Part shown: piece by piece, positions 1 through 64,000 of the stretch
How positions within the stretch are numbered: position 1 is the stretch's first letter
Layout of the letters: the number at the start of each line of letters is the position of its first letter
Source of the DNA: a phage
Direction: 5' to 3' (one strand)
Sequence record: PZ386967.1
Length of the DNA stretch: 64,000 nucleotides
Made by a program: the position numbers and the translations under genes
The notes under the pieces: model-generated
The model's input: only the letters and a program-made list of their open reading frames with translations
Told to the model about the DNA's origin: nothing
The model's database searches: none

Positions 1-2211
1 ATGGCGTATCAGAAGCGTGATGTAGAATACGCCCCACTCAAGACGGGGTTTAAGACAGAAGACGTCAGACTGCGTATGGACCAAACGTTCATGCGCAAGC
101 CGTCTGTGCGCGCTCCTCGTGTGGAGTTGATGCTAACAGATGAGCAGGAATCGGAGTTCGTCGAGTGCGCGATGGACGCCCATTACTTCGCCGCCAACTA
201 CTACAAGATCACGACCATCGATAAAGGCTTCATCCTCTTTGACATGCACGATTACCAGAAGCAGTTGTTCCATGACTTCCAGGACTATCGATTCAATGCG
301 GTCGTCCAGGCTCGTCAGTCTGGGAAATGTGTAAAAGGTGACACGCTTGTCACAGTTTACGATACTCTCAGCCAAGAGCAGTTGCTCCTGACCATAGGGG
401 AGCTTCACAGCCGCTTCGAGGACGTCAACCACGCTGTGCCGCTGAATACCATTGGCAACCATGACAAGTTCGTGGACAGCCGCTTCGGCAAACGTTACTT
501 TGTGCAATCCGATAGTGGTTGGGTTCCGGTTATCGCAGCGCATAAGACGAAGAAATATGCGGAATTCGTTATTGTGACTGTTACTGGGCGGCGAATTAAC
601 GTGGCCGACGAACATATATTCTTCACTCCGGAAATGAAGGAGATATTTGCCAAAGACCTGAATTCTGGGTCATACATCATGACGTCAGAAGGTCCAGAAG
701 AAATCCGTGAGATTTGGCAGACTGGTGAGACGCATCACATGTATGACCTACAGGTGAAATCTAGTGATCAGCGCTACTACACCAACGGCTTCCTCAGCCA
801 CAACACGACAGTCGTGGCAGCGTTCCTGCTCTGGTATGCGATGTTCCACTCCGACAAAGAGATCGCAGTACTGGCGAACAAAGAGAAGCAGGCGATTGAA
901 ATCCTAGATCGTATTCGCAAAGCATATCAAGATTTGCCATTCTTCCTCCAACAGGGTTGTGAGAAGTTCGGTTCCACGCTGATCGAGTTCGAAAACGGAT
1001 CAAAGATCTACGCCTATGCGACATCTTCCGACTCCATCCGTGGTCGATCCGTATCGCTCCTGTATGTGGACGAAGTGGCGTTCATTGAAAACGACTTTGA
1101 ATTCTGGGAGTCTACATTCCCGGCGATTGCATCTGCAGAGACTTCACGTTGTATTCTGACCAGTACGCCGAAAGGTCAGCGCGGGTTGTTCTACGACATC
1201 GTCACCAAGGCGAACCCAGAACACCCACAATACAACGACTTCAAACTCACCGAGGTCCCATGGTATCGTGTTCCAACGTACACCAAAGATCCAGACTGGG
1301 AATCCAAACAAAGGGCGAAGCTGGGTGATGCACGTTTCGATCAAGAATTTGGCATTAAGTTCCGTGGTTCTGTGGGATCACTGATACCTGCCAAGTGTCT
1401 GGACAAGATGACCTCGAAGCTGTATCAGGAGCCGAACGAGTTCACCAAGATTTATCACGACTACGATCCTAAGCGCATCTATATGGGTATCGCAGATACA
1501 GGCAAGGGTGTCGAAGGGGATTATTCTGTGCTGACCATTATCGACATCACAGACTATCCTCACAAGATCGCAGCCAAGTATCGAAATAACACGATACCTC
1601 CAATGATGTACGCGTACACAATCGCCGATATGGGCGAGAAGTATGGAACGTGCCCGATGCTAGTCGAGACTAACAACGACGTGGGTGGTCAGGTGATCAC
1701 AATTCTATACCAGGAAATTGAATATCCCGAGATCATCTTCACTACAACAGATACCAAGGGCACAGGCAAGAGAATCGGTGGTCGCCGCCCTGAGCCTGGT
1801 ATCAATACCAACAAGAAGGTGCGCACAAACGGCTGTGCCAACCTGAAAGCCCTGATTGAACGTGAAATGCTGGTGATAGATGACCAGGACACGATAGATG
1901 AACTCAGTACATTCGTATGGACTGGAACAAGGTATGAAGCCGATGATGGTTGTCATGATGACTGTGTAATGCCCCTCGTGTTGTATGCATGGGCGGTGAA
2001 ACAAGAATGGTTTAGTGACCTCACCAACTCCAGTATCTCAGTCGACATGAGAGGACGGTTGTCTGCGATGGAAGAATCACAGATGCTACCATTTGGAGGT
2101 ATGATGTCGACGCCAGATCCTCACTCTGTGGAGAACATCCCAGGGTTCGGTGGAATTCAGGTTTATGACGACCGCTCTGGTATGTCTATGGAAGAATGGC
2201 TGAGACGGTGA
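1..2211 (+). CDS. gp17: Terminase large subunit (gp17-like), interrupted by a mini-intein; may be 5'-partial at window start
   Basis: Exteins match remembered T4 gp17: Walker A reads ARQSGK|TTVVAAF once residues 110-268 are removed; downstream LYVDEVAF and C-terminal nuclease-region similarity. Only ~109 aa precede the P-loop versus ~160 in T4, so the true start may lie upstream. Confidence 0.9.
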   Translation: MAYQKRDVEYAPLKTGFKTEDVRLRMDQTFMRKPSVRAPRVELMLTDEQESEFVECAMDAHYFAANYYKITTIDKGFILFDMHDYQKQLFHDFQDYRFNAVVQARQSGKCVKGDTLVTVYDTLSQEQLLLTIGELHSRFEDVNHAVPLNTIGNHDKFVDSRFGKRYFVQSDSGWVPVIAAHKTKKYAEFVIVTVTGRRINVADEHIFFTPEMKEIFAKDLNSGSYIMTSEGPEEIREIWQTGETHHMYDLQVKSSDQRYYTNGFLSHNTTVVAAFLLWYAMFHSDKEIAVLANKEKQAIEILDRIRKAYQDLPFFLQQGCEKFGSTLIEFENGSKIYAYATSSDSIRGRSVSLLYVDEVAFIENDFEFWESTFPAIASAETSRCILTSTPKGQRGLFYDIVTKANPEHPQYNDFKLTEVPWYRVPTYTKDPDWESKQRAKLGDARFDQEFGIKFRGSVGSLIPAKCLDKMTSKLYQEPNEFTKIYHDYDPKRIYMGIADTGKGVEGDYSVLTIIDITDYPHKIAAKYRNNTIPPMMYAYTIADMGEKYGTCPMLVETNNDVGGQVITILYQEIEYPEIIFTTTDTKGTGKRIGGRRPEPGINTNKKVRTNGCANLKALIEREMLVIDDQDTIDELSTFVWTGTRYEADDGCHDDCVMPLVLYAWAVKQEWFSDLTNSSISVDMRGRLSAMEESQMLPFGGMMSTPDPHSVENIPGFGGIQVYDDRSGMSMEEWLRR
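328..804 (+). other. Mini-intein (Hint domain, 159 aa, no endonuclease domain) inserted in the terminase P-loop
   Basis: Begins with Cys (CVKGDTLVTV, block A), ends MYDLQVKSSDQRYYTNGFLSHN followed by Thr (+1) (blocks F/G); removal restores the Walker A motif GKTT. Confidence 0.8.
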
Positions 2212-2263
2212 TCACTAAATATCTTTCAAATTGAGCGAAACTCTACAGAGAAGGAATAAGATT

Positions 2264-4159
2264 ATGGCAACTCAAAGCTTCAGCGTTGCGCCGTCCGTAC
2301 AGTGGACTGAGCGTGATGCCACGCTTCAGACGTCCCCATCCGTTGTTGTTCAGGGTGCGGCTGTCGGCAAATTCCAATGGGGTGAGGCAGAACTCCCTGT
2401 GTTGGTCACTGGTGGTGAAACTGGTCTGGTGAAGAAATTCTTCAAGCCAAACGATGCAACTGCCACCGACTTCTTAGTGATTGCTGACTTCCTGTCTTAC
2501 AGCTCTGTTGCATGGGTGACCCGTGTGGTCGGTCCGGCGGCACGCAACGCTGTAACCAAAGGTCAGACTGCAATCCTTATCCGCAACAAATTAGACTTCG
2601 AAACTGCGTCCCCATCTGCGTCTATTACCTGGACAGGCCGCTATGCTGGCTCTCTGGGTAACGACATTGCTGTGAACATCTGTGACGCTGCGCTGTTCCC
2701 GACCTGGGAATTCCGTAACAACTTCGCATATGCTCCGCAGGATGGCGAGTACCATATCGCCATCGTTGACAAAGTAGGTCGCATCACCGACTCTTCTGGC
2801 GCTGTTAGTCAGGTTGATCGTATCTCTGTATCCGGTACTGCCACCGCTGCTGGTTCCATCTCTGTTGCTGGTGAAGCCGTGGCGTACACTGACGCTGACA
2901 CCCCGGCGACTCTGGCGACAAAGATCGGAACTGCGCTGACGTCTCTGTCTGAAGTATATTCTTCTGTTGTCGTGAAGTCCAACACCGTCACCGTCACTCA
3001 CAAAGCAATCGGTCCTCAGGCTGCGACTGCGATTGTTCCAGACGCGAATGGCCTGACTGCTACCGCTGCCGTCACCACTGTTGGTGCTTCCGGTACGATC
3101 ATCGAGAAGTATGAACTGGTTCAGACCGCTCAGGGTTCTAAGAAATCTGATGGATCCAATGCATACTTCAAAGACGTGATCAACGGCACCTCAAATTGGG
3201 TGTACACCTTCGCCACTACCCTGGCTGCTGGTGTCATTGAACTCGAAGGTGGTGTAGACGATTACACTGGGAACCGTGTTGCGGCTATCCAGGCACTGAA
3301 CAACGCCGAAGCGTATGATGCCAAGCCAGTGTTCGGTTTCTGTGAAGAACTGATTGAGCAGCAGGCACTGATCGACCTGTCCACCGAGCGTAAAGACACA
3401 GTGTCCTTCGTGTCTCCTCTTCGCGATACGGTCGTCGGAAACCGTGGCCGTGAGATGGATGATGTTGTGGCCTGGCGTGAAAGTCTTGTTCGCGACTCCT
3501 CCTACTTCTTCATGGATGACAACTGGGCGTATGTGTACGACAAGTACAACGACAAAATGCGTTGGATTCCGGCTTGTGGCGGCACCGCAGGTGTTTGGGC
3601 GCGCAGCATTGAAATCGCGGGTATCTACAAATCTCCGGCGTTCCACAACCGTGGTAAATACAACAACTATAATCGAATGGCATGGTCTGCGTCTTCTGAT
3701 GAGCGTGCTGTGCTGTATCGCAACCAGATCAACAGCATTGTCACCTTCTCCAACGAAGGCATCGTGTTGTACGGCGACAAGACTGGCCTGACCCGCCCAT
3801 CTGCGTTCGACCGCATCAACGTTCGTGGTCTGTTCATTATGGCAGAGCAGAACATCGCAGCCATCGCCAAATACTACCTTGGTGAGAACAACGATGCATT
3901 CACTCGTGGGTTGTTCAGCAACGCTGTCCGCCCATATATCCGCCAGTTGGCCAACATGGGCGCGATCTATGACGGGATGGTGAAGTGTGATGAGGACAAC
4001 AACACTGCGGAAGTTATCGCTGCCAACCAGATGGTTGCTGGTATCTGGCTGAAGCCCGAGTACAGCATAAATTGGGTGTATCTCGACTTCGCCGCCGTTC
4101 GCCCGGACATGGAATTCAGTGAGATCGAATCCGGTGGTGGTATCGTAGCCGCTTCTTAA
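2264..4159 (+). CDS. gp18: Tail sheath protein (gp18-like)
   Basis: GKFQWG near N-terminus and C-terminal YGDKT...FDRINVRGLF resemble T4 gp18; ATG at 2264 has RBS GAAGGAA upstream (the track's 2231 start is TTG). Confidence 0.85.
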   Translation: MATQSFSVAPSVQWTERDATLQTSPSVVVQGAAVGKFQWGEAELPVLVTGGETGLVKKFFKPNDATATDFLVIADFLSYSSVAWVTRVVGPAARNAVTKGQTAILIRNKLDFETASPSASITWTGRYAGSLGNDIAVNICDAALFPTWEFRNNFAYAPQDGEYHIAIVDKVGRITDSSGAVSQVDRISVSGTATAAGSISVAGEAVAYTDADTPATLATKIGTALTSLSEVYSSVVVKSNTVTVTHKAIGPQAATAIVPDANGLTATAAVTTVGASGTIIEKYELVQTAQGSKKSDGSNAYFKDVINGTSNWVYTFATTLAAGVIELEGGVDDYTGNRVAAIQALNNAEAYDAKPVFGFCEELIEQQALIDLSTERKDTVSFVSPLRDTVVGNRGREMDDVVAWRESLVRDSSYFFMDDNWAYVYDKYNDKMRWIPACGGTAGVWARSIEIAGIYKSPAFHNRGKYNNYNRMAWSASSDERAVLYRNQINSIVTFSNEGIVLYGDKTGLTRPSAFDRINVRGLFIMAEQNIAAIAKYYLGENNDAFTRGLFSNAVRPYIRQLANMGAIYDGMVKCDEDNNTAEVIAANQMVAGIWLKPEYSINWVYLDFAAVRPDMEFSEIESGGGIVAAS

Positions 4160-4201
4160 TTTACTCCATGCCCTCTTCGGAGGGTACATTGAGGTATTGT
4201 T

Positions 4202-4504
4202 ATGAAAAGTTTTTCTCAATTTTTAGCAGAAGCAGGCCTAAAAGGTGACCTTCAGAAAGTTAAAGACTCCGTGATTGAATGGTTGGAAGACCAAGATGTA
4301 AGGCTCAAAAAGGGTGATATCGAAAATGGAGTATTTGGAGATTTCTTCCGCATAACCATTGATGATTTTGAATATACATATAATGGCAAAGAGATCAAAG
4401 TATTCGACCTGAAGAAAGATAAACAGGTTGTTAGCAAAGCTGCTGGAACTCGAGAAGCCCCAGGTGAACTCGGTAAATTGTTTAAGAAATACAGCAAAGT
4501 GTGA
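4202..4504 (+). CDS. Small basic protein with T4 internal-protein-like capsid targeting sequence
   Basis: N-terminus MKSFSQFLAE|AGL resembles T4 IP targeting sequence MKTYQEFIAE with L-x-E cleavage motif; followed by a terminator. Confidence 0.5.
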   Translation: MKSFSQFLAEAGLKGDLQKVKDSVIEWLEDQDVRLKKGDIENGVFGDFFRITIDDFEYTYNGKEIKVFDLKKDKQVVSKAAGTREAPGELGKLFKKYSKV

Positions 4505-4509
4505 CAAGA

Positions 4510-4537
4510 CCCCGCTTCGGCGGGGTTTTAAATTTTT
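4510..4537 (+). terminator. Rho-independent terminator
   Basis: Hairpin CCCCGC-TTCG-GCGGGG followed by a T-run. Confidence 0.7.
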
Positions 4538-4550
4538 CTAGATTATTTTA

Positions 4551-4578
4551 TTGAATTACTTTACTTCTTCAATAACTC
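4551..4578 (+). promoter_or_regulatory. T4-type early promoter (-35 TTTACT, 16-bp spacer, -10 TATAAT)
   Basis: Matches the repeated cassette; T4 early promoters have a GTTTAC-type -35. Conserved leader and start context follow. Confidence 0.55.
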
Positions 4579-4635
4579 ACGTATAATTCTAAACATAAGC
4601 AGTACGACACCAACTTGAAACGAAGGAACTATATC

Positions 4636-4992
4636 ATGACCAAGACCGAAATTAACGCTATCCTGAAAGAAATCGGCCTCTGCAACCTGAAACGCCGCGT
4701 CAATCCTTACCAGCCCGCAAAGCCAGTACGCGACAGCCAGGGAAAGATGATAAAAGGGATCTACTGTGCAGATGTTGGCCCAATGACTGTGACCAGTCCA
4801 CACATTGACAGATTTAACGCTATTGTTGAGGAGTTTTGTGGTAAGGTTCTGGGTGAACTAGCTAATGATTTATGCTCCCCAGATACCAAAGTTGTAGCTT
4901 TCGGGAGCCACCTCGTCACATTCCACCTCACCAGCTTCCGTGCCCACGGTGATTATCATGTGTATTATGCTCAGGTTAGCATTCGCAAATAG
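4636..4992 (+). CDS. Hypothetical early protein (119 aa)
   Basis: ATG inside the conserved GGAACTATATCATG start context; the track's 4615 start is an upstream TTG. Confidence 0.5.
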   Translation: MTKTEINAILKEIGLCNLKRRVNPYQPAKPVRDSQGKMIKGIYCADVGPMTVTSPHIDRFNAIVEEFCGKVLGELANDLCSPDTKVVAFGSHLVTFHLTSFRAHGDYHVYYAQVSIRK

Positions 4993-4998
4993 CAGTTT

Positions 4999-5025
4999 AC
5001 CCCGCTGAGGCGGGGTTTAGTTTTC
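4999..5025. terminator. Terminator hairpin between convergent genes
   Basis: ACCCCGC-TGAG-GCGGGGT followed by T-rich tract; lies between the + gene ending 4992 and the - gene ending 5017. Confidence 0.6.
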
Positions 5026-6801
5026 CAGTTCATACCGGATAAGACCACACCCCCAGATACGCCCCAACCCGGCTTCCACCGACAGCATATCCTCTGTTTT
5101 GCCTTCTATATCGTATCCAAGTTTAAGGAATTTCTCTTTCCTGAAATTGAATTTGTGTATACGTAAGCTATAGTCTGGTGTCACATATTTGTAATCAGGG
5201 GGAAGGATTTCCTTTTCAACAAATCCGTTATTCAGGTAAACATTTTTCAGACGACTGACAACACAACGATCACCAAAAGAATATACTGTCTCACCCCGAT
5301 GTCGAGCGATATAATATTTCAGCAAGCGTGAGAATGCGCCATGGCAATTGTTAGAAGCAAATCTCACCAATTCAATACCATGCACTCGTTTGGTAAACAA
5401 CATCACCGCCTGGATATTCCCAGTTTTGTCTACAAGGTGTATATAATCTGTCGCCACCACACCACCTTGTATATGGAATCGGTCGAGAAAGTCCTTGGAC
5501 GTCCTATAGGAGCCTTCCAAAATGGTATGTTGGCGAGCGTATGACAATGGTTTCCCTATCCCCAATTTTGCTTTTAGGAGTGATTTAACCACTTCCTGTT
5601 TGTCACGCCACTCATCTTCCCAGATATGGATTAATTGAATACCCTGGGATTCACAGTGCATAGTCTTTTCAAGATGGTAGTCTTTGTATCGATGTTTCTC
5701 CGAATGCCAATACAACCCATTAAATTCTATTGCCAACTTATGTTCTGGGCAGTATATGTCTATCTGGCGTGTGGTCGCCCTCCCGTCGAACATTTTACCT
5801 CTGAGGACGGAGAAATTACCAGATTCATAAACGACACCCAATGAATCCAGGTATGAACATATTTCTATTTCTGGCTGTGTTTGGCTTTGGCTGCTGGGGT
5901 ATGTGAAAGAGTTCCTATATTCTTCAGAAGAGAAATAGTGAGGTACGCCGTATTTTTCTTTTGAAATGATCCTGGTATTGGCCTGGCTTCTATCCCATAT
6001 AGCCTTTACCTTCAACGGATAATCAACCCCATATTTTAAGACGCATGTTTTCTTTCTCTTTTCTATAATGGAATTGAGGAACATTGGATGATCCACACCA
6101 TAGATCTTCCTCCAAGTCTCAATCACCCTTTCCCTCACTTCTGGCATTTTCATGACGTGTGATACGCCATAGCGTTCCATGACAGAAGCAGCCACTCTGT
6201 CCTTTATAACATCAGACTTCATAGGGTGGTCGACCCCATATTTCTTAAGGGCAGTTTCCCGTGACTTTTGTTTTACTTCTTCCAGTTGGAATATGTTGGC
6301 TACGCCATATTTCTCTGTTATGGCGTTTTCTAGGTTGGCCCGTTCTGAGCCTCCCACCTTCATTGATTCTCGTTGGCATTCTTCGGAACAAAACTTTTTG
6401 TATCTGGGCGGTTGGGCTTCCATTTCTAAGCCGACGTCAGCACCGCAAGTGGCACACTGCGACTTCGGAATATCGTACAGCCAAGCAGTTATCGCTTGTG
6501 GTTCTTCTAATAGGTCGTTGTGTGACACCACGTATCCAACAACATCAACCCCAGTATGGGCCGTGAGTAGGGGATGAGAGATAAGTTTGTAGTTCAACGA
6601 ACCATCTTTCTTCCTGAGTTTACTATCAACCCAAGAGCGGCATTCGGTTTCGGTCGTCGGGATGTCATCCAACAAACCCGGATTGCGTTTCATCGTTCCC
6701 AGCATGAATGATTTGCATTCGTCACTACAATACAACGCAGCCTTCCTGGTTGGGGTGAACGGTTTGTGGCAGCATAAACAATTTTTATCGGGGAATGGCA
6801 T
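5017..6801 (-). CDS. Free-standing homing-endonuclease-like protein: N-terminal zinc ribbon, five KYGV repeats, C-terminal PD-(D/E)XK-like nuclease domain
   Basis: CCHKPF...YCSDEC and CATCG...FCSEEC cysteine pairs; repeated ~28-aa units (EKYGVANIF, KKYGVDHPM, ERYGVSHVM, KIYGVDHPM, LKYGVDYPL, EKYGVPHYF); C-terminal IDIYCPEHKLAIEFNGLYWH...IWEDEW resembles Vsr/DUF559-type nucleases. Antisense insertion between gp18 and gp19. Likely ATG at 6801; the track starts at GTG 6816. Confidence 0.6.
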   Translation of the reverse strand: MPFPDKNCLCCHKPFTPTRKAALYCSDECKSFMLGTMKRNPGLLDDIPTTETECRSWVDSKLRKKDGSLNYKLISHPLLTAHTGVDVVGYVVSHNDLLEEPQAITAWLYDIPKSQCATCGADVGLEMEAQPPRYKKFCSEECQRESMKVGGSERANLENAITEKYGVANIFQLEEVKQKSRETALKKYGVDHPMKSDVIKDRVAASVMERYGVSHVMKMPEVRERVIETWRKIYGVDHPMFLNSIIEKRKKTCVLKYGVDYPLKVKAIWDRSQANTRIISKEKYGVPHYFSSEEYRNSFTYPSSQSQTQPEIEICSYLDSLGVVYESGNFSVLRGKMFDGRATTRQIDIYCPEHKLAIEFNGLYWHSEKHRYKDYHLEKTMHCESQGIQLIHIWEDEWRDKQEVVKSLLKAKLGIGKPLSYARQHTILEGSYRTSKDFLDRFHIQGGVVATDYIHLVDKTGNIQAVMLFTKRVHGIELVRFASNNCHGAFSRLLKYYIARHRGETVYSFGDRCVVSRLKNVYLNNGFVEKEILPPDYKYVTPDYSLRIHKFNFRKEKFLKLGYDIEGKTEDMLSVEAGLGRIWGCGLIRYELEN

Positions 6802-6882
6802 AATAAATATCCTCACTTTGGAGTATTTTAACCCCCATTTATTTCAAAACTAAATATTTACACTATTCAGAGGAGAACGACC

Positions 6883-7416
6883 ATGGCTACAGTTAATGAA
6901 TTCAGAGCAGCTATGTCACGCGGGGGTGGCGTTCAGCGCCAACACCGCTGGCGTGTGACTGTTAACTTCCCTTCCTTCGTGGCTGGAAGCGATACCATCC
7001 GTGATGTTTCGCTGTTGGCGGTGACCACAAATACCCCAACAGGCCAGCTCGGGGAGATACTCGTCCCATGGGGTGGTCGTGAACTTCCATTCCCAGGTGA
7101 CCGTCGTTTTGAGGCTCTGCCTGTAACGTTTATCAACGTTGTGGACAACGCCCCGTACAACGCATTCGAAGTCTGGCAGCAGTACATCAACGGCAGCAAC
7201 AACAACCGTGCGTCTGCTAACCCAGATGATTATTTCCGTGATGTAATCATGGAACTGCTGGATGCGAATGACAATGTCACCAAGACCTGGACCCTTCAGG
7301 GCGCCTGGCCTCAGAACCTCGGTCAGCTGGAACTGGACATGTCTGCAATGGACTCTTATACTCAGTTCACTGTTGACCTGCGTTACTTCCAGGCCATTTC
7401 AGACAAGTCTCTCTAA
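6883..7416 (+). CDS. gp19: Tail tube protein (gp19-like)
   Basis: C-terminal LQGAWPQNLGQLELDMSAMDSYTQFTVDL resembles T4 gp19 IKGLWPTNVGELQLDWDSNNEIQTFEVTL; RBS GAGGAG. Confidence 0.8.
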   Translation: MATVNEFRAAMSRGGGVQRQHRWRVTVNFPSFVAGSDTIRDVSLLAVTTNTPTGQLGEILVPWGGRELPFPGDRRFEALPVTFINVVDNAPYNAFEVWQQYINGSNNNRASANPDDYFRDVIMELLDANDNVTKTWTLQGAWPQNLGQLELDMSAMDSYTQFTVDLRYFQAISDKSL

Positions 7417-7482
7417 TGTCCTCAGTGCTGGGGGATCTATATTCCCCCTCACTAATTACAAGAAAATGTTGAGGACTTAATC

Positions 7483-9177
7483 ATGGCATTCGGTAATGGT
7501 GCATTCGGAAATGGGTTCTTCGGCTTGTTCGGCAGAGGCGGCAAAGTAGAAGCGCCGATTGATACCGACAAGATGGTCACGAACCAAGAAGAGAAGTTGC
7601 TTTCAAAAGCGACTGTTGTTGCGCTGGACGATTCTCAGGATGGTTCGATCATCCTCCAGGGCGGCGCGAACACATTCAATTTCGTTGGTGTTGAGAATGA
7701 GTTGCTCAACGTCAAACAGCTGGTCGAAGAGTACCAGTCTATGGCTCAGCAGCCTGAGATTCGTAAGGCTGTGGATATCATTGTCAACGACATCGTCACC
7801 TGTGAAGAGGACGAGACTCCTGTAACCATCAACCTGGAAAAGGTAGATGGCATCACAAACGAAGTCAAAGAGAAGATCACTGAAGCATTCAAAGAGATCA
7901 TGCATCTCCTTGACTTTGACAACACGGCGTATCAGAAGATCCGCAAATGGTATATTGAAGGCCGTCAGGCATTCCACGTTGTAGTGGACCCGAAGAACAA
8001 GAAAGCGGGTATCGCCAAACTCATCATGATGGACTCACGCTGTATCCGCCCAGTGTACATCGTTCAAAAGGCGATGCGCGACGGTATCGAAGTCATCAAT
8101 GACGTAAAACTTCAATACTACTACAACCCGAACTACAACCGCAACCAATTCACTGGCCAGTCCGGTACGTCTCAGAACTTCCAACCGTCACAGCAAGAGC
8201 TGGTGTTCGACGATGAGAGCATCGTGTATCTGGACAGTGGTGAAGAGCCTCTGGCGAATGGGGTTGTACCAAGCCTGCTGAACCCAGCTATCCGTCCCCT
8301 GAACAACCTTGTTACAACTGAAGATGCAACTGTGATCTATGCGATCACACGTGCTCCTGAGAAGCGAGCGTTCTATCTCGACGTGGGTACGCTGGGTAAG
8401 AAGTCGGCCGAAGAATACATGCAAGCCATGATGGGCAAATTCAAGAACCGTCTGGCGTATGATCGCACCACTGGTAAGGTGGCTGGTAACACTCATTTGA
8501 TGGGTATCGCTGAGGACTACTGGCTGCCACGTCGTGAAGGACAGAACGCAACCGAGATCTCCAACGTAGGCGGTGGCGATCAACTGGGTCAAATGGATCA
8601 TGTGGTATACTTCCGCGAGAAGCTCTACGAGGCTCTGATGATCCCTAAGAGCCGCCTGCAAGAGGAAGGTTCCATCAACATCGGTGGTTCCAATCTTGCT
8701 GAAATCACACAGGAAGAATTGCGCTTCAACAAGTTCTGTGCGAGCCTGCGCCGTCGTTATTCTTCTGGTATCTTCCTGGAACTTCTGCGCCGTCAGCTGA
8801 TATTGAAAGGCATTACAGATCAGGCTGACTGGAATGAGAAGATCAAGCCGTTCGTCAAGTTCGAATTCACTTCTGACAGCTTCATCCGTGAACAACAAGA
8901 GAACGAAATCTTGTCACAGCGTATGGCGGCTCTCGGTCAGATCGAACCATATATCGGCACTCTCTTCTCTATCGATTTTGCTCAACGCAATTTGCTGCGT
9001 ATGTCCGATGAAGACATCAAAGACCAGCAAGAGAAGATCGCGAAAGAGAAGAAAGAAGGCAAATACCCTGAAGTGCAGGCAGATGAGTCCGGCGGCTTCG
9101 GCAGCGGGGAAGTCAGTCCACTGAAATTCAGACCTAACGTCATCCCAGCGACTAACCCTCCTGGTGGTGAAGAATAA
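7483..9177 (+). CDS. gp20: Portal protein (gp20-like)
   Basis: 564-aa ORF in the gp19 to gp67/68/21 position of the T4 head module; good RBS. Confidence 0.75.
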   Translation: MAFGNGAFGNGFFGLFGRGGKVEAPIDTDKMVTNQEEKLLSKATVVALDDSQDGSIILQGGANTFNFVGVENELLNVKQLVEEYQSMAQQPEIRKAVDIIVNDIVTCEEDETPVTINLEKVDGITNEVKEKITEAFKEIMHLLDFDNTAYQKIRKWYIEGRQAFHVVVDPKNKKAGIAKLIMMDSRCIRPVYIVQKAMRDGIEVINDVKLQYYYNPNYNRNQFTGQSGTSQNFQPSQQELVFDDESIVYLDSGEEPLANGVVPSLLNPAIRPLNNLVTTEDATVIYAITRAPEKRAFYLDVGTLGKKSAEEYMQAMMGKFKNRLAYDRTTGKVAGNTHLMGIAEDYWLPRREGQNATEISNVGGGDQLGQMDHVVYFREKLYEALMIPKSRLQEEGSINIGGSNLAEITQEELRFNKFCASLRRRYSSGIFLELLRRQLILKGITDQADWNEKIKPFVKFEFTSDSFIREQQENEILSQRMAALGQIEPYIGTLFSIDFAQRNLLRMSDEDIKDQQEKIAKEKKEGKYPEVQADESGGFGSGEVSPLKFRPNVIPATNPPGGEE

Positions 9178-9214
9178 TTCGACTAAGTATAGAAAACATT
9201 TAGAGGATATGAAC

Positions 9215-9385
9215 ATGGCCGCTATCGATCTGGTAAAAGCAATCATCGCTGGTGATACTGATGCCGCTGCTGCTGAATGCGAAATGGAGCTGTCCGCTCG
9301 CGCCCAAGAACTGGTCCAGCAGGGTACTGAATATGTCTTGAACTCCCTGAGCCAAGACATGGGTCCTTTCGGCGACGACCAGTAA
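9215..9385 (+). CDS. gp67: Prohead core protein (gp67-like), small acidic
   Basis: Position between portal and gp68; small Ala/Glu-rich protein; ATG 9215 has the best RBS spacing (GAGGA, 7 nt). Confidence 0.45.
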   Translation: MAAIDLVKAIIAGDTDAAAAECEMELSARAQELVQQGTEYVLNSLSQDMGPFGDDQ

Positions 9386-9397
9386 GAGGAATGTATC

Positions 9398-9703
9398 ATG
9401 GAAATCGAAGAAGTTGCAACGTTCGCTGATTTCCTGGCTTCCCGCATGGATGAGCAGAAAGTCATTGACAAGGTGAACGCAAAAGGCAAACGCCGTCGCC
9501 GTCTGCAGTGTGCTCCTGGTTTCAAACTGTCTGCGGATGGTTCCCGTTGTGAGGTGATGGTCGCCAGTGAGCGCCGTACTCGCAAGCTGGGCAACCGCAA
9601 GGCGATCCGAGCCAAGAAACGCATGGGTATGGGATACCAGCGCAAAATCGAGCGTCGTAAGAAAAAAGCAATGAAGTTCCGTCGTATGATGGGGCTGAGT
9701 TAA
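9398..9703 (+). CDS. gp68: Prohead core protein (gp68-like), highly basic C-terminus
   Basis: Position between gp67 and gp21; KR-rich C-terminus. Confidence 0.45.
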   Translation: MEIEEVATFADFLASRMDEQKVIDKVNAKGKRRRRLQCAPGFKLSADGSRCEVMVASERRTRKLGNRKAIRAKKRMGMGYQRKIERRKKKAMKFRRMMGLS

Positions 9704-9710
9704 GGAGCGA

Positions 9711-10379
9711 ATGATGAAACTGTTGCGTGAGATCACTGCGATAGGGAAAGACCTTCAGATTGGTGAAGCGGCCACGGCTACTGGCGGCAAAGCCATGTAC
9801 ATCGAAGGTCCATTCGTGATGTGTAACCAGGTGAACCGTAATGGTCGCAACTACGATCTCCAAAAGGTGGGTATCCCTGCTGTCGAAGCATACGACAAAG
9901 AGTATATCCAGGATCGTCGTGCAATCGGTGAACTCAAGCATCCGGATTATCCTTTCCCCGATATCGAACACGCTGCACTCAAAACCGAATCTTTGCGCTG
10001 GGAAGGCACCAACGCTATCGGTCGAGCGCGGATCCTGAATACACCGAAAGGTCAGATCATTCGTGCTCTGGCTGAAGCAGACTTCAACCTGGCCGTGTCT
10101 ACACGTGGCCTTGGTGAGACCAAGTCAGTGAACGGCTATGATGACGTTCAACCCGGCTTTATGCTCACTGCTGTTGATGCAGTCGACCGTCCTTCTGGAC
10201 AAGTTTGTTATGTAAAGGCTGTGAGCGAATCTGTGGAATGGCAGCTTGATGAATCTTCAGGAATCTGGGTTCCTAAGGACATTAAGGGGCATGTGGTCGA
10301 TTCATTGGTGAAAACCAATATTCAGTTAGAAGACGACTTCCTGCGCCGCCTCGATATCGCATTGAAACATCTGGGCTGA
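9711..10379 (+). CDS. gp21: Prohead core scaffold/protease (gp21-like)
   Basis: AIGELKHPDYP...GRARIL...VSTRGLGE...LTAVDAV aligns with T4 gp21 ALGELNHPPR...GRARVI...VSSRGLGS...LTVGVDAV. Confidence 0.85.
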   Translation: MMKLLREITAIGKDLQIGEAATATGGKAMYIEGPFVMCNQVNRNGRNYDLQKVGIPAVEAYDKEYIQDRRAIGELKHPDYPFPDIEHAALKTESLRWEGTNAIGRARILNTPKGQIIRALAEADFNLAVSTRGLGETKSVNGYDDVQPGFMLTAVDAVDRPSGQVCYVKAVSESVEWQLDESSGIWVPKDIKGHVVDSLVKTNIQLEDDFLRRLDIALKHLG

Positions 10380-10424
10380 ATTCAGCCTCACTAAATACTG
10401 AAAATCGTTCAGAAGGAAACAATC

Positions 10425-11276
10425 ATGAAACCTGAATTGCAAAAACTGTTTGAGGGCGTTAACGGCCTCAGCACCGACTTCCTGGATAAAGTGTCTGGTC
10501 TGCTGGAATCTAAAGTAGAAGCCGCTCGCCTGACCGCTATTCAAGAAACCGAAAACGCTGCCAATATTGAGCGCCTGCGTCTGGTTGAAGCTCATCAGGC
10601 TGAGATTGCTCAGCTGAAAGAGTCTCACTTGATGGAAATTGCGACCAAAGTCGATGGCTTCCTGAACGCGGTTGTAGAAGAGTGGGCTAACAAGAACGCT
10701 CCTGCCATCGACGCTCAGATCAAACGTGAAGCGGCTGAAAATCTGCTGGCTGGCCTGACTGGTGTTCTGAAAGAAGCTGGTATCAACTTTGCCACCGACG
10801 AAAACGGCCAGATCGCTGCGCTGACTGCCCGCCTGACCGAAGCAGAACGACGTGCTGCGATTGCCGAAAGCGAAAACCGTCAAATCAAAGAAGCCGCGAA
10901 TGCGACTCTGCGTGACTCTGTGATCGCCCGTATCTGTGAAGGTATGGTCGACACCAAGAAAGCAACGGTTGTCAATCTGCTGGAAGCTGTGCAGTTCACC
11001 ACCGAAAGCGAATTCGCTTCCCGCGTACACACCTTCCGCAACCTGGTAGAAGGTAAGTCCGTGAAGAAAGAAGGCGATGACGATGACGATGACTTCCAAG
11101 ACAAAGTCGGCGGAAAAGACGGCGATGACGACAACAAAGATGTTAAAGCCGAAGGCAAAAAGCCTAAGAAAGAAGGCGATGAAGATGACGATGAAGATGA
11201 AACAGACAAAGAGCTGAAAGAATCTATCAAGCGTCAGTTGGCCGACTATAATCGTCGCTTCGGCATCAACGGCTAA
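10425..11276 (+). CDS. gp22: Prohead scaffolding protein (gp22-like), coiled-coil with acidic C-terminus
   Basis: Position between gp21 and gp23; alpha-helical Ala/Glu-rich sequence with poly-Asp/Glu tail. Confidence 0.7.
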   Translation: MKPELQKLFEGVNGLSTDFLDKVSGLLESKVEAARLTAIQETENAANIERLRLVEAHQAEIAQLKESHLMEIATKVDGFLNAVVEEWANKNAPAIDAQIKREAAENLLAGLTGVLKEAGINFATDENGQIAALTARLTEAERRAAIAESENRQIKEAANATLRDSVIARICEGMVDTKKATVVNLLEAVQFTTESEFASRVHTFRNLVEGKSVKKEGDDDDDDFQDKVGGKDGDDDNKDVKAEGKKPKKEGDEDDDEDETDKELKESIKRQLADYNRRFGING

Positions 11277-11358
11277 TTTTAGCAGCCACAGCCCTCGAAA
11301 GGGGGCTTGATTTTGAACTACTAAGTAATTTCAACTTAACTGAATATCAATGTAAGGA

Positions 11359-12693
11359 ATGACCATCATGGCTAAGAAACTTGTTACCGAACAAATGCGC
11401 GAGCAGTGGCTGCCAGTTCTTCAGAAAGAATCTGAAAGCATCCAGCCGCTTTCTGCCGAAAACGTTGCCGTCCGTCTGCTGCAAAACCAGGCTGAGTGGA
11501 ACGCCAAAAACCTGGGCGAATCCGACGCTCCTGGCTCCGTGAACGCCTCTGTGGGCAAATGGCAGCCAGTCCTGATCGACATGGCCAAACGTCTGGCTCC
11601 GGTCAACATCGCGATGGACTTCTTCGGCGTTCAGCCGCTGTCTGGTCCTGACGGTCAGATCTTTGCTCTGCGTGCTCGCCAGGGCATTTCAGACGGCGGA
11701 TCCAACACCCAACATTCCCGTAAAGAACTGTTCATGCAGGAAGCTGATTCTGGCTACTCTGGTGACGACACTGCTCAGGCTGGCGACCCATCTGGCTTTA
11801 CCCAGACTGAGATCGAAGGTTCCGGCGCTGCCACCACCACCATCGGTAAAGGCATGTCAACTTCCGACGCTGAACTGCTGGGCACCACCACTAACCCATG
11901 GGCACGTGTTGGTATCACCGTTCAGAAAGCAACCGTGACTGCGAAGTCTCGCGGCCTGTACGCTGACTACAGCCATGAACTGCGCCAGGACATGATGGCG
12001 ATCCACGGCGAAGACGTTGACAGCATCCTGTCCGACGTGATGGTAACTGAAATTCAGGCAGAGATGAACCGTGAGTTTATCCGCACCATGAACTTCAGCG
12101 CAGTACGCTTCAAAAAATTCGGCACCAACGGTATCGTAGATATCTCCACTGACATCTCCGGTCGTTGGGCGCTGGAAAAATGGAAGTACATGACTTTCAT
12201 GCTGGAAGTCGAAGCGAACGGCATCGGTGTTGACACCCGTCGTGGTAAAGGCAACCGTGTTCTGTGCTCCCCGAACGTAGCATCCGCTCTGGCGATGTCC
12301 GGCATGCTGGATTATGCTCCGGCGCTGCAGGAAAACACCAAGCTGGCGATTGATCCGACTGGCCAGACCTTCGCTGGTGTGCTGTCTAATGGTATGCGTG
12401 TCTACATCGACCCGTATGCAGTAGCAGAGTACATCACCCTGGCATACAAAGGCGCAACCGCGCTGGATGCTGGTATCTTCTTCGCCCCATACGTTCCGCT
12501 GGAGATGTACCGCACCCAGGGTGAAACCACCTTCGCACCGCGTATGGCGTTCAAGACCCGCTACGGGATTTGTGCTAACCCATTCGTTCAGATCCCAGCG
12601 AACCAGGATCCACAGGTCTATGTGACTGCGGATGGTATCGCCAAGGACACCAACGTGTATTTCCGCAAAGGGTTAATTAAGGGACTTTTCTAA
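11359..12693 (+). CDS. gp23: Major capsid protein (gp23-like)
   Basis: MDFFGVQPLSGPDGQIFALRA matches T4 gp23 FDICGVQPMNSPTGQVFALRA; the likely start is ATG 11368 (RBS AAGGA). Confidence 0.9.
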   Translation: MTIMAKKLVTEQMREQWLPVLQKESESIQPLSAENVAVRLLQNQAEWNAKNLGESDAPGSVNASVGKWQPVLIDMAKRLAPVNIAMDFFGVQPLSGPDGQIFALRARQGISDGGSNTQHSRKELFMQEADSGYSGDDTAQAGDPSGFTQTEIEGSGAATTTIGKGMSTSDAELLGTTTNPWARVGITVQKATVTAKSRGLYADYSHELRQDMMAIHGEDVDSILSDVMVTEIQAEMNREFIRTMNFSAVRFKKFGTNGIVDISTDISGRWALEKWKYMTFMLEVEANGIGVDTRRGKGNRVLCSPNVASALAMSGMLDYAPALQENTKLAIDPTGQTFAGVLSNGMRVYIDPYAVAEYITLAYKGATALDAGIFFAPYVPLEMYRTQGETTFAPRMAFKTRYGICANPFVQIPANQDPQVYVTADGIAKDTNVYFRKGLIKGLF

Positions 12694-12720
12694 TCGAATA
12701 GTTGTCCTTAACCCTGACAA

Positions 12721-12748
12721 ACCCCGCTTCGGCGGGGTTTTTCATTTT
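12721..12748 (+). terminator. Rho-independent terminator after gp23
   Basis: ACCCCGC-TTCG-GCGGGGT followed by TTTTTCATTTT. Confidence 0.75.
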
Positions 12749-12794
12749 GGGGATTCGTTATATGATGTGCCAAACTTAACCGGAGATAACGTGT

Positions 12795-12995
12795 ATGAGC
12801 CTGAAAGAAGATTCTGTAAACACCACAGTCGCCAACTCCACTTTCCGTGAGTGGCACGACGTATTGTGCAAAGTCGCGAAAAGCCAGGGCGGTTCAGCCG
12901 CCGACGCCGACGCCTGGCGTGATGATTACGAAGCAGGCAAGACCCCTCGCCAGTCTTGGGAAGATGAATGGGGTTGGGAAGAACAAGAAGGATAA
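12795..12995 (+). CDS. Hypothetical small acidic protein (66 aa)
   Basis: ORF with RBS GGAGA 8 nt upstream. Confidence 0.4.
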   Translation: MSLKEDSVNTTVANSTFREWHDVLCKVAKSQGGSAADADAWRDDYEAGKTPRQSWEDEWGWEEQEG

Positions 12996-13025
12996 CAGTT
13001 TTCAATAACGGGGCGAGAGGTATTA

Positions 13026-13280
13026 TTGCCCCGTCTACTATCCGAGGGTTGTGCCATGTACCTGAAAAAGACTGTGAAGAAGCCGAAAGGCGAAGTGATC
13101 GAAGTGTGCCTTATTGAGGCTTATGTTGACTCCTGGAACAATGAGCAGCGCTACTTCATGGTCAACACATTGGTGTATGTGCCAGCCTCTCACCTGAACC
13201 GTGATTTCATCACAACCGAGAACATCGTCCGCTGGGAGATTGCAACGCAGTCCGATATCGACAAACACATCATTCTTTGA
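13026..13280 (+). CDS. Hypothetical protein (84 aa)
   Basis: ORF in the early-gene array; start uncertain. Confidence 0.35.
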   Translation: MPRLLSEGCAMYLKKTVKKPKGEVIEVCLIEAYVDSWNNEQRYFMVNTLVYVPASHLNRDFITTENIVRWEIATQSDIDKHIIL

Positions 13281-13297
13281 AAGGAAGGAACTATATC

Positions 13298-13741
13298 ATG
13301 TCAAAAGAGAAATACATTTTTATCAGTCCAGCCACGAAGGAGTTCTTCATCTCTGACGTGAAAGACCGTGTTGAGAAGTTCCGCTACATGCGCAGCTATG
13401 GTCTGGCGTCTGGTGAGATCGATTACCAGTCCCTGGATAATGATCGCCAGGATCTGATTGATGACGGCTGGCGTTTGGTCCCATCCCCTCAGTATATCCA
13501 TATCAAGCTGTACTACATGAAGGACAGCGGGAAGTATTATTCTGAAGGTGAACTCGTCCTCAATCGTGGAGAGGCTGAAGCTGAACCTGCTAAGTCCTGG
13601 ATGGACACTATGGATAAAATCCGCTATCTTCTCGACTCAGGCAATTTGCCCGGTTTGGTTAAAGGTGCCCGGTACGAGGTCTTCGTGACCGGAGAAGGGC
13701 ATCCAGGTGGTTATCCACAACTGTTCCGCATTAACAACTGA
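13298..13741 (+). CDS. Hypothetical protein (147 aa)
   Basis: ATG in conserved GGAACTATATCATG context. Confidence 0.5.
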   Translation: MSKEKYIFISPATKEFFISDVKDRVEKFRYMRSYGLASGEIDYQSLDNDRQDLIDDGWRLVPSPQYIHIKLYYMKDSGKYYSEGELVLNRGEAEAEPAKSWMDTMDKIRYLLDSGNLPGLVKGARYEVFVTGEGHPGGYPQLFRINN

Positions 13742-13749
13742 GGTCAAAC

Positions 13750-13986
13750 ATGATTATCAAAAAGATCGGCGCAAGTCCTCTCACTGGTACTATATTCCAG
13801 GGCAGGTTGAACACCAAAACCAGCATGTGGGTTGGTGAGAAGACCGACGTGACAGATGACTGCGTGGCAGCTGTAGCTGAACACTTGCGACACATCAAGA
13901 AAGACTATTGCTTCCCAACGACGGATGGTAAGTTTCTGGTGCTGAGCGCCGAGGTTCACGACACCCTTCCCGACCGCTTCAAATAA
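13750..13986 (+). CDS. Hypothetical protein (78 aa)
   Basis: ORF immediately after the preceding gene with RBS-like GAGG. Confidence 0.4.
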   Translation: MIIKKIGASPLTGTIFQGRLNTKTSMWVGEKTDVTDDCVAAVAEHLRHIKKDYCFPTTDGKFLVLSAEVHDTLPDRFK

Positions 13987-14006
13987 ATTTTAAATTTATT
14001 CAATAT

Positions 14007-14040
14007 ACGGGGTTTAATTCTTCAATAAACCCCGTATACT
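14007..14040 (+). promoter_or_regulatory. Hairpin plus T4-type early promoter (-35 TTTAAT, -10 TATACT)
   Basis: 10-bp perfect stem ACGGGGTTTA/TAAACCCCGT encloses the TTCTTCAATAA box; -10 TATACT at 14035-14040; conserved leader follows. Confidence 0.5.
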
Positions 14041-14089
14041 TCATTCCATAAGCAGCACAACATTGACTCTGAAATGAAGGAAATATATC

Positions 14090-14419
14090 ATGACTTTTAA
14101 AGGCTTTGTAGCATTCGACGCAACCAAAACCAACGTGCTGAGCAACCCGCAGCTGGAAACCATCTCTGAAATGCGCCAGTGGGTGATGGGGATCACTGGC
14201 CATCAAACCCGAAAGGATCTTGAAGCGGAGTTCTATATCGAACCTGCTGAAGTCTTCTTCAATCGCCCTGAAGATGAACCGTTCATCCGTCAAGACTTGG
14301 ATGACAATGATATCACTCTCGCGATCTTCTCTGAAGCAAAAGCGGCTATGATCGTGGACGGCCTGTGTGATGAGTCCTTCACATACGATGAATACTGCGA
14401 TCAGTGTCAGGATCTGTGA
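14090..14419 (+). CDS. Hypothetical acidic protein (109 aa)
   Basis: ATG in conserved start context after the early promoter cassette. Confidence 0.5.
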   Translation: MTFKGFVAFDATKTNVLSNPQLETISEMRQWVMGITGHQTRKDLEAEFYIEPAEVFFNRPEDEPFIRQDLDDNDITLAIFSEAKAAMIVDGLCDESFTYDEYCDQCQDL

Positions 14420-14488
14420 TTTGTTCTAAACCTTTGAACAGGGTATGTTAACCGCATACCCTATCCCCTACAAATAGAGGACTTTACC

Positions 14489-14833
14489 ATGGCAGCAGAC
14501 ACCAAACTGAACAAATCCGTGGAGATCCCCCACATCGTCAAATTCGAAAAGCCGAGTGAGCGCAAGCCACGCAAAACGCGCCGCCTGACCACCAAACTGG
14601 ATATTCTGAAACAGAAGTTCGGCGACCACAGCGTGTTCACTCGCATTCGCAATGCAATAAAGGAAGGGCGAACTGAGCTGGAGCTATATCGACCGAACGG
14701 TTCGACACGCGCGTATCAGACCACTGACGGCTTACTGGAACTGATCCGCCTGAGCGGGATGACGATCGAACCTCGTTCGTCAGGCACTCCTCTGTGCTCC
14801 CTGTACGTAATCGGCAATCTTGGGGCGCTGTGA
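14489..14833 (+). CDS. Hypothetical basic protein (114 aa)
   Basis: RBS GAGGA upstream of ATG. Confidence 0.45.
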   Translation: MAADTKLNKSVEIPHIVKFEKPSERKPRKTRRLTTKLDILKQKFGDHSVFTRIRNAIKEGRTELELYRPNGSTRAYQTTDGLLELIRLSGMTIEPRSSGTPLCSLYVIGNLGAL

Positions 14834-14838
14834 GTTCT

Positions 14839-15261
14839 ATGAAGAAGTATATCGTTCTCATTACGGGTTCCCGCTCAATCACCGAGCGGGATAAGGTATT
14901 CGCCAAGCTGGACGAACTCCTCGATCCTCATGAAGTCTATACGTTGATCGAGGGTGAGGCCACGGGTGTCGACACGATTTGCCGTGATTGGGCTGAAATC
15001 AATTATGTTCATATCACCCCCATGCCGATCCCTCCGAGCTATTATGAAAAGTATGGGAACGGGATGGGTAACAAACGCAATCAGGACATGTTAGACAAGG
15101 CATTGGATCTCGTCAGGCAGACCAAGCTGGAAGTGTATCCGATTGCGATGTGGGATGGTTCGTCCACTGGCACCCTGGACATGATCAACCGTTGCAAGAA
15201 AGCTGGCCTCCCTGTGGATATCACTCTAATGGGTAAGCCGAAGACCAAGCGCCTTTTGTAA
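14839..15261 (+). CDS. SLOG/DprA-like Rossmann-fold protein (DUF2493-like)
   Basis: ITGSRSI...GEATGVDTICRDWA...IAMWDGSSTGT pattern resembles the phage SLOG family; recalled from memory. Confidence 0.4.
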   Translation: MKKYIVLITGSRSITERDKVFAKLDELLDPHEVYTLIEGEATGVDTICRDWAEINYVHITPMPIPPSYYEKYGNGMGNKRNQDMLDKALDLVRQTKLEVYPIAMWDGSSTGTLDMINRCKKAGLPVDITLMGKPKTKRLL

Positions 15262-15302
15262 CATATCATAAATAATTTGAGTACACACAGCGGAGATACA
15301 TC

Positions 15303-15473
15303 ATGTTTGTCGTCATCAATCTGTTCTGCTATATCTTCACGGCGTACTTCTTGGGCGCGGTATGGATCGAGACCTACAATGACCTGAAGGATGGGGAATA
15401 CGCCAACCGAATGGTTTATGTCAAGAAGTTTGTTCGTAAGTTCTGGTCCAACTTCGTTTACAAACTACCATGA
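15303..15473 (+). CDS. Small hydrophobic protein (56 aa)
   Basis: MFVVINLFCYIFTAYFLGAVWI transmembrane-like; stop overlaps the next ATG (ATGA). Confidence 0.3.
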   Translation: MFVVINLFCYIFTAYFLGAVWIETYNDLKDGEYANRMVYVKKFVRKFWSNFVYKLP

Positions 15474-16240
15474 TCCCTAAATACCCCCATCATCCATGGG
15501 GGTATTTTCTTATGAACGCACAGATCTATGACGCCCTATCGCAGGGCAACGCCTTTACCAATCCTCTCCCGTCCCTCAGCAGCGCCTCACAGGGGTTAAT
15601 CACCAGTGGTAAGGCGACTACAGCGTCACTGGCTAACACCGGAAATACGCAGATTCAGGAAGCGCTGACGGCAGGTGGGTTGACTACAGCCAAACTCAAC
15701 GAATCTACGGCGATGTTCGACTCAGCAAACACCAGCATCACCACGCTGATCAACTATGGCGACCAGTCAGTGAACGAGGCATATTCCCGCATCGGTACAT
15801 CTGTGTCGTATAAGTCCGCCCTGAAGTCTATAGGTCGAGAACCGAACAACTGTGATCTGATCAATAATGCATTTGGGGTTATTCAGAACCTCGGCAAACA
15901 GTGGATCAATACCATGCAAAGTGTTCTCACAACTATCACAAACAAGATGAATGAGTTGGCTGAATTGGTAGCTCAGGGTGTCAGTGCTGGTCTTGATGCT
16001 ATTCGGGCACTGGCTGCTGAAGTTACTCAGGCCATCGACACTGCTGTCGCATCAGTAGCCTCTATTGCTCAGGACATCACGAACGGTATTGCAGCAGAGT
16101 TAGCCCATATCCAAGACATGGTTGGTAAGTGTCTTAACTTCTCTTTTGCCAACGTGATCTCAGAGTGGGCGAAAGATATCTGCGCCGGAGGTGTCATCAA
16201 CAGCATTGGTTCCGATAATCTGAAGAACGCACTGAAGTAA
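15470..16240 (+). CDS. Hypothetical protein (256 aa), Ser/Thr/Ala-rich; function unknown
   Basis: Long ORF, start coupled to the preceding small ORF. Confidence 0.45.
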   Translation: MIPKYPHHPWGYFLMNAQIYDALSQGNAFTNPLPSLSSASQGLITSGKATTASLANTGNTQIQEALTAGGLTTAKLNESTAMFDSANTSITTLINYGDQSVNEAYSRIGTSVSYKSALKSIGREPNNCDLINNAFGVIQNLGKQWINTMQSVLTTITNKMNELAELVAQGVSAGLDAIRALAAEVTQAIDTAVASVASIAQDITNGIAAELAHIQDMVGKCLNFSFANVISEWAKDICAGGVINSIGSDNLKNALK

Positions 16241-16648
16241 TCAGTGCTCCCGCGCCGGAAGAACTCCCACTGGTTCGATGCCATCCAACAGCAGGGAGTT
16301 CACACCCACATTACTCAGTCTGATCAAGATCGTTCCCCCTGGGTTAACTTCAAAGATACTCATCCCATTTCCAACCGCGTCGTTGTTAACGAACACACCC
16401 TGAGTTGCGATTCGTACTGGTTTATCTGAGTCATTCATGATCTTGAACGTCACGATTATATCCGATGTTGTACCCAGTCGTCCAACCATGCGTTGCTTCA
16501 GCTTGGCATAGAATGATGGATTAAAAGTGATAATGATGCTGTTGTTCTGAGAGTAATAAATACTGGCTGAAAGGTATGGAATCTTCCCTTCATCGCCACG
16601 CCGCAGGAGAGGAATTGTGGTCTTCCAGTATGGCTTGAGGGTGCTCAT
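16241..16648 (-). CDS. Hypothetical protein (~135 aa), convergent with upstream gene
   Basis: Protein-like C-terminal part of the 16241..17056 minus ORF; internal ATG at 16648 avoids overlap with the + gene at 16920. Confidence 0.3.
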   Translation of the reverse strand: MSTLKPYWKTTIPLLRRGDEGKIPYLSASIYYSQNNSIIITFNPSFYAKLKQRMVGRLGTTSDIIVTFKIMNDSDKPVRIATQGVFVNNDAVGNGMSIFEVNPGGTILIRLSNVGVNSLLLDGIEPVGVLPAREH

Positions 16649-16919
16649 GTTCTCATCAAAGCAACCTAAAGGTACGAGCTTCTGGAAGGGCTGGAACTCT
16701 TGCACGATGATGTCCAGCATACCCTTGTTACAAGTGGGAACGCTGGCCGACAACATCACAGGTACGGTGCGCACTTCCGGGGTCCAGAGTTCGGAAACAG
16801 AAATTATTGGCGTGACAAAGATACGACAGCTCGTAAACAAGAGCATCGAGCATGCCAACAACAATCTACTGATCCCGCGCATCAGGGTCACAAAATATCT
16901 CCACAGCAAAGGTGCTATT

Positions 16920-17420
16920 ATGTCCAACGTACAATTCAAGAACGAAAACCCTAATTTCGCGGCGTCCGATAAGTGGCGTCTGACTATCGGAGACCTTGTA
17001 CTCCTAACCCGTAACATCCACGACTTCAGTATACCAGGGGTGTACTCCGAAGGCATCGATGGTCCGTCGCCAGGAGACGTACTGGTTTCTATTCCTTCAG
17101 AACGTTTAACCTATGATCCCGTCGTATTTACTTTCGTTATAGACGAGGACTGGAAATCATGGTTACAGATCCACCAATGGATTACCAGCAACGTCGGCAA
17201 GGATTTGCCTGTCAGCAAGGACATTACCATTGAATTGCTGGATAACCTCAACCGACCGATTGGCCTCACTCTAGTGCTGGAGGAAGCCCGCCCGACTGCT
17301 TTGGACAACGTACTGGTGGACGTAGACGCGGCTGTACCTCAGCTGGTGACGACAGTGACCTTCAAGTTCCAACAACTGGTTCCACTATCTGGTGGGAAGG
17401 CGATTGATTCTAATCAGTGA
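16920..17420 (+). CDS. Hypothetical protein (166 aa)
   Basis: Internal ATG of track ORF 16617..17420 with RBS AAAGG 8 nt upstream. Confidence 0.4.
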   Translation: MSNVQFKNENPNFAASDKWRLTIGDLVLLTRNIHDFSIPGVYSEGIDGPSPGDVLVSIPSERLTYDPVVFTFVIDEDWKSWLQIHQWITSNVGKDLPVSKDITIELLDNLNRPIGLTLVLEEARPTALDNVLVDVDAAVPQLVTTVTFKFQQLVPLSGGKAIDSNQ

Positions 17421-17464
17421 AATGCGGTATAATTCTCTATGACATTGACAAGCTGGGATATTTT

Positions 17465-17917
17465 ATGAAAGAACAACTACAGACAATGGCTACCGAGGAC
17501 ATCATGAACGAACTGGAGCCACTGATCACAGTGGACCCAGAAGACATGAACCTTGACCAGATCTCGCTGAAAATCGGGCGCTCTTGGATGGCTGTACAGC
17601 GGCATTATCTGCGCGAGGGGCGTTATCTTGAATTCCTCAATGGGCGCTTCCGTCAGATAGATCTCTATTTGCGCCGCTACTATGCAGGGGAGTTACCCCC
17701 GAACATCTACGCAGAGCGCCCCCTGAAGGTTCGCCCCCTGAAGTCTGACCTGGATACATGGGTCAAAGCAGACGATGACTATGTGGAGTTGTCTGTTCTG
17801 TTACAAGAACAAAAAGCAAAAGTCAAGTTCATAGAGACTTGTTTGGATCGCCTGAACAAACTGGGATACGAAGTGAAAAATGCTATTGAATGGAGAAAGT
17901 ATCTCGATGGTGTATAA
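17465..17917 (+). CDS. uvsY: Recombination mediator UvsY-like
   Basis: YLRRYYAGE...LDTWVKADDDYVEL...IETCLDRLNKLGYEVKNAIEWRKYLDG parallels T4 UvsY LDYYSG...DTSLQYWGILLDFCSGALDAIKSRGFAIKHIQDMRAFEAG. Confidence 0.65.
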   Translation: MKEQLQTMATEDIMNELEPLITVDPEDMNLDQISLKIGRSWMAVQRHYLREGRYLEFLNGRFRQIDLYLRRYYAGELPPNIYAERPLKVRPLKSDLDTWVKADDDYVELSVLLQEQKAKVKFIETCLDRLNKLGYEVKNAIEWRKYLDGV

Positions 17918-17932
17918 CAAGGATCACACATA

Positions 17933-18679
17933 ATGGCATCTCTCCAGGATCTACGCAAGCTGAATGACTTCGAAAACCGCCATTACACATTCCAGCAGTA
18001 CGAACTTCCTTACAAGGAACTGGAGTGTGTGACGACGGAAAACGGTCGTCATTATGTATCGCCGACTGGCGTCAAGCTGACATCCGTCACGACTATGCTG
18101 GGGCGTACTGGTGATCATGAATGGCTTGAGGCTTGGAGGAAGAAGCTAGGTGCAGAGGCCGCCGACCTTGAGACCATGCGTTGCGCTGACCGAGGGGAGA
18201 AGCTGCACCTTGCATGCGAACTGTATTTGAAGAACCGCCCAATGAAAGAAGTGTTGGAAGCGGCTGGCGAATACATGTTCATGTTCAAGCAGCTGTTCCC
18301 CTATCTGAACAAGATGACAAAGATCTATGCTCAGGAGATCCCATTATACAGCGAGGTGCTTGGTCTTGCAGGTCGAGTGGACCTTATTGGGATTTATGAG
18401 GGTAAACCTGCTATCATCGACTTCAAGACATCGAACATTATGAAGACGCGGGGAATGATCGAGGACTACAGTATCCAGCTGTGCTTATATTCGGTCATGT
18501 TCCAGCAGATGTTCGGTGTCAAGATCACCCGCCTCATCAATGTGATCGCCAACGAGTCTTCCCCTCTACCAACCGTCATTGAGTTCAACCGTGATGACAT
18601 CCTGACAAAGATGTTTGAGCGTGTTCGTCTGTACCATCGCATGGATAAAGAACAGAACGGAGTCTGGCCAGATCACTAA
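17933..18679 (+). CDS. Putative PD-(D/E)XK-family nuclease
   Basis: GRVDLIGIYEGKPAIIDFKTS resembles the D...E-x-K core of RecB/Cas4-like nucleases; between uvsY and uvsW. Confidence 0.4.
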   Translation: MASLQDLRKLNDFENRHYTFQQYELPYKELECVTTENGRHYVSPTGVKLTSVTTMLGRTGDHEWLEAWRKKLGAEAADLETMRCADRGEKLHLACELYLKNRPMKEVLEAAGEYMFMFKQLFPYLNKMTKIYAQEIPLYSEVLGLAGRVDLIGIYEGKPAIIDFKTSNIMKTRGMIEDYSIQLCLYSVMFQQMFGVKITRLINVIANESSPLPTVIEFNRDDILTKMFERVRLYHRMDKEQNGVWPDH

Positions 18680-18707
18680 ATACCCCATAATTCTTGGGAG
18701 ATTTTGT

Positions 18708-20216
18708 ATGGCAGACATCCAGATTGTTAAGGTTAACGAAGTCCGCATGCGTTGCATCGCAGATCTTTCTATCAGGGAAGAACTGAATGACTACTTCAAA
18801 TTCGAAGACCCGAACTTCGTTCCCAACCCCTTCTCTAAATGGGACGGGGTTGTTCGCTTGTTCACCAAGTCATCCGGCCTGATTGATATCGGCCTACTGT
18901 TTGAGGTGTTCAAGTTCTGCAAGAACAACAACTACACCATTGAACTGGATCCGGCTCTGAAGTACATTCAGGACATCCCAGACCAAGAAATCCATGACTT
19001 CATCAACAGTCTGCATCCAAAGATCCGCACCGAAAATCACGAATATATCGATGCCGAGACTCGTGACTACCAGTACGACACCATCGCCAAGGCTATGCGT
19101 CAAACCAGATGCGTCTGTGAACTGGCTACGAGTGCCGGTAAGTCCTTTATTCTGTATGTCATGGCGCGGTACTACAGGCAGCGCAGAGAAGCTCTCGAAA
19201 GTCCTCTGAAGACGCTTATCGTGGTTCCGTCAATTCACCTGGTCACTCAGCTGTACGACAACTTTGAAGAGTACGCACACGGCAGTGATTGGAAGCCCGT
19301 TGTCAACACTCAATTGATCTTTGAGGGCGCGACAAAGGAAATCAGCAAACCAATCGTCATCAGTACATGGCAGGGTATTCAAGACCAGCCGAAGGAATGG
19401 TTCCACCAGTTCGGTGATATCGTGGTGGATGAAGTGCACACCTCCAAGTCTGAGAAACTGTCTTACATCCTAAACAACTGCATCTATGCCGACCAGCGCC
19501 TGGGGGTTACAGGTACGCTGGCGAATACCAAAGTTGCCGGGCTTCAGGTGGTGGCTCACTTCGGGGCGTACCATAAGATCATCACGGCTCGCGATCTTAT
19601 CAATCTCGGGTACGCCACTGACATCAAAGTGAAGATGATTCAGCTGAAGCACACTCCGGCGGATGCTGTTGGTCTAGACGGGGATTATTCCAAGGAAATA
19701 GAATACCTTATCACACACCAGTCCCGCAACGAACTGATCGCCAAGATGGCACTGAATCTGAAAGGAAACGTGGCCATCATGTTCGAACGTATTGATGGTC
19801 ACATGATGGTCGTGTATGATATGCTGAGCGCAGTCAAGCCCAACGTGTTTGTCATCAACGGGGAAGTGAAGATCGAAGACCGCCGCCGCATACAGAAAGC
19901 GATGGAGGATGGAGAGGACATCACCCTGTTGGCATCATACGGGACAATGCAGCAGGGAGTGTCGATCAAGAAGCTACACCACCTTGTACTGGCACACCCG
20001 AGCAAGTCATATATCCGCGTCATACAGACATTGGGTCGTCTGATGCGTCAGCACTCCTCTAAGGACGTCGCGTGGATATGGGACTTAGTGGATGATGCAT
20101 CGTACAACGCCAGCACGAACCACGCTCTTAGGCACTCTCACGAGCGTTACAAGTTTTACCTGGCAGAGCGCCACCCTGTGGAATTCATGAAGGTGGCGCT
20201 GGGTAATCACGATTAA
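18708..20216 (+). CDS. uvsW: UvsW-like SF2 helicase
   Basis: ATSAGKS, IVVDEVH, GVSIKKLHHLVLAHPSKSYIRVIQTLGRLMR and WIWDLVDDA match T4 UvsW; RBS GGGAG. Confidence 0.85.
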   Translation: MADIQIVKVNEVRMRCIADLSIREELNDYFKFEDPNFVPNPFSKWDGVVRLFTKSSGLIDIGLLFEVFKFCKNNNYTIELDPALKYIQDIPDQEIHDFINSLHPKIRTENHEYIDAETRDYQYDTIAKAMRQTRCVCELATSAGKSFILYVMARYYRQRREALESPLKTLIVVPSIHLVTQLYDNFEEYAHGSDWKPVVNTQLIFEGATKEISKPIVISTWQGIQDQPKEWFHQFGDIVVDEVHTSKSEKLSYILNNCIYADQRLGVTGTLANTKVAGLQVVAHFGAYHKIITARDLINLGYATDIKVKMIQLKHTPADAVGLDGDYSKEIEYLITHQSRNELIAKMALNLKGNVAIMFERIDGHMMVVYDMLSAVKPNVFVINGEVKIEDRRRIQKAMEDGEDITLLASYGTMQQGVSIKKLHHLVLAHPSKSYIRVIQTLGRLMRQHSSKDVAWIWDLVDDASYNASTNHALRHSHERYKFYLAERHPVEFMKVALGNHD

Positions 20217-20584
20217 TCTTGATTCACATAGGCGGGGGTGGCCTCGCCTTCATCAGATACTACGCCGAACAATTTGTCCAGAGAAGCCAGACATTGTGAG
20301 TTCAGGTGTTCACTGATCGTATCCTTCAGCATTTGTTCGCTGCCCATTTTGAATGGTAGAACCTTCGCTTCGATGCCGTTTTCAAACGTCACAACACCGA
20401 CATACAGACCAACTTTCAGGCCTGTCATCAAGCCAAGAGGGACAAATCGCGGCTCCGATGGTAAGTTCTTGTCTGACGCCAGCTGTGCCAGATAAACTGG
20501 GGTGCCTGTGACAAATTGCCCTGCGGTGAGGATGGCGTCTGGCTTACTGCATCCGACCGCATATAATCCTACGAACTGTTTCAT
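20213..20584 (-). CDS. Hypothetical protein (123 aa)
   Basis: Minus-strand ORF convergent with uvsW, divergent from the AT-rich control region. Confidence 0.4.
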   Translation of the reverse strand: MKQFVGLYAVGCSKPDAILTAGQFVTGTPVYLAQLASDKNLPSEPRFVPLGLMTGLKVGLYVGVVTFENGIEAKVLPFKMGSEQMLKDTISEHLNSQCLASLDKLFGVVSDEGEATPAYVNQD

Positions 20585-20947
20585 ATATTACTCTCGTGTG
20601 TTGGTTAACCTGACATACATATTATTTCGCATGCATGTTTAGACCAAATTAAATTAATTTTGCTGTTGAATAAAAAATTGCTTTCCTGTTGAACAATGGC
20701 GTGGTATTATACGAGTTGTGAGTGTTAACGAACAACGAGTATTTGTTTTATGAGCGAAGCGAATAGGATTAATAAAGATTATTATCTTTAATAAAGGTTA
20801 TTATCTTTAATAAAGTCCATAAATGCCGAAGGCATTTATTAATAACGCGTAGCGCAATTTGCCACTTGTTCTATAAACAAAACACAGCGATACTAGATTG
20901 CGTCAAACATGACTTGAACCCCCACTATATTTTGAGGATACATACAA
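20585..20947. promoter_or_regulatory. AT-rich 360-bp divergent intergenic region with tandem repeat and hairpin
   Basis: Longest non-coding stretch in the window; 19-bp tandem repeat (A/G)TTATTATCTTTAATAAAG x2 at 20777-20814 and hairpin AAATGCC-GAA-GGCATTT at 20819-20835. Confidence 0.45.
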
Positions 20948-21616
20948 ATGCAAGAGATCACTCTCTCCGAACGTACACTTCAGTTGCTGGCCAACTTTGA
21001 GACCATCAACCCATCTATCGTCCTGACACCGGGTAAGATGCTGCGCAGCATTAACGATTCGTCTACTGTTATCGCCGTGGCACAGATCGAAGAAGACTTC
21101 CCGTTTGAGTTCCCTATCCTGGACCTGACCAAACTTCTGGCCATCCAGCGCCTGCCTTCCTTCAAAGGTGGTAAAGCCGAATTCCATCAGGACTACATCC
21201 TGTTGAAAGGCGAAAACTCTCAGCTGCAATTCTGGCGTTCTGCTAAAGAACTCACTGTTGTTCCGGCTGACACCATTGAACTGCCGTCTGTCGACTTTGA
21301 AGCGATCATCACTCCAGAGAAGATGAAAGAACTGACCCGCGCCTGTTCTACCCTCGGACACAAGACTGTGCGCCTGGTTGCTCAGGGTGGCAAAACTCGC
21401 CTGGTTGCAACCACCACTACCCTGGACAACTCCAACAACTACACTGTTGAGCTGGGCGAAACCGCGCTGCCGGACTTCGTAATGCCGCTGGATGTTGCCA
21501 ACCTGAAAATGATCGAAGGCAACTACACTCTGCGTGCCTGTGCTGATCTACAGATGGTGAACTTCCAATCATCCGACGCGACGATCAATTACTTCGTCGG
21601 CGCACAGATTGAGTAA
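20948..21616 (+). CDS. gp45: Sliding clamp (gp45-like)
   Basis: N-terminus LQLLANFETINPSIVL matches T4 gp45 ALLKNFATINSGIML; size 222 aa versus 228. Confidence 0.8.
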   Translation: MQEITLSERTLQLLANFETINPSIVLTPGKMLRSINDSSTVIAVAQIEEDFPFEFPILDLTKLLAIQRLPSFKGGKAEFHQDYILLKGENSQLQFWRSAKELTVVPADTIELPSVDFEAIITPEKMKELTRACSTLGHKTVRLVAQGGKTRLVATTTTLDNSNNYTVELGETALPDFVMPLDVANLKMIEGNYTLRACADLQMVNFQSSDATINYFVGAQIE

Positions 21617-21634
21617 TCAATCTCCAGCCTGATG

Positions 21635-21673
21635 CTATAATGTGTGGGCGGGGCGTTCCCCGCCTATTTGAAA
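21635..21673 (+). promoter_or_regulatory. Promoter -10 (TATAAT) followed by 5'-leader stem-loop
   Basis: TATAAT at 21635-21640, then GGCGGGG-CGTT-CCCCGCC hairpin and CTATTTGAAATG, the same hairpin-leader arrangement seen at 33273 and 33832. Confidence 0.4.
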
Positions 21674-21696
21674 TGATTCTTCTACACGAGGCTGAA

Positions 21697-22686
21697 ATGT
21701 CTAATATCACTATCGTTTCCGACCAGTACGCATGGGAAAACAAGTACCGCCCTGACAACCTGGACGAGATTATCATCCCTCAAGACGTCCGCGCTAAAAT
21801 CCATGGCTACATCACCAGCGGCAACGGCAACATCCCGTCTATGCTGTTCTACTCCCCTCAGCCTGGTACTGGCAAGACTACCTCCGCCCTGGCCGTGTGT
21901 AATGAAATCGGTTGTAAGCAACCACTGATGATCAACGCATCCCTGGACAACAGCATCGACGTTATCCGTGACCGCGTGATTCAGTACTCTACTGGTGTGA
22001 GCGTATTCGGTGGTCGCAAAGTCGTTATCCTCGACGAAGTAGAGCGTCTGTCTATGGCGGCACAGGAGTCGCTGAAGGGTATTGTGGAGAAGGTCTCCAA
22101 GAACTGTTCATTCATCCTGACCACCAACGCCAAGCAACGTGTGAACGAACCTCTGCGCTCTCGTTGCCGTGAAATCGACTTTATCTGGAATGAGGCTGAG
22201 GCTGATGAGGTAAAACTTCAGTTCATGCGCCGCTGTGCTGAAATCCTTCGCTGCGAAGGTGTTGAGTATGACCCTCCTGTGTTGGCTGCTATTGTCAAGC
22301 GCCATTTCCCTGATAACCGCCGCATCATGGGTGTTCTACAGGATAACGTCACCACTTACGGCAAGATCGACGAACGTGCACTGGCTGTGTTAAAATCGGC
22401 CGATATGGGCATGTTGGTGAATATGTTGAAGGATAATGACTGGGCTGGGATGAAGCAGTGGGTGACCGACAACCAGAACTATATCACTGAAGACTTCTAT
22501 TCCCGCTTCTTCCAGTTCTGTGTACCACAGGATAAAGAGAAGCAAATGTTGGTTCAGAATGAGTCTATCCCTGATCTGGTATGCGTGTGTGGTCAGTCTC
22601 AGATTGAACACCGTCAGGTCGGCGATGTCTGGCTGCATGCTGTGTATTTCCTGACCAACGTCATGCTCAACATCAAGTGGAAGTGA
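21697..22686 (+). CDS. gp44: Clamp loader large subunit (gp44-like AAA+ ATPase)
   Basis: YRPDNLDE, SPQPGTGKTT (Walker A), VVILDEVERL, SRCREIDF (SRC motif) align with T4 gp44. Confidence 0.85.
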   Translation: MSNITIVSDQYAWENKYRPDNLDEIIIPQDVRAKIHGYITSGNGNIPSMLFYSPQPGTGKTTSALAVCNEIGCKQPLMINASLDNSIDVIRDRVIQYSTGVSVFGGRKVVILDEVERLSMAAQESLKGIVEKVSKNCSFILTTNAKQRVNEPLRSRCREIDFIWNEAEADEVKLQFMRRCAEILRCEGVEYDPPVLAAIVKRHFPDNRRIMGVLQDNVTTYGKIDERALAVLKSADMGMLVNMLKDNDWAGMKQWVTDNQNYITEDFYSRFFQFCVPQDKEKQMLVQNESIPDLVCVCGQSQIEHRQVGDVWLHAVYFLTNVMLNIKWK

Positions 22687-22690
22687 TACT

Positions 22691-23113
22691 ATGGCCGCCC
22701 TTGGATTGTTCGATTACCTGTCTGCTCTGAACAGCAGCAAAGAAAACCTTCTGCGGACTGATGACCCAGAAGTGTTGAAAGGATTCGACCCGTTTATGAC
22801 GCGGCGTGGTTTAGCTCAGAGCAAAGACACTCTAGTGACCGCTCAGCAGATGAACAAACTGCATGCTGTTACTCCATGGATGCAATGGTCATATGCCTTT
22901 CACACCATTCCGGCGCGGAAACGCTACGACAAATGGTCTAAGAAAGGTCCGATTGATCCTGACGTGAAGTTACTCTCCGAGTACTTCTACATCAGCATGG
23001 AGAAGGCATCCGAGTACGTCCGTTTCTTGCCGAAGGAAGTCCTGGCCGAAATACGCGAGAAGATGAGACGCACTGAGCTGAACGCCAAAGCGAAACCGCG
23101 CAAGGCTAAGTAG
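22691..23113 (+). CDS. gp62: Clamp loader small subunit (gp62-like)
   Basis: Follows gp44; PARKRYDKWSKK resembles T4 gp62 PRGKRYGKWAK. Confidence 0.6.
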   Translation: MAALGLFDYLSALNSSKENLLRTDDPEVLKGFDPFMTRRGLAQSKDTLVTAQQMNKLHAVTPWMQWSYAFHTIPARKRYDKWSKKGPIDPDVKLLSEYFYISMEKASEYVRFLPKEVLAEIREKMRRTELNAKAKPRKAK

Positions 23114-23142
23114 TTCAAACTATTGTGAAAGGAGAATGAGTC

Positions 23143-23607
23143 ATGGCGCGCAATACGCTAGACATATTGAACATTTCAGCCGTCAACGATGAGGCCAGCA
23201 TCGTTGATTGTATGGTTGAAGTTCAATTGAACCAAGATCGGCCAGGAATATTCCTGGGGATCAAGGAAACACTGAGCCGGATTGGGGTAAACACGCGCCA
23301 AGAGCCGAATACTCTGTATCAGACTTGCCATATTCTTCATAAGTGTGGTAAGTATTATATCGTCCACTTTAAGCATCTATTCATGCTGGACGGGCATTAC
23401 AACGGATTTAACCGCGAAGATGTCCTGAGGATGAACCGCATCATCAAGCTGCTGGAGCAGTGGAACATGGTGAAGGTCATTCATCCCGAGCAGGTCACCG
23501 AAGCCGCCGATATGTCACGCATTAAAGTGGTTAAACACGATCAGGTTCCTGAATGGAAGCTGGTCCCAAAATACATTATCCGGCCTACGAAGGCCAAGAG
23601 CGAATAA
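23143..23607 (+). CDS. regA: Translational repressor RegA-like
   Basis: KETLSRIGV...LYQTCHILHKCGKYYIVHFKHLFMLDG and EWKLVPKYI match T4 RegA; about 23 extra N-terminal residues, alternative start 23212. Confidence 0.75.
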   Translation: MARNTLDILNISAVNDEASIVDCMVEVQLNQDRPGIFLGIKETLSRIGVNTRQEPNTLYQTCHILHKCGKYYIVHFKHLFMLDGHYNGFNREDVLRMNRIIKLLEQWNMVKVIHPEQVTEAADMSRIKVVKHDQVPEWKLVPKYIIRPTKAKSE

Positions 23608-23623
23608 CTGGAGTCGCTAAATC

Positions 23624-24496
23624 ATGACAACTACATTTTCTAAGAACGTGAATCTGAATCTGGCTTTCGGTAATGCAAAGGGCGACGTCACATCGCCTGA
23701 CTTTGGTAAGATCCGCAATCAGGCGAAACTGGTGCTGGAAGAGACCCGCGAACTGCTGGAAGCGGTGTTCTTTGACCATGATGTGAAGGTGGAATTCACT
23801 GCAACTCCACGAGTCCTGAAAGAACCTGCCGTTGTGGACATCAAAGGCATCATGCGCCAGATCATGGATGCCCAGGGCGACATCACAACAGTCAACGACG
23901 GTTTGGCTCATATTGCTGGTTTCGACGGCGACGAATGCCTACAGCGCGTGTATGCGTCTAACATGAGCAAGTTCATTCGCAATGAAGGTGAAGTTGTGCC
24001 TGCACTGGATTACTACTACAACAAAGGCTTCCCACGCGAAAGTCTGCGCATCGAAGGGGAATTCCCTCAGGCGTGCATCAAAGTGGTAGACACCATCACC
24101 GTCGACGGCAAAGAATACCCGGCTGGCAAGTTCCTGAAGAACATGGCAACCTTCAAAGAGCCTGACTTCTCTGATATGCTGACTGCCGAGCCTAAGCGCC
24201 AGATCACTGAAATCATTCTGACGGGTACGGCCATTCCAGGCCAGCTCGGCTCTAACGAACACGCTGGTGTTGCCTTCGCTCCGTTCGATTTTATTGACGA
24301 GATCATGGGATACACCAAGATGGGCTTCCAGGCGTTCTCTGGCGAAACAGTCGAGAGCTACATTCCCGTGTTTGTTTTCAATGAAGACAACTTCCCAACT
24401 CTACCGTTGATCTGGGGTGAATGGAAAGCCAACGTCCGTATCTATGTGGCCAGCCCAGTGCAATCATCTATCACCCAACTGACCCGTATCGATTAA
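23624..24496 (+). CDS. Hypothetical protein (290 aa); possible MazG-like NTP pyrophosphohydrolase N-terminal domain
   Basis: VLEETRELLEAV resembles the EExxE metal-binding helix of MazG/HisE-type enzymes; weak. Confidence 0.35.
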   Translation: MTTTFSKNVNLNLAFGNAKGDVTSPDFGKIRNQAKLVLEETRELLEAVFFDHDVKVEFTATPRVLKEPAVVDIKGIMRQIMDAQGDITTVNDGLAHIAGFDGDECLQRVYASNMSKFIRNEGEVVPALDYYYNKGFPRESLRIEGEFPQACIKVVDTITVDGKEYPAGKFLKNMATFKEPDFSDMLTAEPKRQITEIILTGTAIPGQLGSNEHAGVAFAPFDFIDEIMGYTKMGFQAFSGETVESYIPVFVFNEDNFPTLPLIWGEWKANVRIYVASPVQSSITQLTRID

Positions 24497-24564
24497 GATA
24501 TACGGTTATTCACTAAACAACAGAGGCTATAATGGCCTCTGTTTTCGTATTCTAAGAGGATACC

Positions 24565-25788
24565 ATGAAAGATAAACCATATGACATCCCATATTGCGGT
24601 GTCCGTGAAACCAAAATCAAATCAGCCCATCCTATGTTAAGTTCATTCCACCGTCAGCTGGCATATGAATGGATGAGGGATCGTTATGCGATACATGTCA
24701 AGAAGGACGTGCAATGCCTTCCAGCGCCATGGACGGATAATCCGGTATTACGCCAAGTCAAGTTTTGTAACGTGCGGAGAGAGCACGATAGACAGTCTCG
24801 AAATTTGATCAATAATATCATCCTCAATCAGGATCTCACGCTATCTGACAAAATGTTCAACTGTGTATTGTTCCGCATGTACAACATGTGGGAACCTATA
24901 CAGGCTTTGGGTGGTCCATGGACGATCGAAGAATTCGGAAACATAAATCTTGAATGGTGTCGAAGTGTTCTTCAGGAATTCGAATCTAAAGGTGGCAAAG
25001 TTTTCACCAATGCGTTTAATACAGGCGGTCTGAAACAATGCCTGGCTTTCCCCGAACTAGTTGTCAACCACAAGGAGCAGCGCTTCGGTGGGATGATGGT
25101 GAATCTGATCTGTAAAGACGGTTCAACCCAGAACATGGATTACAAGGAAGCCAAGGCCATCGCTGAAGCAGAGCCGGACTTCTACACCATCGAAGGTTGG
25201 GAACCGTACATGCCAATGCGTGTCATCCGCTCCCTGAAGGCATTCGTCAACAAACACCCTCATTACTTTGATCGCCTCAGGGAATTTAGCCGTCCCGACT
25301 CTGTTTACCAGGCGATGTATGACGACATTGAGGGGCTTGGACCATTCTTGGCATACCAGATTTGGGTTGATTTTACATACATCGATGAATATCCATTCAG
25401 TGAAAACCACTTCACTATCGCTGGTCCAGGTTGCCGTGCTGGTATCGATCTGTTATTTTTGGACAAGGACGGCATGACGCATGAAGAATGCATATTCTGG
25501 GTTCGTGATCATCAAGATCAATTGTTCGCTCAGTATGGGTATAAACGTAATGAATTTTGGTCGGCAGAAGAACCGGAAGATCGTTGCATGAATGTTATGC
25601 AGCTGGAGAACATGTTCTGTGAACTTCAGAAATATACCCGCTGTGTTGAGGCAGTGATGCGCGGGGAGAAACCTCGAGGAAAGGTGGGGTATGACGGGAA
25701 TGGTAGTGCGTATAAGCAACGTTGTGATGAAGTCGTGCTCAAACGTGGTTCCGTCAATTTGCTGGACCGTTTGAAGAAACCTGAATAA
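24565..25788 (+). CDS. Hypothetical protein (407 aa), function unknown
   Basis: Long ORF with RBS; no motif recognised by eye. Confidence 0.5.
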   Translation: MKDKPYDIPYCGVRETKIKSAHPMLSSFHRQLAYEWMRDRYAIHVKKDVQCLPAPWTDNPVLRQVKFCNVRREHDRQSRNLINNIILNQDLTLSDKMFNCVLFRMYNMWEPIQALGGPWTIEEFGNINLEWCRSVLQEFESKGGKVFTNAFNTGGLKQCLAFPELVVNHKEQRFGGMMVNLICKDGSTQNMDYKEAKAIAEAEPDFYTIEGWEPYMPMRVIRSLKAFVNKHPHYFDRLREFSRPDSVYQAMYDDIEGLGPFLAYQIWVDFTYIDEYPFSENHFTIAGPGCRAGIDLLFLDKDGMTHEECIFWVRDHQDQLFAQYGYKRNEFWSAEEPEDRCMNVMQLENMFCELQKYTRCVEAVMRGEKPRGKVGYDGNGSAYKQRCDEVVLKRGSVNLLDRLKKPE

Positions 25789-25796
25789 AGATTCCC

Positions 25797-25834
25797 TTTA
25801 CTTCGTTCTTCAATAACTCAATCCAGCGTATATT
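25797..25834 (+). promoter_or_regulatory. Early promoter cassette variant (TTTACT ... TATATT) with 9-bp insertion in the spacer
   Basis: Shares TTTACTTC and CTTCAATAACTCA boxes with the other cassettes but the -35 to -10 spacing is 26 bp. Confidence 0.3.
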
Positions 25835-25902
25835 AACCTCACTTAAACGAAGCGCCCTGGCAAACGGGGCGCACATTTGAACTGAAACAGGAAGATTACA
25901 TC

Positions 25903-27921
25903 ATGTCAGATTTTAAGCCCTTCGCAGTAGCTGTCAACAATAACGTGCTGGCCATGTCAGCAACTGGTCTGTTCATGACCAACATCGATAAAGATGCTCT
26001 GTGGGATCTGTATCTGTCTTCTTTCCCTGCTGGCACTAACCCGCTTTATCGTGAGCGTACCGAGCACGACTGCACCTGCTGTAAACAATTCATCCGTAAT
26101 ATCGGCGGTGTGGTCACCATCGACTCCGACCTGAACGTGATCTCTATCTGGGATAACATTCAGCTGGGTAACGAATACGACGTTGTCGCTGCGGCGCTGT
26201 CAGCATATGTTAAGCAGCACGCAATCGTCGACGTGTACTTCAACGACACCAAGAAAGTTGGTGTTGAGTCGAATCACGAAATGAAAGACGGTATTGTCCG
26301 CACCTACAACCACTTCCACACCGACCTGCTGGGTAGCTATGTTCTGCGGGCAGATACCATCGCTTCTAAGAAGGGCGAAATCCGCCAGGCGATTGAAGTG
26401 TTTGAGCGCGGTCTGCGCGAACTGTCTCTGGAATCGGCTGAAATCGTTCTGGAATTGATTGACCAGAATTCTCTGTATCGCGGTGAAGAGCACAAAGCGG
26501 CAGTGCAGGCGTTCGTGGTGAACAAGACCCTGTACGAACAAACTGCAGAAGAGAAACGCGCTCTGTGGGCTTGGCGCACTGGCTACCGTGCAAACGGTCA
26601 TACCCCTCACGGCATTCGTAATACCGTGATTGGCTCTCTGCTGGTAGACCTCAATGAAGGCCGGGATTTGGAAACCGCCGTGAAGTCCTTTGAAGCCAAA
26701 GTCGCCCCGACGAACTACAAGCGCCCAACCGCGCTGGTCACGAAGTCGATGATTGAAAACGCGCAGAAAGAAGTCGAAGCGCTGGGTCTGACTGATTCAC
26801 TGGGTCGCCGTTATGCCGTGTATGACGATCTGACCATCAACAACGTTCTGTTCGCCGATCTGGCAGCTCAGAAGAAGATGGACCCGTTTGCTCAGCTGGC
26901 GTCTGAAGTGAAGACTCCGACCAAGTCCCTGGACAAGGTTGAAGAGATCACGATCGACGACTTCCTGGCCAACGTGTTGCCAAAGGCGCATTCCCTGGAA
27001 GTGCTGGTCGAAAACTCTCACATTGGCAACCTGATGTCCCTGATCGCTCCGGCTACCGCAGGCGCTCCTAACCTGTTCAAATGGAACAACGGTTTCAGCT
27101 GGTCATACAACGGTGAAGTGGCCGACTCCATCAAAGAGCGCGTGAAGACAGCAGGCGGCAACGTTGACAGCTTCCTCCGGGTGTCACTGGCTTGGCATAA
27201 CAACGACGACCTGGATCTGAGCATGAACGATCCTCTTCACAACCACGTATATTTTCGCAACCGTCGTTCGACAACTGGCGCAACTCTGGACATCGACATG
27301 AACGGTATGGACGGCATTGACCCAAATCGCCGTCCGGTGGAGAACATCTTCTTCAGCGATGAACGCAAGCTACGTGACGGGAATTATGAGTTCTATGTCA
27401 CCAACTTCAACAAGCGTGAAACCTGTGACGTTGGTTTCGAAATCGAAGTCGAATACAAAGGCCAGACCAAGCGCTTCTCACACCCTGGCCTGGGTAACAA
27501 AGATCGCACGTTGGCTGTTGTGGTTCAGGTTCGCGCTGGTCAGGTGGTTGACATCAGTTCTACCCTGAAAGACGACGCTCGCTCTCAGGAAATCTGGGGC
27601 ATCAAGACCTCCGTCTTCCAGAAGGTACAGCTGGTTCTGAACTCACCAAACCATTGGGACGGCGAGCAGACGGGCAACAAGCACGTGTTCTTCATCCTGG
27701 AAGGTTGTGCTAACCCTGTCGGCACCCGTGGTTTCTATAACGAATATCTGAAGCCGGAACTTGATAAACACCGCAAGGTTTTTGAAATGTTAGGTGGTAA
27801 GATTAAAGTACAGCCAAGCAATGAGCAGCTGTCCGGTCTGGGCTTCTCTACCACCCAACGCAACCACGTGTTCGTGAAGGTGAGCGGTTCGTTCAACCGC
27901 ACTGTGAAAGTTGTGTTCTAA
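25903..27921 (+). CDS. Hypothetical large protein (672 aa), function unknown
   Basis: Long ORF after the cassette; N-terminal HDCTCC motif and C-terminal Asp-rich DIDMNGMDGID segment; no confident family assignment. Confidence 0.5.
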   Translation: MSDFKPFAVAVNNNVLAMSATGLFMTNIDKDALWDLYLSSFPAGTNPLYRERTEHDCTCCKQFIRNIGGVVTIDSDLNVISIWDNIQLGNEYDVVAAALSAYVKQHAIVDVYFNDTKKVGVESNHEMKDGIVRTYNHFHTDLLGSYVLRADTIASKKGEIRQAIEVFERGLRELSLESAEIVLELIDQNSLYRGEEHKAAVQAFVVNKTLYEQTAEEKRALWAWRTGYRANGHTPHGIRNTVIGSLLVDLNEGRDLETAVKSFEAKVAPTNYKRPTALVTKSMIENAQKEVEALGLTDSLGRRYAVYDDLTINNVLFADLAAQKKMDPFAQLASEVKTPTKSLDKVEEITIDDFLANVLPKAHSLEVLVENSHIGNLMSLIAPATAGAPNLFKWNNGFSWSYNGEVADSIKERVKTAGGNVDSFLRVSLAWHNNDDLDLSMNDPLHNHVYFRNRRSTTGATLDIDMNGMDGIDPNRRPVENIFFSDERKLRDGNYEFYVTNFNKRETCDVGFEIEVEYKGQTKRFSHPGLGNKDRTLAVVVQVRAGQVVDISSTLKDDARSQEIWGIKTSVFQKVQLVLNSPNHWDGEQTGNKHVFFILEGCANPVGTRGFYNEYLKPELDKHRKVFEMLGGKIKVQPSNEQLSGLGFSTTQRNHVFVKVSGSFNRTVKVVF

Positions 27922-27965
27922 ACCTGATTTGAAATTGTAACCCATTCATCATTGAGGATAGTAAA

Positions 27966-28337
27966 ATGTTTGATAAAGCAACCCGTATGAAACTGCGCTT
28001 CGAGTCTAACAAAGGCCTGTTGTCTGTTGAGCAGGTCTGGGACCTGAGCCTGACTGCCCTGAACGAAATGGCGAAAGGTCTGAGCCGTCAGGTGAAAGCA
28101 GCAGAAACCGATGAAGAAGATTTCATTGGTACCAAAAGCAACGTTGACTCCGAACTGCAGCTGCGCTTCGACGTTGTCAAGCACATCATCGGCGTTAAGC
28201 TGAAAGAACGTGACGACAGCAGAGACGCGGCAGAGCGTAAGGCGAACAACCAGATTATCCTGGAGCTGATCCAGCGTAAGAAACAGCAAGAGCTGGAAAG
28301 CAAATCTGTTGAAGAACTGGAAGCACTCCTGAAATAA
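27966..28337 (+). CDS. Hypothetical coiled-coil protein (123 aa)
   Basis: Charged helical sequence; RBS GAGGA. Confidence 0.45.
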   Translation: MFDKATRMKLRFESNKGLLSVEQVWDLSLTALNEMAKGLSRQVKAAETDEEDFIGTKSNVDSELQLRFDVVKHIIGVKLKERDDSRDAAERKANNQIILELIQRKKQQELESKSVEELEALLK

Positions 28338-28360
28338 TCTGTCTGACCTCAGCCTGAGCA

Positions 28361-28387
28361 ACCCCGCCATGTGCGGGGTTTCTTTTG
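28361..28387 (+). terminator. Rho-independent terminator
   Basis: AACCCCGC-CATGT-GCGGGGTT followed by TCTTTT. Confidence 0.7.
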
Positions 28388-28397
28388 GACAAAGAAT

Positions 28398-28772
28398 ATG
28401 AAACCTGTTATATGCGATTACTGTGGCCTCCCAGCCGAATTCGTCGGTGGTGATGTTCTCTACCCTCATCACCCTGACCTCCGCAATCTGAAGTTCTGGG
28501 TGTGCACTCCATGTGATGCCCGTGTCGGTTGCCATGCCCATGGCGACGGCAGACAACCTTTGGGAAGGATGGCGAATGCCGCTCTCCGTGCTGCTAAGCA
28601 AAAAGCCCATAGATCGTTTGACCCATTATGGAAAAGCGGAGAGAGGAGCAGGAGCGACGCTTACAGTTGGCTGGCGCATAAGCTGGGGATTAAGAAGCGC
28701 GATTGCCATATCGGCTTGTTCGATATCGACATGTGCCGTAAAGTAGTGGAGGTCTGTAAACAAATATCATAG
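28398..28772 (+). CDS. Zinc-ribbon protein (DUF3268-like)
   Basis: CDYCG...CTPCDARVGCH cysteine pattern near N-terminus. Confidence 0.4.
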   Translation: MKPVICDYCGLPAEFVGGDVLYPHHPDLRNLKFWVCTPCDARVGCHAHGDGRQPLGRMANAALRAAKQKAHRSFDPLWKSGERSRSDAYSWLAHKLGIKKRDCHIGLFDIDMCRKVVEVCKQIS

Positions 28773-28780
28773 GAGAACAC

Positions 28781-29653
28781 ATGACAACTCGCACTGGCAT
28801 CAAACTCACTCCTGAAGTCCTGAAGTCACATATCGCTGAGGTGATTTACGAAGACCGCGAAGTCGGCGGTCACCGGGCTATCACTTGTCATTTCAAGATG
28901 GATAACGGCTTCGTCGTTCACGGCACCAAGCCCAGCACATCCATAGACCCGGCCAACTTCGATGAAGCCCTGGGCAAAGAGATTTCCTACAATAACACCT
29001 TCGACCAGCTGTGGCAGCTGGAGGCGTACCGGGCGCTTGTTGAACAAGATCTGTTGGCCAAAGCCACGGAAACGGCAGAGATCCGGATCGATCAATACGC
29101 TGTTGAACGTAGCGCCCTCTGTCCGGCCTATCACCTCGGCTTCAATGTGATGATTCAGGAAGTGATGTTCAGAGCGGAAAATGGCGAGCGCTTCTTGGCG
29201 TCTTTCATTTGTGGGCCGGATGACATGGAACTTGTTGTTGAATCTCACAACGCCAAATCTCGTAAGGCTGTTAGTGATTTCCTGCGCGCCAACTCCAAAC
29301 TCGATCTCACTTATTCGCCATTGGTTCTGCGCATCGCCAAGATTTGTCATGAAGCCAACCGCGCATACTGCAAGTCTATTGGTGACGACTCTCAACTGCC
29401 TTGGGAACAATCTCCGGCCTGGCAGCGTGAGAGCGCTTGCAAAGGTGTTATCTTCCATCTCACTGGTGATCGTAAGCCCAGCGAATCGCATGAGAGATGG
29501 ATGGCGGAGAAGGAGTCTGAGGGATGGGTATATGGCCCAGTCAAAGACCCTCAGACCAAGCAACACCCTTGCATAGTTCCGTATGGAGAACTCCCGGTAC
29601 AACAACGCTCCAAAGATTATATTTTCAAATCCATTGTAGACTCCTTTAAATAA
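28781..29653 (+). CDS. Hypothetical protein with Gp49-like N-terminal domain and C-terminal RyR-like domain
   Basis: N-terminal AITCHFKMDNGFVVHGTKPSTSIDPANFDEALGKEISYNNTFDQLWQLEAYRA and C-terminal ICHEANRAYC...PWEQSPAWQRESACKGV pattern recalled as phage Gp49-like and RyR domains; from memory only. Confidence 0.4.
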   Translation: MTTRTGIKLTPEVLKSHIAEVIYEDREVGGHRAITCHFKMDNGFVVHGTKPSTSIDPANFDEALGKEISYNNTFDQLWQLEAYRALVEQDLLAKATETAEIRIDQYAVERSALCPAYHLGFNVMIQEVMFRAENGERFLASFICGPDDMELVVESHNAKSRKAVSDFLRANSKLDLTYSPLVLRIAKICHEANRAYCKSIGDDSQLPWEQSPAWQRESACKGVIFHLTGDRKPSESHERWMAEKESEGWVYGPVKDPQTKQHPCIVPYGELPVQQRSKDYIFKSIVDSFK

Positions 29654-29687
29654 GCTCTGAATAATATTTCAACCTGTCAATAATATA

Positions 29688-29720
29688 ATGCCCGGTTATA
29701 TTCAATCGGGCATTTTTATT
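29688..29720 (+). terminator. Terminator hairpin within promoter-like region
   Basis: AATGCCCG-(12 nt)-CGGGCATT followed by TTTTATT; flanked by TGTCAATAATATAATG and TGTCGTAATATAATAG boxes. Confidence 0.5.
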
Positions 29721-29804
29721 ATATTAATTGGCATCAATACCGCCTGTCGTAATATAATAGTCCCATGTTAAAATAGTTAGGAAATATAACTCACGAGAGC
29801 CTGA

Positions 29805-29981
29805 TGACCGACAACAAATTAAAACGTGTCGGACTTGATTGTCTTGACAATTCATTCCGCCCCAGTGATGTTCTGGTCGCCCAAATGGAAAACAACCGGG
29901 ATTTCATTGAAACTATGCTGGAGAACGCCGACGCGAACTCCAAACACTCCAAAGCCCAAAAAGGTCAAAACGATGATTGAA
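29805..29981 (+). CDS. Small protein (58 aa), coupled to the downstream vWA gene
   Basis: ATG 29805 to TGA 29979-29981, overlapping the vWA ATG (ATGATTGA); replaces the Pro/Thr-rich N-terminal extension in track ORF 29826. Confidence 0.35.
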
Positions 29982-32174
29982 TCATTAACATTTAAGAATG
30001 CGGTTGCGACCGTTGCGCCGTCTAACCATGTAATCGTTGTGGATATCTCCGGTTCCATGTATCGTTCACTTCCAGAAGTCCGTAAGCATCTGAAGGAGAA
30101 CCTGCCTTCCCTGGTGAAACCCGAAGATACTGTGAGCATCCTTTACTTTTCATCTCGCGGTGATTTCGGAACGGTATTTGCCGGACGCCAGATCGGTGTC
30201 GCATCTGACCTGAGCGAGCTGAATAAGCTGATCGATCGCTTCCTGCAACCGTCCGGATGTACTGGCTTTGTTGAGCCGTTGAAACTGGCGATGGACACTG
30301 CTCGTAGCCTGAAGAAGCCTGGCTATGTCAACAACCTGGCGTTCATGACTGACGGGTATGACAACTGCTGGCGTACCAACGAAATCTTACTGGTTGCTGA
30401 GACCCTGCCATTTGCTTTCGATAACATTACTTTCATCGAATACGGCTGGCACTGTAACCGCGAACTGCTGGCGCAGATGGCCGAACGCTCCGGTGCGACC
30501 CACGTGTTTGCCGAAGGTCAGACCGAATACCAGACCGAACTAGAAAACGTGCTGAAGTCATCAGTGCCGAAGGTGAAAGTTGATGTCCCAGTCATCTACA
30601 CCCATGCCATCTACGTCGAAAACGGTGTGGCAACAGTACTGGCGGTGCAGGACGATGACTCTCACCCGGTCGGCTATGTGAGCATCCCTGAGAGCGTCAC
30701 CAAGCTGTGGGTTGTAAACCCTAACATGATCGACCAGCTTGATGCGCTGGCGGACATCCAGGCGGCATACGTGCTGGCGTTCTACGGCGTACACATCATG
30801 GACGCAGACCTGGTATGGGCTGCGCTGAAGAAGACGGGCGACGTTCGCTTCATCAAACAGTACAGCAACTGCTTTACCAAGCAGGACTACTCCAACATCA
30901 AGAACGATCTGGTACAGGCGATTGTTGACGACCAGCTGCGCGGCGTTGACGGTATTGACTATGACCTGGTTCCGGCTGAAGATGCGACGACCGTCGTTGA
31001 CGTGCTGACGTATCTGGCTGAAGCTGGCGTGTCTGTTGCCACCAAACATCCTATGTTCTCCTACAAGAGCATTGGTCGCGGTACTGTGCAGAAAGCGGAC
31101 GATACCGAAGACAAACTGGCAGAACAGATCGCGAATGCTCAGTCCAAAGAAGAGCGTAAAGCCCTGGCTCTCAAGCTGGCTGAGCACGAAGAATGGACGC
31201 CGTCGTTTGAACCTGCCAACGATCTGGGCGTTATCTCAATCAGCGATCTGGTCTACAACTCTGAGCGCCCGAACATCAGTGTGCGCACTATTCAGCATGG
31301 TACTGTGACTGTCCCTGAGTTCGCACAGAAGAAGTTTGGTCTGCCTGAAGAACTGGATACTTTCCAGTGGCGCAACTACACCATCGTCAAAGATGGTATC
31401 ATCAACGTGAAGACCCTGCCGTTCAAGGCTGATATCGAAGTTGTACAGAAGCTGATCGAAATGGGCGTCCACGTGTTTGGTGGACCGGAAGTGTTTGTCC
31501 TGAACCTGGAAAGCGTACCGCTGGTCAACCGCGCCATGGTCAAGAACATCAGTGCTGCTCAGTTCTTTGCGGATAATGTCCGTTTGGAAGCCCTGAAAGG
31601 CAAGCAGAAGGTGCTGAAGTTCTATCGAGACGCCCTGGTTGGTAAAGGTAACGCCAAAGGCCTGGCAGTACAGTACGGCGCTGAGGCGGCCGAGTTCCTG
31701 TCCTCCTACGGCATCCGCGATTACGGCTTCTCACCGAAGACTGAGACCAAAGAGTCTACCGACTTCTACATGAGCCGGGAGCTGAACGTGAAGATCGCTG
31801 GCGCTTCATCTCTACCGTCTATCGCAGCGGTACAGAAGAAGATTGCCGAGAACAAGAAACTCAATGCTGGTGACTTGTTCATCGCCAATGCTCTGAAAGA
31901 GTACGAAGCATTCGTGAAGTCTCCTATGATCACTGCCGTGCCTGAAGCCTTACAGAAACAGCTGATCGAAAACTGGATCGACGCTGCTGCCAAGGCGGCC
32001 ATCACCGAAGTCCGTGCCCTGAACAAGACACTGTCTAAAGTGGTGTATGGTATCGTTGCTGGCCACGGCTGGTTCACCGACCTCGACCTGGAAGAGTCCA
32101 CCATGGAAGTTGAAGTGGATGGCGTGAAGTACAAGGTCACTGCCGAACTGACAGAGAAAGAAATCAAAATCTAA
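29973..32174 (+). CDS. von Willebrand factor A (vWA) domain protein, 733 aa
   Basis: MIDAS motif DISGSM near N-terminus followed by a vWA-like region (LAFMTDG); long C-terminal extension of unknown function. Confidence 0.6.
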   Translation: MIESLTFKNAVATVAPSNHVIVVDISGSMYRSLPEVRKHLKENLPSLVKPEDTVSILYFSSRGDFGTVFAGRQIGVASDLSELNKLIDRFLQPSGCTGFVEPLKLAMDTARSLKKPGYVNNLAFMTDGYDNCWRTNEILLVAETLPFAFDNITFIEYGWHCNRELLAQMAERSGATHVFAEGQTEYQTELENVLKSSVPKVKVDVPVIYTHAIYVENGVATVLAVQDDDSHPVGYVSIPESVTKLWVVNPNMIDQLDALADIQAAYVLAFYGVHIMDADLVWAALKKTGDVRFIKQYSNCFTKQDYSNIKNDLVQAIVDDQLRGVDGIDYDLVPAEDATTVVDVLTYLAEAGVSVATKHPMFSYKSIGRGTVQKADDTEDKLAEQIANAQSKEERKALALKLAEHEEWTPSFEPANDLGVISISDLVYNSERPNISVRTIQHGTVTVPEFAQKKFGLPEELDTFQWRNYTIVKDGIINVKTLPFKADIEVVQKLIEMGVHVFGGPEVFVLNLESVPLVNRAMVKNISAAQFFADNVRLEALKGKQKVLKFYRDALVGKGNAKGLAVQYGAEAAEFLSSYGIRDYGFSPKTETKESTDFYMSRELNVKIAGASSLPSIAAVQKKIAENKKLNAGDLFIANALKEYEAFVKSPMITAVPEALQKQLIENWIDAAAKAAITEVRALNKTLSKVVYGIVAGHGWFTDLDLEESTMEVEVDGVKYKVTAELTEKEIKI

Positions 32175-32216
32175 TCCAACGGGCGGGGCAACCCGCCTTT
32201 CTTTGGGAGAAGTAGC

Positions 32217-32540
32217 ATGAGCAGTAAACCAACATATGTTGAAGTCATGCGTCATCTGGCTCAGTACGCCACTGACAATCTGAACTTGGATCTGTGGCGT
32301 GACGATGACAAGCGCAAATTGCTGGACGACGTGGCATCTCAGAACGAGGACGCCCTAGACAAGCTGGCTGGCCTCCGCACCAAGAAAGACCTCGGCGGTG
32401 ATGAACTGGACGCTATCGAAATTGTAATGGACCTCGAAGAAGAGTTTCAGGTCGAAATCGACGATGGTTGGCTGGGCAGTAAAGGTGATGACCCGACCAT
32501 GGGTGAACTCGCTGAACTCGTGGTTGCCCTGCGCAAATAA
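32217..32540 (+). CDS. Acyl-carrier-protein-like acidic protein with the phosphopantetheine Ser replaced by Glu
   Basis: DLGGDELDAIEIVMDLEEEFQVEIDD aligns with E. coli ACP [26 protein letters not shown]; the attachment Ser is Glu here. Confidence 0.55.
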   Translation: MSSKPTYVEVMRHLAQYATDNLNLDLWRDDDKRKLLDDVASQNEDALDKLAGLRTKKDLGGDELDAIEIVMDLEEEFQVEIDDGWLGSKGDDPTMGELAELVVALRK

Positions 32541-32544
32541 CAGA

Positions 32545-32609
32545 AGTCCCCAACAAACGTTGGGGATTTTTACTTTTAGGGGTTTACTTCTATAATGTAA
32601 ATGCGTATT
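32545..32609 (+). promoter_or_regulatory. Terminator plus T4-type early promoter cassette (copy A)
   Basis: Hairpin TCCCCAAC-AAAC-GTTGGGGA with T-run, then -35 TTTACT (32581-32586), 17 bp, -10 TATTAT (32604-32609). Confidence 0.55.
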
Positions 32610-32660
32610 ATTGAATTCATAGAGCGGGGCGTTCCTGTTCATTGAAAGAAGGTATACATT

Positions 32661-32885
32661 ATGTCTGCTATATCATGTGTTGTTGATCTCACCCCATTTT
32701 GCCTGAACAATATTGCTAACCCTAAATTGGTCTTGTTTAAGGATCCCTCTAATTTCTGCTGGCTGGCAAGTTGTGATACCAACAACGGGCGTCGTGCTGT
32801 TTGGGAGTTTCCCGCAACTGATGAAGGCAGAATTTCTGCTATAAGAAAATTAGAACTAGAAAATTCAAGCCGAGAAATTAAATAG
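32661..32885 (+). CDS. Hypothetical Cys-containing small protein (74 aa)
   Basis: ORF flanked by near-identical cassette copies; RBS AAGAAGG. Confidence 0.4.
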   Translation: MSAISCVVDLTPFCLNNIANPKLVLFKDPSNFCWLASCDTNNGRRAVWEFPATDEGRISAIRKLELENSSREIK

Positions 32886-32902
32886 GCATAACTTTTATTA
32901 AA

Positions 32903-32968
32903 TCCCCAACAAACGTTGGGGATTTTTAACTTTTAGGGGTTTACTTCCTTTAAGGAATGTCCTATTAT
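32903..32968 (+). promoter_or_regulatory. Terminator plus T4-type early promoter cassette (copy B)
   Basis: Near-identical to copy A (1-bp indel); -35 TTTACT 32940-32945, -10 TATTAT 32963-32968. Confidence 0.55.
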
Positions 32969-33019
32969 TCAATAACTGGCGAACGATGGGTTCACCGGGT
33001 TGAAAGGTAAGATTATATC

Positions 33020-33259
33020 ATGAAGAACAAAATGGTCGAAACTTCAGTAGAGATTGATCGCAATTGGGGATTGCTCCGCGCTAAAGGGTTCCGTCGTGTG
33101 TATGCGACCAAAGAAGTCTACGCACAGCGCCGTGACGTTATCATCAGCAAGAAAGGCAAAGAGTGGGTTGCTGAAGAAGTTGATGTCGAGACAGGCATCG
33201 TAGGAAAGGTAAAGGCCAAGGCCGTGATCCTCTTCGCTCTTCTGAAGCACATCAGTTAA
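33020..33259 (+). CDS. Hypothetical protein (79 aa)
   Basis: ORF after cassette copy B with RBS AAAGG. Confidence 0.4.
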   Translation: MKNKMVETSVEIDRNWGLLRAKGFRRVYATKEVYAQRRDVIISKKGKEWVAEEVDVETGIVGKVKAKAVILFALLKHIS

Positions 33260-33318
33260 TTCTATAACTTTGGGCGGGGTATGATTACCCCGTCTATTTG
33301 AAATGCAGGAACTATACC

Positions 33319-33825
33319 ATGACCGATCAACAAATTCAAGATTTATTTTACCTCGTCCATGATAAGTCCCACATCATGCGCCCCGGTACTGTTTCCCCTG
33401 CCGTCCGTGATCTGGTGCAAGAATTGCGCGAACCACAGACGACCACACTTTATCGCGGGTTGCCTAAAGAGGACGTTGCGCGTTTAGAGATGATGTTTGA
33501 ACGAGGCGACATGTTCCAGACATGGGATTCTTGCCTTAGCTTCAGTGAACTGAAGCATGTGGCCAAAAAATTTTCTAAATCGTACGGAACCCAAGCTGTT
33601 GCCCGCATTTGTTACAAACATCGAAACAGACTCCCGGAGGGGCTTAATGTCTATGGTTCTCTAGAAAAATTTGTGAACAAAGGCGATGAATCAGAAATGG
33701 ATATGCTGGACTTGGCGTCCATGGAGAAAGAATGGATATTCTGCCAGCCTCGCGTCATACCAGTTTCAAGAAAAATGGCAACAGACGGCACGATGGTTTT
33801 TACCGTATCACTTGTTACCCTATAA
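33319..33825 (+). CDS. Hypothetical protein (168 aa)
   Basis: ATG in conserved GGAACTATACCATG context; flanked by identical 31-bp hairpin-leader repeats. Confidence 0.5.
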   Translation: MTDQQIQDLFYLVHDKSHIMRPGTVSPAVRDLVQELREPQTTTLYRGLPKEDVARLEMMFERGDMFQTWDSCLSFSELKHVAKKFSKSYGTQAVARICYKHRNRLPEGLNVYGSLEKFVNKGDESEMDMLDLASMEKEWIFCQPRVIPVSRKMATDGTMVFTVSLVTL

Positions 33826-33877
33826 ACCCACGGCGGGGTATGATTACCCCGTCTATTTGAAACCAAGAGACTATATC

Positions 33878-34255
33878 ATGAAAAAGTTAATCCTCGCTGT
33901 TGCCCTGCTGGGCGCTTCCTTTGCTGCTGTTTCCGCCCCTCCTGTCATCACCGGAGTGTCTACCAACGGTGTTTATGCTTTCAAGGCGTATGGCCAAGAC
34001 CTCGTTCTGTATAAGAACGGGAAGATGATTGAGCGCTGCGTATCAGACGACGTGAATCGTGGGATCGACAATCAGGGTAGCCCATACGTCCTGGACATCT
34101 ATTCCTGCTCCAACGGGACGAAGTCCTTTGGCGTCAAGACCTTTGGCAACGTCGCCGACGGTGGCTGGGGCTTCATGTTCGAAACCCGCAACCACCACCC
34201 GGTCAAGACCATGCAAGAAGAGTTCTTGATCTCTGTCGGGGGTGGAACATTATGA
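33878..34255 (+). CDS. Secreted protein with signal peptide (125 aa)
   Basis: MKKLILAVALLGASFAAVSA|PP signal peptide; conserved start context. Confidence 0.5.
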   Translation: MKKLILAVALLGASFAAVSAPPVITGVSTNGVYAFKAYGQDLVLYKNGKMIERCVSDDVNRGIDNQGSPYVLDIYSCSNGTKSFGVKTFGNVADGGWGFMFETRNHHPVKTMQEEFLISVGGGTL

Positions 34256-34539
34256 CGCCTGAACAACGCCGTTCCGTGAAAGTCATGGTGAAAGGTAAGA
34301 CTCAGCTGAGTTATGTCCAGTCTGCCAATGTTGTCCGCCTGATGGAAGTCAAGAACGACATCGACAACTCCCGATTCCAATCGGCACTCTACGGGCTTCT
34401 CGAGTTCGTTCTTCGCCAGGCTGATCTTGGTCCTGTCTATACTCTTGATGATCTGACCAAGCTGTTGAACACGGGCGGGGAAGGTTTCGACACTGCTCGT
34501 ATCCTGATTGACGGTGGACCTAAAGAAGACGAGGTATAA
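34252..34539 (+). CDS. Hypothetical protein (95 aa)
   Basis: Start overlaps the upstream stop (ATGA). Confidence 0.4.
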   Translation: MTPEQRRSVKVMVKGKTQLSYVQSANVVRLMEVKNDIDNSRFQSALYGLLEFVLRQADLGPVYTLDDLTKLLNTGGEGFDTARILIDGGPKEDEV

Positions 34540-34540
34540 T

Positions 34541-34699
34541 TTGGATAAAGAATTGGTTTGGGAAATTGTGAAGGGTGTCCTAGTAATAATCGCGGTGGTT
34601 TTCATCTTGGGTGGAAACTTCTTCTATTGGTTATTCCGATCCGACCAGAAACGTCGCGAACGCAAGGAGAAAGAGAGAAAGGATCGATGGATGCGCTAA
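34541..34699 (+). CDS. Small membrane protein (~52 aa), single TM helix and basic tail; start uncertain
   Basis: VLVIIAVVFILGGNFFYWLF hydrophobic segment followed by KRRERKEKERK; possible TTG start after GAGG. Confidence 0.25.
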   Translation: MDKELVWEIVKGVLVIIAVVFILGGNFFYWLFRSDQKRRERKEKERKDRWMR

Positions 34700-34731
34700 C
34701 TAAGGGATAACCCTATATCCCGAGGTGTGTC

Positions 34732-35181
34732 ATGTTCCTTACATCCTTTATTGACTGGTTGAACATCATTAACGGCCTGAGGATCCCTGTTGGGAACCTC
34801 GGGCTTTCTCGTTCTTCTATGCCGCAAATCGATGCCGACAAACAAGAAGATTTTCACAAATATCTTGAAGACAACGGCGTGTCCATAGATGCTGTGCAAG
34901 TGCCCATCAAAATGCTTCGTCTCACCCAGAACGAAATCAACAAGATGAAGGTCTGGAAGATCATGAAGCAGATCAGAAATAAGAAACCTATGGGTCGAGT
35001 TTGGGTGTCTTCTGACAATTACGTTGTTGACGGTTCTCACCGATTTGTCGCTGCGTTGAACATGGACGGCAAACAGCGCATGAAGGTCTACAAAGTTGAT
35101 TTGCCAGCGATGGAATTTGTTAAACTCGCTAAACAGTTTCAGGGTGTGCGATACAGAACGGTCAGCGATACCCGTTTCTGA
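34732..35181 (+). CDS. ParB-like nuclease-domain protein
   Basis: YVVDGSHRFVAA resembles the DGxHR motif of ParB/Srx-fold domains. Confidence 0.4.
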   Translation: MFLTSFIDWLNIINGLRIPVGNLGLSRSSMPQIDADKQEDFHKYLEDNGVSIDAVQVPIKMLRLTQNEINKMKVWKIMKQIRNKKPMGRVWVSSDNYVVDGSHRFVAALNMDGKQRMKVYKVDLPAMEFVKLAKQFQGVRYRTVSDTRF

Positions 35182-35260
35182 ATACGATAGTTTATTGAAA
35201 CCCTTTACTCATCATGGTGAGCCGCCTATCATTTCATCCAATGAAATAAGGAGAATCACC

Positions 35261-35947
35261 ATGAAACGTTTAATCCTCGGGGTCGTGCTGTCTGGTCTGG
35301 CATTACCCGCCGCTGCTAAGCTGAACCCCACAGGTGATAAACTGTGGTCCGACCTTTCCTATTGTGCTGGGTTCTCCCAGGCGGTTGCCATCGACAAGTC
35401 TGGTTCCATAGAGAACTTCGCTGAACTCTGGAACACAGGCAACGTCTCCACTGCTGTCGTCAATGCCGGAATTGAGTTCAACCGTTACAAACAGGGAGCC
35501 TATAACCTCAAGGGCTACCTCAATGACGACGAATTTAACCGTGGAGGCATGGAGGCTGGCGATTTGATCATGACTGGGCGTATGGGCACCCAAGGCCGAA
35601 TGACCGTAAGACAGTGCCGTTCGCTCCCTTCTCCGGCATTACAGAAGGGTGTGCAGGTTGGTCGCCGCCACCTGAACCTCATCAACGATGGCAACCAGTG
35701 CGTCAAAGTATTCGAATACAGCGCTACGCAGACCTCTGATCGCGTCCTGAAGAAGGAATGGCGCACCCGCGCTCTTGGTCTCAGAGCCTGGCTGGTTGAG
35801 AACGATTATTACTTTGAAGACAGGGTTCAGAACGGTCTGAAAGACCTGGCCACGAATCTGAGCGTGAACCTTGATGATCCTCGCATGTCGCGCGAACTCC
35901 AGCAGACTCGTGTTGACTGCGACAATATGATGAAGGAGAACGAGTGA
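35261..35947 (+). CDS. Secreted/periplasmic protein (228 aa)
   Basis: MKRLILGVVLSGLALPAAA|K signal peptide; RBS AGGAGA. Confidence 0.5.
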   Translation: MKRLILGVVLSGLALPAAAKLNPTGDKLWSDLSYCAGFSQAVAIDKSGSIENFAELWNTGNVSTAVVNAGIEFNRYKQGAYNLKGYLNDDEFNRGGMEAGDLIMTGRMGTQGRMTVRQCRSLPSPALQKGVQVGRRHLNLINDGNQCVKVFEYSATQTSDRVLKKEWRTRALGLRAWLVENDYYFEDRVQNGLKDLATNLSVNLDDPRMSRELQQTRVDCDNMMKENE

Positions 35948-36273
35948 TGAAATGTAAAATCTTGCTCTTGTTGGTACTGATAGCCGGATGTGTAAACGCC
36001 GCGCCACCGTCCAAACTGAACACATGTGTGGCATGGATGGAGACGTATCAGCAGTTCCACCCAGATGACAAAGACACATCTATCCTCCTGTCTGACTTTG
36101 AGGGAGAGCTGAAGCGCCTTGATCTGTTCAGTGTTGATCAGATAGAGAATGCGCTGGATCTTCCCATGATGCTGACTGCGGCTGATAACAGTCCACAAAC
36201 GAAGAAAGACCTGATGTATTGTCGGGGGATTGCCCAGGACTTTGTCGGATTTCAAAATAAAGTTTCGGGTTAA
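35944..36273 (+). CDS. Lipoprotein (109 aa)
   Basis: Signal peptide with lipobox LIAGC; start overlaps the upstream stop. Confidence 0.5.
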   Translation: MMKCKILLLLVLIAGCVNAAPPSKLNTCVAWMETYQQFHPDDKDTSILLSDFEGELKRLDLFSVDQIENALDLPMMLTAADNSPQTKKDLMYCRGIAQDFVGFQNKVSG

Positions 36274-36309
36274 AATTTAGCCCTACATTGTGAACTGAAG
36301 GAATACACT

Positions 36310-37179
36310 GTGATGCTCCTGACCAAAACAATCGCTGCGGCGATTATCGAAAAGAATAAGGCTTTTGCCCCCAACGTAGCCAAAGTTATGTTGGTACACG
36401 AAGACGCTCGCGTGATCTTCGCCGAGAAGTTCGAGATGGGCGCGAAGTTCTGGTATGCCGACAACTTACGTGAGAGCAAACTTCAGGGTATCATCCACAA
36501 ACTGACTCTGGTCGCCAAGCGTAATGACCAGGGTGACTGGGTCGGCGTTTCTGACTTCAGTACGAAGATCACCCCAAAGGCTCCGCTTTCTCGTCAAGAG
36601 CGCATTCTGGAAGCCCAGGAAAAGCTGCGTGCGGCTCGGAGTACCACAAAGGCGAAGCCAGATGCAAGCCCTGTCATCAAGCCAGCGGTTGTTCCTAAGT
36701 CCAAATACCTCCCGCCCGTGAGTCAAAAGTCTGTGGAGCAATTGGTTGAGAAGCGCAAGGGTGACGTTGTGATGAAGTCTGACTCTTCAGTGGAGTCGTT
36801 CAAGCCGGATCCAGCAGAAGTACAGGCGCTGGCAGAAAAGGTAAAGAATTCACAATTCATTTCCCTGCGCGAACTTGAACCGCCTACTCGCCGTCGTATC
36901 GCCAACGAGCTGTTTGTGTCGTTCAGGTCGGATGGCAAGATCGTCCTGTGCAAAGCCCTGCGCGATGCAATCCCTTGGACAACTCTGAACATGATGGTCA
37001 CTCGCGACTTCAAGCGTTTTGGTATCATGCAAGGCAAGGACTACAACGTCAACCAGAGCGGGACTTATGTTAATCGCGCCATGTGTGACAAACTGACCTT
37101 CCCAGAAGACACCGGAACGATCCGTGTCGTTCTGAATTGGGATGACAAGCTGAACATGTATGTTGGCGATTTCCAATAA
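36310..37179 (+). CDS. Hypothetical protein (289 aa)
   Basis: Long ORF with RBS GAAGGAA; GTG 36310 or ATG 36313 start. Confidence 0.45.
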   Translation: MMLLTKTIAAAIIEKNKAFAPNVAKVMLVHEDARVIFAEKFEMGAKFWYADNLRESKLQGIIHKLTLVAKRNDQGDWVGVSDFSTKITPKAPLSRQERILEAQEKLRAARSTTKAKPDASPVIKPAVVPKSKYLPPVSQKSVEQLVEKRKGDVVMKSDSSVESFKPDPAEVQALAEKVKNSQFISLRELEPPTRRRIANELFVSFRSDGKIVLCKALRDAIPWTTLNMMVTRDFKRFGIMQGKDYNVNQSGTYVNRAMCDKLTFPEDTGTIRVVLNWDDKLNMYVGDFQ

Positions 37180-37235
37180 TCAATAACCTCGGGCGGCTTA
37201 TCATAAAGCTGCCCTTTCATTTGAGAGACTATATC

Positions 37236-37898
37236 ATGGAAAAACTTTATTCTATTATCGTCGGTCCTGATCCTGACGGATTATTCTTCGCCTCGTTGTC
37301 TTATATTGCCCACGCCCGTATCGGTAGCTATTACGCATATTGCACACGTGGCCACGACGGTTCCAATATCCTCCATTATAGCCGCCTGAACGATTTCCTG
37401 GCACTTCAACCAGAAGATGTTGTGCTGGCGCGTCGCGTGTTCATCGACTTCAACGCGATGCACAACAACGAAATCGACGCTCGCTACCATGCCATGCGTT
37501 CTATGGACGGGGGAGATTGCATTTATCGTATCGACCATTTTAGTGAGTTTACCGAATGTATTGATTGGTTTATCTCTGATAAAGTGATGGGTGAAAGAAT
37601 CGTCACAACTCCGTGGGCACATGCGGAACAACTTCGTGTGTCTACCGATGCGTACAAAGAAGTCGACAATCTGTGCAACAAGTTCCGCATCTCGGTGACC
37701 TGTAATCAAGACCTGGGCGAAGAGATACAATGGACAGCTGAGTCTCCTCATTTCAGTGGCCTGGTGATGACGGCCGAAACCCGTTCCCGTGCTGTTGTCC
37801 AGTTAGTACTCTGGGCGTTCTACCAGCGCACCCCGTTCTCGTACATGGGGCAGAAAGAGATTGATGAACTCCTGAAGTCTCACGCGGTGGAGGTGTAA
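37236..37898 (+). CDS. Hypothetical protein (220 aa)
   Basis: ATG in conserved GAGACTATATCATG context after a hairpin. Confidence 0.5.
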   Translation: MEKLYSIIVGPDPDGLFFASLSYIAHARIGSYYAYCTRGHDGSNILHYSRLNDFLALQPEDVVLARRVFIDFNAMHNNEIDARYHAMRSMDGGDCIYRIDHFSEFTECIDWFISDKVMGERIVTTPWAHAEQLRVSTDAYKEVDNLCNKFRISVTCNQDLGEEIQWTAESPHFSGLVMTAETRSRAVVQLVLWAFYQRTPFSYMGQKEIDELLKSHAVEV

Positions 37899-37899
37899 T

Positions 37900-38178
37900 A
37901 TGGCTGGCGTATGGTGTGATGTCTTGCTGGTTCGTTACAGCGTAAATGGGTGTGTCCAAGTGCGTTCCGCCTTCTATCCAGTACCGTTCTCTTCCGGTGG
38001 CCTGACGGTTCAGCGAGTTCTCGATATTGAGGCAGAACTGAACAAAAAGTCTTTTGGTGTACAAGTCCTGGGGTACGATCTTCTGAATGAAATGATGGTT
38101 GAAGAAGACAAAGTTGAGACTGTCATTGGTCGTCAGGAGATGGAATCGTTAATCTCCAAATCGGAGGTCAAATCATGA
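37900..38178 (+). CDS. Hypothetical protein (92 aa)
   Basis: Tightly packed ORF immediately after the preceding stop. Confidence 0.35.
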   Translation: MAGVWCDVLLVRYSVNGCVQVRSAFYPVPFSSGGLTVQRVLDIEAELNKKSFGVQVLGYDLLNEMMVEEDKVETVIGRQEMESLISKSEVKS

Positions 38179-38426
38179 GTCCCAACATGGCAATAATCTG
38201 GGTTGGTGAATCGTCAATGCGTTGTCCTCACAAGACGATCACCTTCTTGGACGATGAGCGCCTGGCCGAACAACGGGTTGAAGTCCGCGAAATGCAGGTT
38301 TCTTCAAAGGTGGTGAACGTTCCTGTGACTAATATTCAGACTTTTAAGCCTTGCGTCAGAGTGATTTGTGAACGCTGTGGATGTTATGGCACGATGACGA
38401 CTGAAGACGTGGCGAAAGGCTATTAA
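38175..38426 (+). CDS. Hypothetical Cys-rich small protein (83 aa)
   Basis: Start overlaps the preceding stop; C-terminal CERCGCYG motif. Confidence 0.35.
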   Translation: MSPNMAIIWVGESSMRCPHKTITFLDDERLAEQRVEVREMQVSSKVVNVPVTNIQTFKPCVRVICERCGCYGTMTTEDVAKGY

Positions 38427-38516
38427 TTCCGCTTTATTCAATAAAATTTGTTAGTTAAACTGTAGTCCTCTTGTAGTGAACATGAAAGTAAACATTAACC
38501 CAACGGAGAAATCCAG

Positions 38517-38795
38517 ATGAATCGTACTGAATTTGTTGCCCACATTGCTTCGACCCAGAACATCACCAAAGGCGAAGCGGAGAAAGTAGTGGCATCCTTT
38601 ATCAACGGTGTTAAGACTGCAGTTGCTGCAGGCGCATCTGTACAGCTGGTCGGCTTCGGTGCGTTCGAAGTGAAACACCAAGAAGCGCGTGAAGGCCGCA
38701 ACCCTCTGGACGGCCAGACCATTCAGATCGCGGCGAAAAACGTTGTGAAATTCAAAGTGGGCGAAGGTCTGAAGAACGCTGCCAACGGCAAGTAA
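38517..38795 (+). CDS. hup: HU/IHF-family DNA-binding protein
   Basis: Canonical HU sequence: MNRTEFV...GFGAFEVKHQEAREGRNP..GQTIQIAAKNVVKFKVGEGLK. Confidence 0.85.
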   Translation: MNRTEFVAHIASTQNITKGEAEKVVASFINGVKTAVAAGASVQLVGFGAFEVKHQEAREGRNPLDGQTIQIAAKNVVKFKVGEGLKNAANGK

Positions 38796-38846
38796 TTCTA
38801 TCTGACGCGCGGCCAGGCTCTGCAATACAGGGCATGGCAAAGAGAA

Positions 38847-38876
38847 AGCCGGAGCATTGTACTCCGGCTTTTTCGT
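38847..38876 (+). terminator. Rho-independent terminator after HU gene
   Basis: AGCCGGAG-CATTGTA-CTCCGGCT followed by TTTTCG. Confidence 0.7.
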
Positions 38877-38923
38877 TCTTGGGGATCGGGTAAACTATAG
38901 GCGAATCCCATAGGAGGAAGAAA

Positions 38924-40642
38924 GTGACAGCATTCAACCAATATACCAAGGCGCTTGACGGCGTCGGACCAGTCAGCATAGACCGCATCAAGTCTCTTGC
39001 CACTGAGTTCTTCCCGTATGACACCGCCAACCCCGGCCAGATGGAATGCATCGTTGAAGCCATTGATGCCCTTGTGAATAAGAAATTCAAACACGTGATC
39101 ATCGAGGCTCCGACTGGTGTAGGTAAATCCCTCATCGGCACTACCATCCATAATGTGCTTCGCCATTTGGTTCTTGAGCACAACCCGTATGGTCAGTTCC
39201 GCACGTCTATCACGACGCCGACCAAAGGTTTACAGGATCAGTATGCAGCAGAGAAAGCCGTGGCGATAGACATCCTGAAGGGCAAGAAGAACTACCGTTG
39301 CCACATCAGTCCCGACCTATACTACAACGCCATTCAGTGCCGTATGGCATGCCGTGATGGCCACTGTAGTAAGAATCGTTGCCCATATGTTCAGGCGCGT
39401 CGACAGTGGACCGACGTCTCCTCCCTGCGCTGCACCAACGCCGCCATGATGGTGGAGATGTGTACGACGATTTGTATGAAGCCGGAAAACCGTGCCGATA
39501 TGCTGATCCTTGACGAGTGTCATAAGATGCCCTCTACGCTCCTAGAGCATACTATCATGGAATACAACATAAAGGCTGTGGAAGGGTTGCTTACGATCCC
39601 CGAGGGAGTGCCTATCGTGGAGACCATCAAGGATATCATCATCCGCACAGAGAACTATGAATTGGGCAAGCTGTATTCCCTGTCTGGTGAGATGCATGCG
39701 ATATTTGATGAACTACACGGCAAGGTTGAAGCCCTGTTGGAAACTCTTGAAGAACTGGTAGAGGATGAGCGCCTGACTGAAGCCCAGGTGATGAAGCTGT
39801 CTGATATTATTGATAATCTTCACAACCTCAGTGACTACTGCGGTATCATGGGGCAGACCAACGCCAGCACTTTCATCGTACAGGAGAAGGACAAGGGTAT
39901 GATTCAGTTCAAGCCTGTCATCGCCTCTGATGTATCCCAGTTCGGTCTGTTCCGCAAGGGTGACTACCACGTTCACATGTCGGCGACCATCTGCGGGATT
40001 GACTCGTACGCCCGGTCACTGGGTATCCGCGAGGGTGAGTACCACAAGATACAGATCGGCAACCCTATCCCGATTGAGAACCGGAAAGTCAACTACATGC
40101 CCATCATGAAGATGACAGCGAACATGGGTGACTACGAGATGAAGAAGCTGGCTGAATACGTGGATGAAATTATCGCGTTCCACCCTGGGCAGTCTGGCAT
40201 CATTCACACAGTCAGTTATGACCGCGCCCTGGCTCTACAAAAGTTCAGTAAGTACCGGAATATGATTCACGTTCCTCGTACTCGTAAGGCTCTGATGGAC
40301 ATCATGGAAAACGCGTTCAGGACGAAGACGCCTTGTGTCATCGCCAGTCCGGCCATGGAAGAGGGGTATGACTTCAAAGGCGATTATAGTCGATTTCAGA
40401 TCTTGATCAAGGTGCCATACGATTACCTTGGTGATCCTCTGGTGGCCCACGTCAACAGTGTGGACCCATCGGCGTACTTCAGGATGGCGGTACTGCGTAT
40501 CGTTCAGATGTGTGGGCGTTCGGTCAGGGGTGTGAATGACTGGGCTGCGACGTACATCCTTGATTCTTCTTTTGAATCACTGATGATGCGCAACCCAGAG
40601 TTCTTCCCCGCTTGGTTCACTGATGCCGTGTTTGAGGTTTAG
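38924..40642 (+). CDS. DinG/Rad3(XPD)-family SF2 helicase with Fe-S cluster cysteines
   Basis: Q-motif PGQ, Walker A APTGVGKS, four Cys between motifs (CHISPDLYYNAIQCRMACRDGHCSKNRC), DEAH box LDECH. Confidence 0.75.
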   Translation: MTAFNQYTKALDGVGPVSIDRIKSLATEFFPYDTANPGQMECIVEAIDALVNKKFKHVIIEAPTGVGKSLIGTTIHNVLRHLVLEHNPYGQFRTSITTPTKGLQDQYAAEKAVAIDILKGKKNYRCHISPDLYYNAIQCRMACRDGHCSKNRCPYVQARRQWTDVSSLRCTNAAMMVEMCTTICMKPENRADMLILDECHKMPSTLLEHTIMEYNIKAVEGLLTIPEGVPIVETIKDIIIRTENYELGKLYSLSGEMHAIFDELHGKVEALLETLEELVEDERLTEAQVMKLSDIIDNLHNLSDYCGIMGQTNASTFIVQEKDKGMIQFKPVIASDVSQFGLFRKGDYHVHMSATICGIDSYARSLGIREGEYHKIQIGNPIPIENRKVNYMPIMKMTANMGDYEMKKLAEYVDEIIAFHPGQSGIIHTVSYDRALALQKFSKYRNMIHVPRTRKALMDIMENAFRTKTPCVIASPAMEEGYDFKGDYSRFQILIKVPYDYLGDPLVAHVNSVDPSAYFRMAVLRIVQMCGRSVRGVNDWAATYILDSSFESLMMRNPEFFPAWFTDAVFEV

Positions 40643-41406
40643 TAACCCGCAACGAAGGACAGATGGCACTTGACATTCGGTTCCAACGACGTCACAGAAA
40701 CCGTCATATTGTCCGTATCTTGGCTGAAGTCAATGGTGGCGAGAGGTTTGGTCTGAATATGGTTGTAAACACTGTAGATCAGATCCTCGCCACGATACCC
40801 TACCTTCCCGTCGGTGTCTTGCCAATGACCCAGTGTCTCATCGTAGACATGCACTCTGAACTCGATCATATGGAAGAGTGCCTTGGGGATGTCCTTGAGT
40901 ACGCTGGTGCCAACCACGGGAATCTCTATGCTGGAATCATTGGAGTTCCCTTCATATACCGAAGCCCATGCAAAGGTGGGATCTCCCCCAGCAACAGGGG
41001 TTCGCTTCCAGTATTGGAATTCTGGGTTGCCTGAAGCGTTCTTCTGAAGTAGAATGACCTCACCACCTTTGAAGTTCGAAGTATCGATGTCGCCTCGCTG
41101 AAGTTCATCTGCTGGAGATCCAATAAATTTCCAGCCTTCGCGATCCAGTAAAGACTTATAATAGTCGGTGAACACGTTGCTGTCTTCTGCATCGTTGATG
41201 GCATCTTTGAGACCTTGGCCTGTCACCATCTCGTTGAGCTTCAACCACATGTTCTTGACAGCAGACGCTGCTGCGACTTGTCCAGCAGTCCCACCTGCAG
41301 CATAATCATAGATGATATCTTCTGACTTGATAGCATCATAGATAGAGAGGAGCAATTGCTCAATCTGCGGGGCGGTGAGACTGAAACGATATGCGCGGGG
41401 TGTCAT
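40639..41406 (-). CDS. Hypothetical late protein (255 aa), possibly structural
   Basis: Minus-strand ORF from internal ATG 41406 with RBS AAGAGGA; canonical T4 late promoter TATAAATA about 36 nt upstream on the same strand. Confidence 0.45.
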   Translation of the reverse strand: MTPRAYRFSLTAPQIEQLLLSIYDAIKSEDIIYDYAAGGTAGQVAAASAVKNMWLKLNEMVTGQGLKDAINDAEDSNVFTDYYKSLLDREGWKFIGSPADELQRGDIDTSNFKGGEVILLQKNASGNPEFQYWKRTPVAGGDPTFAWASVYEGNSNDSSIEIPVVGTSVLKDIPKALFHMIEFRVHVYDETLGHWQDTDGKVGYRGEDLIYSVYNHIQTKPLATIDFSQDTDNMTVSVTSLEPNVKCHLSFVAGY

Positions 41407-41441
41407 AGTTTCATTCCTCTTTCTATAAAACCAGTTTGGGA

Positions 41442-41449
41442 TATTTATA
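41442..41449 (-). promoter_or_regulatory. T4-type late promoter (TATAAATA) on minus strand
   Basis: Exact TATAAATA (plus-strand TATTTATA) upstream of the minus-strand gene. Confidence 0.5.
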
Positions 41450-41451
41450 TC

Positions 41452-41979
41452 ATGATAGAAATTTATTCTGACGGGGGTTCTAACCCGAAGACCAACCAGG
41501 CCGCAGGCTGGGCATTTGTCATCAGGCCAATAACGGGTATGCAATGGAAGGTGTTCTTCGGCCATCTACCTCCCCCGTCCACTAACAATATCGCCGAGTT
41601 GTTGGGTGTGACCAACGCATTGAAGCTACTGTGGGCATTCTCAGGAAAGGGTGAGCGCAGAATACCAAAGGCAACAATTTGGTCTGACAGCCAATATGCC
41701 ATCAAGAGTGTCACCGAATGGCGAGCGAAGTGGGAGTATCAGGGTTTCCCAGAAAAGAACGTTGAACTCATCAAAGATCTGTTCAGAATCTATGATCTCG
41801 TTTGTTCAATTTGTGATGTTGAACTAAAATGGGTTAAGGGTCATGCGGGGCACGAAGGCAACGAACTTGCCGATGACTGGGCCACAGCAGCCAAAAACGA
41901 CAGCAACTTCCTGATTGAGAATGACAAGATCTCAGTGAAGAAGGTTGTTGGATCTTTTGATGAATTTATCGGTATCTGA
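41452..41979 (+). CDS. rnhA: Ribonuclease HI (bacterial-type RNase H)
   Basis: IYSDGGS...GWAFV, TNNIAEL, IWSDSQY, WVKGHAGHEGNELADDWA correspond to RNase HI catalytic motifs. Confidence 0.8.
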   Translation: MIEIYSDGGSNPKTNQAAGWAFVIRPITGMQWKVFFGHLPPPSTNNIAELLGVTNALKLLWAFSGKGERRIPKATIWSDSQYAIKSVTEWRAKWEYQGFPEKNVELIKDLFRIYDLVCSICDVELKWVKGHAGHEGNELADDWATAAKNDSNFLIENDKISVKKVVGSFDEFIGI

Positions 41980-41990
41980 GGGCTTTCATA

Positions 41991-42782
41991 ATGGGAATGA
42001 ACTTCGTGGACAGAGGGGAGAATGTCGTCAAATATTTCACGGACGAAGACAACGAGCGTGTCATTAGTATCCTTCGTGATTGGATCCCCGCCCGCAAGAA
42101 AGCACTTGCTGAGGGCACCAGGCTTCCAAAGATCCCCAACTATGTTGCTCTGCAGGTCCAGCGCATCATCACCAAGATGAGTACCCGCTACAACTATCGC
42201 GACTATCCCTTCCGTGAAGACATGGTCTCTGAAGCAATAGTCAACATCCTGCGCTACCTCCACACCTTTGACGTCGAACACATTGGAAAGAAAGGGAAGA
42301 TCAACTTCTTCTCTTGGGTGACCATGTGCGCTGATCGATCATTCGCTCGTAAACTGAATATCGAAGAAGAACACACGTACATCAAATTGCGCTCATTTGA
42401 AGAGGCGGGTGGGTTCGCAGGCCTGGCAGACGATCCCGACTTCCAACAAGAGATCTTTGTTGACGCGACAGGGATTGGTATGGACTTCCGTGAGCGTATC
42501 GGTAACTTTGAGAACAAAAAGGACGCTCAAAGGCAGAAGGAGCGAGAGAAGGTGGAGGCGGCTCGTCTCGCAGAATCGAATAAAAAGATTGCGAAAGGCA
42601 TACTTCAATACATGGCGCAGGCTAAGAATACGGTAACAGCGCAGGCCGAAGACAATTCAGATCAGGACTTTGGCAAAACCCAATTCAATCTGGAAGATGA
42701 TATCTGTGCGATGGAACCAGATTGGGAAGCCCTCAAACAAAGATTAGAAGAACGGGAGAAAAAGAATAATGGCGATTGCTAA
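41991..42782 (+). CDS. gp55: Late sigma factor (gp55-like) with acidic/coiled C-terminal extension
   Basis: ISILRDWIPARKKALAEG...MVSEAIVNILRYLHTFDVEH...FFSWVTMCADRSFARKL parallels T4 gp55 LQAIIDWKTEL...[20 protein letters not shown]...AYITQACFNAFVQRIKK. Confidence 0.7.
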   Translation: MGMNFVDRGENVVKYFTDEDNERVISILRDWIPARKKALAEGTRLPKIPNYVALQVQRIITKMSTRYNYRDYPFREDMVSEAIVNILRYLHTFDVEHIGKKGKINFFSWVTMCADRSFARKLNIEEEHTYIKLRSFEEAGGFAGLADDPDFQQEIFVDATGIGMDFRERIGNFENKKDAQRQKEREKVEAARLAESNKKIAKGILQYMAQAKNTVTAQAEDNSDQDFGKTQFNLEDDICAMEPDWEALKQRLEEREKKNNGDC

Positions 42783-43884
42783 AATCGGCGATCTGCATAT
42801 CGGGAGCCGTAATGGTTCCCGATACGTTCGCGACTTCATCAAGAACTACCTCATCAATTATTTCATCCCTGAACTTGTCGCCTCCGACATCCATGAGGTC
42901 TGGCAGTTTGGTGACACATTTGACGTCCGCAAATTCATGTACGGGCGTGACAAGGACTGGTTGAAAGATGAGCTGACTCCGGCGCTGAAAGCTGCTGGGA
43001 TCAAGTGGAATGGTATTGTTGGCAACCACGACATCACCCTGGAAGAGTCTAACCGCATCAACTGGCCATCCTACCTGAACGAACTCGACCCAGATGTATA
43101 CTGCTATTATAGCGAACCGACCGAAGTGATGATCGAGGGTGTCAAGACTCTGCTCCTACCGTGGATCAACAAGGAGAACTATGATGCGTCTATTAAGGCG
43201 TTACAAGATACAGACGCCGAGTACTGTTTTGCGCATCTGGAGTTGGCAGGGTTCAAAATGTACCAGTCCTCTACTTGTGATCACGGTCAGATCGACGTTG
43301 CGTTGCTTTCCAAGTTTACCAGGGTCGACACGGGGCATTTCCATACCCGTTCGATGGAAGGTAACATTCAGTATCTTGGGACTCCGTATCACCTGAACTG
43401 GGAAGACTACAAAGATGGCACCAACCGTGGCTTCTATGTGGACGACATGCGCGGCGGTGAGGTATTCATTCCCAACAGCGAGCACCAGACGTTGTTCCGC
43501 TATGTGGAATATGATTACACCAAGTTGTCCTCAGACGATGAGGGTAACTGGATCGACCCGGAATGGTTGAACACAGGCTTGGGTATTGAAGGGCAAATCG
43601 TTAAGGTTATTGTACAGAATCGCGACAATGCTAAGCATTATGAAAAGTTCTGTGATGCAATGAAGCGATGCAAGTGTATTGACTACAACTTCATCGACCG
43701 GACTATTACCGTAGCGGCTGAGAAGGTTGAGGTCACCGAAGAGATGGTGGCAACCGACGCAGTGGAAGTCCTAAAGAAGGATATCCGCGCCGGGAACAAC
43801 ATCCAGCGCCCTGAAAACGTCTGCAAGCTAGCAGAGCACTTCTACAACGCTGCCCAACAACGCCTGAATACACTGGATGCATAA
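42769..43884 (+). CDS. gp47: Recombination endonuclease subunit (gp47-like, Mre11/SbcD family)
   Basis: IGDLHIG, QFGDTFDVRKF, IVGNHD, GHFH and YLGTPYHL match T4 gp47 phosphoesterase motifs. Confidence 0.85.
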   Translation: MAIAKIGDLHIGSRNGSRYVRDFIKNYLINYFIPELVASDIHEVWQFGDTFDVRKFMYGRDKDWLKDELTPALKAAGIKWNGIVGNHDITLEESNRINWPSYLNELDPDVYCYYSEPTEVMIEGVKTLLLPWINKENYDASIKALQDTDAEYCFAHLELAGFKMYQSSTCDHGQIDVALLSKFTRVDTGHFHTRSMEGNIQYLGTPYHLNWEDYKDGTNRGFYVDDMRGGEVFIPNSEHQTLFRYVEYDYTKLSSDDEGNWIDPEWLNTGLGIEGQIVKVIVQNRDNAKHYEKFCDAMKRCKCIDYNFIDRTITVAAEKVEVTEEMVATDAVEVLKKDIRAGNNIQRPENVCKLAEHFYNAAQQRLNTLDA

Positions 43885-46222
43885 CATGACTCAAAGTACA
43901 GATATCCTGGCCAAATTTGGCAATCTTTTGAAGGAAGCTGACACCCCGGTAGAGGTGGAAGTCCCATTTGAAGTGCGTGATAACGTTACGCACAAACTGA
44001 CTTTCCGCAAAGGTCGCGCCAAGAACTTCCGCTCCATCGGCAATCAGTTCATGGAGATTGATTATCAGCGCAACCCAGCCACCCTTGTCACGTCTGATGA
44101 CAACGGCGCGGGTAAATCCACGATGTTGGTATGGCTGCTGTTCTTCGTACTGTACAACACCACGTACAGTAAGAAGGAGAAGAAGGCAGGCCTGGTTAAC
44201 TCACAAAGCCGCAAGGAATGTGTGGGTGAGGTAGAGTTTGCCTGTCGTGGTAGTGAATGGAAAGTTCGCCGGGGTATCAAGCCCGACTTTGTTGAAGTCT
44301 ACCAGATGGTGGACGGTAAGTGGTTGCAGATCGATAACGAAGCAGCCAAGGCCGACATGAACAAGTACATCGTGAACCTCATCGGTGTAGACCAGAAGAT
44401 GTTTGAGAACTCTCTGGTGCTGGGTAAAGAGAAGTTCATTCCGTTTACGGAGATGTACACTGCCGACCGTCGCGCCATGGTGGAGACAATTTGGGACTTG
44501 GGCTTCTTCAGCCTGATGAACGAAGATGTCAAGGCCGCCATCAAAAAGGCAAATACAACTCTGGACTCCATATCTAACGAATGCGCACTGAAGGTTATTG
44601 ACCACACCAACAAGAAGACGCAGCTTCAGCAGATCGAGCAATCCAACGCTCTGATCCAACAGCAGTCGGCCGATATCCTTGTACAGCAACAGGAAGCCCT
44701 GAATTCCCTGGATGCTGACATCGCTTCCCAGAACGAAGAGCGCAGCCGCCTCACTGCGGTTGAGTTCGAAGCCACCCAGGAAATGAAGACGGTAGAAAAT
44801 CGCCTGAATGATGAATCCATGGTGGAGATCGAGGCTATCAAGAAAGACTTTGATGCCAAGATCCAGGCGGTGAAGGATGCCGCTCAGGAAAAGGCCGATG
44901 ATTATGAGCGCATCGAAGTGTCTACTGCGGAGCATGAACTTCAGGTCTTGCGTGACCGTGCCTTTACAGTGGCCGAAAGCAAGAACACCCTGCTCACCGA
45001 GCGCAACACAAACCTGGACGCCCTGAACGCTGCTATTCAGCGCCGCCAGCAGGGTGAGAACTTCCGCATCAAGTTCCAGACCGAAATGGACGGACATCAG
45101 TCGGCCATCAAGCGCTTCCACGACATGGGGACTTGCCCTACCTGTACCCAACTGGTGTCTGATGACACCAAGGCGCGGATTGAGAGTGAGTACAATCCTC
45201 AGATCCAGGAACTACAGTCGAAGTTAGATCAACTAGACAAAGTTACCGCCGATATCAATGTCCTGATCGATGATCACAAGGCTCAGGATGATAAGTTGGT
45301 TGCTGACATTGCTGTGTTGGACACTGAACTGGATGCAATGCGCAAGCAGGCTGACGAAATCGTTGACAACATCAAGCAGCTGCGCCGTGATATTCAAGGT
45401 TTTCATGATGCTGCCACGATTGAGTGTAATTCACTGAACCGTGAATGTCAACAGAAGATCCTTGACATCCGTAAGGCACTGAACGTTCGTTTTGAAGACA
45501 TCACTGCGTCACTACAACAAACTCGAGAGAATGCCGTCAGCGGGATTAAAGCCGTCGATGATAAGATCGCCGAGCTGAAAGCCCGTCGTGCTCCTCTCGT
45601 GGCGTCTATTGCCGATCTGGAGCGTAAACTGGCTGTACAGCCAACACCTACCACCGACCTGGAGAACTCTATCGCTGCGTTGGAAGGTGAACTGGAGTCT
45701 CTGTATGAACTCCGTGAAGATGCAGATGAGGAACTCCAGGACTTACAGCACCTGCTGTTCTTCTTGAAAGATGACCAGACCAAGGCGCGTATCATCGCCC
45801 TGTATCTGCCATTCCTCAATAGCAAGATCAACGAGTATCTTGAAGCCCTCAACATGTTCTTGGATATCGTTGTTGACGATACCTTTGAGATCACCATGAG
45901 CGCAGCAGGCCGCAAGGGGCAGAGTATCTTCTCCCTGTCTACTGGCCAACGCAGTCGTCTGAACCTGGCTGTGACATTAGCTCTGCGCGATGTGGCTAAC
46001 CTCAAGGCATCGGTGCAATGTAACCTGTTTGTCCTGGATGAAATCCTTGAGAACATGAGCGAGCGCGGGGTGCAGGAATCGGTTGAGATGTTGAAGCATA
46101 AGTTCGGCGGGAACAACCTGTTTGTTATTAGCCAGCGCGAACAGGAGTTCCAAGAATACTTCCAACACAACATTCGCTACGGCCTGCGAAACGGCCTGAC
46201 TGAAGTTATCAAGAAGGATTGA
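43877..46222 (+). CDS. gp46: Recombination endonuclease ATPase subunit (gp46-like, Rad50/SbcC family)
   Basis: Walker A DNGAGKST, long coiled-coil with zinc-hook CPTC, signature STGQRSRLNLA, Walker B FVLDEIL. Confidence 0.85.
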   Translation: MHNMTQSTDILAKFGNLLKEADTPVEVEVPFEVRDNVTHKLTFRKGRAKNFRSIGNQFMEIDYQRNPATLVTSDDNGAGKSTMLVWLLFFVLYNTTYSKKEKKAGLVNSQSRKECVGEVEFACRGSEWKVRRGIKPDFVEVYQMVDGKWLQIDNEAAKADMNKYIVNLIGVDQKMFENSLVLGKEKFIPFTEMYTADRRAMVETIWDLGFFSLMNEDVKAAIKKANTTLDSISNECALKVIDHTNKKTQLQQIEQSNALIQQQSADILVQQQEALNSLDADIASQNEERSRLTAVEFEATQEMKTVENRLNDESMVEIEAIKKDFDAKIQAVKDAAQEKADDYERIEVSTAEHELQVLRDRAFTVAESKNTLLTERNTNLDALNAAIQRRQQGENFRIKFQTEMDGHQSAIKRFHDMGTCPTCTQLVSDDTKARIESEYNPQIQELQSKLDQLDKVTADINVLIDDHKAQDDKLVADIAVLDTELDAMRKQADEIVDNIKQLRRDIQGFHDAATIECNSLNRECQQKILDIRKALNVRFEDITASLQQTRENAVSGIKAVDDKIAELKARRAPLVASIADLERKLAVQPTPTTDLENSIAALEGELESLYELREDADEELQDLQHLLFFLKDDQTKARIIALYLPFLNSKINEYLEALNMFLDIVVDDTFEITMSAAGRKGQSIFSLSTGQRSRLNLAVTLALRDVANLKASVQCNLFVLDEILENMSERGVQESVEMLKHKFGGNNLFVISQREQEFQEYFQHNIRYGLRNGLTEVIKKD

Positions 46223-46224
46223 TC

Positions 46225-46389
46225 ATGAACTACGAACAAATTAAACTCGCAATACTGATCTTTGCATGCATCATTGACATCGTTGCGTTTTCTCGTGAAG
46301 TCGAAAGGAAAAACTACCTGAAATCACTGGGGTATCTCGGGTTCTCTGTCTGGTTCTGTTATCTACTTGCAGGTCAAATCCTGAAATGA
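46225..46389 (+). CDS. Small membrane protein (54 aa)
   Basis: Two hydrophobic segments; start 4 nt after the gp46 stop, stop overlaps the next ATG. Confidence 0.3.
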   Translation: MNYEQIKLAILIFACIIDIVAFSREVERKNYLKSLGYLGFSVWFCYLLAGQILK

Positions 46390-46715
46390 AAGTCGTCCAC
46401 TTCAAGAAGGAGCCATATGACGTCTACATTGGTCGGCCTGGTAAATGGGGGAACCCGTTTGAGGTCAAAGACCATGGACGAGGCGTCTGTATCGAGCTGT
46501 TTGAGGACGACCTGTATGTGCGCCTGGTTGAAGGGGATATCACTGAGGATGAACTCCTTGAGCTTGACGGGAAGGTATTGGGGTGCTGGTGTAAGCCACG
46601 CCCCTGCCACGGGGATGTTTACGTCAAAGTCATTGGTCGTATTAAACTATTCCGCAAGCTGGGTAAATCCTTTACTGAACACCTGAGACAAACATATGTC
46701 AGAATCAAAAGATGA
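46386..46715 (+). CDS. DUF4326-like protein
   Basis: YDVYIGRPGKWGNPF...CWCKPRPCHGDV pattern recalled as DUF4326. Confidence 0.45.
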   Translation: MKVVHFKKEPYDVYIGRPGKWGNPFEVKDHGRGVCIELFEDDLYVRLVEGDITEDELLELDGKVLGCWCKPRPCHGDVYVKVIGRIKLFRKLGKSFTEHLRQTYVRIKR

Positions 46716-46980
46716 AATCCAAGACTCCTGTGACATTGCAGTTGAAACCTGGAACCGTCGGAACCCGCATTACCAGGTGACTGTCACTCCGAATCGTTAT
46801 CTTGAGCAGGGCGGCCTGATTGTGGTTGATGCTGTACTCGCTTTCAACAAGTACCAAGATATGCAGATCCTGGACGGCAACTTTACCGTCGCGACCAAGA
46901 CGGCATGGGATGACCCTCTACAGTTCGTCTACGGCTGGCTGGAGTGTATCGAGGAATCCTACCACCTCATCTACGAATGA
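46696..46980 (+). CDS. Hypothetical protein (94 aa)
   Basis: ORF followed by a hairpin plus T-tract at 46987-47016. Confidence 0.4.
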   Translation: MSESKDEIQDSCDIAVETWNRRNPHYQVTVTPNRYLEQGGLIVVDAVLAFNKYQDMQILDGNFTVATKTAWDDPLQFVYGWLECIEESYHLIYE

Positions 46981-47077
46981 GGCTGAAGGGCACTAAATAT
47001 CACGTGCCCTTTATCTTTTAACCCCTGTCAGGAGGCTCAAGCGAGCTGCAAGTCGACAAAACATAAGGAACGCCATC

Positions 47078-47692
47078 ATGACGATGACAACGTTGAAGGC
47101 CATGGCCTTGTCCGTGACCTTTACCATTGCCAGCGGGAATGTGCACGCTTCCCAAAGTACCACCCAATGTGATTATAATTTCTCCGAGCAACAACTCAAT
47201 ACACTGGCAACTGCCTACCATGTAGGCAAGACACAAGACCTTGGTTACACCCTGGCTGCAATATCCTGGCGAGAGAGCCGCGCTGGTGAAGATGTAGTGT
47301 CAATGCGATACGGCCTCAAGGCGGCCAACATGGGAGCCTTTCAGAACAAGGTGAAGACAGTTGGTGATCGCGAAGGTTGTAAGAATCGCAAGTGCTATGC
47401 CAATGTCGCCATAAAGTTGCTGACCGACCAAGAATATGCCGCGCAAGCCGCCCTCGATGAGATGCAGTTCTGGCTGACCTATCACAATCAGAATATCCGC
47501 AAATCCCTCTCCTCTTACAATGCTGGCTTCGCCCGTAATCCTGCATCGAACGCTTATGCTGCCGACGTCGTGAAGAAAGCTAAATATCTTCAGAAATGTG
47601 TGTCTTTCGAAGGCCGGACCATCTCCGAGGTAGATCCTCGGGTGATCGCCATGAACAAGCACACAATAGAGAAACTGAAGAGGACAAGATAA
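47078..47692 (+). CDS. Secreted lytic-transglycosylase-like protein (SLT domain)
   Basis: Signal peptide MTMTTLKAMALSVTFTIASGNVHA|S; AISWRESRAGE (catalytic ES), MGAFQ, SYNAG resemble SLT-domain motifs. Confidence 0.5.
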   Translation: MTMTTLKAMALSVTFTIASGNVHASQSTTQCDYNFSEQQLNTLATAYHVGKTQDLGYTLAAISWRESRAGEDVVSMRYGLKAANMGAFQNKVKTVGDREGCKNRKCYANVAIKLLTDQEYAAQAALDEMQFWLTYHNQNIRKSLSSYNAGFARNPASNAYAADVVKKAKYLQKCVSFEGRTISEVDPRVIAMNKHTIEKLKRTR

Positions 47693-48330
47693 TGAACATC
47701 ACTCCATCTCAGGCCGGATATGAACATATCTTGGTCTTCATTGCTCTACAGGGTGCGAAGGAAGGCATCATCGTATCCGAGTACTCAGGCACGGTTCGCC
47801 TTGCCGATTATGTCGCACCAGAGGCATTTATCAAGAAGTGTATTGACGCATGGTGTCTCTATGCCCTCAGCACATACCCTGCTCCTCCTGAGGGTGAGCT
47901 GTTGTTTACTGTACCGACTCCGGCTGTTGGGGATACGGATGCCATCTTTGCCGATATGCTGGCGAAGGGGTATCTGGTGTATGACATCACCCACGATGTC
48001 TACTCTTTTACTTCGCTGAACACCGTGTTTGGATTCACCATCACATCTGAAGCCAACATCCCTGACTGGGGTATCTTGGCATGGGGTGTTGACGGCCTGG
48101 GTGCAACCTACGCATCGTCTGACGTCGGTGCAGTTCTGATTGATGAGGGTGTCACCATGGAGCAGTACCTTGCCCAGTTCCCTCAGCACAATATCACAGG
48201 CAGCGACATCATTTTGGTCCAGCCTGGCGCTATCGCTCTCCCCCGTTTGGTGGATGGATGGAATCCTCGGCTGAAGGGCATCATCGCAGGTATTCGATCC
48301 CACATTCCGATTGTGAATCCGACGCCGTAA
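47692..48330 (+). CDS. Hypothetical protein (212 aa)
   Basis: Start overlaps the upstream stop (TAATG). Confidence 0.45.
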   Translation: MNITPSQAGYEHILVFIALQGAKEGIIVSEYSGTVRLADYVAPEAFIKKCIDAWCLYALSTYPAPPEGELLFTVPTPAVGDTDAIFADMLAKGYLVYDITHDVYSFTSLNTVFGFTITSEANIPDWGILAWGVDGLGATYASSDVGAVLIDEGVTMEQYLAQFPQHNITGSDIILVQPGAIALPRLVDGWNPRLKGIIAGIRSHIPIVNPTP

Positions 48331-48343
48331 AATAATTCAATAA

Positions 48344-48388
48344 AAGGGGCTTTTGCCCCTTTACTTCTTCAATATCCTTCCCTATACT
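48344..48388 (+). promoter_or_regulatory. Terminator plus T4-type early promoter cassette
   Basis: Hairpin AAGGGGC-TTTT-GCCCCTT, then -35 TTTACT (48360-48365), 17 bp, -10 TATACT (48383-48388); conserved leader. Confidence 0.55.
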
Positions 48389-48436
48389 TCATTCCATAAG
48401 CAACACAACACCAACTTGAAAAGCAGGAACTACACC

Positions 48437-48712
48437 ATGAAAATTATCCTCGACGCATATATCCGCCACGGTCAGAAATACCTGATGGCCAAGGTTTACG
48501 ACGGCGAAGAATTGATCCACGCCCAGACCGCCCCAGCTGCCCAGCTGCGAGAAATCATGTCACGCGACTTCCCTGGTGTTGAAATGGTAGAGCCTACCAA
48601 CCAGGCCGAAGTAGACAAAGAGTGGGAGCGCGAATGGAGTCCAGCGGCTATCGCTCGGGCTGAAAAGAATTGGTCTAACCGCGAAAACGCAAACCGCCCT
48701 TTCCGCCGTTAA
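48437..48712 (+). CDS. Hypothetical protein (91 aa)
   Basis: ATG in conserved GGAACTACACCATG context. Confidence 0.45.
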   Translation: MKIILDAYIRHGQKYLMAKVYDGEELIHAQTAPAAQLREIMSRDFPGVEMVEPTNQAEVDKEWEREWSPAAIARAEKNWSNRENANRPFRR

Positions 48713-48734
48713 TTTGAACCGAAGGAACTATATC

Positions 48735-49070
48735 ATGACACAACTCAAGAACTTCACCGCCGATGACATGTTTGCCTTCCAGGGTGCTGAGCACTTTGCT
48801 GACGGCTCCGTACCTCGCATCTACTACTTCTCCGACGAAGAAATGGAAGATTTCTTCGCCCTGATGGAAAAGGACTACGAACCAGACGACTTCGTTTATA
48901 TCATCCATCACGCCGAAGGACTGACATTGGGCTGGACGGCCAACAATGAACCAGAAGAAGTAAACTTCCCTGAAGGTATCATGTCAGAGCGCGTCGAATA
49001 TCTACTGGAAGCCCTGGACCCCCACACCCTCCCGCTCTGGGCGATGTCTGTAGCCCAAGTTCAAAAATAA
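48735..49070 (+). CDS. Hypothetical acidic protein (111 aa)
   Basis: ATG in conserved GGAACTATATCATG context. Confidence 0.45.
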   Translation: MTQLKNFTADDMFAFQGAEHFADGSVPRIYYFSDEEMEDFFALMEKDYEPDDFVYIIHHAEGLTLGWTANNEPEEVNFPEGIMSERVEYLLEALDPHTLPLWAMSVAQVQK

Positions 49071-49145
49071 GATAAGGGGGCTGACGCTCCCTTTTGGTTT
49101 CGCTAATTAGAAGAAACCGCCGTTAATTCAATCAGGAGATATAAA

Positions 49146-52130
49146 ATGTCAAAGCCAAGTTTCCTCCAGTTCATGCAGGAAAGAGATCAGTTGGACGAAG
49201 CGTTCAACTCCGCTCCGTATGAGCTGACCATGGGTAAGAAGAACGCAGGCGATGTGTTCTTCACCTTCGTCGACGAAGATGATAAGGAATACCGCATTCA
49301 GTTCTATACTCCTCAGGGACTGGGCAAGAGCGTTCGTCAGGTTTTCATCGGCCAGAAGCGCGGCTCCGTCTATCCTGACGCCATCGCTCGCTTCAAGAAC
49401 CCAATGCGCGTTATTGCTTCCATGATCGAAGCGACCAAACAATTCATGGCGACTCCTCTGGGCAAAACTATCGATGGCTATGCTGTCAACTTCTCGAAGA
49501 AAGCGCTGGATCGCGGTATGACCCTGATTCCTAAGATCATCCGCCAGTCCGGTCTGAAGCAGAAACTGAATGTCATGGACCTGACCTACGCGCCTGTCCC
49601 TGACCGTGGTTATGTGTGGCTAGTTCGTAAGGGCAAAGATCCGGCTCAGGTATTCGACGGTCCGAAGATGCAGGGTATCACCTGGGATGATCCAGACAAG
49701 GTCGGTGACGTTCCGGTTCAGAACAATACTCCGGATGTGGGTGTGTCATCTTCTGTTGATAATTCCAACGGATGGAAATTAACTTCAAACGGGGATCAGC
49801 CCATGTTGATATGGGCTGGTAAGGAGAGAGGCCGCACGAATACGGCAAATATCGCTCCCCACTACAATGAGCCGGGCGTGTATGTTGGCGCATACATGAA
49901 TGAGAAACCTGTGCGTGGGCAAAGTGCTGATTTCATTGCTCGTCAGTTGAAATTACCACAAGTCCCTATCAGTATCCTGAATGATTTCACCACGGCGTCC
50001 ACAAAATTTTGGAAAGGTTCTCAACAGAAATCTGCGCCTGTTGTGCCGGCAGGTTCGGACAGAAATAACCCAGCCAACATTATCGGTTCTGGAACTGCTG
50101 TTATTGATGCCAAACGGCTTGGTGCTCAGGAAGTAAACGTGGAACGATTCAAAAACGGCGTTCGCATGCGTTCTCGAAACGGTGACGTCGACATCAGTAT
50201 TTCTGACCCAGACTTTTCAAATGCAGCAAGTGCGGCTGATGCTGCCACAGCCTCTGTTGTGGTCAAGAACGGGCGTTACGAAGGTGCCATCAATTCAAAG
50301 CGCAAGATTGCCCGCACCTCGAACGAGCAGGGTACTGAATGGGATATCATCGGTGTCAACGGGGAAACCCTTGTCTCTATCAAGTTGAACAAAGTGTCTA
50401 AATCCACATCAGATTCGACCGAGGGTGCAACCAGTGTTGATCAATTACGTGACAGCGGTTTCATCGCTCGTGTTCTGGGTATCATTGATACCAACGTTGG
50501 GCTGGACACTTCTATTCTTCCTGGTGAAAACATCCGTCGCGTGGGCGCTGGTCGTTACACGACGGCAGGCGGGTTGGTTATCGTTGTCAACTTCACAAAC
50601 GTCCTCGCTGGTTTCGTTCAATACTCAGTTTTCAGCGAAATTGCTGAAGAGGAGAACGTGGCCAAAGGTAGCGCCCGTGACGTCGCCAAGGCGGTAATTG
50701 CGTCCATCTTTGAGGTTGCTAAGACCCAGTACACTGGCAAATGGGAAATTAGCGCAGTGCCAACAAGCGCTCCATATCCTATCAAAGCCATTCGCCGTTC
50801 TCGGGGCTGGGGTTATGTGGAAACCGCAAACTGGACTCTGACAGTGTCCGACGCTGTCCTGAATCGTGTGAAGCCAGGGAACACTGCTCTACTGGAACTC
50901 ATCAAAGAACCTCCGCGTGGCAAGCACCCGCTGGAAATCATCCCAGAGAAGGGCGACAAGACCCTGATGCTGAAAGATCGTATCACCGGGGCCATCTATG
51001 GTTCTATCGACCTGAATGCCCAAGGCGCTGATCTGGTCAACTCTGGAACCCTGAAGATACCAAGCAACGCCATGGTGTTTGGTGAGACTGTCAACGGTAT
51101 GTCCATTCGGTGGGATGTCAATTTCCCCGAAACGGGAAAATACGCCGGTACTTCTATGATAACCAACGTGACCTATTACTACGACAAAGGTAAAGTTGCA
51201 TTCACCCCAATTGTCTCTCAGAAAGGGCGTACCCTGAACAATCCGAAGACATATGAACTTCCTTTAAACAAAGATATGGTCCAGAGTGTGATTGATGAGA
51301 TTTCATCAAAAATGGTATATCTTTCCAGAAACCTCCAACAGTTGAAAAGTCAGTCATACAACCCAAACCAGGTGTTCTTGAACGATATAACCATCACGGA
51401 TAAAGGTGAAGTGATTTGGAATGATTACAACTTGTCTGACGGCAAAGTTACACAAATTATGCTGTCCATGATAAGCGCAGAAAATAAACGCCTGGAGAAA
51501 GTAGCAAACACGCCGGATATCAATATCACATTGCCCAAGAAACAAGCTGAAGTGGTAGAATTTATAAACCGGATGATCGATGTCGATCTCACCCCTTATG
51601 TGAGAACCCCCAAAAAACGTGATGTGGTATTATTTGACTCTTCTGAATTGTCGATAAACCAACTCAACAACATAGAACGCCTGGGAAGAGAAACAGGAAA
51701 ATGGTCTCTTCAGCCAAACGGTGGTATGGGTCATGCACTACTTCTGAAAAGCACGTCGCACAATCCGAAGGACGACCTTGCGGCATACGCCGACTCCATT
51801 CGCGACAACGCACCAAAAGGTCGCGACCTGGATTGGCAGATCTATGCAAGCCGTGATGGTCAGACTCTGAACGTGGACTGGGATATCACCTTCCGCCGCA
51901 ACACAACTGAAGGGGCATATCGCGAGTTCAAAGCTCAGATTGACCGCGCCAACCAGTACCTGCAGACACTGTACCGGGATGCGAAGTCCAAGGGTTACAA
52001 CCCGACTGAACCAAACCTGATGACTCTGGATAGCGCCCAGCAGTCTGACCAGTGGGCACGAGACTACGGGGAAGGCGCATACAGCGAGTACGAGCAGTCC
52101 CTGGGTGGCAACATGCAGATTAAGATCTGA
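49146..52130 (+). CDS. Large (994 aa) protein with internal-protein-like N-terminal capsid targeting sequence; candidate packaged/injected protein
   Basis: N-terminus MSKPSFLQFMQERDQLDE|AF resembles the T4 targeting sequence with L-x-E cleavage motif; RBS AGGAGA; no catalytic family recognised. Confidence 0.55.
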   Translation: MSKPSFLQFMQERDQLDEAFNSAPYELTMGKKNAGDVFFTFVDEDDKEYRIQFYTPQGLGKSVRQVFIGQKRGSVYPDAIARFKNPMRVIASMIEATKQFMATPLGKTIDGYAVNFSKKALDRGMTLIPKIIRQSGLKQKLNVMDLTYAPVPDRGYVWLVRKGKDPAQVFDGPKMQGITWDDPDKVGDVPVQNNTPDVGVSSSVDNSNGWKLTSNGDQPMLIWAGKERGRTNTANIAPHYNEPGVYVGAYMNEKPVRGQSADFIARQLKLPQVPISILNDFTTASTKFWKGSQQKSAPVVPAGSDRNNPANIIGSGTAVIDAKRLGAQEVNVERFKNGVRMRSRNGDVDISISDPDFSNAASAADAATASVVVKNGRYEGAINSKRKIARTSNEQGTEWDIIGVNGETLVSIKLNKVSKSTSDSTEGATSVDQLRDSGFIARVLGIIDTNVGLDTSILPGENIRRVGAGRYTTAGGLVIVVNFTNVLAGFVQYSVFSEIAEEENVAKGSARDVAKAVIASIFEVAKTQYTGKWEISAVPTSAPYPIKAIRRSRGWGYVETANWTLTVSDAVLNRVKPGNTALLELIKEPPRGKHPLEIIPEKGDKTLMLKDRITGAIYGSIDLNAQGADLVNSGTLKIPSNAMVFGETVNGMSIRWDVNFPETGKYAGTSMITNVTYYYDKGKVAFTPIVSQKGRTLNNPKTYELPLNKDMVQSVIDEISSKMVYLSRNLQQLKSQSYNPNQVFLNDITITDKGEVIWNDYNLSDGKVTQIMLSMISAENKRLEKVANTPDINITLPKKQAEVVEFINRMIDVDLTPYVRTPKKRDVVLFDSSELSINQLNNIERLGRETGKWSLQPNGGMGHALLLKSTSHNPKDDLAAYADSIRDNAPKGRDLDWQIYASRDGQTLNVDWDITFRRNTTEGAYREFKAQIDRANQYLQTLYRDAKSKGYNPTEPNLMTLDSAQQSDQWARDYGEGAYSEYEQSLGGNMQIKI

Positions 52131-52154
52131 TCATTGAAAGCCCCTTCGGGGGCT

Positions 52155-52162
52155 TATAAATA
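52155..52162 (+). promoter_or_regulatory. T4-type late promoter (TATAAATA)
   Basis: Exact TATAAATA 26 nt upstream of the ATG at 52188. Confidence 0.5.
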
Positions 52163-52187
52163 ACTGAAATCCCCGAGGAGAGATCCA

Positions 52188-52493
52188 ATGAAACCTTTTA
52201 TCGAATATTTTAAAGAACAAGCCGCTCAACCCCAGACCCATGCTGGTGTCCAGGGTAAGACCGTATCCATCACCAAGCAAGCTGACGGCACCCAGTGGTG
52301 TTCCGGCGCTACCGTGACCCAGATTACCCCTGACAATCAGGCGGATGTATATAACCTGGAGTTAACCAACGGCAACACTATCAAGGTGAAGCTGACCCCA
52401 GACCAGACTCACGGTATCTCCCAAGGTCAGGAAGTCGTTGCTGTTCATGACGGCTTCGAATTCTTCTTTGGCAAGTCTATCGACAAAGACTAA
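52188..52493 (+). CDS. Internal-protein-like small protein with capsid targeting sequence
   Basis: MKPFIEYFKE|QAA resembles T4 IPI/IPII/IPIII N-termini; canonical late promoter and RBS GAGGAGA upstream. Confidence 0.5.
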   Translation: MKPFIEYFKEQAAQPQTHAGVQGKTVSITKQADGTQWCSGATVTQITPDNQADVYNLELTNGNTIKVKLTPDQTHGISQGQEVVAVHDGFEFFFGKSIDKD

Positions 52494-52578
52494 GTGAAAC
52501 CATCAAGATGACTCTTGTCAAGCCATGATCATAATCCCCCTTAAATACAGGGGGATTTCTTTTTCTGAGGACAACATC

Positions 52579-52932
52579 ATGGTCAATGCGAGTATTTTCA
52601 TCAACCGTGGACTGCTTGCTATAGCCCACTCTCATGCCTTGCACTTCGTTACAACATCCTATGCCAAGCACAAGGCACTCGGGGAGTTCTACGGGGAATT
52701 GGAGGGCTTGCTGGACACGTTTACCGAAGCATACATCGGTGCGGGTGGTCAGTATGTTCCATCATTCGAGAATATCAAATTGTACAACCCAGACCCTATC
52801 TCCTATATTAACAGTGTGGTGATAGACGTCGATGGCATCTACAAGCAGTGTGACTCCCACCTTCAGAGCACTCTTGACGATATCAAGACACTGTGCTACC
52901 AGACGATCTACAAACTGAAGCAGCTGTCGTAA
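52579..52932 (+). CDS. Hypothetical protein (117 aa)
   Basis: Internal ATG of the track ORF with RBS GAGGA 8 nt upstream. Confidence 0.4.
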   Translation: MVNASIFINRGLLAIAHSHALHFVTTSYAKHKALGEFYGELEGLLDTFTEAYIGAGGQYVPSFENIKLYNPDPISYINSVVIDVDGIYKQCDSHLQSTLDDIKTLCYQTIYKLKQLS

Positions 52933-53175
52933 GTCAATACGAAATAAAGGCATATAATTTTGCTCATTATTCGCCAAAAGGAAAGGACAATGAGCAAAAT
53001 CTTTACCCCGACACATGCGCAGCTACATGAATCTCTTGGACGGCTTCGCCCACTTCGAGCGCAACACGGCTGATAAACAGAATATATTGTATGGGGCTTG
53101 ACGACAACTGTGTATAGCTCAAAGTCGTGATGTAGACTATACTGTGACCGAAGTGTTCCAGAGGCAGAAGATCTA

Positions 53176-54237
53176 ATGAAATTTCTTGATGAACAATTCA
53201 TAAATTACGTTGCTCCTAGACTCGATAAATTCAAGTGGGAACGTGTTGGGTCTGTCGCAAATTTTAGATGCCCAATTTGTGGAGATTCTCTCAAAAGTGC
53301 TAACAAGCGACGCGGTTATTTTTTCTTCGATCGAGATAATGATTGCTTTCGGTTTAAATGTCATAATTGCCATAACATGAGTGGCTGGGCGTTTGAGTTC
53401 TGGTTGAAGAAGTTTGATGAACGCTTGTCCACTGAGTACAACATGGAGAAGTTCCGTCTGCTGGGTGATTCATCTTCCAAGCCGCTCCCGGCGCTGAAGC
53501 CTTTGCCAAAGCTGACACAATCAGCCCGTATCGGTTCAATGGAGGCTAAACGCGACGAGAGCCTCCTCGGCAATATGCTCCGGCTTGATCTGCTACCGCC
53601 TGACCATAAGGCTCGGCAGTACGTACAGGGCAGGGGAATGCCGGAGAGCACGTTGCCCCTCCTGTATTACACCCAACACTTCCGCCAGGATCTACTCCAG
53701 TTCGAAACGAATCCCGAGAAGCAGCTGAAAATCCCCGATGACGAGCGGCTGGTGATTCCGTTCTGGACTCAGGATGGTCGCATGAAGATCGTCCAGGGAC
53801 GTGCATTTGAAGTGCGTGATGGGGTACTGCGTTACTCTACTGTCAAGCCGCGCGATGAAGACACTAAGGTCTATGGTGAAGACCGGGTGAACTTTCACAA
53901 GACCAAGCTGGTTGTGGAAGGTCCGATTGACAGCCTGTTCCTACCCAACTGTCTTGCATCAGCCGACGCCGATCTACTGAGTGTGAAGGGTGACATCTAT
54001 ATCCCCGACAACCAGTACCGAAACCCGCAGGTATGTGATGGCATTCAGAAGATGATAGATAAAGGTGTCAAGGTCGTCCTCTTCCCGCCGAACATTCCGT
54101 GGAAGGACATCAATGATATGGTCATGCCTTCGAAGGGTAACATGGCCATACGAGACCTCCTGAAGCTGATTGCACAGAACGTCTACCAGGGGATGGCCGC
54201 ATCACTGCAATTTGCTGAACTGAGGAAAGTGAGATGA
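53176..54237 (+). CDS. gp61: DNA primase (gp61-like)
   Basis: Zinc ribbon FRCPICGDS...FKCHNCHN; LVIPFW, QGRAF, VEGPIDSLFL and C-terminal NIPWKDINDM align with T4 gp61. Confidence 0.8.
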   Translation: MKFLDEQFINYVAPRLDKFKWERVGSVANFRCPICGDSLKSANKRRGYFFFDRDNDCFRFKCHNCHNMSGWAFEFWLKKFDERLSTEYNMEKFRLLGDSSSKPLPALKPLPKLTQSARIGSMEAKRDESLLGNMLRLDLLPPDHKARQYVQGRGMPESTLPLLYYTQHFRQDLLQFETNPEKQLKIPDDERLVIPFWTQDGRMKIVQGRAFEVRDGVLRYSTVKPRDEDTKVYGEDRVNFHKTKLVVEGPIDSLFLPNCLASADADLLSVKGDIYIPDNQYRNPQVCDGIQKMIDKGVKVVLFPPNIPWKDINDMVMPSKGNMAIRDLLKLIAQNVYQGMAASLQFAELRKVR

Positions 54238-54440
54238 CATTAGAAGAACTGAACAAACTGGACGACGGAGAGATCTTGCGGGGGTACTTGAAATCTCGTG
54301 AGGGATATGTCCTATCTGGGGAAGAGTCTCCGAGTTTCATCCACGGCTGGAAGAATGGTCAGGTGGACTTCCATGGGGTTCCCATCAGTGCTGAGCAAGC
54401 CGAATTGGCTCGCGAGTTTGTAAGATTTCGCCCGAACTAA
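54234..54440 (+). CDS. Hypothetical protein (68 aa)
   Basis: Start overlaps the primase stop (ATGA). Confidence 0.4.
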   Translation: MTLEELNKLDDGEILRGYLKSREGYVLSGEESPSFIHGWKNGQVDFHGVPISAEQAELAREFVRFRPN

Positions 54441-54468
54441 AACTTTTTACTTCACATTACTTCCATCC

Positions 54469-54563
54469 AGGCCTCATTCGACGAGGCCTTTTAAAATACT
54501 TCAAAAATAATTTTAAAAAATTATTGAAAAAGACTTTACTCTTCAATAATGATGCACTATTAT
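54469..54563 (+). promoter_or_regulatory. Terminator followed by AT-rich region and T4-type early promoter
   Basis: Hairpin AGGCCTC-ATTCGAC-GAGGCCT with T-run; -35 TTTACT 54535-54540, 17 bp, -10 TATTAT 54558-54563. Confidence 0.55.
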
Positions 54564-54636
54564 AGTTCACATAGGGCGGTAACACACCGCCGAATGAAAA
54601 GTGAAATGAACCAACTACATTATGAGGAATTACATC

Positions 54637-55125
54637 ATGGCTACCACCAAAACTCTGATCACCAACGGCACCATCTCTTTCGAACTGAACACCGAAGTTG
54701 CTAAAGTTGAAATGTTCCGCATCGCTCAGGCAGCTGGCTTCACTGGTGGCAAAACTTCCTTCATGAACCTGCTGAACGGTAAAGTGAAAGCGACTAACGG
54801 CTTCACCCTGGTAGAGCAGGTTGTGGTTGATAAAGCTGTGGTTGCTAAGACTGCCGACAAAGTTGGTATGCTGAAAAACCTGGGTCACGACATCCACATT
54901 GTCGAAGCAAGCACCGAAACTTACGGCACCATCGTAGTCGGTAAAGGTCGCATCCAGCTGAACCCGCTGAACAACGGTTCCTTCTCTGTGATGGTCTTCC
55001 CTAAGAAGGGGTACGACAACACCGACATCGTGAAAGCTGTTGGCGGCGAAGCAAAAGCTCAGTACGTCAAAATGGGTAAACTGAGCGCCGACGCAGTTGA
55101 AGCTCTGGTGAACAAACTGGCTTAA
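54637..55125 (+). CDS. Hypothetical protein (162 aa), likely early gene
   Basis: Early promoter cassette and RBS GAGGA upstream; Ala/Val/Lys/Thr-rich composition. Confidence 0.5.
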   Translation: MATTKTLITNGTISFELNTEVAKVEMFRIAQAAGFTGGKTSFMNLLNGKVKATNGFTLVEQVVVDKAVVAKTADKVGMLKNLGHDIHIVEASTETYGTIVVGKGRIQLNPLNNGSFSVMVFPKKGYDNTDIVKAVGGEAKAQYVKMGKLSADAVEALVNKLA

Positions 55126-55307
55126 TCCAGACGTGTAACATAGGGGAGGCAACTCCCCCTATCAGGTCTTTGGAGGAGATCGCAGTCATTCAATCCTCTT
55201 TGGTGCTCTCTGGGTTGCTGACACATCCAGAACAAAGTCTCCCCCAGCTCCTCGAGTAGTTCACTTTCACTTTAAATACCTCTGCATTCATTGTGGAGGT
55301 ATTTCTT

Positions 55308-56102
55308 ATGGCCATTCTAAAACTTGGCAACCGTGGCACTGAAGTGAAGGCACTTCAGAATAGCCTCAACAAAATCGGCTTCACCCTCGTCGCTGATGGT
55401 ATCTTTGGCAAGGCAACAGAGAACGCCGTCAAGACTGTTCAGGCGGGTGCGGGGCTTGTCATTGATGGTATCGTGGGTCCAAAGACCTCCTATGCTATTC
55501 GCAACGCCGGAGACGCCCATCAGGATCATCTAACTGAGTCAGACCTGATTGATGCTGCTAACGATCTGGGTGTTGACCTCGCCTCTGTCAAGGCGGTGAA
55601 TCAGGTTGAGTCGCGCGGCACGGGCTTCACCAAGTCAGGTAAGATCAAGACATTATTTGAGCGCCACATCATGTATAAGAAGCTGATGGCGAAGTTCGGA
55701 CAGGCTCGAGCGAATGCCATGGGACATATGTACCCGACGTTGGTCAGTCCTTCCGCAGGCGGGTACACGGGAGGCGACGCGGAGTTGGATCGACTTCATG
55801 CGGCCATCAACATCGATGAGGATTGTGCGTACGAGAGCGCCTCTTACGGTCTCTTCCAGATCATGGGATTCAACTGCCAGATCTGTGGATATGCCAACGC
55901 CAAGGAGATGTTCAACGACTTCCTGACAGGAGAACGTGCTCATTTGATGGCATTCGTGAAGTTCATCAAGGCTGACGCCAAGCTCTGGCAGGCTCTGAAG
56001 GACAAGAACTGGTCTGAATTTGCACGGCGCTATAATGGTCCGGCGTATGCCAAGAACCAGTACGACAAGAAGCTCGCAGCAGCATACAAGAGTTTCAGTT
56101 AA
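55308..56102 (+). CDS. Endolysin: N-terminal peptidoglycan-binding domain plus C-terminal muramidase-like domain
   Basis: LKLGNRGTEVKALQNSLNKIGF...DGIFGKATENAVKTVQ is a PG_binding_1-type repeat; C-terminal EDCAYESASYGLFQIMGFN...YNGPAY resembles DUF3380-type N-acetylmuramidases; RBS GGAGGT. Confidence 0.7.
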   Translation: MAILKLGNRGTEVKALQNSLNKIGFTLVADGIFGKATENAVKTVQAGAGLVIDGIVGPKTSYAIRNAGDAHQDHLTESDLIDAANDLGVDLASVKAVNQVESRGTGFTKSGKIKTLFERHIMYKKLMAKFGQARANAMGHMYPTLVSPSAGGYTGGDAELDRLHAAINIDEDCAYESASYGLFQIMGFNCQICGYANAKEMFNDFLTGERAHLMAFVKFIKADAKLWQALKDKNWSEFARRYNGPAYAKNQYDKKLAAAYKSFS

Positions 56103-56106
56103 CTCA

Positions 56107-56130
56107 AAGGCCGGAAACGGCCTTTTCTTT
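56107..56130 (+). terminator. Rho-independent terminator after endolysin
   Basis: AAGGCCG-GAAA-CGGCCTT followed by TTCTTT. Confidence 0.65.
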
Positions 56131-56204
56131 ATCCAATCCTCAGGTATGCTGGGGTTGTCACCTTAATTAGAGGTGATGACACCCTGAGATATAGGAAGGT
56201 TCCC

Positions 56205-57047
56205 ATGCAATCTGCCACCAAAGTTGTAAGTAAGAAGCCAGCGGGTAAGACCAAGTCAGCACGTAAGAAAGAGACAATTCAGAAAGAAGATGACTGGATG
56301 AAGTTCTCTAAAGGTGACTTCAGAATCGCTCCATTCAATGGCCTCTCAGAAAATCAGAACCTCGCGTATCAATCTGCTCTTGAAGAAAACCTCACCATCG
56401 CAATCGGTCCGGCAGGCACAGGTAAATCGTATTGTGGTGCCTCAGCCGCCGCCAAGCTCCTGATCGATAAAGTGGTCAGCAAGATCGTCATCACGCGCTC
56501 TCCGCTGCCAACAGGCCAGACTGCAGGCTTCCGCCCTGGCGACACATACGAAAAACTGATGCCATATCTGATGCCCCTGATTCAGACGCTGAAGAAGGTG
56601 CTGAAGACTGACACAGGTAGCGACGGTTTCTTCAACTATCTGTGGGAGAAGCGGATCATTGAGATCCAGGATCTGGAGACCATCAAGGGGATGACCTTCG
56701 ACGACACCTTCCTGATCATTGAAGAAGCGCAGGAATGTGATATGGAGCAGCTGAAGAACCTACTGACCCGCGCATCCGACTCGACTTATATCTTTGTCAA
56801 CGGTGACATCAAACAGTCCAACAAGCGCCTGCGCGACAGCGCCCTTGAAAAGTACGTCAGTTCCTTCCGCGACTTCAACGCCAAGCTGGAGGCCGGAACC
56901 CTGAAGATCGATGGTATTGACGTCGGTGATGAGTACCCTGAATGGGTTCAGCCGTTCAGTATCATCGAGTTCGACAAGTCTGACCGCAACGGGCGCGGCG
57001 ACTTCACCCGCCTGATGCTGGAAGTCAACGATCTGTACGACATTTAA
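56205..57047 (+). CDS. phoH: PhoH-like ATPase
   Basis: Walker A GPAGTGKS, LPTGQTAGFRPGDTYEKLMPYLMPL, Walker B FLIIEEAQE, LTRASDSTYIFVNGD match the PhoH family. Confidence 0.8.
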   Translation: MQSATKVVSKKPAGKTKSARKKETIQKEDDWMKFSKGDFRIAPFNGLSENQNLAYQSALEENLTIAIGPAGTGKSYCGASAAAKLLIDKVVSKIVITRSPLPTGQTAGFRPGDTYEKLMPYLMPLIQTLKKVLKTDTGSDGFFNYLWEKRIIEIQDLETIKGMTFDDTFLIIEEAQECDMEQLKNLLTRASDSTYIFVNGDIKQSNKRLRDSALEKYVSSFRDFNAKLEAGTLKIDGIDVGDEYPEWVQPFSIIEFDKSDRNGRGDFTRLMLEVNDLYDI

Positions 57048-57130
57048 GTAACTCGCCAACCCTCCCCGCCGCCTTCAATCTACGAGGGCGGCGTATAATA
57101 AAACCTGCGTAAACAAACCCGAGGAACACC

Positions 57131-59413
57131 ATGATTAACGTTATAAAACGTGACGGATCTTCTGTCCCATTTGATATTGAGAAACTACACGCAGTCGTAG
57201 ACCGCGCATGTGATGGCCTGTCTGGTGTGTCAATGTCAGAGGTGATCGCTGCATCGAAGATTCAGTTCACCGACAACATGAGAACAGATCGCATTCAGGA
57301 TATCCTCATCCAGGCTGCGGCTTCACTGATCTCTGTAGAGAAACCCAACTACCAGTATGTGGCCGCTCGCCTGAAGTCATATGATCTGCGCAAGGCTGTC
57401 TATGGCCAGTACAAGCCGCCTCACCTGCTGGACATCTTCGTCAAGAACATCAAACAGCGCGTGTATGATCGTGAGTTCCTTGATCTCTACACGACCGAAG
57501 AGTTCAACGAGCTGAACGATGTTATTAACCACAAACGTGACAAGAACTTCACGTGGGCGGCCATGGGCCAGCTGACAGAGAAGTATCTGCTGCGCGACCG
57601 TTCCAAGAAAGACAGCAAGATCTTCTATGAAACTCCACAGGTCATGTACATGGGCATCGCCATGGCGTTGTTCTCCAACTGGGACAAAGCCAGCCGCCTG
57701 GAGATGGTGAAAAAGTTCTATGAATATGCCAGCACAGGCAAGTTCAGTCTTCCCACCCCGATTATGGCAGGTGTTCGTACTCCTACCCGTCAGTTCAGTT
57801 CCTGTGTGTTAATCAAGACGGATGACACCCTGAACTCTATCAACGCAACAGCCAAGACCATCGTTGACTATGTGTCCAAACGTGCGGGTATCGGCTTCGA
57901 TGTCGGGGCAATCCGTGGGATTGGTAGTCCTATTCGCGGCGGAGAGATGGTTCACACAGGCCTGATCCCGTTCATCAAGTATCTCACTGGGGCACTCAAA
58001 TCGTGCTCTCAGGGCGGCATTCGTGGTGGTGCAGCAACAGCGTACATCCCTCTGTGGCATTACCAGTTCGATGACGTCGTTGTTCTGAAGAACAACCGTG
58101 GTACTGAAGAAAACCGCGAACGCCGTATCGACTATGGCATTCAGATCAACCGCGTGATGTTTGAGCGCCTGGTTGCCAAGCAGCCTCTGTATCTGTTCGA
58201 CCCGAAAGACAACCGCGAAATGTATGAAGCATACTTCGCTGACGTTGACAAGTTCCGTACTCTGTATGAGAACATGATCAAGGCCGCTGATGCTGGTTTG
58301 GTTCGTGCTAAAAAGTTGCAGGCAGAAGAGGTGTTCCAGATGCTGTTAGACCAGCGTTCAGACACAGGCCGCATCTACATCGCATTTGTCGATCACATGA
58401 ATGAATACAGTCCATTCAACCTAGACACGATTTATTCTTCAAATCTTTGTTTAGAAATCGCCCTGCCGACCCGTGAGTTTGAGCAGTACAACGATGAAAA
58501 CGGGCGCGTGGCTCTGTGCACCCTGGCTTCCTTCAACCTGACAGCGTTCGAAGATCCTACGGAAATGGAAGACGTGGCGTTCGTGTTGGTGTCTGCGCTG
58601 GACATGCTGTTGGAATATCAGGACTATCCAGCGATTCAGGCTCGCAAGGCTGTTGAAGACTATCGTCCTCTGGGTGTTGGTATCGTGAACGTGGCTCACT
58701 TCCTGGCCAAGAACTTCACGGGCTATGGCTCACCAGCTGGTCTTGAAATGCTGGATGCGTGGATGGCACACCTGCACTTCTATCTGGTCAAGGCGTCCAA
58801 CCGTCTGGCCATGAAGTTCGGGGCGTGTAAACGCAGAACCATCCACAATAATGGGCAGGTCACCGCCGACCTTCAGCCGCTTCCACTTGATATCCTACCA
58901 AATGGCAAGAAGCCAGAAGGGATGGCATACGGGCTGGATTGGGATGAGTTGAAGGATAATCTGAAGACCTATGGTATCCGCAACGCCACTCTGCTGGCAG
59001 TAGCCCCTACCGAAAGCTCCTCACAGGTCCTCAACGCAACGAACGGCATTGAGCCACCGAAGGGCTTGGTGAGCATCAAGGGTAGCAAGGACGGCACTTA
59101 TAAGCAGGTCGTCCCGGACGTTGAGACCCTTGGACCGATGTATGACCTCAAGTGGGACCTGGACTGTATTGAGTACCTGAAGACCGCTGCTGTCATCCAG
59201 CGCTGGGTTGACCAGTCCATCAGTACCAACACGTGGTATGACCCAGAGAAGTACCCTGACAGCAAGATCCCTCGCGCCAAGATGATGCAGGATATCCTGT
59301 CGTTCTATATGTGGGGTGGCAAGACTCTGTATTACAACACAAACAAGGACGCCAAGGAAGACGAAGAGCTGAAGCAGGCTGAGGAAACTCAGTGCGATAG
59401 CTGTGTTGTATAA
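57131..59413 (+). CDS. nrdA: Ribonucleotide reductase large subunit (NrdA, class Ia)
   Basis: N-terminal ATP-cone (VIKRDGSSVPFDIEKL); active-site region SSCVLI; 760 aa like E. coli NrdA; C-terminal Cys pair. Confidence 0.9.
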   Translation: MINVIKRDGSSVPFDIEKLHAVVDRACDGLSGVSMSEVIAASKIQFTDNMRTDRIQDILIQAAASLISVEKPNYQYVAARLKSYDLRKAVYGQYKPPHLLDIFVKNIKQRVYDREFLDLYTTEEFNELNDVINHKRDKNFTWAAMGQLTEKYLLRDRSKKDSKIFYETPQVMYMGIAMALFSNWDKASRLEMVKKFYEYASTGKFSLPTPIMAGVRTPTRQFSSCVLIKTDDTLNSINATAKTIVDYVSKRAGIGFDVGAIRGIGSPIRGGEMVHTGLIPFIKYLTGALKSCSQGGIRGGAATAYIPLWHYQFDDVVVLKNNRGTEENRERRIDYGIQINRVMFERLVAKQPLYLFDPKDNREMYEAYFADVDKFRTLYENMIKAADAGLVRAKKLQAEEVFQMLLDQRSDTGRIYIAFVDHMNEYSPFNLDTIYSSNLCLEIALPTREFEQYNDENGRVALCTLASFNLTAFEDPTEMEDVAFVLVSALDMLLEYQDYPAIQARKAVEDYRPLGVGIVNVAHFLAKNFTGYGSPAGLEMLDAWMAHLHFYLVKASNRLAMKFGACKRRTIHNNGQVTADLQPLPLDILPNGKKPEGMAYGLDWDELKDNLKTYGIRNATLLAVAPTESSSQVLNATNGIEPPKGLVSIKGSKDGTYKQVVPDVETLGPMYDLKWDLDCIEYLKTAAVIQRWVDQSISTNTWYDPEKYPDSKIPRAKMMQDILSFYMWGGKTLYYNTNKDAKEDEELKQAEETQCDSCVV

Positions 59414-59482
59414 ATTGGTCTAAACCTACTACCGTTATATCATCAGGGGTGAGAGATCACCCCTATTCATCAGGAGTTCTAT

Positions 59483-59776
59483 ATGTTCCAAACGTTATTG
59501 TTAGTCCCTGGCCAACCAGGTATCTTGCTCGAACACAACAGCAAAATGGAAGCGGAGAATGTTCTGCGCAACGTGAAGGTGGCCACTGCTTGGCACAACG
59601 GCGGCGAAGTCACGGCTATCCCGTTGAACTACACGGATCCAATGGATACTGTGAACCGTACTCACATCCTTCTAGACCTCAGCAAATTACCTGCAGACAA
59701 ACGCCGGGATTTTGTTGTTAACATCAAGAATTACATTACCACCGAACAGATCAAACTCCACGAAGGCAAGGCATAA
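59483..59776 (+). CDS. Hypothetical protein (97 aa) between nrdA and nrdB
   Basis: RBS AGGAG 5 nt upstream; the alternative-frame ORF 59449..59721 looks non-protein-like. Confidence 0.4.
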   Translation: MFQTLLLVPGQPGILLEHNSKMEAENVLRNVKVATAWHNGGEVTAIPLNYTDPMDTVNRTHILLDLSKLPADKRRDFVVNIKNYITTEQIKLHEGKA

Positions 59777-59777
59777 C

Positions 59778-60881
59778 ATGAGCGAACAGAAACAATTCTC
59801 CGTATTCGACCCAAGCTCCGATAACACTGGTCTGCCGTTCTTCGGTGACCCAGTGAGCATTCAGCGTTACGATGTCGTGGCCTGGCCATTCGTACAGAAG
59901 TGGTATGAGAAAGGTCTCAGTCAATTCTGGCGTCCTGAAGAGGTGGACATCACCAAGGACAAGGCAGACTTCGCTACTCTGAACGAAGCAGAGAAACATG
60001 TCTACTTCAGCAACCTGAAGCGCCAGACCATGCTGGACTCTATCCAGGGTGCGGCTCCGTTCGAGGCGTTTGGTCCATGGGCGTCTACCCCTGAAATGCA
60101 GTTTGCTGTCCTTGAATGGACGCGCCAGGAAGCCATTCACTCTTTATCTTACACCCACATTTTGCGCAATACTGTGAACGATCCAGGTATTGTGTTTGAC
60201 CACGTACTGGATGTTGTGGAGATCGTGGACTGTGCTCACCAGATCAGTGTGTACTACGATGACATGGTACAGTACAGTGGCATGCGTATGGCCGGACGCA
60301 TCTTCACCCGAGAAGATCTGATGAATGCCAAACGCGCATTCTGGCGTGCTCTGTTTGCTGCCAACACACTGGAAGGCATCCGCTTCTACGTGTCCTTTGC
60401 ATGCTCTTGGGCATTCACACAGTTCCAGAAGAAGATGGAAGGCAATGCCAAAATCATTCGACAGATCGCCCGTGATGAGCAGGATCACCTGATCCTGACC
60501 CAGACGCTGCTAAACCGCCTGCCTGGTATGGACCCTGACTTTGCAATCATCCGTGAGGAACTGCGTGGTGAGATGACCCAGATGTTCCTGGACGTGGTTC
60601 ATCAAGAGAAGGAGTGGGCGAACTACCTATTCAAAGACGGTTCCATCCTGGGGCTGAACGCCAAGATCCTTCATCAGATGGTAGACTGGCTGGCAACCCA
60701 CCGAATGGGCGCTATCGGGCATCCATATCCCGGTGAACCTCGCAAGGAGAACCCAGTCCCATGGATTAATGACTGGCTAGATAATAAGGCAATGCAGTAC
60801 GCGTTGCAGGAAGCGGAAGCTCCTGATTATCTGATGGGTGTACTGACTGGTTCGGTATCCGATGGCCTCAAATTCGCTTAA
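59778..60881 (+). CDS. nrdB: Ribonucleotide reductase small subunit (NrdB)
   Basis: Di-iron/tyrosyl radical region (EAIHSLSYTHIL, REDLMNAKRAFWRA), about 367 aa; real start at internal ATG 59778. Confidence 0.85.
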   Translation: MSEQKQFSVFDPSSDNTGLPFFGDPVSIQRYDVVAWPFVQKWYEKGLSQFWRPEEVDITKDKADFATLNEAEKHVYFSNLKRQTMLDSIQGAAPFEAFGPWASTPEMQFAVLEWTRQEAIHSLSYTHILRNTVNDPGIVFDHVLDVVEIVDCAHQISVYYDDMVQYSGMRMAGRIFTREDLMNAKRAFWRALFAANTLEGIRFYVSFACSWAFTQFQKKMEGNAKIIRQIARDEQDHLILTQTLLNRLPGMDPDFAIIREELRGEMTQMFLDVVHQEKEWANYLFKDGSILGLNAKILHQMVDWLATHRMGAIGHPYPGEPRKENPVPWINDWLDNKAMQYALQEAEAPDYLMGVLTGSVSDGLKFA

Positions 60882-60890
60882 AGGTGAGAA

Positions 60891-61115
60891 ATGATTACTA
60901 TCTATTCCAAACAAGGTTGCGCTCAGTGTGTAACAGCCGAAAATCTGTGCAAAATGAAAGGGCTGGAACACAAGATCCTCAAGCTGGACAAAGATTACCG
61001 GCTGGAAGAACTTCAGCAGTTGACGGGTAAGCCGCGCGTGTCGATGCCTGTAATCGTCCTCGCTGACCAGACCGTGACCGACGTTAATGGACTCGCCGCC
61101 AGCCTTAAACGCTGA
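60891..61115 (+). CDS. nrdC: NrdC-like glutaredoxin/thioredoxin
   Basis: IYSKQGCAQCVTAENL redox CxxC motif; immediately downstream of nrdB. Confidence 0.55.
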   Translation: MITIYSKQGCAQCVTAENLCKMKGLEHKILKLDKDYRLEELQQLTGKPRVSMPVIVLADQTVTDVNGLAASLKR

Positions 61116-61123
61116 CAAGCCAA

Positions 61124-61170
61124 AGCCCCTCAATGAGGGGCTTTACTTCTATAATCCCTGCGCTTATACT
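61124..61170 (+). promoter_or_regulatory. Terminator plus T4-type early promoter cassette
   Basis: Hairpin GCCCCTCA-A-TGAGGGGC, then -35 TTTACT (61142-61147), 17 bp, -10 TATACT (61165-61170). Confidence 0.55.
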
Positions 61171-61221
61171 TCCCAGTAATTCATTGGCATTCGCCACAAA
61201 TTGAACAGCAGGAACTATATC

Positions 61222-61461
61222 ATGACCGACTCTGAAGTCTACGACACCTCAATGAAATACCACGCCATGACAGCCAAACGCGGCTGTGCTGCTAACAAGG
61301 CATATTGGATAGGTGAACTCAGAACCCTCCGCGCCGTGGTCAACCACGAAATCATTATGAATCACGACAACAACGGTCAAGGTAAAGACCGAGAAGAATT
61401 GAAGGTTGCTCGTGAACGTCTTCGCTTTGGTCTGACCAAAGCCCTTGAATATGTGAAATAA
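61222..61461 (+). CDS. Hypothetical protein (79 aa)
   Basis: ATG in conserved GGAACTATATCATG context. Confidence 0.45.
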   Translation: MTDSEVYDTSMKYHAMTAKRGCAANKAYWIGELRTLRAVVNHEIIMNHDNNGQGKDREELKVARERLRFGLTKALEYVK

Positions 61462-61472
61462 GGAACTATATC

Positions 61473-61934
61473 ATGACAAACAAAGTACTCACCAACCCAC
61501 TGCACAACTTCGGTTACATTCAACTCCCTCTGGTGATCGACACCCTGTACGCCGACGACAAAGAAGAGATCTGCTGGTCACCCACCGCACTGATTGAACG
61601 CGAAATCTTCAAGTCTGTTGTTGATGTCATGTTCCGTATCGGTCGCAATGGACCTCTGGTCTACCTCGGCAAGGTGACTGAGTTGAAGACAAGCCACAAC
61701 GAACGCTTCCTTCGTATCGATACAACGGGGTGCTCTCATCAGGACTTCAACACATTGCGCAATTATGTTCTGGTCAACCGCCCGGTCAGTCAACACCGCC
61801 CGTATCTGACGTCAATGCACATCGACAATTTCATCACCGACGTACACCTCCGCGCCGAAACCCTCCATGAAGAGGAAACAGGCCGAGCTATCGACACAGT
61901 CTTAAATATGGTTGTGATCACCCTGGCGGAGTAG
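61473..61934 (+). CDS. Hypothetical protein (153 aa)
   Basis: ATG in conserved GGAACTATATCATG context. Confidence 0.45.
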   Translation: MTNKVLTNPLHNFGYIQLPLVIDTLYADDKEEICWSPTALIEREIFKSVVDVMFRIGRNGPLVYLGKVTELKTSHNERFLRIDTTGCSHQDFNTLRNYVLVNRPVSQHRPYLTSMHIDNFITDVHLRAETLHEEETGRAIDTVLNMVVITLAE

Positions 61935-61939
61935 TCCTC

Positions 61940-62290
61940 ATGCAAGATTACAAAGAGTTGAGAATGCAGCTGGCAGTCCCCATACCAGACAAAGGTTTAT
62001 ACCAGAACCTGCATCATCTGATGTCTGAAGGGCATATGCTGCCCTTGCGGTCTGAGGATGGATCTCAGATCGGTTATGCCACCAGTTGCGTGGTCTACGA
62101 CAAACCAGGAGACGAAGAGCGCGGAAAGGTCAGTGTGGGTTCCAGATTTGTGTTGAACAAGAAGCTGGAGGGATCAGTGGTTGACGTCAGGCCGATGATT
62201 ATCCTCTACCAATTCAACGGCAAAGAAATGTTCAGGTTATTGAGCCACTTCATGTTAGTCGTGGCTCCGGCATTCAGGACGAAATTCTAA
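61940..62290 (+). CDS. Hypothetical protein (116 aa)
   Basis: ORF 5 nt after the preceding stop. Confidence 0.4.
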   Translation: MQDYKELRMQLAVPIPDKGLYQNLHHLMSEGHMLPLRSEDGSQIGYATSCVVYDKPGDEERGKVSVGSRFVLNKKLEGSVVDVRPMIILYQFNGKEMFRLLSHFMLVVAPAFRTKF

Positions 62291-62667
62291 TTCGTCCTTT
62301 TCAACCACACGGTGTCTGTTATTGGATCTGGATTGTTGACCACATAGAATGTGATGGTCACGCCCAGAGAGTGGTAATCCTCTGACAGACTCACCGTGAC
62401 TTCTTCTACCTCTGCTCTGGGTTCATACAGGGCGATGGCGTCCTCTACTTTGTTCTTCACATCTACCTGGATAGTCGGTGTCGTGTTTTCACCCAGCAGC
62501 CCATAAAGTCCCGCGCCGATCCCAGGATAAGTGGGCCAGTCCCCGACTGAAGACATGACGATATTCCGCACGGATTGTAAGACAGCATACACACCTGATT
62601 TCATGGTGACATCTTTGGTCACCGGATGCATGCCGAACTTCAGATCGACATCTTTATACTCTTTCAT
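62287..62667 (-). CDS. gp25: Baseplate wedge protein (gp25-like)
   Basis: AIALYEPRAEVEEVTV matches T4 gp25 AVRNYEPRIDKLAVNV; 126 aa versus 132. Confidence 0.75.
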   Translation of the reverse strand: MKEYKDVDLKFGMHPVTKDVTMKSGVYAVLQSVRNIVMSSVGDWPTYPGIGAGLYGLLGENTTPTIQVDVKNKVEDAIALYEPRAEVEEVTVSLSEDYHSLGVTITFYVVNNPDPITDTVWLKRTN

Positions 62668-62740
62668 TTCGCGATCCTCTCAGGATGCCTATAAGGAGCA
62701 GAGAGACGTGCTGTCCCTCTGCCACTAAACTTATACCAAC

Positions 62741-64000
62741 TTACTCTTTGGTGCCGAAATTACCACCATTGTCTTTTAATTCTGCCTTGATGTCAATCTC
62801 ACCCGGACCCGTAGGGGATGCAGGGGTTGCACCTGACAGAGAAGAAGCGCGACCAGCACCTTCGGCATATATGATGTTACCATTGATCGTCTGAGCGACA
62901 GTCAGTTTGTCAGCGATTATCTCAGTCGTTAGAATCTTAGGAACCTTCAATGTCCCACCGACCTCCAGAGTCTCGCAGATAATGCGCAGAATATTCTGCG
63001 CTTGCATTTCCGCTAGGTCACTGAATTTCATCAGCGCTGTGCCCGCAACCACGTTGGAGTAATTGTTGGAATGCAAATGATAGACCTCACCTGTCTTGCG
63101 CTGAACTTCAGTTCCTTTGACCGTCAGGTTGTGGTCCCCGCCGACATAATAACGCTTGTTGAACATCGTCAGGTCATAGTGGTCTTTGACGGACTTGTTG
63201 ACCACATCACCATCCGGCAACATTTGCTTGTAAGACCCAGACTTATGCATCCAGTGAAGACGTTCACCACCAGGGGTGTCGTCCACTTCCATAATATGCC
63301 CAGCTCGGGACACCATGACGTTATTGTACGGGTATTTAGATCCACCCGCAGCCGGAACCATGGTTTCTCCAGTGTTGTCAATATCCTGTACTCGCCCAGT
63401 AGGAGCCGGAGTCGGTTGTTCCTTTGGGGTACGATCTGGGATAGGTTCTGACCATTTACCATTCTGCTGCGCAGGCGCGGCTGTGGCTGTGTTAGCAGGA
63501 CCAGGCCAACGATATCCCAAGACCGAAGAACGTCTGAAACGACTGACCTTCACTGAATCGGATTGGTTGCCACCAATACACCAGACATAGTTTGCATCGA
63601 ACTTCTGCACAAACGCTACGTGTCCAAATGTGGGGTTGTTACCACGCCGGAAGACTACGATAGCGCCATATTGTGGTGCTGACAGTGCAGTACCCCATGT
63701 AAGGTAAGATCGGGCAAGAGCGGAGCGTGTAGACGTGTATCCAGCCTGTATCATAACCCAACCCACGAACGCCGCACACCACGACACTTCATCTTCAGAA
63801 GCACCAAGGGAGGTTGTCTTGTGATATTCTATAATGCGCGGGTTGTTGTTGAACTTTCCGGCATACTCCTTGATACCTAATTCGCCACGAGCGATTGTCA
63901 TCCACTTCTCTGGATCATACCCACCAACAGGTGGTTGTGGATCTGGTTGTGGTTCGTCTTCTTGTTTCACAGGAACGTCAGTGACAGCGTTGTACGCCTG
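62741..64000 (-). CDS. Baseplate hub-like protein with CHAP/NlpC-P60-type peptidase domain; N-terminus beyond window end
   Basis: SWCAAFVGWVMIQAGY...GAIVVF...GHVAFV Cys-His pattern; minus-strand reading frame stays open to position 64000; adjacent to gp25. Confidence 0.55.
   Translation of the reverse strand, partial: QAYNAVTDVPVKQEDEPQPDPQPPVGGYDPEKWMTIARGELGIKEYAGKFNNNPRIIEYHKTTSLGASEDEVSWCAAFVGWVMIQAGYTSTRSALARSYLTWGTALSAPQYGAIVVFRRGNNPTFGHVAFVQKFDANYVWCIGGNQSDSVKVSRFRRSSVLGYRWPGPANTATAAPAQQNGKWSEPIPDRTPKEQPTPAPTGRVQDIDNTGETMVPAAGGSKYPYNNVMVSRAGHIMEVDDTPGGERLHWMHKSGSYKQMLPDGDVVNKSVKDHYDLTMFNKRYYVGGDHNLTVKGTEVQRKTGEVYHLHSNNYSNVVAGTALMKFSDLAEMQAQNILRIICETLEVGGTLKVPKILTTEIIADKLTVAQTINGNIIYAEGAGRASSLSGATPASPTGPGEIDIKAELKDNGGNFGTKE

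Follow-up and report, generated by a model that had tools for sequence, protein, structure and literature searches.

What does a phage do with an acyl carrier protein (ACP) that has a glutamate in place of the serine to which phosphopantetheine is attached? The question is raised by a short gene in the window, by which we mean the whole 64,000-nt stretch of phage DNA analysed here (record PZ386967.1). The protein is already known in the sense that GenBank/RefSeq records and PHROGs catalogue it as 'acyl carrier protein'; a literature search found no paper on this phage protein, on its missing serine or on serine-less phage ACPs. Over the 3 kb that surround the gene, identity is 96.8% with Escherichia phage vB_EcoM-ZQ1 and 92-96% with other Agtrevirus-like Ackermannviridae. 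A GGGAG occupies 32205-32209, 7 nt 5' of the ATG, and the gene and its product comprise the following features:

32217..32540, plus strand: coding sequence of the ACP-like protein, 107 amino acids plus stop, 12.1 kDa, pI 4.2 (4.24 computed)
32283..32372, plus strand: family-specific helical insert, residues 23-52, running from helix I to the helix-II loop, delimited by alignment with shorter ACP-like relatives
32388..32465, plus strand: helix II of the AcpP recognition type with its flanking loop, residues 58-83
32403..32405, plus strand: GAA codon of E63, at the position of AcpP Ser36 in alignments to solved ACPs
32466..32507, plus strand: motif (G)W.G..GDDPT.GE, residues 84-97, from the family alignment

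The likeness of the phage protein to ACPs is well above chance and is recovered by several kinds of search: 1) Using phmmer against PDB sequences we retrieved the B. subtilis ACP with an E-value of 1.6e-5, with a D-E-L of the phage protein aligned on the D-S-L, and a profile of the ACP-like family reached 5.7e-9 against the PDB. 2) PHROG 4154 'acyl carrier protein' matches the protein with an E-value of 6.8e-57. 3) The Pfam PP-binding model (PF00550) gives a marginal pass with 24.8 bits (E 2.7e-5; cut-off 20.8), and PP-binding_2 (PF14573) yields the lowest Pfam E-value for this protein although its 27.4 bits lie under the cut-off of 32. 4) The top NCBIfam matches are AcpP models (TIGR00517), confined to residues 54-83 and under cut-off, as are the remaining ACP equivalogs. 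Residues 58-83 read DLGGDELDAIEIVMDLEEEFQVEIDD. Identity to E. coli AcpP is 10/15 in the helix-II window, 1/13 in helix I and 1/11 in helix IV. The earlier note on this DNA had read this string as tracking ACP helix II and the protein as ACP-like; the letters that it quoted are indeed the translation of the ORF, and the Pfam, phmmer, family-profile and PHROG matches support an origin from ACP. Hence, the ACP-like protein descends from an ACP of type II fatty-acid synthesis, of the AcpP type.

With 24 close sequences as input, structure modelling gave a mediocre result (pLDDT 68; Foldseek E-values weak). Adding eight distant relatives to the alignment gave a model with a pLDDT of 84, and structure prediction, the check that the earlier note had proposed, thereby returned the four-helix carrier-protein fold of ACPs. 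The structural matches of the model are carrier proteins and ACP-like subunits, the sole exception being one mitoribosomal protein. In this predicted structure the ACP-like protein retains the four-helix ACP fold, with E63 as the first residue of helix II (modelled helix 63-77). The insert at residues 23-52, which canonical ACPs do not have, is modelled as two helices (30-40 and 44-51), and the segment 84-97, with a 3-residue insertion, replaces the helix III-IV loop of AcpP.

The family alignment of 32 sequences indicates which part of this fold is under constraint. D62, D65, E68, E74 and D83, the last situated just past helix II, are invariant, and E76 is present in 30/32 sequences. Column identity averages 0.66 across the helix II region versus 0.33 in the fast-evolving insert, and the remainder of the protein drifts to 33% identity while the acidic docking positions stay fixed. 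Of these positions, D62, E68 and E74/E75 are the equivalents of D35, E41 and E47/E48 of AcpP, which form ion pairs with AcpS (bioRxiv 10.1101/2025.01.28.635281), and the acidic ACP docking surface has thus been kept, as had been claimed, down to the residues that match the AcpS-pairing residues of AcpP. Judged from sequence, the only AcpP-like part left in the phage protein is the surface seen by the partners of AcpP.

By tblastn we found the gene in 272 phage records, essentially all of them Ackermannviridae, and in 271 of these it is full length. The position of the attachment serine is occupied by E in 25 and by D in 7 of the 32 aligned sequences, and by one or the other in 38/38 full-length cluster representatives recovered by homology, as well as in 10 relatives that are more distant. 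Full-length relatives of 33-50% identity, obtained by searching 1.84 billion representatives with a profile, likewise have E/D at this position, and no Ser or Thr was seen at position 63 among relatives recovered by homology, down to 33% identity. The replacement of Ser by Glu reported earlier therefore holds for the lineage of this phage and does not hold family-wide, where the residue is Glu or Asp; the large Kuttervirus (ViI-like) group has Asp. Across 25 loci the position-63 codons are GAA (14), GAT (8), GAC (2) and GAG (1). As acidity at this position is encoded through four codons and never gives way to Ser/Thr, it is maintained by selection, and the family represents an ACP fold in which the replacement of the attachment serine is conserved under selection. 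Full-length homologues also turn up in two 'Pseudomonas' records and in OR844942.1 (Enterococcus phage Efm 3-10); the latter record, whose homologue is ~59% identical to the enterobacterial Ackermannviridae gene, may be mislabelled or contaminated.

A metagenome scan for distant members of the family recovered one true member, itself a close one, and otherwise unrelated ACP-like proteins with a D[ED]L motif. Serine-less ACPs also occur outside the family. Five unrelated IMG/VR contigs (44-265 kb) encode ACPs of canonical size (78-85 aa) with Glu for Ser (GADELD, EADELD), the match lying near 5900-6200 on each contig, and the replacement hence arose more than once in phage ACPs. IMG/VR holds at least 151 confirmed D-S-L ACPs and 24 with D[ED]L, 5 of them outside Ackermannviridae; differing search patterns make this a rough comparison only, in which canonical D-S-L ACPs are much commoner on viral contigs. 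Furthermore, many proteins from bacteria or metagenomes, 110-180 aa long, begin with a lipoprotein signal (lipobox Cys) and end with an ACP domain that has D-E-L or D-D-L, and are, by their sequence features, exported serine-less proteins of the ACP fold. The gene contexts of two of these bacterial lipoproteins (P0200, P0190) contained no recurrent or informative neighbours, and for the shorter D-E-L ACP relatives (P0051 kind), with short contigs and few homologues, context was uninformative. The occurrence of serine-less D[ED]L domains in both viral contigs and lipoproteins suggests that the ACP fold is put to non-carrier use more widely than has been recognised.

The name in the databases invites the reading that the protein is a genuine carrier, modified at another residue or by unusual chemistry. 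The Pfam PP-binding cut-off is passed, the GenBank/RefSeq and PHROGs label points the same way, and a Thr or Ser is retained at position 94 in the DDPT motif. AcpS- and Sfp-type transferases modify a serine, at its hydroxyl, where helix II begins. T94 is elsewhere in the structure, where helix IV begins; no member has the attachment serine; and TIGR00517, with a cut-off of 70.45 bits, gives the protein 33.7. In the complete close relative PQ306799 no PPTase, FAS, PKS, NRPS or lipid enzyme, and no other acyl-handling enzyme, is annotated. We find this reading scarcely credible. With the attachment serine absent from all members there is no carrier role, and the earlier statement that no acyl chain can be carried extends to the whole family: judging by the sequences, the phosphopantetheine-attachment serine is permanently lost and the protein cannot be an acyl carrier. 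As it fails the serine test that defines a functional ACP, it should not be filed as one, and the name 'acyl carrier protein' denotes its ancestry rather than its function. Still less credible is a functionless, decaying remnant of a captured host acpP, in spite of the lost catalytic serine and the far divergence of helices I and IV from AcpP. The ORF is intact and full length in 271/272 phage records and in relatives down to 33% identity, and a remnant would not be expected to show invariant surface residues, a conserved family motif and acidity at position 63 preserved through four codons. Both the carrier role and the decaying relic are contradicted by the data, and the ACP-like protein is most likely a protein-binding module.

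The surroundings of the gene bear on what this module might bind. They comprise:

29687-29714: terminator-like hairpin, 5' of the promoter match
29728..29755, plus strand: sigma-70-like promoter match TTGGCA-16-TAATAT, from a consensus scan only
29804..29980, plus strand: 58-aa ORF, first gene of the unit, from sequence; an equivalent small CDS is present in relatives
29973..32174, plus strand: gene of a 733-aa protein that has a VWA domain at its N-terminus (29.3 bits with Pfam VWA, over the cut-off; PHROG 2426, function unknown)
32181..32198, plus strand: GC-rich hairpin in the gap between the VWA gene and the ACP-like gene, from a consensus scan (fold -17.3 kcal/mol)
32547..32566, plus strand: strong terminator-like hairpin with TTTTT directly 3' of the ACP-like stop codon (fold -18.5 kcal/mol, z -5.4); the scan gave the minus strand only (32566..32547), and the plus-strand reading comes from the fold

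The stop codon of the 58-aa ORF overlaps the start of the VWA gene (ATGATTGA); for the latter the ORF program chose a GTG at 29826, and homologues favour the ATG at 29973. The consensus scan gave no further plus-strand promoter match between 29755 and 32569, and we infer that the ACP-like gene is the last of a three-gene unit and is transcribed through the hairpin at 32181..32198. The T tract of this hairpin is short and interrupted, and it is probably a leaky terminator-like element. It recurs at the same site in 8 relatives, including distant ones, with stem sequences that differ yet pair, and it may fix the proportion of VWA to ACP-like protein, either as a leaky terminator or by stabilising the 3' end of an mRNA.

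Downstream, near-identical cassettes at 32547-32611 and 32900-32968 (also at 4560, 35204 and 54535) consist of a terminator hairpin (TCCCCAACAAACGTTGGGGA with a T run) followed by a promoter-like site of the pattern TTTACT-N16-18-TATNAT, which occurs 6 times in the window where 0.02 would be expected; these cassettes are probably early-promoter units of the phage, and each would drive a small ORF. The T4-type late-promoter motif TATAAATA was not found near the ACP-like gene in a scan of the 64-kb window, which contains two exact matches, at 41442 (minus strand) and 52155 (plus strand), no excess over chance; the phage may have late promoters that depart from the T4 consensus. The sigma-70-like promoters and the absence of TATAAATA nearby, promoter-like motifs only, suggest early or middle expression of the ACP-like gene. 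No published transcriptome of an enterobacterial member of the Ackermannviridae was found in the literature. In PQ306799 the gene shares its strand with a block of replication and host-takeover genes, which encode a RegA-like repressor, clamp loader, MazG, ADP-ribosyltransferase, helicase, RNase H and late sigma factor. In the window, 33298-33825 encodes a 175-aa protein that matches only the C-terminal part (1265-1425 of 1480) of PHROG 832 'RNA polymerase ADP-ribosylase', and its counterpart in a relative matches Pfam Mod_ADP_RT; this small Mod-like ADP-ribosyltransferase lies three genes 3' of the ACP-like gene. Mass spectrometry of virions of the related phage Sajous1 detected one peptide each of the ACP-like and VWA proteins (PMC10892097), and because of this trace neither protein is structural.

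The VWA gene is a conserved operon partner that the earlier note had missed, and it is the source of the main rival explanation. ACP-fold proteins are frequent structural subunits of larger complexes, and the phage protein could be an accessory subunit or ligand of another phage protein, most likely the co-transcribed 733-aa one. This protein has an intact DxSxS MIDAS motif (VVDISGSM), and a MIDAS is annotated in the KP15 homologue; by analogy with the ligand Asp/Glu of integrins, the exposed, invariably acidic residue with which helix II starts, or the acidic helix itself, would complete the coordination of the MIDAS metal. No relatives of the VWA protein were found among PDB sequences, and PF21769 (virion RNA polymerase domain) matches it faintly (E 0.075). 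A partnership is favoured by an order of 58-aa ORF, VWA gene, hairpin and ACP-like gene that is kept in relatives only 33-50% identical (in four of these the ACP-like gene again lies 3' of a ~740-aa VWA homologue, with a gap of 40-43 nt), by the strong terminator-like hairpins that flank the unit and its sole promoter match 5' of the small ORF, by the occurrence of each gene in ~270 Ackermannviridae records, and by the trace level at which both proteins were seen in one virion preparation. However, these phages share synteny over the entire block of genes, and the adjacency of the two genes is therefore not independent evidence. VWA homologues are also present in more than 230 records beyond Ackermannviridae, full length with ~49% identity in Straboviridae (KP15, RB43, Miller) and as weaker, partial matches, covering 39-79% of the query with ~26-29% identity, in Rhizobium phages and in Bacillus phage PBS1. 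None of these more than 230 records has a tblastn match to the ACP-like protein, and no ACP-like neighbour of the VWA homologue was found in the flanks in KP15, PBS1 and P10VF. The VWA protein therefore needs no ACP-like protein, and on sequence evidence the pairing is conserved and not obligatory for the former. Moreover, a pair of phage-internal partners could co-drift, yet the helix II surface is still AcpP-like. We regard the partnership as unlikely, at a level at which it still has to be reckoned with.

The acidity of the protein had also led to the proposal of a DNA-mimic-like anti-defence factor, considered here as a DNA mimic, or an anti-restriction or anti-defence protein of the Ocr/ArdA/gp5.9 kind, whose acidic surface would pass for the DNA backbone and so inhibit defence enzymes that bind DNA. 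With 27 D+E against 13 K+R and a pI of 4.24 it is indeed acidic; it is small, non-structural and phage-specific; and it evolves faster than its VWA neighbour, with ~61% against 83% identity at the Kuttervirus distance. Nevertheless, this acidity is that of ordinary AcpP (pI 4.05), and the conserved residues appear to be exactly those of the ACP recognition helix rather than a periodic, phosphate-like array. The protein has no structural or sequence resemblance to such mimics, PADLOC, applied to the ACP-like and VWA proteins, the ADP-ribosyltransferase and the product of the 58-aa ORF, returned no significant match, and no literature support for a DNA-mimic or anti-defence role of the ACP-like protein was found. 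Given an acidity equal to that of AcpP and the lack of a fold relation, this part of the earlier note is left without specific support, and we give it a slim chance.

In preference to the partnership with the VWA protein we tentatively propose, with a confidence that stops somewhat short of even, that the ACP-like protein is a cofactor-independent mimic of host AcpP, a reading that draws on sequence and analogy. The retained acidic helix II would dock on a basic patch of the host protein or proteins that normally bind AcpP, and a mimic that can never be loaded would so block or hijack an AcpP partner in early or middle infection. Candidate targets would be acceptors of apo-ACP, namely PlsB, MukB and AcpS. 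PlsB is inhibited more by apo-ACP than by holo-ACP, and apo-ACP stops growth (PMC3896788); the MukB ATPase is stimulated by apo-AcpP as well as by holo-AcpP (PMC8602292); and inhibition of MukBEF by a phage protein, T7 gp5.9, is already known (PMC7617805). A role as binding partner without Ppant is likewise documented for Plasmodium mACP (PMC8547962). At the head of helix II an acidic side chain may be there simply because it is favourable at a helix N-terminus; alternatively, it may imitate the phosphodiester of holo-ACP.

Several considerations temper the proposed mimicry of AcpP. Host AcpP is among the most abundant soluble proteins (~0.25% of soluble protein, tens of micromolar), and a competitor would consequently need very high expression or a much higher affinity. 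Massive expression is not suggested for a gene that lies behind a terminator-like hairpin and has no promoter match of its own. Some partners of AcpP, SpoT for one, do not bind apo-ACP. Strict linkage to the VWA/MIDAS gene is equally compatible with a phage-internal partner, and the existence of the exported D[ED]L lipoproteins implies that an AcpP-like helix II can persist without AcpP partner enzymes. Titration of host AcpP partners by the ACP-like protein, as the earlier note had it, is plausible by analogy. It is possible, if doubtful, that Ackermannviridae and, independently, other phages deploy a permanently unloaded AcpP mimic that disables or hijacks one of the PlsB/lipid-synthesis, MukBEF or AcpS machines. 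To our knowledge a host-takeover or counter-defence strategy by carrier-protein mimicry has not been described previously. If true, such mimicry would copy AcpP, the most connected hub protein of the host, would point to the AcpP-dependent host process that these phages must disable, and would make small phage effectors with an ACP fold a new class. The gene is found in ~270 sequenced Ackermannviridae genomes, including ViI/Kuttervirus relatives of phages used in biocontrol of Salmonella, E. coli O157, Klebsiella and Dickeya, and PHROGs places the family among auxiliary metabolic and host-takeover genes.

The phage protein can be set against several known systems. AcpP (PF00550, TIGR00517) has the attachment serine where the phage protein has Glu/Asp; the latter also carries 30 extra, helical residues behind helix I and three extra residues, with the GDDPT motif, ahead of helix IV, scores far under the TIGR00517 cut-off, and is encoded in a genome in which the partner enzymes of AcpP are not annotated. 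Plasmodium mACP (PMC8547962) is also Ppant-less, but it belongs to a eukaryotic organelle, has the LYR protein Isd11-Nfs1 as its partner and is of independent origin. No LYR-type protein was noticed beside the ACP-like gene, and, with apicomplexan mACP as a precedent for serine-less binding ACPs, the phage protein constitutes no new category. ACPs also act as structural subunits of complexes, as in complex I (SDAP/NDUFAB1), EmbA-EmbB-AcpM and MmpS5L5-AcpM. Mitochondrial ACP subunits still bear an acyl-Ppant that is inserted into the partner, and in this respect they differ from the phage protein, which cannot carry one. T7 Ocr and gp5.9 are, like the phage protein, small, acidic, phage-encoded and non-structural, but are unrelated to it in fold and sequence. 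In the interactions of AcpP with MukB and of apo-ACP with PlsB the ACP surface alone acts without Ppant (PMC8602292, PMC3896788), and this is the mechanism that we propose for the phage protein; those effects belong to host AcpP itself, to which the phage protein is likened by analogy.

Follow-up and report, generated by a model that had tools for sequence, protein, structure and literature searches.

The closest described counterparts of the locus analyzed here are the PeSLs (promoter-early stem-loop elements) of T4-like phages, in which a σ70-like early promoter is combined with a stem-loop terminator (PMC2839356). PeSLs are found in variable regions, in front of small genes of unassigned function, the genes they flank are present or absent between close relatives, and a single chimeric element remains at empty sites (Arbiol et al. 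2010, PMC2839356). In PeSLs of the T4/PST type, the promoter is TTTACW-N17-TAYWAT, and the stem-loop immediately precedes it (Comeau et al. 2014, PMC4122927). Promoter and terminator activity, as well as mini-circles, were demonstrated experimentally for RB49/phi1 (PMC2839356, PMC4122927).

Here, we analyzed a 64-kb stretch of phage DNA (referred to below as the window), in which two copies of a repeated module bracket a gene coding for a 74-aa protein, ORF74. The modules resemble PeSLs in their composition, in the position of the stem-loop just 5' of the promoter, and in the promoter itself, the TTTACT-17-TATTAT of both copies matching the T4/PST PeSL consensus TTTACW-N17-TAYWAT (by sequence match only). 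As with PeSLs, the flanked genes are present or absent in close relatives, empty sites have a single and sometimes chimeric element, and one slot can be filled by alternative cargos. In the 64 kb examined, the elements also seem to be repeated and to lie directly upstream of small genes of unassigned function. There are also differences. The host family is Ackermannviridae, whereas PeSLs belong to T4-like phages (Straboviridae). The 44-nt core occurs at only one slot, once or twice per genome, whereas PeSLs are present as dozens of copies of one sequence. The activity and the mini-circles are experimental results in RB49/phi1, whereas the module described here is known from sequence predictions, and two of the three cassettes in the window use a promoterless hairpin or a translation-initiation repeat instead. 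In the literature that could be searched, no paper joined PeSLs with Ackermannviridae terms; the Ag3 and LIMEstone genome papers list early promoters and rho-independent terminators without tying them to indels. PeSL-type modular shuffling, known in T4-like phages, is thus apparently new for Ackermannviridae, although no new kind of system emerges from it.

Two other arrangements are comparable in part. Lambdoid morons, reportedly defined by Hendrix and colleagues as genes that come with a promoter and a terminator of their own and are inserted between two genes adjacent in relatives, were described in temperate phages, in which expression typically occurs from the prophage. ORF74, judging by its predicted signals, is likewise an autonomous unit between genes adjacent in most relatives, but Ackermannviridae are a virulent-type family, and the ORF74 unit is bounded by a duplicated module. 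Integron cassettes depend on a tyrosine-recombinase integrase and imperfect attC hairpin sites, and carry promoterless cargo. Small single-gene units, hairpin-forming repeats at their ends, and presence/absence polymorphism are common to both systems. Unlike in integrons, there is no integrase here and no recombinase among the neighboring ORFs, the hairpin is a perfect stem followed by a T-run rather than an attC site, the cargo has a predicted promoter of its own, and it is found at one locus.

Results

The Source Phage and the Genes Flanking ORF74

The window region is 95.6% identical to Escherichia phage vB_EcoM-ZQ1, and matched 231 records in a megablast search and 272 in a blastn search, nearly all of which carry the label of a phage infecting enterobacteria. 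All of the records that were fetched belonged to Ackermannviridae or a close relative. Judged from these matches, the source of the window is an Ackermannviridae phage. Upstream of the bracketed segment, on the plus strand as are all features of this locus, is the gene of a 107-aa acyl carrier protein (ACP; 32217-32540; Pfam PP-binding, E=2.7e-5; PHROG 4154, E=6.8e-57). Downstream is a family-conserved gene, ORF79 (79 aa; 33020-33259; PHROG 804, E=4.7e-29), which was present in 17 of 17 compared loci. In the public ZQ1 record (MW650886.1), both ORF74 (whose protein is 100% identical) and ORF168, a gene described below, are unannotated.

Two Near-Identical Copies of a Module Bracket ORF74

Direct reading of positions 32000-33500 revealed a left repeat core, TCCCCAACAAACGTTGGGGATTTTTACTTTTAGGGGTTTACTTC (44 nt; 32547-32590), and a right repeat core, TTTTTAAC (45 nt; 32903-32947), the latter being the left string with one extra A. 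Counted with their shared leading AA, the copies occupy 32544-32590 and 32900-32947. Apart from the 1-nt indel, all 44 shared core positions are identical. The near-identical direct repeats with a 1-bp indel reported in the earlier note are therefore real, their coordinates having been off by 4 nt or less, and the ORF listing contains the 74-aa, ATG-initiated ORF that the note had placed between them (32661-32885). On the 3' side of the core is a divergent 15-nt spacer, TATAATGTAAATGCG in the left copy versus CTTTAAGGAATGTCC in the right, followed by TATTATT in both copies (32606-32612 and 32963-32969). The core, the divergent 15 nt, and the shared TATTATT explain why a repeat finder returns a 55-nt family.

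With up to three mismatches allowed, a 17-mer, TTTTAGGGGTTTACTTC, still has exactly two occurrences in the 64 kb (0.11 expected), a number that none of 100 shuffles reached. Among the repeats of the window that contain both a hairpin and a promoter, only the 32544/32900 pair is near-identical. The extra A of the right copy (ca. 32928-32929) is present in the window only, and is absent from eight of eight other aligned right-hand copies. It abolishes the upstream TTTACT hexamer that in the left copy forms a second, overlapping promoter-like site.

Each Copy Combines a Predicted Terminator with a Predicted Promoter

The left copy (32544-32590) contains a perfect stem, TCCCCAAC-AAAC-GTTGGGGA, which makes up the first 20 nt of the core (32547-32566) and is followed by a T5 run (32567-32571), an A/T-rich segment, and a -35 element TTTACT (32583-32588). 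The right copy (32900-32947) has the same order of elements, with the hairpin at 32903-32922, the T5 run at 32923-32927, then the extra A, and TTTACT at 32940-32945. RNA folding gave -18.5 kcal/mol (z=-5.2) for the left copy and -16.3 kcal/mol (z=-5.5) for the right one, and a terminator scan matched at 32900-32925, in the right copy. In both copies, the GC-rich stem of 8-13 bp with its T5 run is a predicted terminator. When 14 copies from different phages were compared, 99% of the stem positions were paired, with compensatory changes at two stem pairs (C-G replaced by U-A in three copies, and U-A by G-C in a single copy). An Rfam search of 31000-35000 gave no match at E<=1.

Immediately downstream of the left hairpin, a promoter scan identified TTTACT-17 nt-TATTAT at 32583-32611 (P2), which overlaps with a second promoter-like site, TTTACT-16 nt-TATAAT at 32569-32596 (P1). 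The right copy contains a promoter-like site, TTTACT-17 nt-TATTAT at 32940-32968, that is predicted to drive ORF79. The pattern TTTACT-N16-18-TATNAT occurs six times in the window versus 0.02 expected, and the homologous site in the LIMEstone1 record is annotated as terminator and minus_35_signal. In the 64 kb examined, further TTTACTTC promoters with a hairpin were found at ca. 4509-4587, 14005-14040, 48345-48390, and 61125-61170; their hairpins adjoin the promoter hexamers, fuse with them, or sit between them. At one promoter instance, 54535-54563, an A/T-rich upstream region takes the place of the hairpin. Each copy of the module is thus predicted to consist of a terminator followed by an early-type promoter, which would make ORF74 a one-gene transcription unit.

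The hairpin loop (32555-32558 and 32911-32914 in the window) exists in two forms that are reverse complements of each other, AAAC and GTTT, and differs even between the two copies of one genome in LHE287, CAU_YEP3, and SJ3. In another hairpin of the window, that of the second cassette (see below), most phages have a TGAT loop, and ZQ1 has ATCA. That loops were inverted repeatedly suggests that templates were switched within the palindrome.

ORF74 Is a Genuine Gene of Ackermannviridae

The leader of ORF74 (32613-32660, plus strand) contains a degenerate GC hairpin, followed by ATTGAAAGAAGG, the Shine-Dalgarno region, and folds with -12.4 kcal/mol (z=-2.5). ORF74 itself belongs to PHROG 22629 (E=2.4e-48), a family without assigned function. 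It is encoded in 32 phage records, once in each and always at the ACP/ORF79 slot, and is under purifying selection (dN/dS 0.03-0.18). ORF74 is a genuine gene. Among Kuttervirus and Aglimvirinae, its alleles differ by dS from about 0.6 to above 1 with the module still flanking them, and relative to the allele of Klebsiella phage Magnus dS is saturated. We conclude from these dS values that the gene and its bracketing modules are old. In Magnus, where the same type of leader is retained with the gene, ORF74 abuts ORF79 and the right-hand module is absent; the gene therefore does not require the bracket.

Homologues of ORF74 formed three clusters among 5.8 billion proteins, and an exhaustive profile search returned three representatives among 1.84 billion; the gene is restricted to the Ackermannviridae family. 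Neither Pfam nor PADLOC gave a match. The best AlphaFold2 model (pLDDT 81.6) has four strands and a C-terminal helix, and the pLDDT of the five models ranged from 54 to 82, so the fold prediction is unstable. When the model was compared with the PDB, no match was better than E=0.6. To assign ORF74 an early role in host interaction would be guesswork.

ORF74 and One Module Are Missing in Several Relatives

Alignment of the locus revealed that the window, ZQ1, and LHE287 carry two modules and ORF74, and that fGh-Ecl02, MK-13, A221, and Maynard carry one module without ORF74. The presence or absence of exactly this segment in relatives, which the earlier note had proposed as a check, is thus confirmed: a unit of ca. 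356 nt is absent from four aligned phages. In these four, the sequence that otherwise precedes the left copy and the sequence that otherwise follows the right copy are joined by the single module, and the order is ACP stop context, single module, and ORF79 leader. Both modules were found in nine of nine checked ORF74 carriers among Kuttervirus or Aglimvirinae phages (window, ZQ1, LHE287, CAU_YEP3, CECAV_050, SJ3, RA148, KE31, and phage 241). Based on slot spans in 60 records sampled across the 272, about 30 slots are empty, five hold ORF74, and 11 hold other cargo.

The module core matched 166 records at 196 places, and the two-place records among the matches listed are ORF74 carriers. For RA148, three places were listed by the core search; the whole genome was found to contain two module copies only (up to 4 substitutions in the 29-nt core and in the hairpin at 1-100000 and 118000-159063, and up to 3 mismatches in a 25-29-nt core elsewhere). 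The third listed place perhaps represents a partial match of lower quality, or a match of the palindromic hairpin to the opposite strand.

Both copies are conserved across genera and the indel has the size of the cassette, and, as far as can be judged from these alignments, the earlier reading of an optional cassette between repeats is supported. It has to be qualified. Gain and loss by recombination between promoter cassettes agrees with the observed polymorphism, but the repeat is a predicted terminator plus promoter, not a promoter alone. The view of an inserted cassette stands for loss, gain, or replacement at a fixed slot, but not for movement to new sites, ORF74 being at one locus in 32 records.

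The ACP/ORF79 Slot Is Multi-Allelic and Mosaic

Across phages, four unrelated alternative small ORFs are found directly behind the module in the ACP/ORF79 slot. Alternative cargos include Ag3 orf139 (94 aa), a 79-aa ORF of the Matapan_103 type in Matapan, EspM4VN, and phage 241, and PS5_76 (55 aa) in PS5. The alternative cargos are unrelated to ORF74 and ORF79; a homologue elsewhere in the window would have meant movement between loci, and a search of the window found none. The promoter located 3' of Ag3 orf139 is identical at 28 of 28 nt to window positions 4560-4587. Around the latter site, a 98-nt promoter and leader (4559-4656) is 91-97% identical in many Kuttervirus records, where its flanks drop out of megablast.

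Comparison of individual genes revealed a mosaic pattern. Relative to the window, the ACP gene of SJ3 is 66% identical, its ORF74, ORF79, and ORF168 are 92-95% identical, and the core is 92% identical. In RA148, identity is 88% for ACP, 82% for ORF74, 82% for ORF79, and 94% for ORF168, switching at each module, and in KE31 the identity steps resemble those of SJ3 in being located at modules, not inside genes. In most phages with only 66-80% identity in the flanking genes, the module core retains 92-100% identity (it is lower, 84-87%, in RA148). Based on the conservation of the core and the gene-by-gene identity steps, the modules are high-identity islands where exchanges appear to occur.

A left-type spacer is present in the single copy of Maynard and in the right copy of LHE287, and in Maynard it is joined to a right-type leader, forming a chimeric single module. 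Gene conversion, or crossovers located at different points, would produce such copies. Left and right spacers are identical within the genome in four of nine genomes (permutation p=0.13, not significant). Concerted evolution of the left and right copies is not claimed at this p value, and functional constraint would by itself suffice to explain why the copies are nearly identical.

Two Further Small Genes in the Window Are Flanked by Repeats

Downstream of ORF79, on the plus strand, two 50-nt repeats with 88% identity and a spacing of 559 nt form a second pair. Its left copy (33273-33322) contains a hairpin, GGCGGGGTA-TGAT-TACCCCGTC, followed by TATTTGAAA and the Shine-Dalgarno/start region, and folds with -18.8 kcal/mol (z=-5.1); its right copy (33832-33881) was identified by repeat finding and folding. 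Between them is the second optional cargo, ORF168 (33319-33825, plus strand; PHROG 832, E=5.8e-15), whose product is similar to RNA polymerase ADP-ribosylase family proteins in their C-terminal part. ORF168 is absent from LHE287, A221, and Maynard, where one hairpin copy remains. Considered together, ORF74 and ORF168 occur in all four combinations of presence and absence among phages whose flanking genes are 91-100% identical, which calls for several events or for recombination among phages.

The third cassette, also on the plus strand, is bracketed by a 25-nt translation-initiation repeat, TTGAAAAGCAGGAACTACACCATGA (repeat families D1-D3), with a left copy at 48416-48440 and a right copy at 48714-48738, spaced by 298 nt. 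The 91-aa ORF between them (48437-48712) is absent from ZQ1, in which exactly 298 nt are missing relative to the window, with the junction within AGGAACTA. The same shorter span is found in LHE287, fGh-Ecl02, and several other phages. Exact homology at the junction is only about 8 nt, a feature that microhomology or slippage would fit better than recombinase-driven exchange. In all three cassettes (ORF74, ORF168, and ORF91), the size of the indel equals the spacing of the repeats.

The translation-initiation context TTGAAA..(A)AGGAACTATATCATGA is strongly conserved at eight gene starts in the window (family D1: 4611-4657, 13273-13319, 14065-14111, 33294-33340, 33853-33899, 48710-48756, 61197-61243, and 61448-61494).

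Discussion

We consider it probable that the repeats are composite regulatory modules whose duplicated copies allow cassettes to be deleted, inserted, or swapped. Observed directly are the anatomy of the modules, the predicted stability of their hairpins, the exact cassette-sized indels, the alternative cargos, and the gene-by-gene mosaicism. From these we infer that the modules work as promoters and terminators, and likewise how they recombine and in which direction the events went, as follows. The hairpin and T-run of the module would terminate the transcript of the upstream gene, and the σ70-like early promoter directly 3' of the terminator, TTTACT-17-TATTAT, would start the next one; ORF74 with its own leader would then be a self-contained transcription unit between the ACP gene and ORF79. 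Since the module is nearly invariant across the family, its two copies, separated by about 356 nt, would provide direct homology over 44-70 nt. If recombination or template switching took place between the copies, the unit would be deleted and one module would remain, which would sometimes be chimeric. In cells infected by more than one related phage, recombination at modules could insert, restore, or swap the cassette. The same process may apply to the two other repeat-flanked small genes of the window. On the evidence of the comparisons, the near-identity of the copies is due to conservation of the module and not to recent duplication, given that the module is also present at empty sites and that the ORF74 alleles are old, which means that the copies are not a remnant of some recent insertion. 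The most economical history is one in which an originally filled slot lost its cassette repeatedly and relatives infecting the same cell exchanged sequence. The direction of single events cannot be read from the junctions, because homologous exchange is reversible. ORF74 is found at a single locus in all 32 records, and nothing thus points to its transposition to other module sites or to mini-circles.

The same observations could be accounted for without any role of the repeats in recombination. In such a case, the repeats would be conserved regulatory signals only, and ordinary exchange, with crossovers anywhere in the ACP gene or ORF79, would create the polymorphism, the modules marking gene boundaries without giving rise to the indels. 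In favor of this view are the strong mosaicism of the region, the 91-100% identity of ORF79 among many phages, which could make it a homology arm, the confinement of ORF74 to one locus, and the non-significant signal of left/right concerted evolution. Yet identity steps are located at modules and not within genes (from 66% to 95% in SJ3, and similarly in KE31 and RA148), three independent cassettes have an indel size equal to the repeat spacing, and four unrelated cargos lie directly behind the same module. We therefore regard ordinary exchange alone as unlikely. Far less probable still, to the point that we give it very little weight, is that the copies are the scar of a recent mobile-element insertion (a target-site or terminal duplication) or the ends of an integron-like cassette. 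Hairpin-bearing direct repeats around a single small ORF do have such an appearance, but empty sites contain one module as well, 166 records have matches to it, the module-flanked ORF74 alleles differ by dS of 0.6 to above 1, which makes the arrangement old, and the cassette has a promoter of its own, unlike integron cassettes. A transposon, an integron, and a homing endonuclease were each considered and rejected: no transposase, integrase, or homing endonuclease is encoded in the cassette or next to it, and the module is found at empty sites.

More credible, if still doubtful as a full account, are deletions by replication slippage (copy-choice), perhaps aided by the hairpin, which would involve neither a recombinase nor a circular product. 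The repeats are short (25-70 nt) and close to each other (298-559 nt), the junction of the third cassette has about 8 nt of exact homology, and the loop inversions, AAAC/GTTT and TGAT/ATCA, are a signature of template switching within palindromes. However, insertion or replacement by unrelated cargos and cross-genus mosaicism require exchange between molecules. At the other extreme, the modules might be active recombination hot spots that serve as a cross-genus scaffold for single-gene exchange at multi-allelic slots. The DNA hairpin itself would then promote template switching, as the loop inversions suggest, and excised cassette circles could be packaged and transferred, a fate that has been proposed for the mini-circles of PeSLs. 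We put this forward tentatively and think it has a rather small chance of being correct. Recombination at duplicated modules with a regulatory role, as outlined above, is the explanation that we favor.

If recombination at duplicated modules is indeed responsible, single-gene shuffling at conserved terminator/promoter modules would extend from T4-like phages to Ackermannviridae, a family in wide use against Salmonella, E. coli O157, Shigella, Klebsiella, and Dickeya, both for biocontrol and in phage therapy. It would account for much of the patchy gene content that distinguishes near-identical isolates, and would predict which of the small accessory genes are unstable in production stocks. The ACP/ORF79 slot, with its predicted promoter, would be a natural, self-expressing insertion site for engineering.

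Two other features of the window were observed. At 11067-11208, three tandem-like 40-nt units (AAAGAAGGCGATGACGATGAC...; family D4), spaced by 48 and 54 nt, code for acidic residues. A 149-aa ORF at 34732-35181, whose translation was read by eye, contains a motif, ...YVVDGSHRFVAAL..., that presumably recalls ParB-like nuclease domains.

Follow-up and report, generated by a model that had tools for sequence, protein, structure and literature searches.

The window analysed here is the whole 64,000-nucleotide stretch of phage DNA from sequence record PZ386967.1. The phage belongs to the Ackermannviridae (ViI-like), with Escherichia phage vB_EcoM-ZQ1 as its closest match (95.6%), and 276 related records match the window. 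At the locus under study, a predicted RNA-polymerase ADP-ribosyltransferase (ART) gene lies between g1 and g9, and a 31-bp sequence stands both before and after it (Table 1). The ADP-ribosyltransferase prediction is based on PHROG 832, which is labelled "RNA polymerase ADP-ribosylase", and on the same naming in RefSeq for the orthologue CBA120 orf140, whereas sequence searches of Pfam and PDB with the ART protein gave no significant family or match. The ART gene is carried by 67 of the 276 related records. Another cassette ORF in the neighbourhood, at 32661-32885, is bracketed by duplicated units that each combine a terminator with a TTTACT-N17-TATNNT promoter.

Table 1. Window coordinates of the features at the ART locus and at the related gp45-gp44 site
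Feature	Position	Strand	Description
gp45-gp44 element	21633..21673	+	TGcTATAAT at 21633-21641; hairpin GGGCGGGGCGTTCCCCGCC at 21646-21664; tail TATTTGAAA at 21665-21673
PeSL-type terminator-promoter unit 1	32542..32616	+	CCCCAAC-AAAC-GTTGGGG and T-run, then TTTACT-16-TATAAT and TTTACT-17-TATTAT
Neighbouring cassette ORF	32661..32885	+	74 aa, phrog_22629; missing in A221 and Maynard
PeSL-type terminator-promoter unit 2	32900..32975	+	~88% identical to unit 1
g1, upstream gene	33020..33259	+	79 aa, phrog_804 (function unknown); followed by H1 with loop TATGATTA
TATAAC "-10-like" box before copy 1	33263..33268	+	sixth base C/A/T among relatives; CAATAAC in distant ones
Repeat copy 1 (H1)	33273..33303	+	9-bp core stem-loop at 33273-33294 (11 bp counting 33271-33296) and TATTTGAAA
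Translation leader of the ART gene	33297..33318	+	TTTGAAATGCAGGAACTATACC; recurrent TTGAAA-N2-3-AGGAAC-TATAYC-ATG module
Cassette segment missing in A221, Maynard and UViG_107072	33304..33862 (equivalently 33273-33831)	+	559 bp
ART gene	33319..33825	+	168 aa, predicted RNA-polymerase ADP-ribosyltransferase; phrog_832, E = 5.8e-15
Repeat copy 2 (H2)	33832..33862	+	core stem-loop at 33832-33853 and TATTTGAAA
g9, downstream gene	33878..34255	+	125 aa, starts MKKLILAVALLGASFAAVSA; signal-peptide-like; phrog_5474; variable cassette too

The initial annotation of this DNA had reported identical 31-bp repeats around the ART gene, each about 15 nt ahead of an ATG, and both statements hold. A search of the whole window for GGCGGGGTATGATTACCCCGTCTATTTGAAA returned exactly two copies, at 33273-33303 and 33832-33862 on the plus strand, and no additional match with up to three mismatches (chance expectation 0.00, 100 shuffles), while the start codons at 33319 and 33878 begin 15 nt past the ends of the two copies. 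The RNA structure prediction that had been suggested as a check gave a stable stem-loop for both copies, with a GC stem of 9-11 bp, a 4-nt loop and a folding energy of -16.6 to -18.8 kcal/mol (z-scores -2.9 to -5.2), and none of the shuffled sequences was as stable. A related hairpin with the same tail had also been placed ahead of gp44 at 21646, and it is indeed found there: GGGCGGGGCGTTCCCCGCC followed by TATTTGAAA occupies 21646-21673, with the sliding-clamp gene (20948-21616, phrog_223) on one side and the clamp-loader gene (21697-22686, phrog_168) on the other. The 10-mer CTATTTGAAA that the three sites have in common matches exactly at 21664, 33294 and 33853. When one mismatch is allowed it occurs four times against 4.1 expected by chance, i.e. 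without excess, and its significance thus derives from the association with hairpins and not from the 10-mer by itself. The sequence CCCCGYCYATTTGAAA is present at only 2-3 sites per Ackermannviridae genome, a low copy number, and the sites at 21646, 33273 and 33832 do form a small hairpin family with two or three members per genome.

Comparison of these sites with other parts of the window and with the relatives shows that each 31-mer is a composite of the GC stem-loop of the upstream gene and the first bases (TTGAAA) of the translation leader of the downstream gene. The tail is assigned to the downstream gene because TTGAAA-N2-3-(A)AGGAAC-TATATC-ATG is a translation leader that recurs in the window genome, and recurs hairpin-free, TTGAAA-N-AGGAACTATATCATG being found without any hairpin at 4615, 13277 and 48416. 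The hairpin is assigned to the upstream gene since its loop sequence travels with that gene and not with the downstream one: the loop TATGATTA follows g1 in nearly all g1-carrying relatives ahead of various next genes, and the loop TATCTTTG follows the ART gene in CBA120, Mutine and L019. When a denV-like gene precedes g9, the latter appears to be joined to the same leader with no hairpin between them. The hairpin lies 6-13 nt past the stop codon and has 3 U after it, with only 24 nt from the stem to the ATG. Immediately past the stem, (A)TTTGAA shows little or no variation across 22 distinct variants, and the base preceding it varies.

The stem itself is conserved as plus-strand RNA. In equal-length hairpin alignments of the 22 distinct H1/H2 variants 99% of cells are paired, and the H1/H2 pairing values were matched by 8 of 500 shuffles. 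All one-sided changes in the stem are transitions; they leave a G.U or U.G pair on the plus strand and would produce A.C mismatches on the opposite strand. Double changes from G-C to A-U are present at two pairs, 12-31 (L100/L106) and 14-29 (CECAV_050), and the G.U intermediate of pair 12-31 is present in the window. These pairing-preserving changes on one strand argue that the stem has been selected as sense-strand RNA. The gp45-gp44 hairpin is likewise kept in four phage groups (-14 to -18.4 kcal/mol) with differing loops, and four positions of its stem are altered on both sides between groups A and C; these stems were taken from individual folds, as MAFFT/RNAalifold misaligned the stems in the gp45-gp44 spacers, yielding just 3 pairs, and was set aside. 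A search of Rfam gave no match at E <= 1 in 31500-35500 and none at the gathering score in the whole window.

The genomes without the ART gene define what the repeats delimit. In Maynard, A221 and UViG_107072, g1 is followed by a single hairpin with TATTTGAAA and then directly by the ribosome-binding site and ATG of g9. The A221 flanks are 100% identical to the window over 32951-33303 and 33832-34243 (765 bp, 0 differences), and the window is therefore A221 with 559 additional bp, which the two 31-mers delimit, while divergence from the ART-carrying ZQ1 is even over the left flank, the gene and the right flank (1.1-1.4%). Either A221 lost the segment by recombination between the repeats or the window phage gained it. 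An assembly artefact is ruled out by the same gene order in ZQ1, AV101, fGh-Ecl02, MK-13 and ChubbyThor. By these alignments, the 31-mer repeats are the boundaries of a presence/absence gene cassette, a point absent from the initial annotation.

The same slot varies widely in the relatives. Between g1 and g2, 0-2 of the three genes for ART, denV-like glycosylase and g9 are found, in six configurations over 23 loci; five different genes stand directly after g1 and its hairpin across phages, and the downstream genes are replaced in CBA120. The entire region 32540-35200 is mosaic among relatives, and homology between them breaks at regulatory units, namely at 32616/32900, 33304-33322/33832 and 33881. 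Other junctions have no hairpin: the denV-like gene abuts the next ribosome-binding site directly, and no hairpin is found at the mosaic boundaries 34244 and ~34700. Since hairpin-free junctions exist, the hairpin is one of several homology patches and not an obligatory recombination site.

Perfect 31/31 identity between H1 and H2 was observed in the window only, among the ART-carrying relatives examined. In AV101, fGh-Ecl02, MK-13 and ChubbyThor, H2 is GGCGGGGTATGATTACCCCGCCCATTTGAAA and is 29/31 identical to the H1 of the same phage; this direct-loop form is the common post-ART hairpin, and ZQ1 and UViG_142553 (L011) are atypical in that the 4-nt loop of this sequence is inverted in situ. 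Two positions, 33852 and 33854, set the window H2 apart from the H2 of the examined ART-carrying relatives; each is changed from C to T, the H1 base, and this is the signature of gene conversion or a crossover that took place recently within the hairpin. In IMG/VR, the hairpin core was not found as two direct copies in any other contig. In-situ inversion of loops at orthologous hairpins (TGAT/ATCA) is seen in ZQ1, L011 and bering, and the loop of the neighbouring terminator is also inverted, with AAAC (x10)/GTTT (x4) and GGTTT (x5)/AAACC (x1). As perfect 31-bp direct repeats, the two copies make the ART cassette a ready substrate for direct-repeat deletion.

We consider it rather probable that the 31-mers are intergenic linkers with a role in RNA, as an intercistronic attenuator or 3'-protective hairpin, that double as recombination linkers. 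Such a linker in the variable early-gene region would supply the stem-loop for the 3' end of the upstream gene and the start of the leader for the downstream gene. In RNA, the stem-loop would act on read-through transcripts from the upstream gene as a weak intrinsic terminator or attenuator and as a hairpin protecting the 3' end, thereby insulating neighbouring cistrons. In DNA, as the genome comparison shows, the linker is a patch of homology for the insertion, deletion and exchange of cassettes. The attenuator side of this reading draws on the proximity to the stop codon, the inheritance with the upstream gene, the 3 U, the hairpin-free leader of g9 after the denV-like gene, the covariation of the bottom pairs and the hairpin at the T4 45-44 junction.

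The hairpin has a GC-rich stem of at least 5 bp and a loop within 3-8 nt, and lies downstream of and co-oriented with a gene, as expected for an intrinsic terminator. Its U-tract UAUUUGAA (TATTTGAA) has 4 U in 8 positions and 3 U after the 11-bp stem, below the ~5 or more of 8 used to call a terminator, and due to this poor U-tract the consensus scan calls no terminator at the 31-mer sites. The curated records of Maynard and Mutine annotate the neighbouring terminators and not this hairpin. We therefore favour a leaky attenuator or 3'-end stabiliser over a strong terminator, given the weak U-tract and the unannotated records of the relatives. Literature searches for transcription-start or terminator maps, Term-seq or RNA-seq of Ackermannviridae, Kuttervirus or CBA120 found none usable, and a search on the T4 gene 45-44 terminator found nothing usable; the promoters and terminators in the LIMEstone paper are predicted only.

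The initial annotation had instead proposed that a TATAA-like -10 precedes each copy and places the stem-loop at the 5' end of the mRNA. Under this explanation, a sigma-70 -10 element would start transcription at the base of the hairpin, and the 5'-terminal stem-loop would stabilise the mRNA or tune its translation, in the way that E. coli mRNAs such as ompA are stabilised by 5'-terminal hairpins. A TATAA-like box is in fact present at both copies, but the one before copy 2 (33821-33825) is where the ART gene ends, being its last sense codon and its TAA stop. The copy 1 box reads TATAAC in the window and TATAAA or TATAAT in relatives, thus variable at position 6, and it is replaced by CAATAAC in L031, L100, L102 and L106 and absent in CRW-SP2. 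Neither 31-mer has a -35 box, and the consensus scan calls no promoter at either of them. The gap between box and stem is 3-4 nt, so that a start 7 nt downstream would cut 2-3 bases off the 5' arm; the bottom pairs of the stem covary although the start would fall inside it, which argues that RNA coming from upstream matters. The inheritance of the loop with the upstream gene and the hairpin-free g9 after the denV-like gene also stand against a 5'-terminal role. Three other promoter assignments were rejected: TTGAAA as a -35 box (no -10 at 16-18 nt), a T4-type late promoter TATAAATA at the box (two occurrences in the window, neither of them here) and a MotA-box middle promoter (no TGCTT at the proper distance).

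The 5'-end proposal fares better at gp44, where a TAnnnT hexamer (TATAAT/TATTAT/TAATAT/TATAAT) lies 4-5 nt before the covarying hairpin in all four groups, which have 68-99% gp44 identity; TGn precedes the hexamer in two of them. A promoter at the gp44 site is plausible because the hexamer is conserved amid a diverged spacer. The evident early promoters of this phage have the form TTTACT-N17-TAT(T/A/C)(A/C)T and directly follow canonical terminators, as in the terminator/promoter pairs 4506/4560, 32542/32583, 32900/32940, 48343/48360 and 61122/61142. Transcripts predicted from 32583 and 32940 (TTTACT-N17-TATTAT) have a stem-loop at their start and then TTGAAA, a Shine-Dalgarno sequence and ATG; in CRW-SP2, a hairpin of other sequence takes the same place as the hairpins of these transcripts, and H1 of the bering group is preceded by a perfect TATAAT at N4 from the hairpin. 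The idea of a 5'-leader hairpin is thus sound for this phage and probably misapplied to the two 31-mers, for which we rate it as unlikely.

Two kinds of role other than attenuation were weighed for the hairpin itself, one in RNA decay and one in DNA exchange. Together with the single-stranded AUUUGAAAU, it could form an RNase E-type site or a scanning barrier that uncouples the stabilities of the cistrons without termination. The near-invariant (A)TTTGAA after the stem and a U-tract too weak for a canonical terminator are consistent with such processing, and UAUUUG is presumably similar to the classical RNase E sites of RNA I and 9S RNA; however, TTGAAA is more simply explained as a part of the translation leader, present hairpin-free elsewhere, and we regard processing or decay as quite improbable. 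The palindrome could also be a dedicated DNA recombination site, either because a phage enzyme recognises its hairpin or cruciform form or because it drives template switching in replication, with attC-like site-specific exchange. If copy 2 arose by crossover with a CBA120-type H2 (loop TATCTTTG), the exchange would be confined to the 10-nt arm GGCGGGGTAT, and repeated in-situ loop inversions at orthologous hairpins point in the same direction. Crossover in the 10-nt arm is one of several possible routes to copy 2, though, as the AV101-type H2 differs from it only at 33852 and 33854, and simple gene conversion explains this as well. Moreover, crossover points vary by lineage between the 5' arm, the tail and the ribosome-binding site, the hairpin is absent from some junctions, and T4-type recombination is known to use very short homologies. 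A dedicated site was also raised as a possibility for GGGG...CCCC stems by the authors who described the PeSL of T4-like phages (PMC2839356, PMC4122927), but for the 31-mers we find a dedicated site highly improbable. In a broader form of this idea, the GC palindromes of Ackermannviridae early regions would be active strand-switch and recombination sites, at which a hairpin or cruciform formed in replication drives loop inversions and cassette exchange, amounting to an integrase-free, attC-like system for host-takeover genes (ADP-ribosyltransferase, denV-like glycosylase). The repeated loop inversions in situ and the possible crossover in the 10-nt stem arm suggest this reading, which is rather unlikely.

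The 31-mer feature is real, non-random and probably functional, and it matters chiefly because it bounds a mobile accessory-gene cassette. It provides a base-pair-level account of the gain and loss of accessory host-takeover genes at a single fixed slot in ViI-like phages, to which the CBA120, Kuttervirus and Agtrevirus phages that have been proposed for biocontrol belong. It predicts that the window phage should readily shed the ADP-ribosyltransferase gene through the perfect 31-bp direct repeats, and the slot would offer a naturally insulated insertion site for engineered payloads. It also carries the PeSL idea of a "mobile regulatory cassette" beyond T4-like phages, into a second family of large myoviruses.

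The PeSL of T4-like phages combine a stem-loop terminator with an early promoter around ORFans in hyperplastic regions and have been linked to indels and mini-circles (Arbiol et al. 2010, PMC2839356; Comeau et al. 2014, PMC4122927). Like them, the 31-mer units are intergenic and lie in a hyperplastic early region with many small accessory ORFs; they have a GGGG...CCCC stem-loop ahead of a Shine-Dalgarno sequence and ATG, and direct copies stand around accessory genes that close relatives have or lack, for which recombination between the copies has been proposed. The full PeSL layout, a terminator stem-loop followed by a TTTACT-N17-TAYWAT promoter, is present in the units at 32542-32616 and 32900-32975. 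In contrast, the 31-mer unit has no promoter past the stem-loop, from which the ATG is only 24 nt away, and occurs in 2-3 copies per genome as opposed to the many conserved copies of PeSL; it is thus at most a "half/degraded" PeSL (Comeau 2014, PMC4122927). The 31-mer unit belongs to Ackermannviridae, whereas PeSL belong to Straboviridae, and our full-text literature search on PeSL found no Ackermannviridae paper.

Intrinsic terminators and intercistronic attenuators resemble the hairpin in having a GC stem of 9-11 bp with a 4-nt loop after the stop codon, followed by U residues, and in a stem that covaries while the loop varies; the hairpin differs from an intrinsic terminator by its 3 consecutive U (4/8), under the scan threshold, and is unannotated in the curated relatives. 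The T4 gp45-gp44 junction has a C(UUCG)G-type hairpin at the equivalent place. The likeness to 5' stabilisers of the ompA type consists in a stable hairpin a short way ahead of the ribosome-binding site; the 31-mers, however, have no convincing promoter that would put the hairpin at the 5' end, whereas the transcripts predicted from 32583 and 32940 do start with hairpins. With integron attC sites and the linkers of modular phages the hairpin units share a short conserved, partly palindromic sequence at the 3' end of a cassette and variable content in a fixed slot. They differ from attC in having no R/L-box architecture and in their variable crossover points, the integrase being a feature of integrons, and from the alignments cassette exchange looks homology-driven. 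While no report of it was found in Ackermannviridae, the hairpin-bounded cassette is not a new type of element and represents a known style of phage gene shuffling.

The early-promoter consensus TTTACT-N16/17-TAT(A/T/C)(A/C)T lies immediately 3' of T-rich terminator hairpins, and the window contains at least five such terminator-promoter units. Two of them flank a 74-aa ORF, which forms a second cassette, as direct repeats that are ~88% identical to each other; each joins a canonical terminator (CCCCAAC-AAAC-GTTGGGG and a T-run) to a TTTACT-N16/17-TATAAT/TATTAT promoter. The related phages A221 and Maynard have a single terminator-promoter unit and lack the ORF.

Elements of the early-promoter cassettes and neighboring features (window coordinates unless prefixed; L, loci of related phages)
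Feature	Position	Remark
Terminator-promoter units	4506-4590, 32542-32611, 32900-32968, 48343-48388, 61122-61170	consensus promoter after terminator hairpin
Direct-repeat terminator-promoter units	32542-32616, 32900-32975	either side of 74-aa ORF
74-aa ORF (phrog_22629)	32661-32885	adjoins cassette of ART gene (predicted RNA-polymerase ADP-ribosyltransferase)
Stem-loops downstream of two early promoters	32617-32645, 32976-32998; L011:2104-2122, L007:574-596	
TTGAAA leader sites	4615, 13277, 32642, 33000, 33298, 33857, 48416	+ strand
Sites compared for loop orientation	32547-32566, 32903-32922; L002:1548, L011:2385, L015:2151; L001:2832-2853; L034:11225	
Intercistronic hairpin	37191-37235	GGGCGGCTTATCATAAAGCTGCCC + TTTCATTTGA
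95-aa gene (phrog_4458)	34252-34539	inside mosaic stretch

At both early promoters a stem-loop starts 7-10 nt downstream of the -10 box and therefore lies at the predicted 5' end of the transcript, with TTGAAA and a Shine-Dalgarno sequence coming after it. The stem-loop at 32622 is weaker in the window than in UViG_142553 (L011; -11.4 vs -16.9 kcal/mol), and in CRW-SP2 the equivalent position is taken by a hairpin whose sequence is unrelated. The motif TTGAAA-N2-3-(A)AGGAAC-TATATC-ATG is a recurrent translation-initiation leader found 5' of many + strand genes, both with and without a hairpin ahead of it. A further intercistronic hairpin is preceded by CAATAAC and followed by the leader GAGACTATATCATG, identical to that of the downstream hairpin repeat of the ART cassette (33832-33862).

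When orthologous sites are compared in one strand orientation, hairpin loops are recurrently found inverted in situ. Terminator loops read AAAC (10 loci) vs GTTT (4 loci), or GGTTT (5 loci) vs AAACC (1 locus), and the loop of the hairpin 3' of the ART gene reads TGAT vs ATCA (ZQ1, UViG_142553, bering). These inversions suggest recurrent flipping of perfect palindromes.

The slot of the ART gene is shared with a denV-like (pyrimidine-dimer glycosylase) cassette (L012, L013, L020-L022), which has no 3' hairpin and whose TGA stop adjoins AGAGACTATATCATG of the next gene. ZQ1 carries the ART gene (L001:2319-2825) at 98.9% identity, and no feature is annotated under this match in its GenBank record (MW650886). 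Between the sliding clamp (gp45) and clamp loader (gp44) genes, at the equivalent of window 21665-21696, UViG_142553 has an additional ORF, ~50 bp of whose 3' end is found in LIMEstone1 directly after the hairpin tail (ATTTGAAATGAcagtgc...); this may represent a homing-endonuclease insertion, or the leftover of one, in a shared linker.

Abrupt mosaic boundaries without a hairpin occur at 34244-34700. From 34252 to ~34700, including the 95-aa gene, the window is Maynard-like (11 differences) vs 61-89 differing positions to A221, ZQ1 and UViG_107072, its closest relatives outside this stretch; the similarity pattern flips back from 34700 on.

The terminator-promoter units match the promoter consensus TTTACW-N17-TAYWAT of the T4/PST-type promoter-early stem-loop (PeSL) cassettes, and the two units around the 74-aa ORF present the complete PeSL layout. 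The leader of T4 gene 44, CTTGAATGAGGAAATTATG, is likewise similar to the TTGAAA-type leader of the window.

Follow-up and report, generated by a model that had tools for sequence, protein, structure and literature searches.

Two exported proteins labelled as spanins in an Ackermannviridae phage: a putative early periplasmic pair beside an accessory secreted protein and a ParB-like protein

When a phage genome places genes for several exported proteins close to one another, do these genes form one system, and what might their products do in the envelope of the infected cell? Both questions are raised by positions 33878-36273 of the window, as the whole 64,000-nucleotide stretch of phage DNA analysed here is called. 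The window comes from an Agtrevirus-like (ViI-like) phage of the Ackermannviridae, with 96-97% identity to fGh-Ecl02, ZQ1 and AV101. An earlier note had described the region as one cluster within an early block, made up of two proteins with Sec signal peptides, a lipoprotein and a ParB-like protein, and had linked phage-encoded periplasmic proteins and lipoproteins to superinfection exclusion or lysis inhibition. The four features, namely three export signals and a ParB-like gene, are all present where they were described (Table 1). A crude six-frame scan finds signal-peptide-like N-termini in only four ORFs of the 64 kb, three of which are those at 33878, 35261 and 35947, and the clustering of these exported ORFs exceeds chance. 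The best explanation as a whole, advanced tentatively and with somewhat less than even confidence, is that the 2.4-kb stretch belongs to an early-type operon with three unrelated kinds of gene: an early periplasmic pair (35261/35947) that is not a spanin and for which exclusion is a guess, a separate accessory protein of 125 aa, and a ParB-like protein.

Table 1. Genes and predicted transcription signals in and around positions 33878-36273 of the window
Feature	Coordinates	Strand	Basis or remarks
Intrinsic terminator-like hairpin, closes upstream unit after acyl carrier protein gene	32900..32925	+	11-bp stem and T-run
Promoter-like TTTACT-N17-TATTAT, probable start of the unit containing the region	32940..32968	+	motif enrichment
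125-aa secreted protein, phrog_5474, accessory gene	33878..34255	+	Sec/SPase-I signal peptide, two conserved Cys
95-aa cytoplasmic protein, phrog_4458	34252..34539	+	4-nt overlap with preceding gene
52-aa single-pass membrane protein, very basic C-terminal tail, phrog_14464 'membrane protein'	34541..34699	+	
149-aa stand-alone ParB/Srx-like domain protein	34732..35181	+	motifs, PHROG matches; virion-associated in relatives
Promoter-like TTTACT-N17-TATCAT, directly upstream of the 35261/35947 pair	35204..35232	+	motif and conservation
228-aa secreted periplasmic protein (predicted), phrog_4260, 'i-spanin' in many relatives	35261..35947	+	signal peptide, four invariant Cys
108-aa exported, predicted all-alpha partner, phrog_3843 'Rz-like spanin'	35947..36273	+	lipobox, two invariant Cys
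Intrinsic terminator-like hairpin, ends unit	37191..37214	+	sequence; after 289-aa gene 36310-37179

The export signals are borne out by sequence rules and by their conservation in homologues, which makes a role directed at the envelope reasonable for all three. The products of 33878 and 35261, whose N-termini read MKKLILAVALLGASFAAVSA and MKRLILGVVLSGLALPAAA up to putative cleavage points followed by PP and K, respectively, each have a basic n-region, an h-region within the 7-15-residue range and small residues at -3/-1, as judged from sequence rules and conservation only. Their leaders had been called similar, and both do begin MK[KR]LIL, but this is generic signal-peptide composition and no sign of relatedness. 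A duplication origin of the two genes was considered and rejected, the mature proteins having no mutual similarity.

In the 228-aa protein, comparison of 14 homologues shows P16, A17 and A19 to be invariant and the -2 position to be variable, and even at 30-35% identity homologues retain a short h-region with a small-x-small site after it. The hydrophobic core comprises 12 residues with a KD19 of 1.70, as against 1.66 for the cleaved signal peptide of T4 Spackle, whereas the comparison i-spanins have cores of 20 residues (lambda Rz, KD19 2.63) and 19 residues (T4 PseT.3, KD19 2.24). A SignalP-based note, 'putative signal peptide', accompanies ORF100 of LIMEstone1, which is 94% identical to the 228-aa protein. 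We infer that the protein is exported and cleaved by signal peptidase I and is not membrane-anchored; it would be released into the periplasm, probably disulfide-bonded through its four invariant Cys.

The description of the region as an early block is plausible from sigma70/T4-early-type motifs, although the timing is read from promoter motifs only. The pattern TTTACT-N15-18-TAYNAT occurs at six sites in the window, all on the + strand, as against 0.06 expected by chance. At the sites homologous to the hairpin and the promoter-like sequence ahead of the region (32900..32925 and 32940..32968), the LIMEstone1 record has an annotated terminator and a 'putative early promoter', respectively. The -35 and -10 elements of the promoter at 35204 are conserved in Aglimvirinae, Kuttervirus and Taipeivirus around a spacer whose sequence varies. 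Just two sites in the window match the T4 late promoter TATAAATA, neither of them near 33878-36273. Early expression of the pair is thereby suggested, and the conserved sigma70/T4-early-type promoter in front of it fits an early function such as exclusion. Literature searches for Ackermannviridae transcriptomes or for functional work on these genes returned nothing relevant.

Of the genes in the region, the ParB-like one is the most readily set apart from the envelope. Its assignment to the ParB/Srx fold in the earlier note is supported as a prediction: the protein contains the YVVDGSHRFVAA motif, its family matches ParB-like PHROG profiles, and both DGSHR and an LTQNE motif are invariant, the former across 20 sequences down to 39% identity. 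Sixteen of the 20 members match phrog_1033 ('ParB-like partition protein'; best E=1.5e-6), and the family also matches phrog_26754, phrog_8071 and phrog_620; ParB names have been given to homologues in both UniRef and GenBank. Pfam and PDB sequence searches with the protein itself were without significant match, and searches of Pfam, NCBIfam and PDB with all proteins of the region likewise gave nothing significant. The nearest known counterparts appear to be the ParB/Srx domains of the DdrB type and of polyvalent proteins (P1 DdrB; DarB-like antirestriction; Iyer et al. 2017, PMC5512222), with which the protein shares the DGxHR arginine motif and the ParB-like PHROGs. The Pfam ddrB-ParB family PF18763 is matched by one family member only, and weakly (E=0.07), so that the protein is at most a tentative member of the DdrB clade. 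A domain of the same type occurs inside the DarB-like protein of Ralstonia phage Eline (tblastn, E=2e-6), a product of 4,514 aa that also has SLT, methylase and helicase domains.

The likeness to the ParB domains of polyvalent proteins (PMC5512222) may extend to the presence of orthologues in purified virions. The published proteome of LIMEstone1 virions confirmed an orthologue of 17.31 kDa by mass spectrometry with 5 peptides, and in Sajous1 virions gp192, 'ParB N-terminal domain', was represented by 11 spectra, its orthology being inferred from name and gene order. The Vi01 orthologue is annotated 'phage associated protein'. As a virion protein in relatives, the ParB-like protein is not an envelope factor. 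It would instead be cytoplasmic and packaged in the virion, without a link to export, and probably enters the cell along with the DNA to act early as an NTP-dependent or DNA-acting effector, in the manner of solo DdrB-type ParB domains.

These findings bear directly on the idea of one cluster, which does not survive comparison of the distributions: the 125-aa gene is found in 105 phage records, the genes of the pair in 272 and 282, and homologues of the ParB-like gene in 432. That 33878-36273, the ParB-like gene included, should be a single functional system is accordingly the least credible of the readings weighed here. The order ParB-like gene, secreted protein, partner is kept even in contigs at 30-35% protein identity, which counts in favor of a single system. 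Against this, a conserved promoter stands between the ParB-like gene and the pair, a homing endonuclease is inserted between the two in ChubbyThor, and Vibrio relatives possess the ParB-like gene without the pair. Moreover, virions contain the ParB-like protein but the pair is not reported there, and the 125-aa gene is far more narrowly distributed.

The pair, by contrast with this mixed neighborhood, holds together in every genome examined. Its two genes share 1 nt (TGATG) or 4 nt in each of the 21 genomes and also in distant contigs, and the pair is 60-99% conserved across phages whose hosts have different surfaces. It would thus constitute a translationally coupled, conserved core with its own sigma70/T4-early-type promoter, both products being exported by Sec. 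Among phages of Salmonella, Escherichia, Klebsiella, Dickeya and Serratia the 228-aa protein retains 83-99% identity, which favors a conserved target over a host-specific receptor. Its family is confined to Ackermannviridae of Enterobacterales: a family profile run against 1.84 billion representative proteins gave 11 matches, every full-length relative whose contig was examined was Ackermannviridae-like, and a scan of IMG/VR found nothing beyond the same family. In Miltonvirus and Nezavisimistyvirus the homologue is shortened to 126-165 aa. An AlphaFold2 model of the 228-aa protein, made with 14 close homologues, had a pLDDT of 33 and was unusable.

The 108-aa partner is the lipoprotein of the earlier note, which had it start at 35944. 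Its LIAGC lipobox is real, with Cys as residue 15, but ATG 35947, which forms TGATG with the stop codon of the preceding gene, is a likelier start than GTG 35944. The sequence L-I-A-G-C15 agrees with the [LVI][ASTVI][GAS]C rule both here and in the nearest relatives; with Val at +2, the partner of the window would probably be tethered to the outer membrane. The lipobox is nevertheless a minority feature: of 21 related genomes 3 have it, as do 6 of the 36 full-length clusters at 90% identity; a near relative reads MAGS, and partners of other lineages, distant ones included, have instead a plain signal-peptidase-I site of the form ..VxA, followed after the cut by xP. Conservation within the family is complete at A18, C27 and C92 and almost complete at P20. 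The partner is best regarded, then, as a plain secreted protein in most lineages, with a lipobox that was probably gained in the lineage of the window. In several genera the h-region is long (17-19 residues), and the LIMEstone1 authors recorded a 'signal peptide and transmembrane domain'; together these suggest that the partner might stay anchored in the inner membrane in those genera. AlphaFold2 predicts five helices for the mature partner from 29 sequences, with a low pLDDT of 56, and Foldseek searches of PDB and BFVD with this low-confidence model gave nothing with E<1.

The pair already carries a functional label, of which the earlier note was unaware: in many GenBank and RefSeq records, in PHROG (phrog_3843) and in UniRef, its members are called i-spanin/o-spanin or 'Rz-like spanin'. 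If the label were correct, an uncleaved signal anchor would hold the 228-aa protein in the inner membrane, and together with the lipoprotein, located in the outer membrane, it would fuse the two membranes at lysis. The likeness to lambda Rz/Rz1 and T4 PseT.3/PseT.2 lies in adjacent, overlapping genes (the 'separated' architecture), envelope-bound products and, in the window, a canonical lipobox with Val at +2 on the second gene; no further lipobox ORF was found on a coding strand in the window. The Marshall pair is entered in SpaninDB as a singleton two-component spanin, phrog_3843 bears its spanin name, and the LIMEstone1 authors noted a 'coiled coil' (COILS) on the orthologue of the 228-aa protein.

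The sequences themselves, however, argue against a spanin. In place of the transmembrane anchor of an i-spanin, the 228-aa protein has its 12-residue core and an invariant P-A-x-A site. Helix and coiled-coil content are also out of keeping: in the SpaninDB tables the Marshall 'i-spanin' (98% identical) has no coiled coil, 35% helix and 12% strand, whereas T4-like i-spanins have about 82-85% helix and one coiled coil, and the Marshall 'o-spanin' is unusually helical, with 56% helix as against the usual 20-25% or so. The lipobox is not a conserved feature of the family, being absent in 18 of 21 genomes, in 30 of 36 full-length clusters and in all distant homologues, although the proteins themselves are still conserved; the 'i-spanin' is shortened in Miltonvirus and Nezavisimistyvirus; and the genes are preceded by an early-type promoter and lie 19 kb away from the endolysin gene. 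Similarity to known spanins is lacking: for lambda Rz as for T4 PseT.3/PseT.2, hhalign probabilities stay under 1%, and the sole PHROG matches are to the pair's own phrog_4260 (unknown function) and phrog_3843. The spanin survey PMC6139136 places Vi01, Maynard, CBA120, phiSboM-AG3 and a Dickeya relative among the phages that lack spanins. Marshall was counted there with a spanin and its near-identical relatives without, an inconsistency that arises because Marshall belongs to the minority lineage with a lipobox. The Marshall genome announcement, from a course, contains no experiment on spanins and nowhere refers to them, and no experiment on spanin function of the pair was found in the literature searched. 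Collectively the comparisons indicate that the pair is probably not a two-component spanin despite its label, and a genuine spanin is considered highly improbable.

The status of this label matters beyond the window. More than 270 Ackermannviridae genomes carry the pair, and many of these phages are candidates for phage therapy or biocontrol. If the label is wrong, annotation pipelines are spreading the error, and the mechanism by which these phages disrupt the outer membrane remains the question raised in PMC6139136.

A part in lysis other than that of a spanin is a different proposition: the pair might regulate the timing of lysis from the periplasm, as an antiholin-like sensor comparable to T4 RI, or weaken the outer membrane in a non-canonical way. 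Since Ackermannviridae have no accepted spanin, the outer membrane must be overcome by some other factor, and the pair is both periplasmic, as predicted, and conserved across family members that infect Enterobacterales. The records examined contain no annotated holin, nor does PMC10892097 mention one. The pair further resembles the periplasmic domains of T4 T and RI in its location and in its pattern of sizes, about 220 aa with Cys pairs together with a helical partner of about 90 aa. Yet homology to T4 T or RI is absent, and the 228-aa protein has no transmembrane domain and so cannot be the holin. The promoter is of the sigma70/early type with no late site nearby. The distance of 19 kb from the endolysin gene also counts against a lysis role, although, with the T4 spanin genes too lying outside a lysis cassette, position is not decisive. 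On balance such a role is judged unlikely, though clearly less so than that of a true spanin.

The preferred reading, an early periplasmic pair that is not a spanin, leads instead to a candidate function in the defense of the infected cell. The two proteins may form a periplasmic complex early in infection and act on a conserved component of the envelope or of phage entry. Their most likely role would be a periplasmic-stage protection of the cell against superinfection or outside attack, with T4 Spackle as the functional counterpart; complex formation, timing and exclusion alike are conjectural. Spackle (Sp, gp61.3) inhibits the gp5 tail lysozyme and brings about superinfection exclusion. Like it, the partner is exported, has about 90 aa when mature and a Cys near each end, and is predicted to be all-alpha, and the setting is similar in that these phages carry a gene for a T4-gp5-like hub/lysozyme (AV101 annotation). 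The differences are nonetheless considerable. The hhalign probability is 9% and the match is restricted to the signal peptide, Spackle is missing among the PDB matches of the low-confidence model (Foldseek; pLDDT 56), and it acts alone, whereas the partner has an obligate-looking companion of 228 aa. In profile comparisons no probability reached 10% for T4 Spackle, RI, holin T, PseT.2/PseT.3 or lambda Rz, and no similarity between the pair and any known exclusion protein emerged from profile, family-library or PDB comparisons. Of the proposal that such proteins mediate superinfection exclusion or lysis inhibition, then, the envelope-directed part stands as reasonable, but nothing points specifically to either function.

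Exclusion could also operate at the cell surface, with the lipoprotein masking the receptor in the manner of T5 Llp or phi80 Cor by blocking the outer-membrane protein that the phage uses. A small phage-encoded lipoprotein of outer-membrane type behind an early-type promoter is what this predicts, and the window has one, but only the lineage of the window does so; most homologues have no lipid anchor. Conservation of the pair at 60-99% across hosts with different surfaces fits a host-specific receptor poorly, there is no similarity to Llp or Cor, and known structures gave no match. Host recognition by Ackermannviridae proceeds mainly via tailspikes directed at O-antigen or capsule, which likewise counts against receptor masking. 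This form of exclusion is thus very improbable, if marginally less so than a spanin.

A broader formulation, perhaps about as unlikely as a non-spanin lysis role, would treat the pair as an unrecognized periplasmic two-protein system of Enterobacterales Ackermannviridae, which either disrupts the outer membrane or controls lysis without being a spanin, or blocks a conserved periplasmic step of entry in a new way, and in which the lipid anchor is optional and lineage-specific. Whichever reading is taken, the pair offers a clean experimental target, with two small, strongly conserved proteins of predicted periplasmic location, an early-type promoter and no known relatives.

The 125-aa protein at 33878, finally, would be a separate accessory periplasmic protein. 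Its signal peptide has the n-h-c organization, and this and two Cys are kept in homologues at 52-99% identity. It has no relatives in Pfam, NCBIfam or PDB, and it is present in some genera only, the phage records that contain it being mainly of Aglimvirinae and Taipeivirus. Between it and the ParB-like gene lie two small genes (Table 1), the second of which, absent from the earlier note, encodes a membrane protein with a 21-residue uncharged run (KD19 2.66); its start at 34541 is that of the 159-bp gene in the AV101 and Marshall annotations.

Two results are the most useful here: the widespread spanin annotation of the 228-aa protein and its 108-aa partner (the pair) fails, as judged from sequence, on what defines a spanin, and the ParB-like protein encoded upstream of them is a virion protein, as the proteomes of relatives show. 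Over its full length, the segment 33000-37200 shares 96-97% identity with Enterobacter phage fGh-Ecl02 and with Escherichia phages ZQ1 and AV101; for about 270 further Ackermannviridae the figure is 80-95% (Agtrevirus, Limestonevirus, Kuttervirus, Taipeivirus). Neighbouring genes are those of T4-like replication and nucleotide metabolism, and include a vWA protein, an acyl carrier protein, an HU-like protein and a DinG-like helicase.

Coordinates of the genes, promoter-like motifs and terminators considered
Feature	Position	Strand	Remark
vWA-domain protein	29826-32174	+	
175-aa protein	33298-33825	+	directly upstream of the 125-aa gene
125-aa protein	33878-34255	+	
95-aa protein	34252-34539	+	
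52-aa membrane protein	34541-34699	+	
149-aa ParB-like protein	34732-35181	+	
228-aa protein	35261-35947	+	
108-aa protein	35947-36273	+	ATG shares TGATG with preceding stop
Endolysin	55308-56099	+	
TTTACT-N15-18-TAYNAT copies	4560, 32569, 32583, 32940, 35204, 54535	+	motif scan of window
Hairpin terminators	32900-32925, 37191-37214		bracket the unit

The earlier note was correct in reporting three clustered export signals (125-, 228- and 108-aa proteins), which are real and conserved in homologues; the clustering is non-random, as these are three of only four signal-peptide-like N-termini that a crude six-frame scan found in 64 kb. The 125-aa protein keeps the pattern MKKLI..ALA..SF.A.xA/ (slash, cleavage) and two cysteines in homologues down to 52% identity. 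In the 228-aa protein P16-A17-x-A19 is invariant and follows a 12-residue apolar core; homologues at only 30-35% identity, from an exhaustive search, differ in their h-regions, yet the h-region is still short and a small-x-small site still comes after it. In the 108-aa protein the lipobox is canonical (L-I-A-G-C15, Val at +2) and is the only match on a coding strand in a lipobox scan of the window; the GTG start first assigned to it, 35944, lies one codon upstream of the ATG. The 125-aa protein has only 105 records, mainly in Aglimvirinae and Taipeivirus with few in Kuttervirus, and its gene is an independent accessory gene. The 52-aa protein, absent from the earlier note, is a single-pass membrane protein with an extremely basic tail (RSDQKRRERKEKERKDRWMR), a predicted N-out/C-in topology and a weak Pfam holin-family match (E=0.06).

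Homologues of the pair are named 'i-spanin' and 'o-spanin / Rz-like spanin' in phage Marshall, many RefSeq records, PHROG (phrog_3843) and UniRef, and the label was traced to two sources, the Marshall genome and SpaninDB. The former was announced from an undergraduate course, and the announcement describes no experiment on spanins; in the latter Marshall forms a singleton, and its periplasmic span is the longest among the 528 systems. The SpaninDB paper also lists Vi01, Maynard, SFP10, SJ2, SJ3, CBA120, ECML-4, PhaxI, phiSboM-AG3 and a Dickeya relative as spanin-less (PMC6139136). The real i-spanins lambda Rz and T4 PseT.3 have apolar cores of 19-20 residues and 19-residue hydrophobicity scores (KD19) of 2.63 and 2.24, respectively, whereas the short core of the 228-aa protein scores 1.70, on a par with the 1.66 of the signal peptide that is cleaved from T4 Spackle, and the invariant AxA site comes after this core. 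The LIMEstone1 orthologue, ORF100, carries a SignalP-based note, 'signal peptide'. The SpaninDB tables give the Marshall 'i-spanin' no coiled coil and 35% helix, against one coiled coil and ~82-85% helix in T4-like i-spanins (PMC6139136).

The partner's lipobox is limited to the window's own lineage (6 of 36 full-length clusters, 3 of 21 IMG/VR genomes), and a near relative has MAGS in its place. Partners from Limestonevirus, Kuttervirus, Taipeivirus, Miltonvirus and Nezavisimistyvirus and two distant metagenomic ones instead have invariant Ala at -1 and Pro at +2 (..VxA/xP), by its pattern a signal-peptidase-I site. In Miltonvirus and Nezavisimistyvirus the 'i-spanin' is cut to its N-terminal 126-165 residues and the partner is retained. 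Profile comparisons revealed no homology of the pair to lambda or T4 spanins. Thus, when inner-membrane anchor, coiled coil, lipid anchor on the partner, homology and adjacency were checked, adjacency alone was found, and the two-component spanin reading was rejected on anchor, coiled coil, lipobox conservation, homology and the shortened 'i-spanins'. Comparison of loci L001 (Marshall) and L015 with the PMC6139136 survey indicates that Marshall carries the minority lipobox allele, and that is why it was counted as a spanin phage and its close relatives as spanin-less. Though classed in Kuttervirus, Marshall (L001 3001-6579) is ~95% identical to 33000-37200, against 80-90% for typical Kuttervirus phages, a difference that suggests recent mosaic exchange of this module. 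The endolysin (PG_binding_1 and N-acetylmuramidase PF11860 domains, E=6e-59) is encoded 19 kb away from the pair, and no holin or spanin is evident next to it.

Nearly all Ackermannviridae of Enterobacterales carry the pair (272 phage records for the 228-aa protein, 282 for the partner), and it was not found outside Ackermannviridae-like sequences; a search of 1.84 billion representative proteins gave just 11 matches. In every case the two genes overlap, the overlap being 1 or 4 nt. Although their hosts differ widely, phages share the 228-aa protein at 83-99% identity, an unusual degree of conservation, and four of its cysteines are invariant; the partner, 34-100% identical among homologues, has two invariant cysteines and is predicted to be all-alpha. 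AlphaFold models of both are poor.

The TTTACT-N15-18-TAYNAT motif occurs six times in the window, as against 0.06 expected by chance; one copy comes after the first terminator and another, 35204-35232, lies directly upstream of the 228-aa gene. At the latter site Aglimvirinae, Kuttervirus and Taipeivirus share TTTACT and TAnnAT but differ in spacer sequence. T4 early promoters typically have a GTTTAC-type -35 element, and the motif probably represents the phage's early promoter class, used by host RNA polymerase. The LIMEstone1 authors place a putative early promoter at the site homologous to 32940. The motif scan found no T4-late TATAAATA near the 33878-36273 genes.

Together, the overlapping genes, conservation, invariant cysteines and conserved early-type promoter suggest that the pair forms a periplasmic complex with disulfide bonds, produced at an early stage of infection. 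Such a complex would act on something conserved, be it an envelope component common to Enterobacterales or the entry machinery of the phage family itself. From such a complex and target we infer, as the favoured role, that the pair may protect the infected cell at a periplasmic step, in the manner of T4 Spackle; superinfection exclusion or lysis inhibition, as first suggested for the cluster, is a possible role. No similarity of the pair to Spackle, RI, T or Llp-type proteins, or to anything in PDB and BFVD, was detected. A non-spanin lysis role stays a serious rival to the protective one, since no outer-membrane disruptor is accepted for these phages.

Genes for envelope-targeted products seem to accumulate around the pair. 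Downstream genes in distant relatives (loci L034 2745-3077, L035 6237-7028 and L005 4954-5733) encode further exported proteins, among them a 110-aa signal-peptide protein and an SPFH/Band-7 lipoprotein (lipobox LLTGC); the Sajous1 SPFH lipoprotein (gp200) gave 3 spectra in virion mass spectrometry. A 'superinfection exclusion protein' gene lies a few genes downstream of the pair in Miltonvirus/Nezavisimistyvirus relatives (L005 6674-7147, L006 5367-5831, L007 4993-5457), and no same-size counterpart is visible at the equivalent place in the window (37221-38426). Kuttervirus has a P22 gp17-like gene (PMC9409062), no link to the annotated gene being implied.

The ParB-like assignment of the 149-aa protein is supported by motifs, profile matches and the names of its homologues: 20 homologues, with identity as low as 39%, all retain DGSHR and LTQNE, 16 of the 20 hit the 'ParB-like partition protein' family of PHROG (best E=1.5e-6), and UniRef and GenBank homologues are named ParB/Sulfiredoxin or ParB-domain proteins. 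Sequence searches of Pfam and PDB gave nothing significant. The LIMEstone1 orthologue (17.31 kDa) was found in purified virions (5 peptides, 36% coverage), and according to its authors every unknown structural protein of theirs has a structural counterpart in ViI; the Vi01 orthologue is annotated 'phage associated protein'. In CsCl-purified Sajous1 virions a 'ParB N-terminal domain' protein at the matching place in gene order gave 11 spectra. The protein has 432 records, including Vibrio Campanilevirus phages, in which its gene adjoins the one for the DNA-end protector gp2 and is not followed by a secreted pair. Its inclusion in an envelope cluster therefore does not stand, and it has nothing to do with export. 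The gene and the pair are separable, since ChubbyThor carries an inserted gene for a NUMOD3 homing endonuclease between them (L003 4130-4960).

A domain homologous to the ParB-like protein occurs, with SLT, methylase and helicase domains, in a 4,514-aa DarB-like antirestriction protein of Ralstonia phage Eline. The protein would fit the solo and polyvalent ParB domains described as injected early effectors by Iyer et al. (PMC5512222). The LIMEstone1 orthologue of the vWA-domain protein, ORF108 (81 kDa), is likewise a confirmed virion protein; as both orthologues occur in virions, several packaged proteins are encoded in this 'replication' region. The 175-aa protein matches the Alt-like 'RNA polymerase ADP-ribosylase' profile, PHROG 832, in its C-terminal part (positions 1265-1425 of 1480, E=1e-15). 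It looks like one more solo form of a domain that usually belongs to large injected proteins; near this position a denV gene is present instead in LIMEstone1, P46FS4 and EspM4VN.
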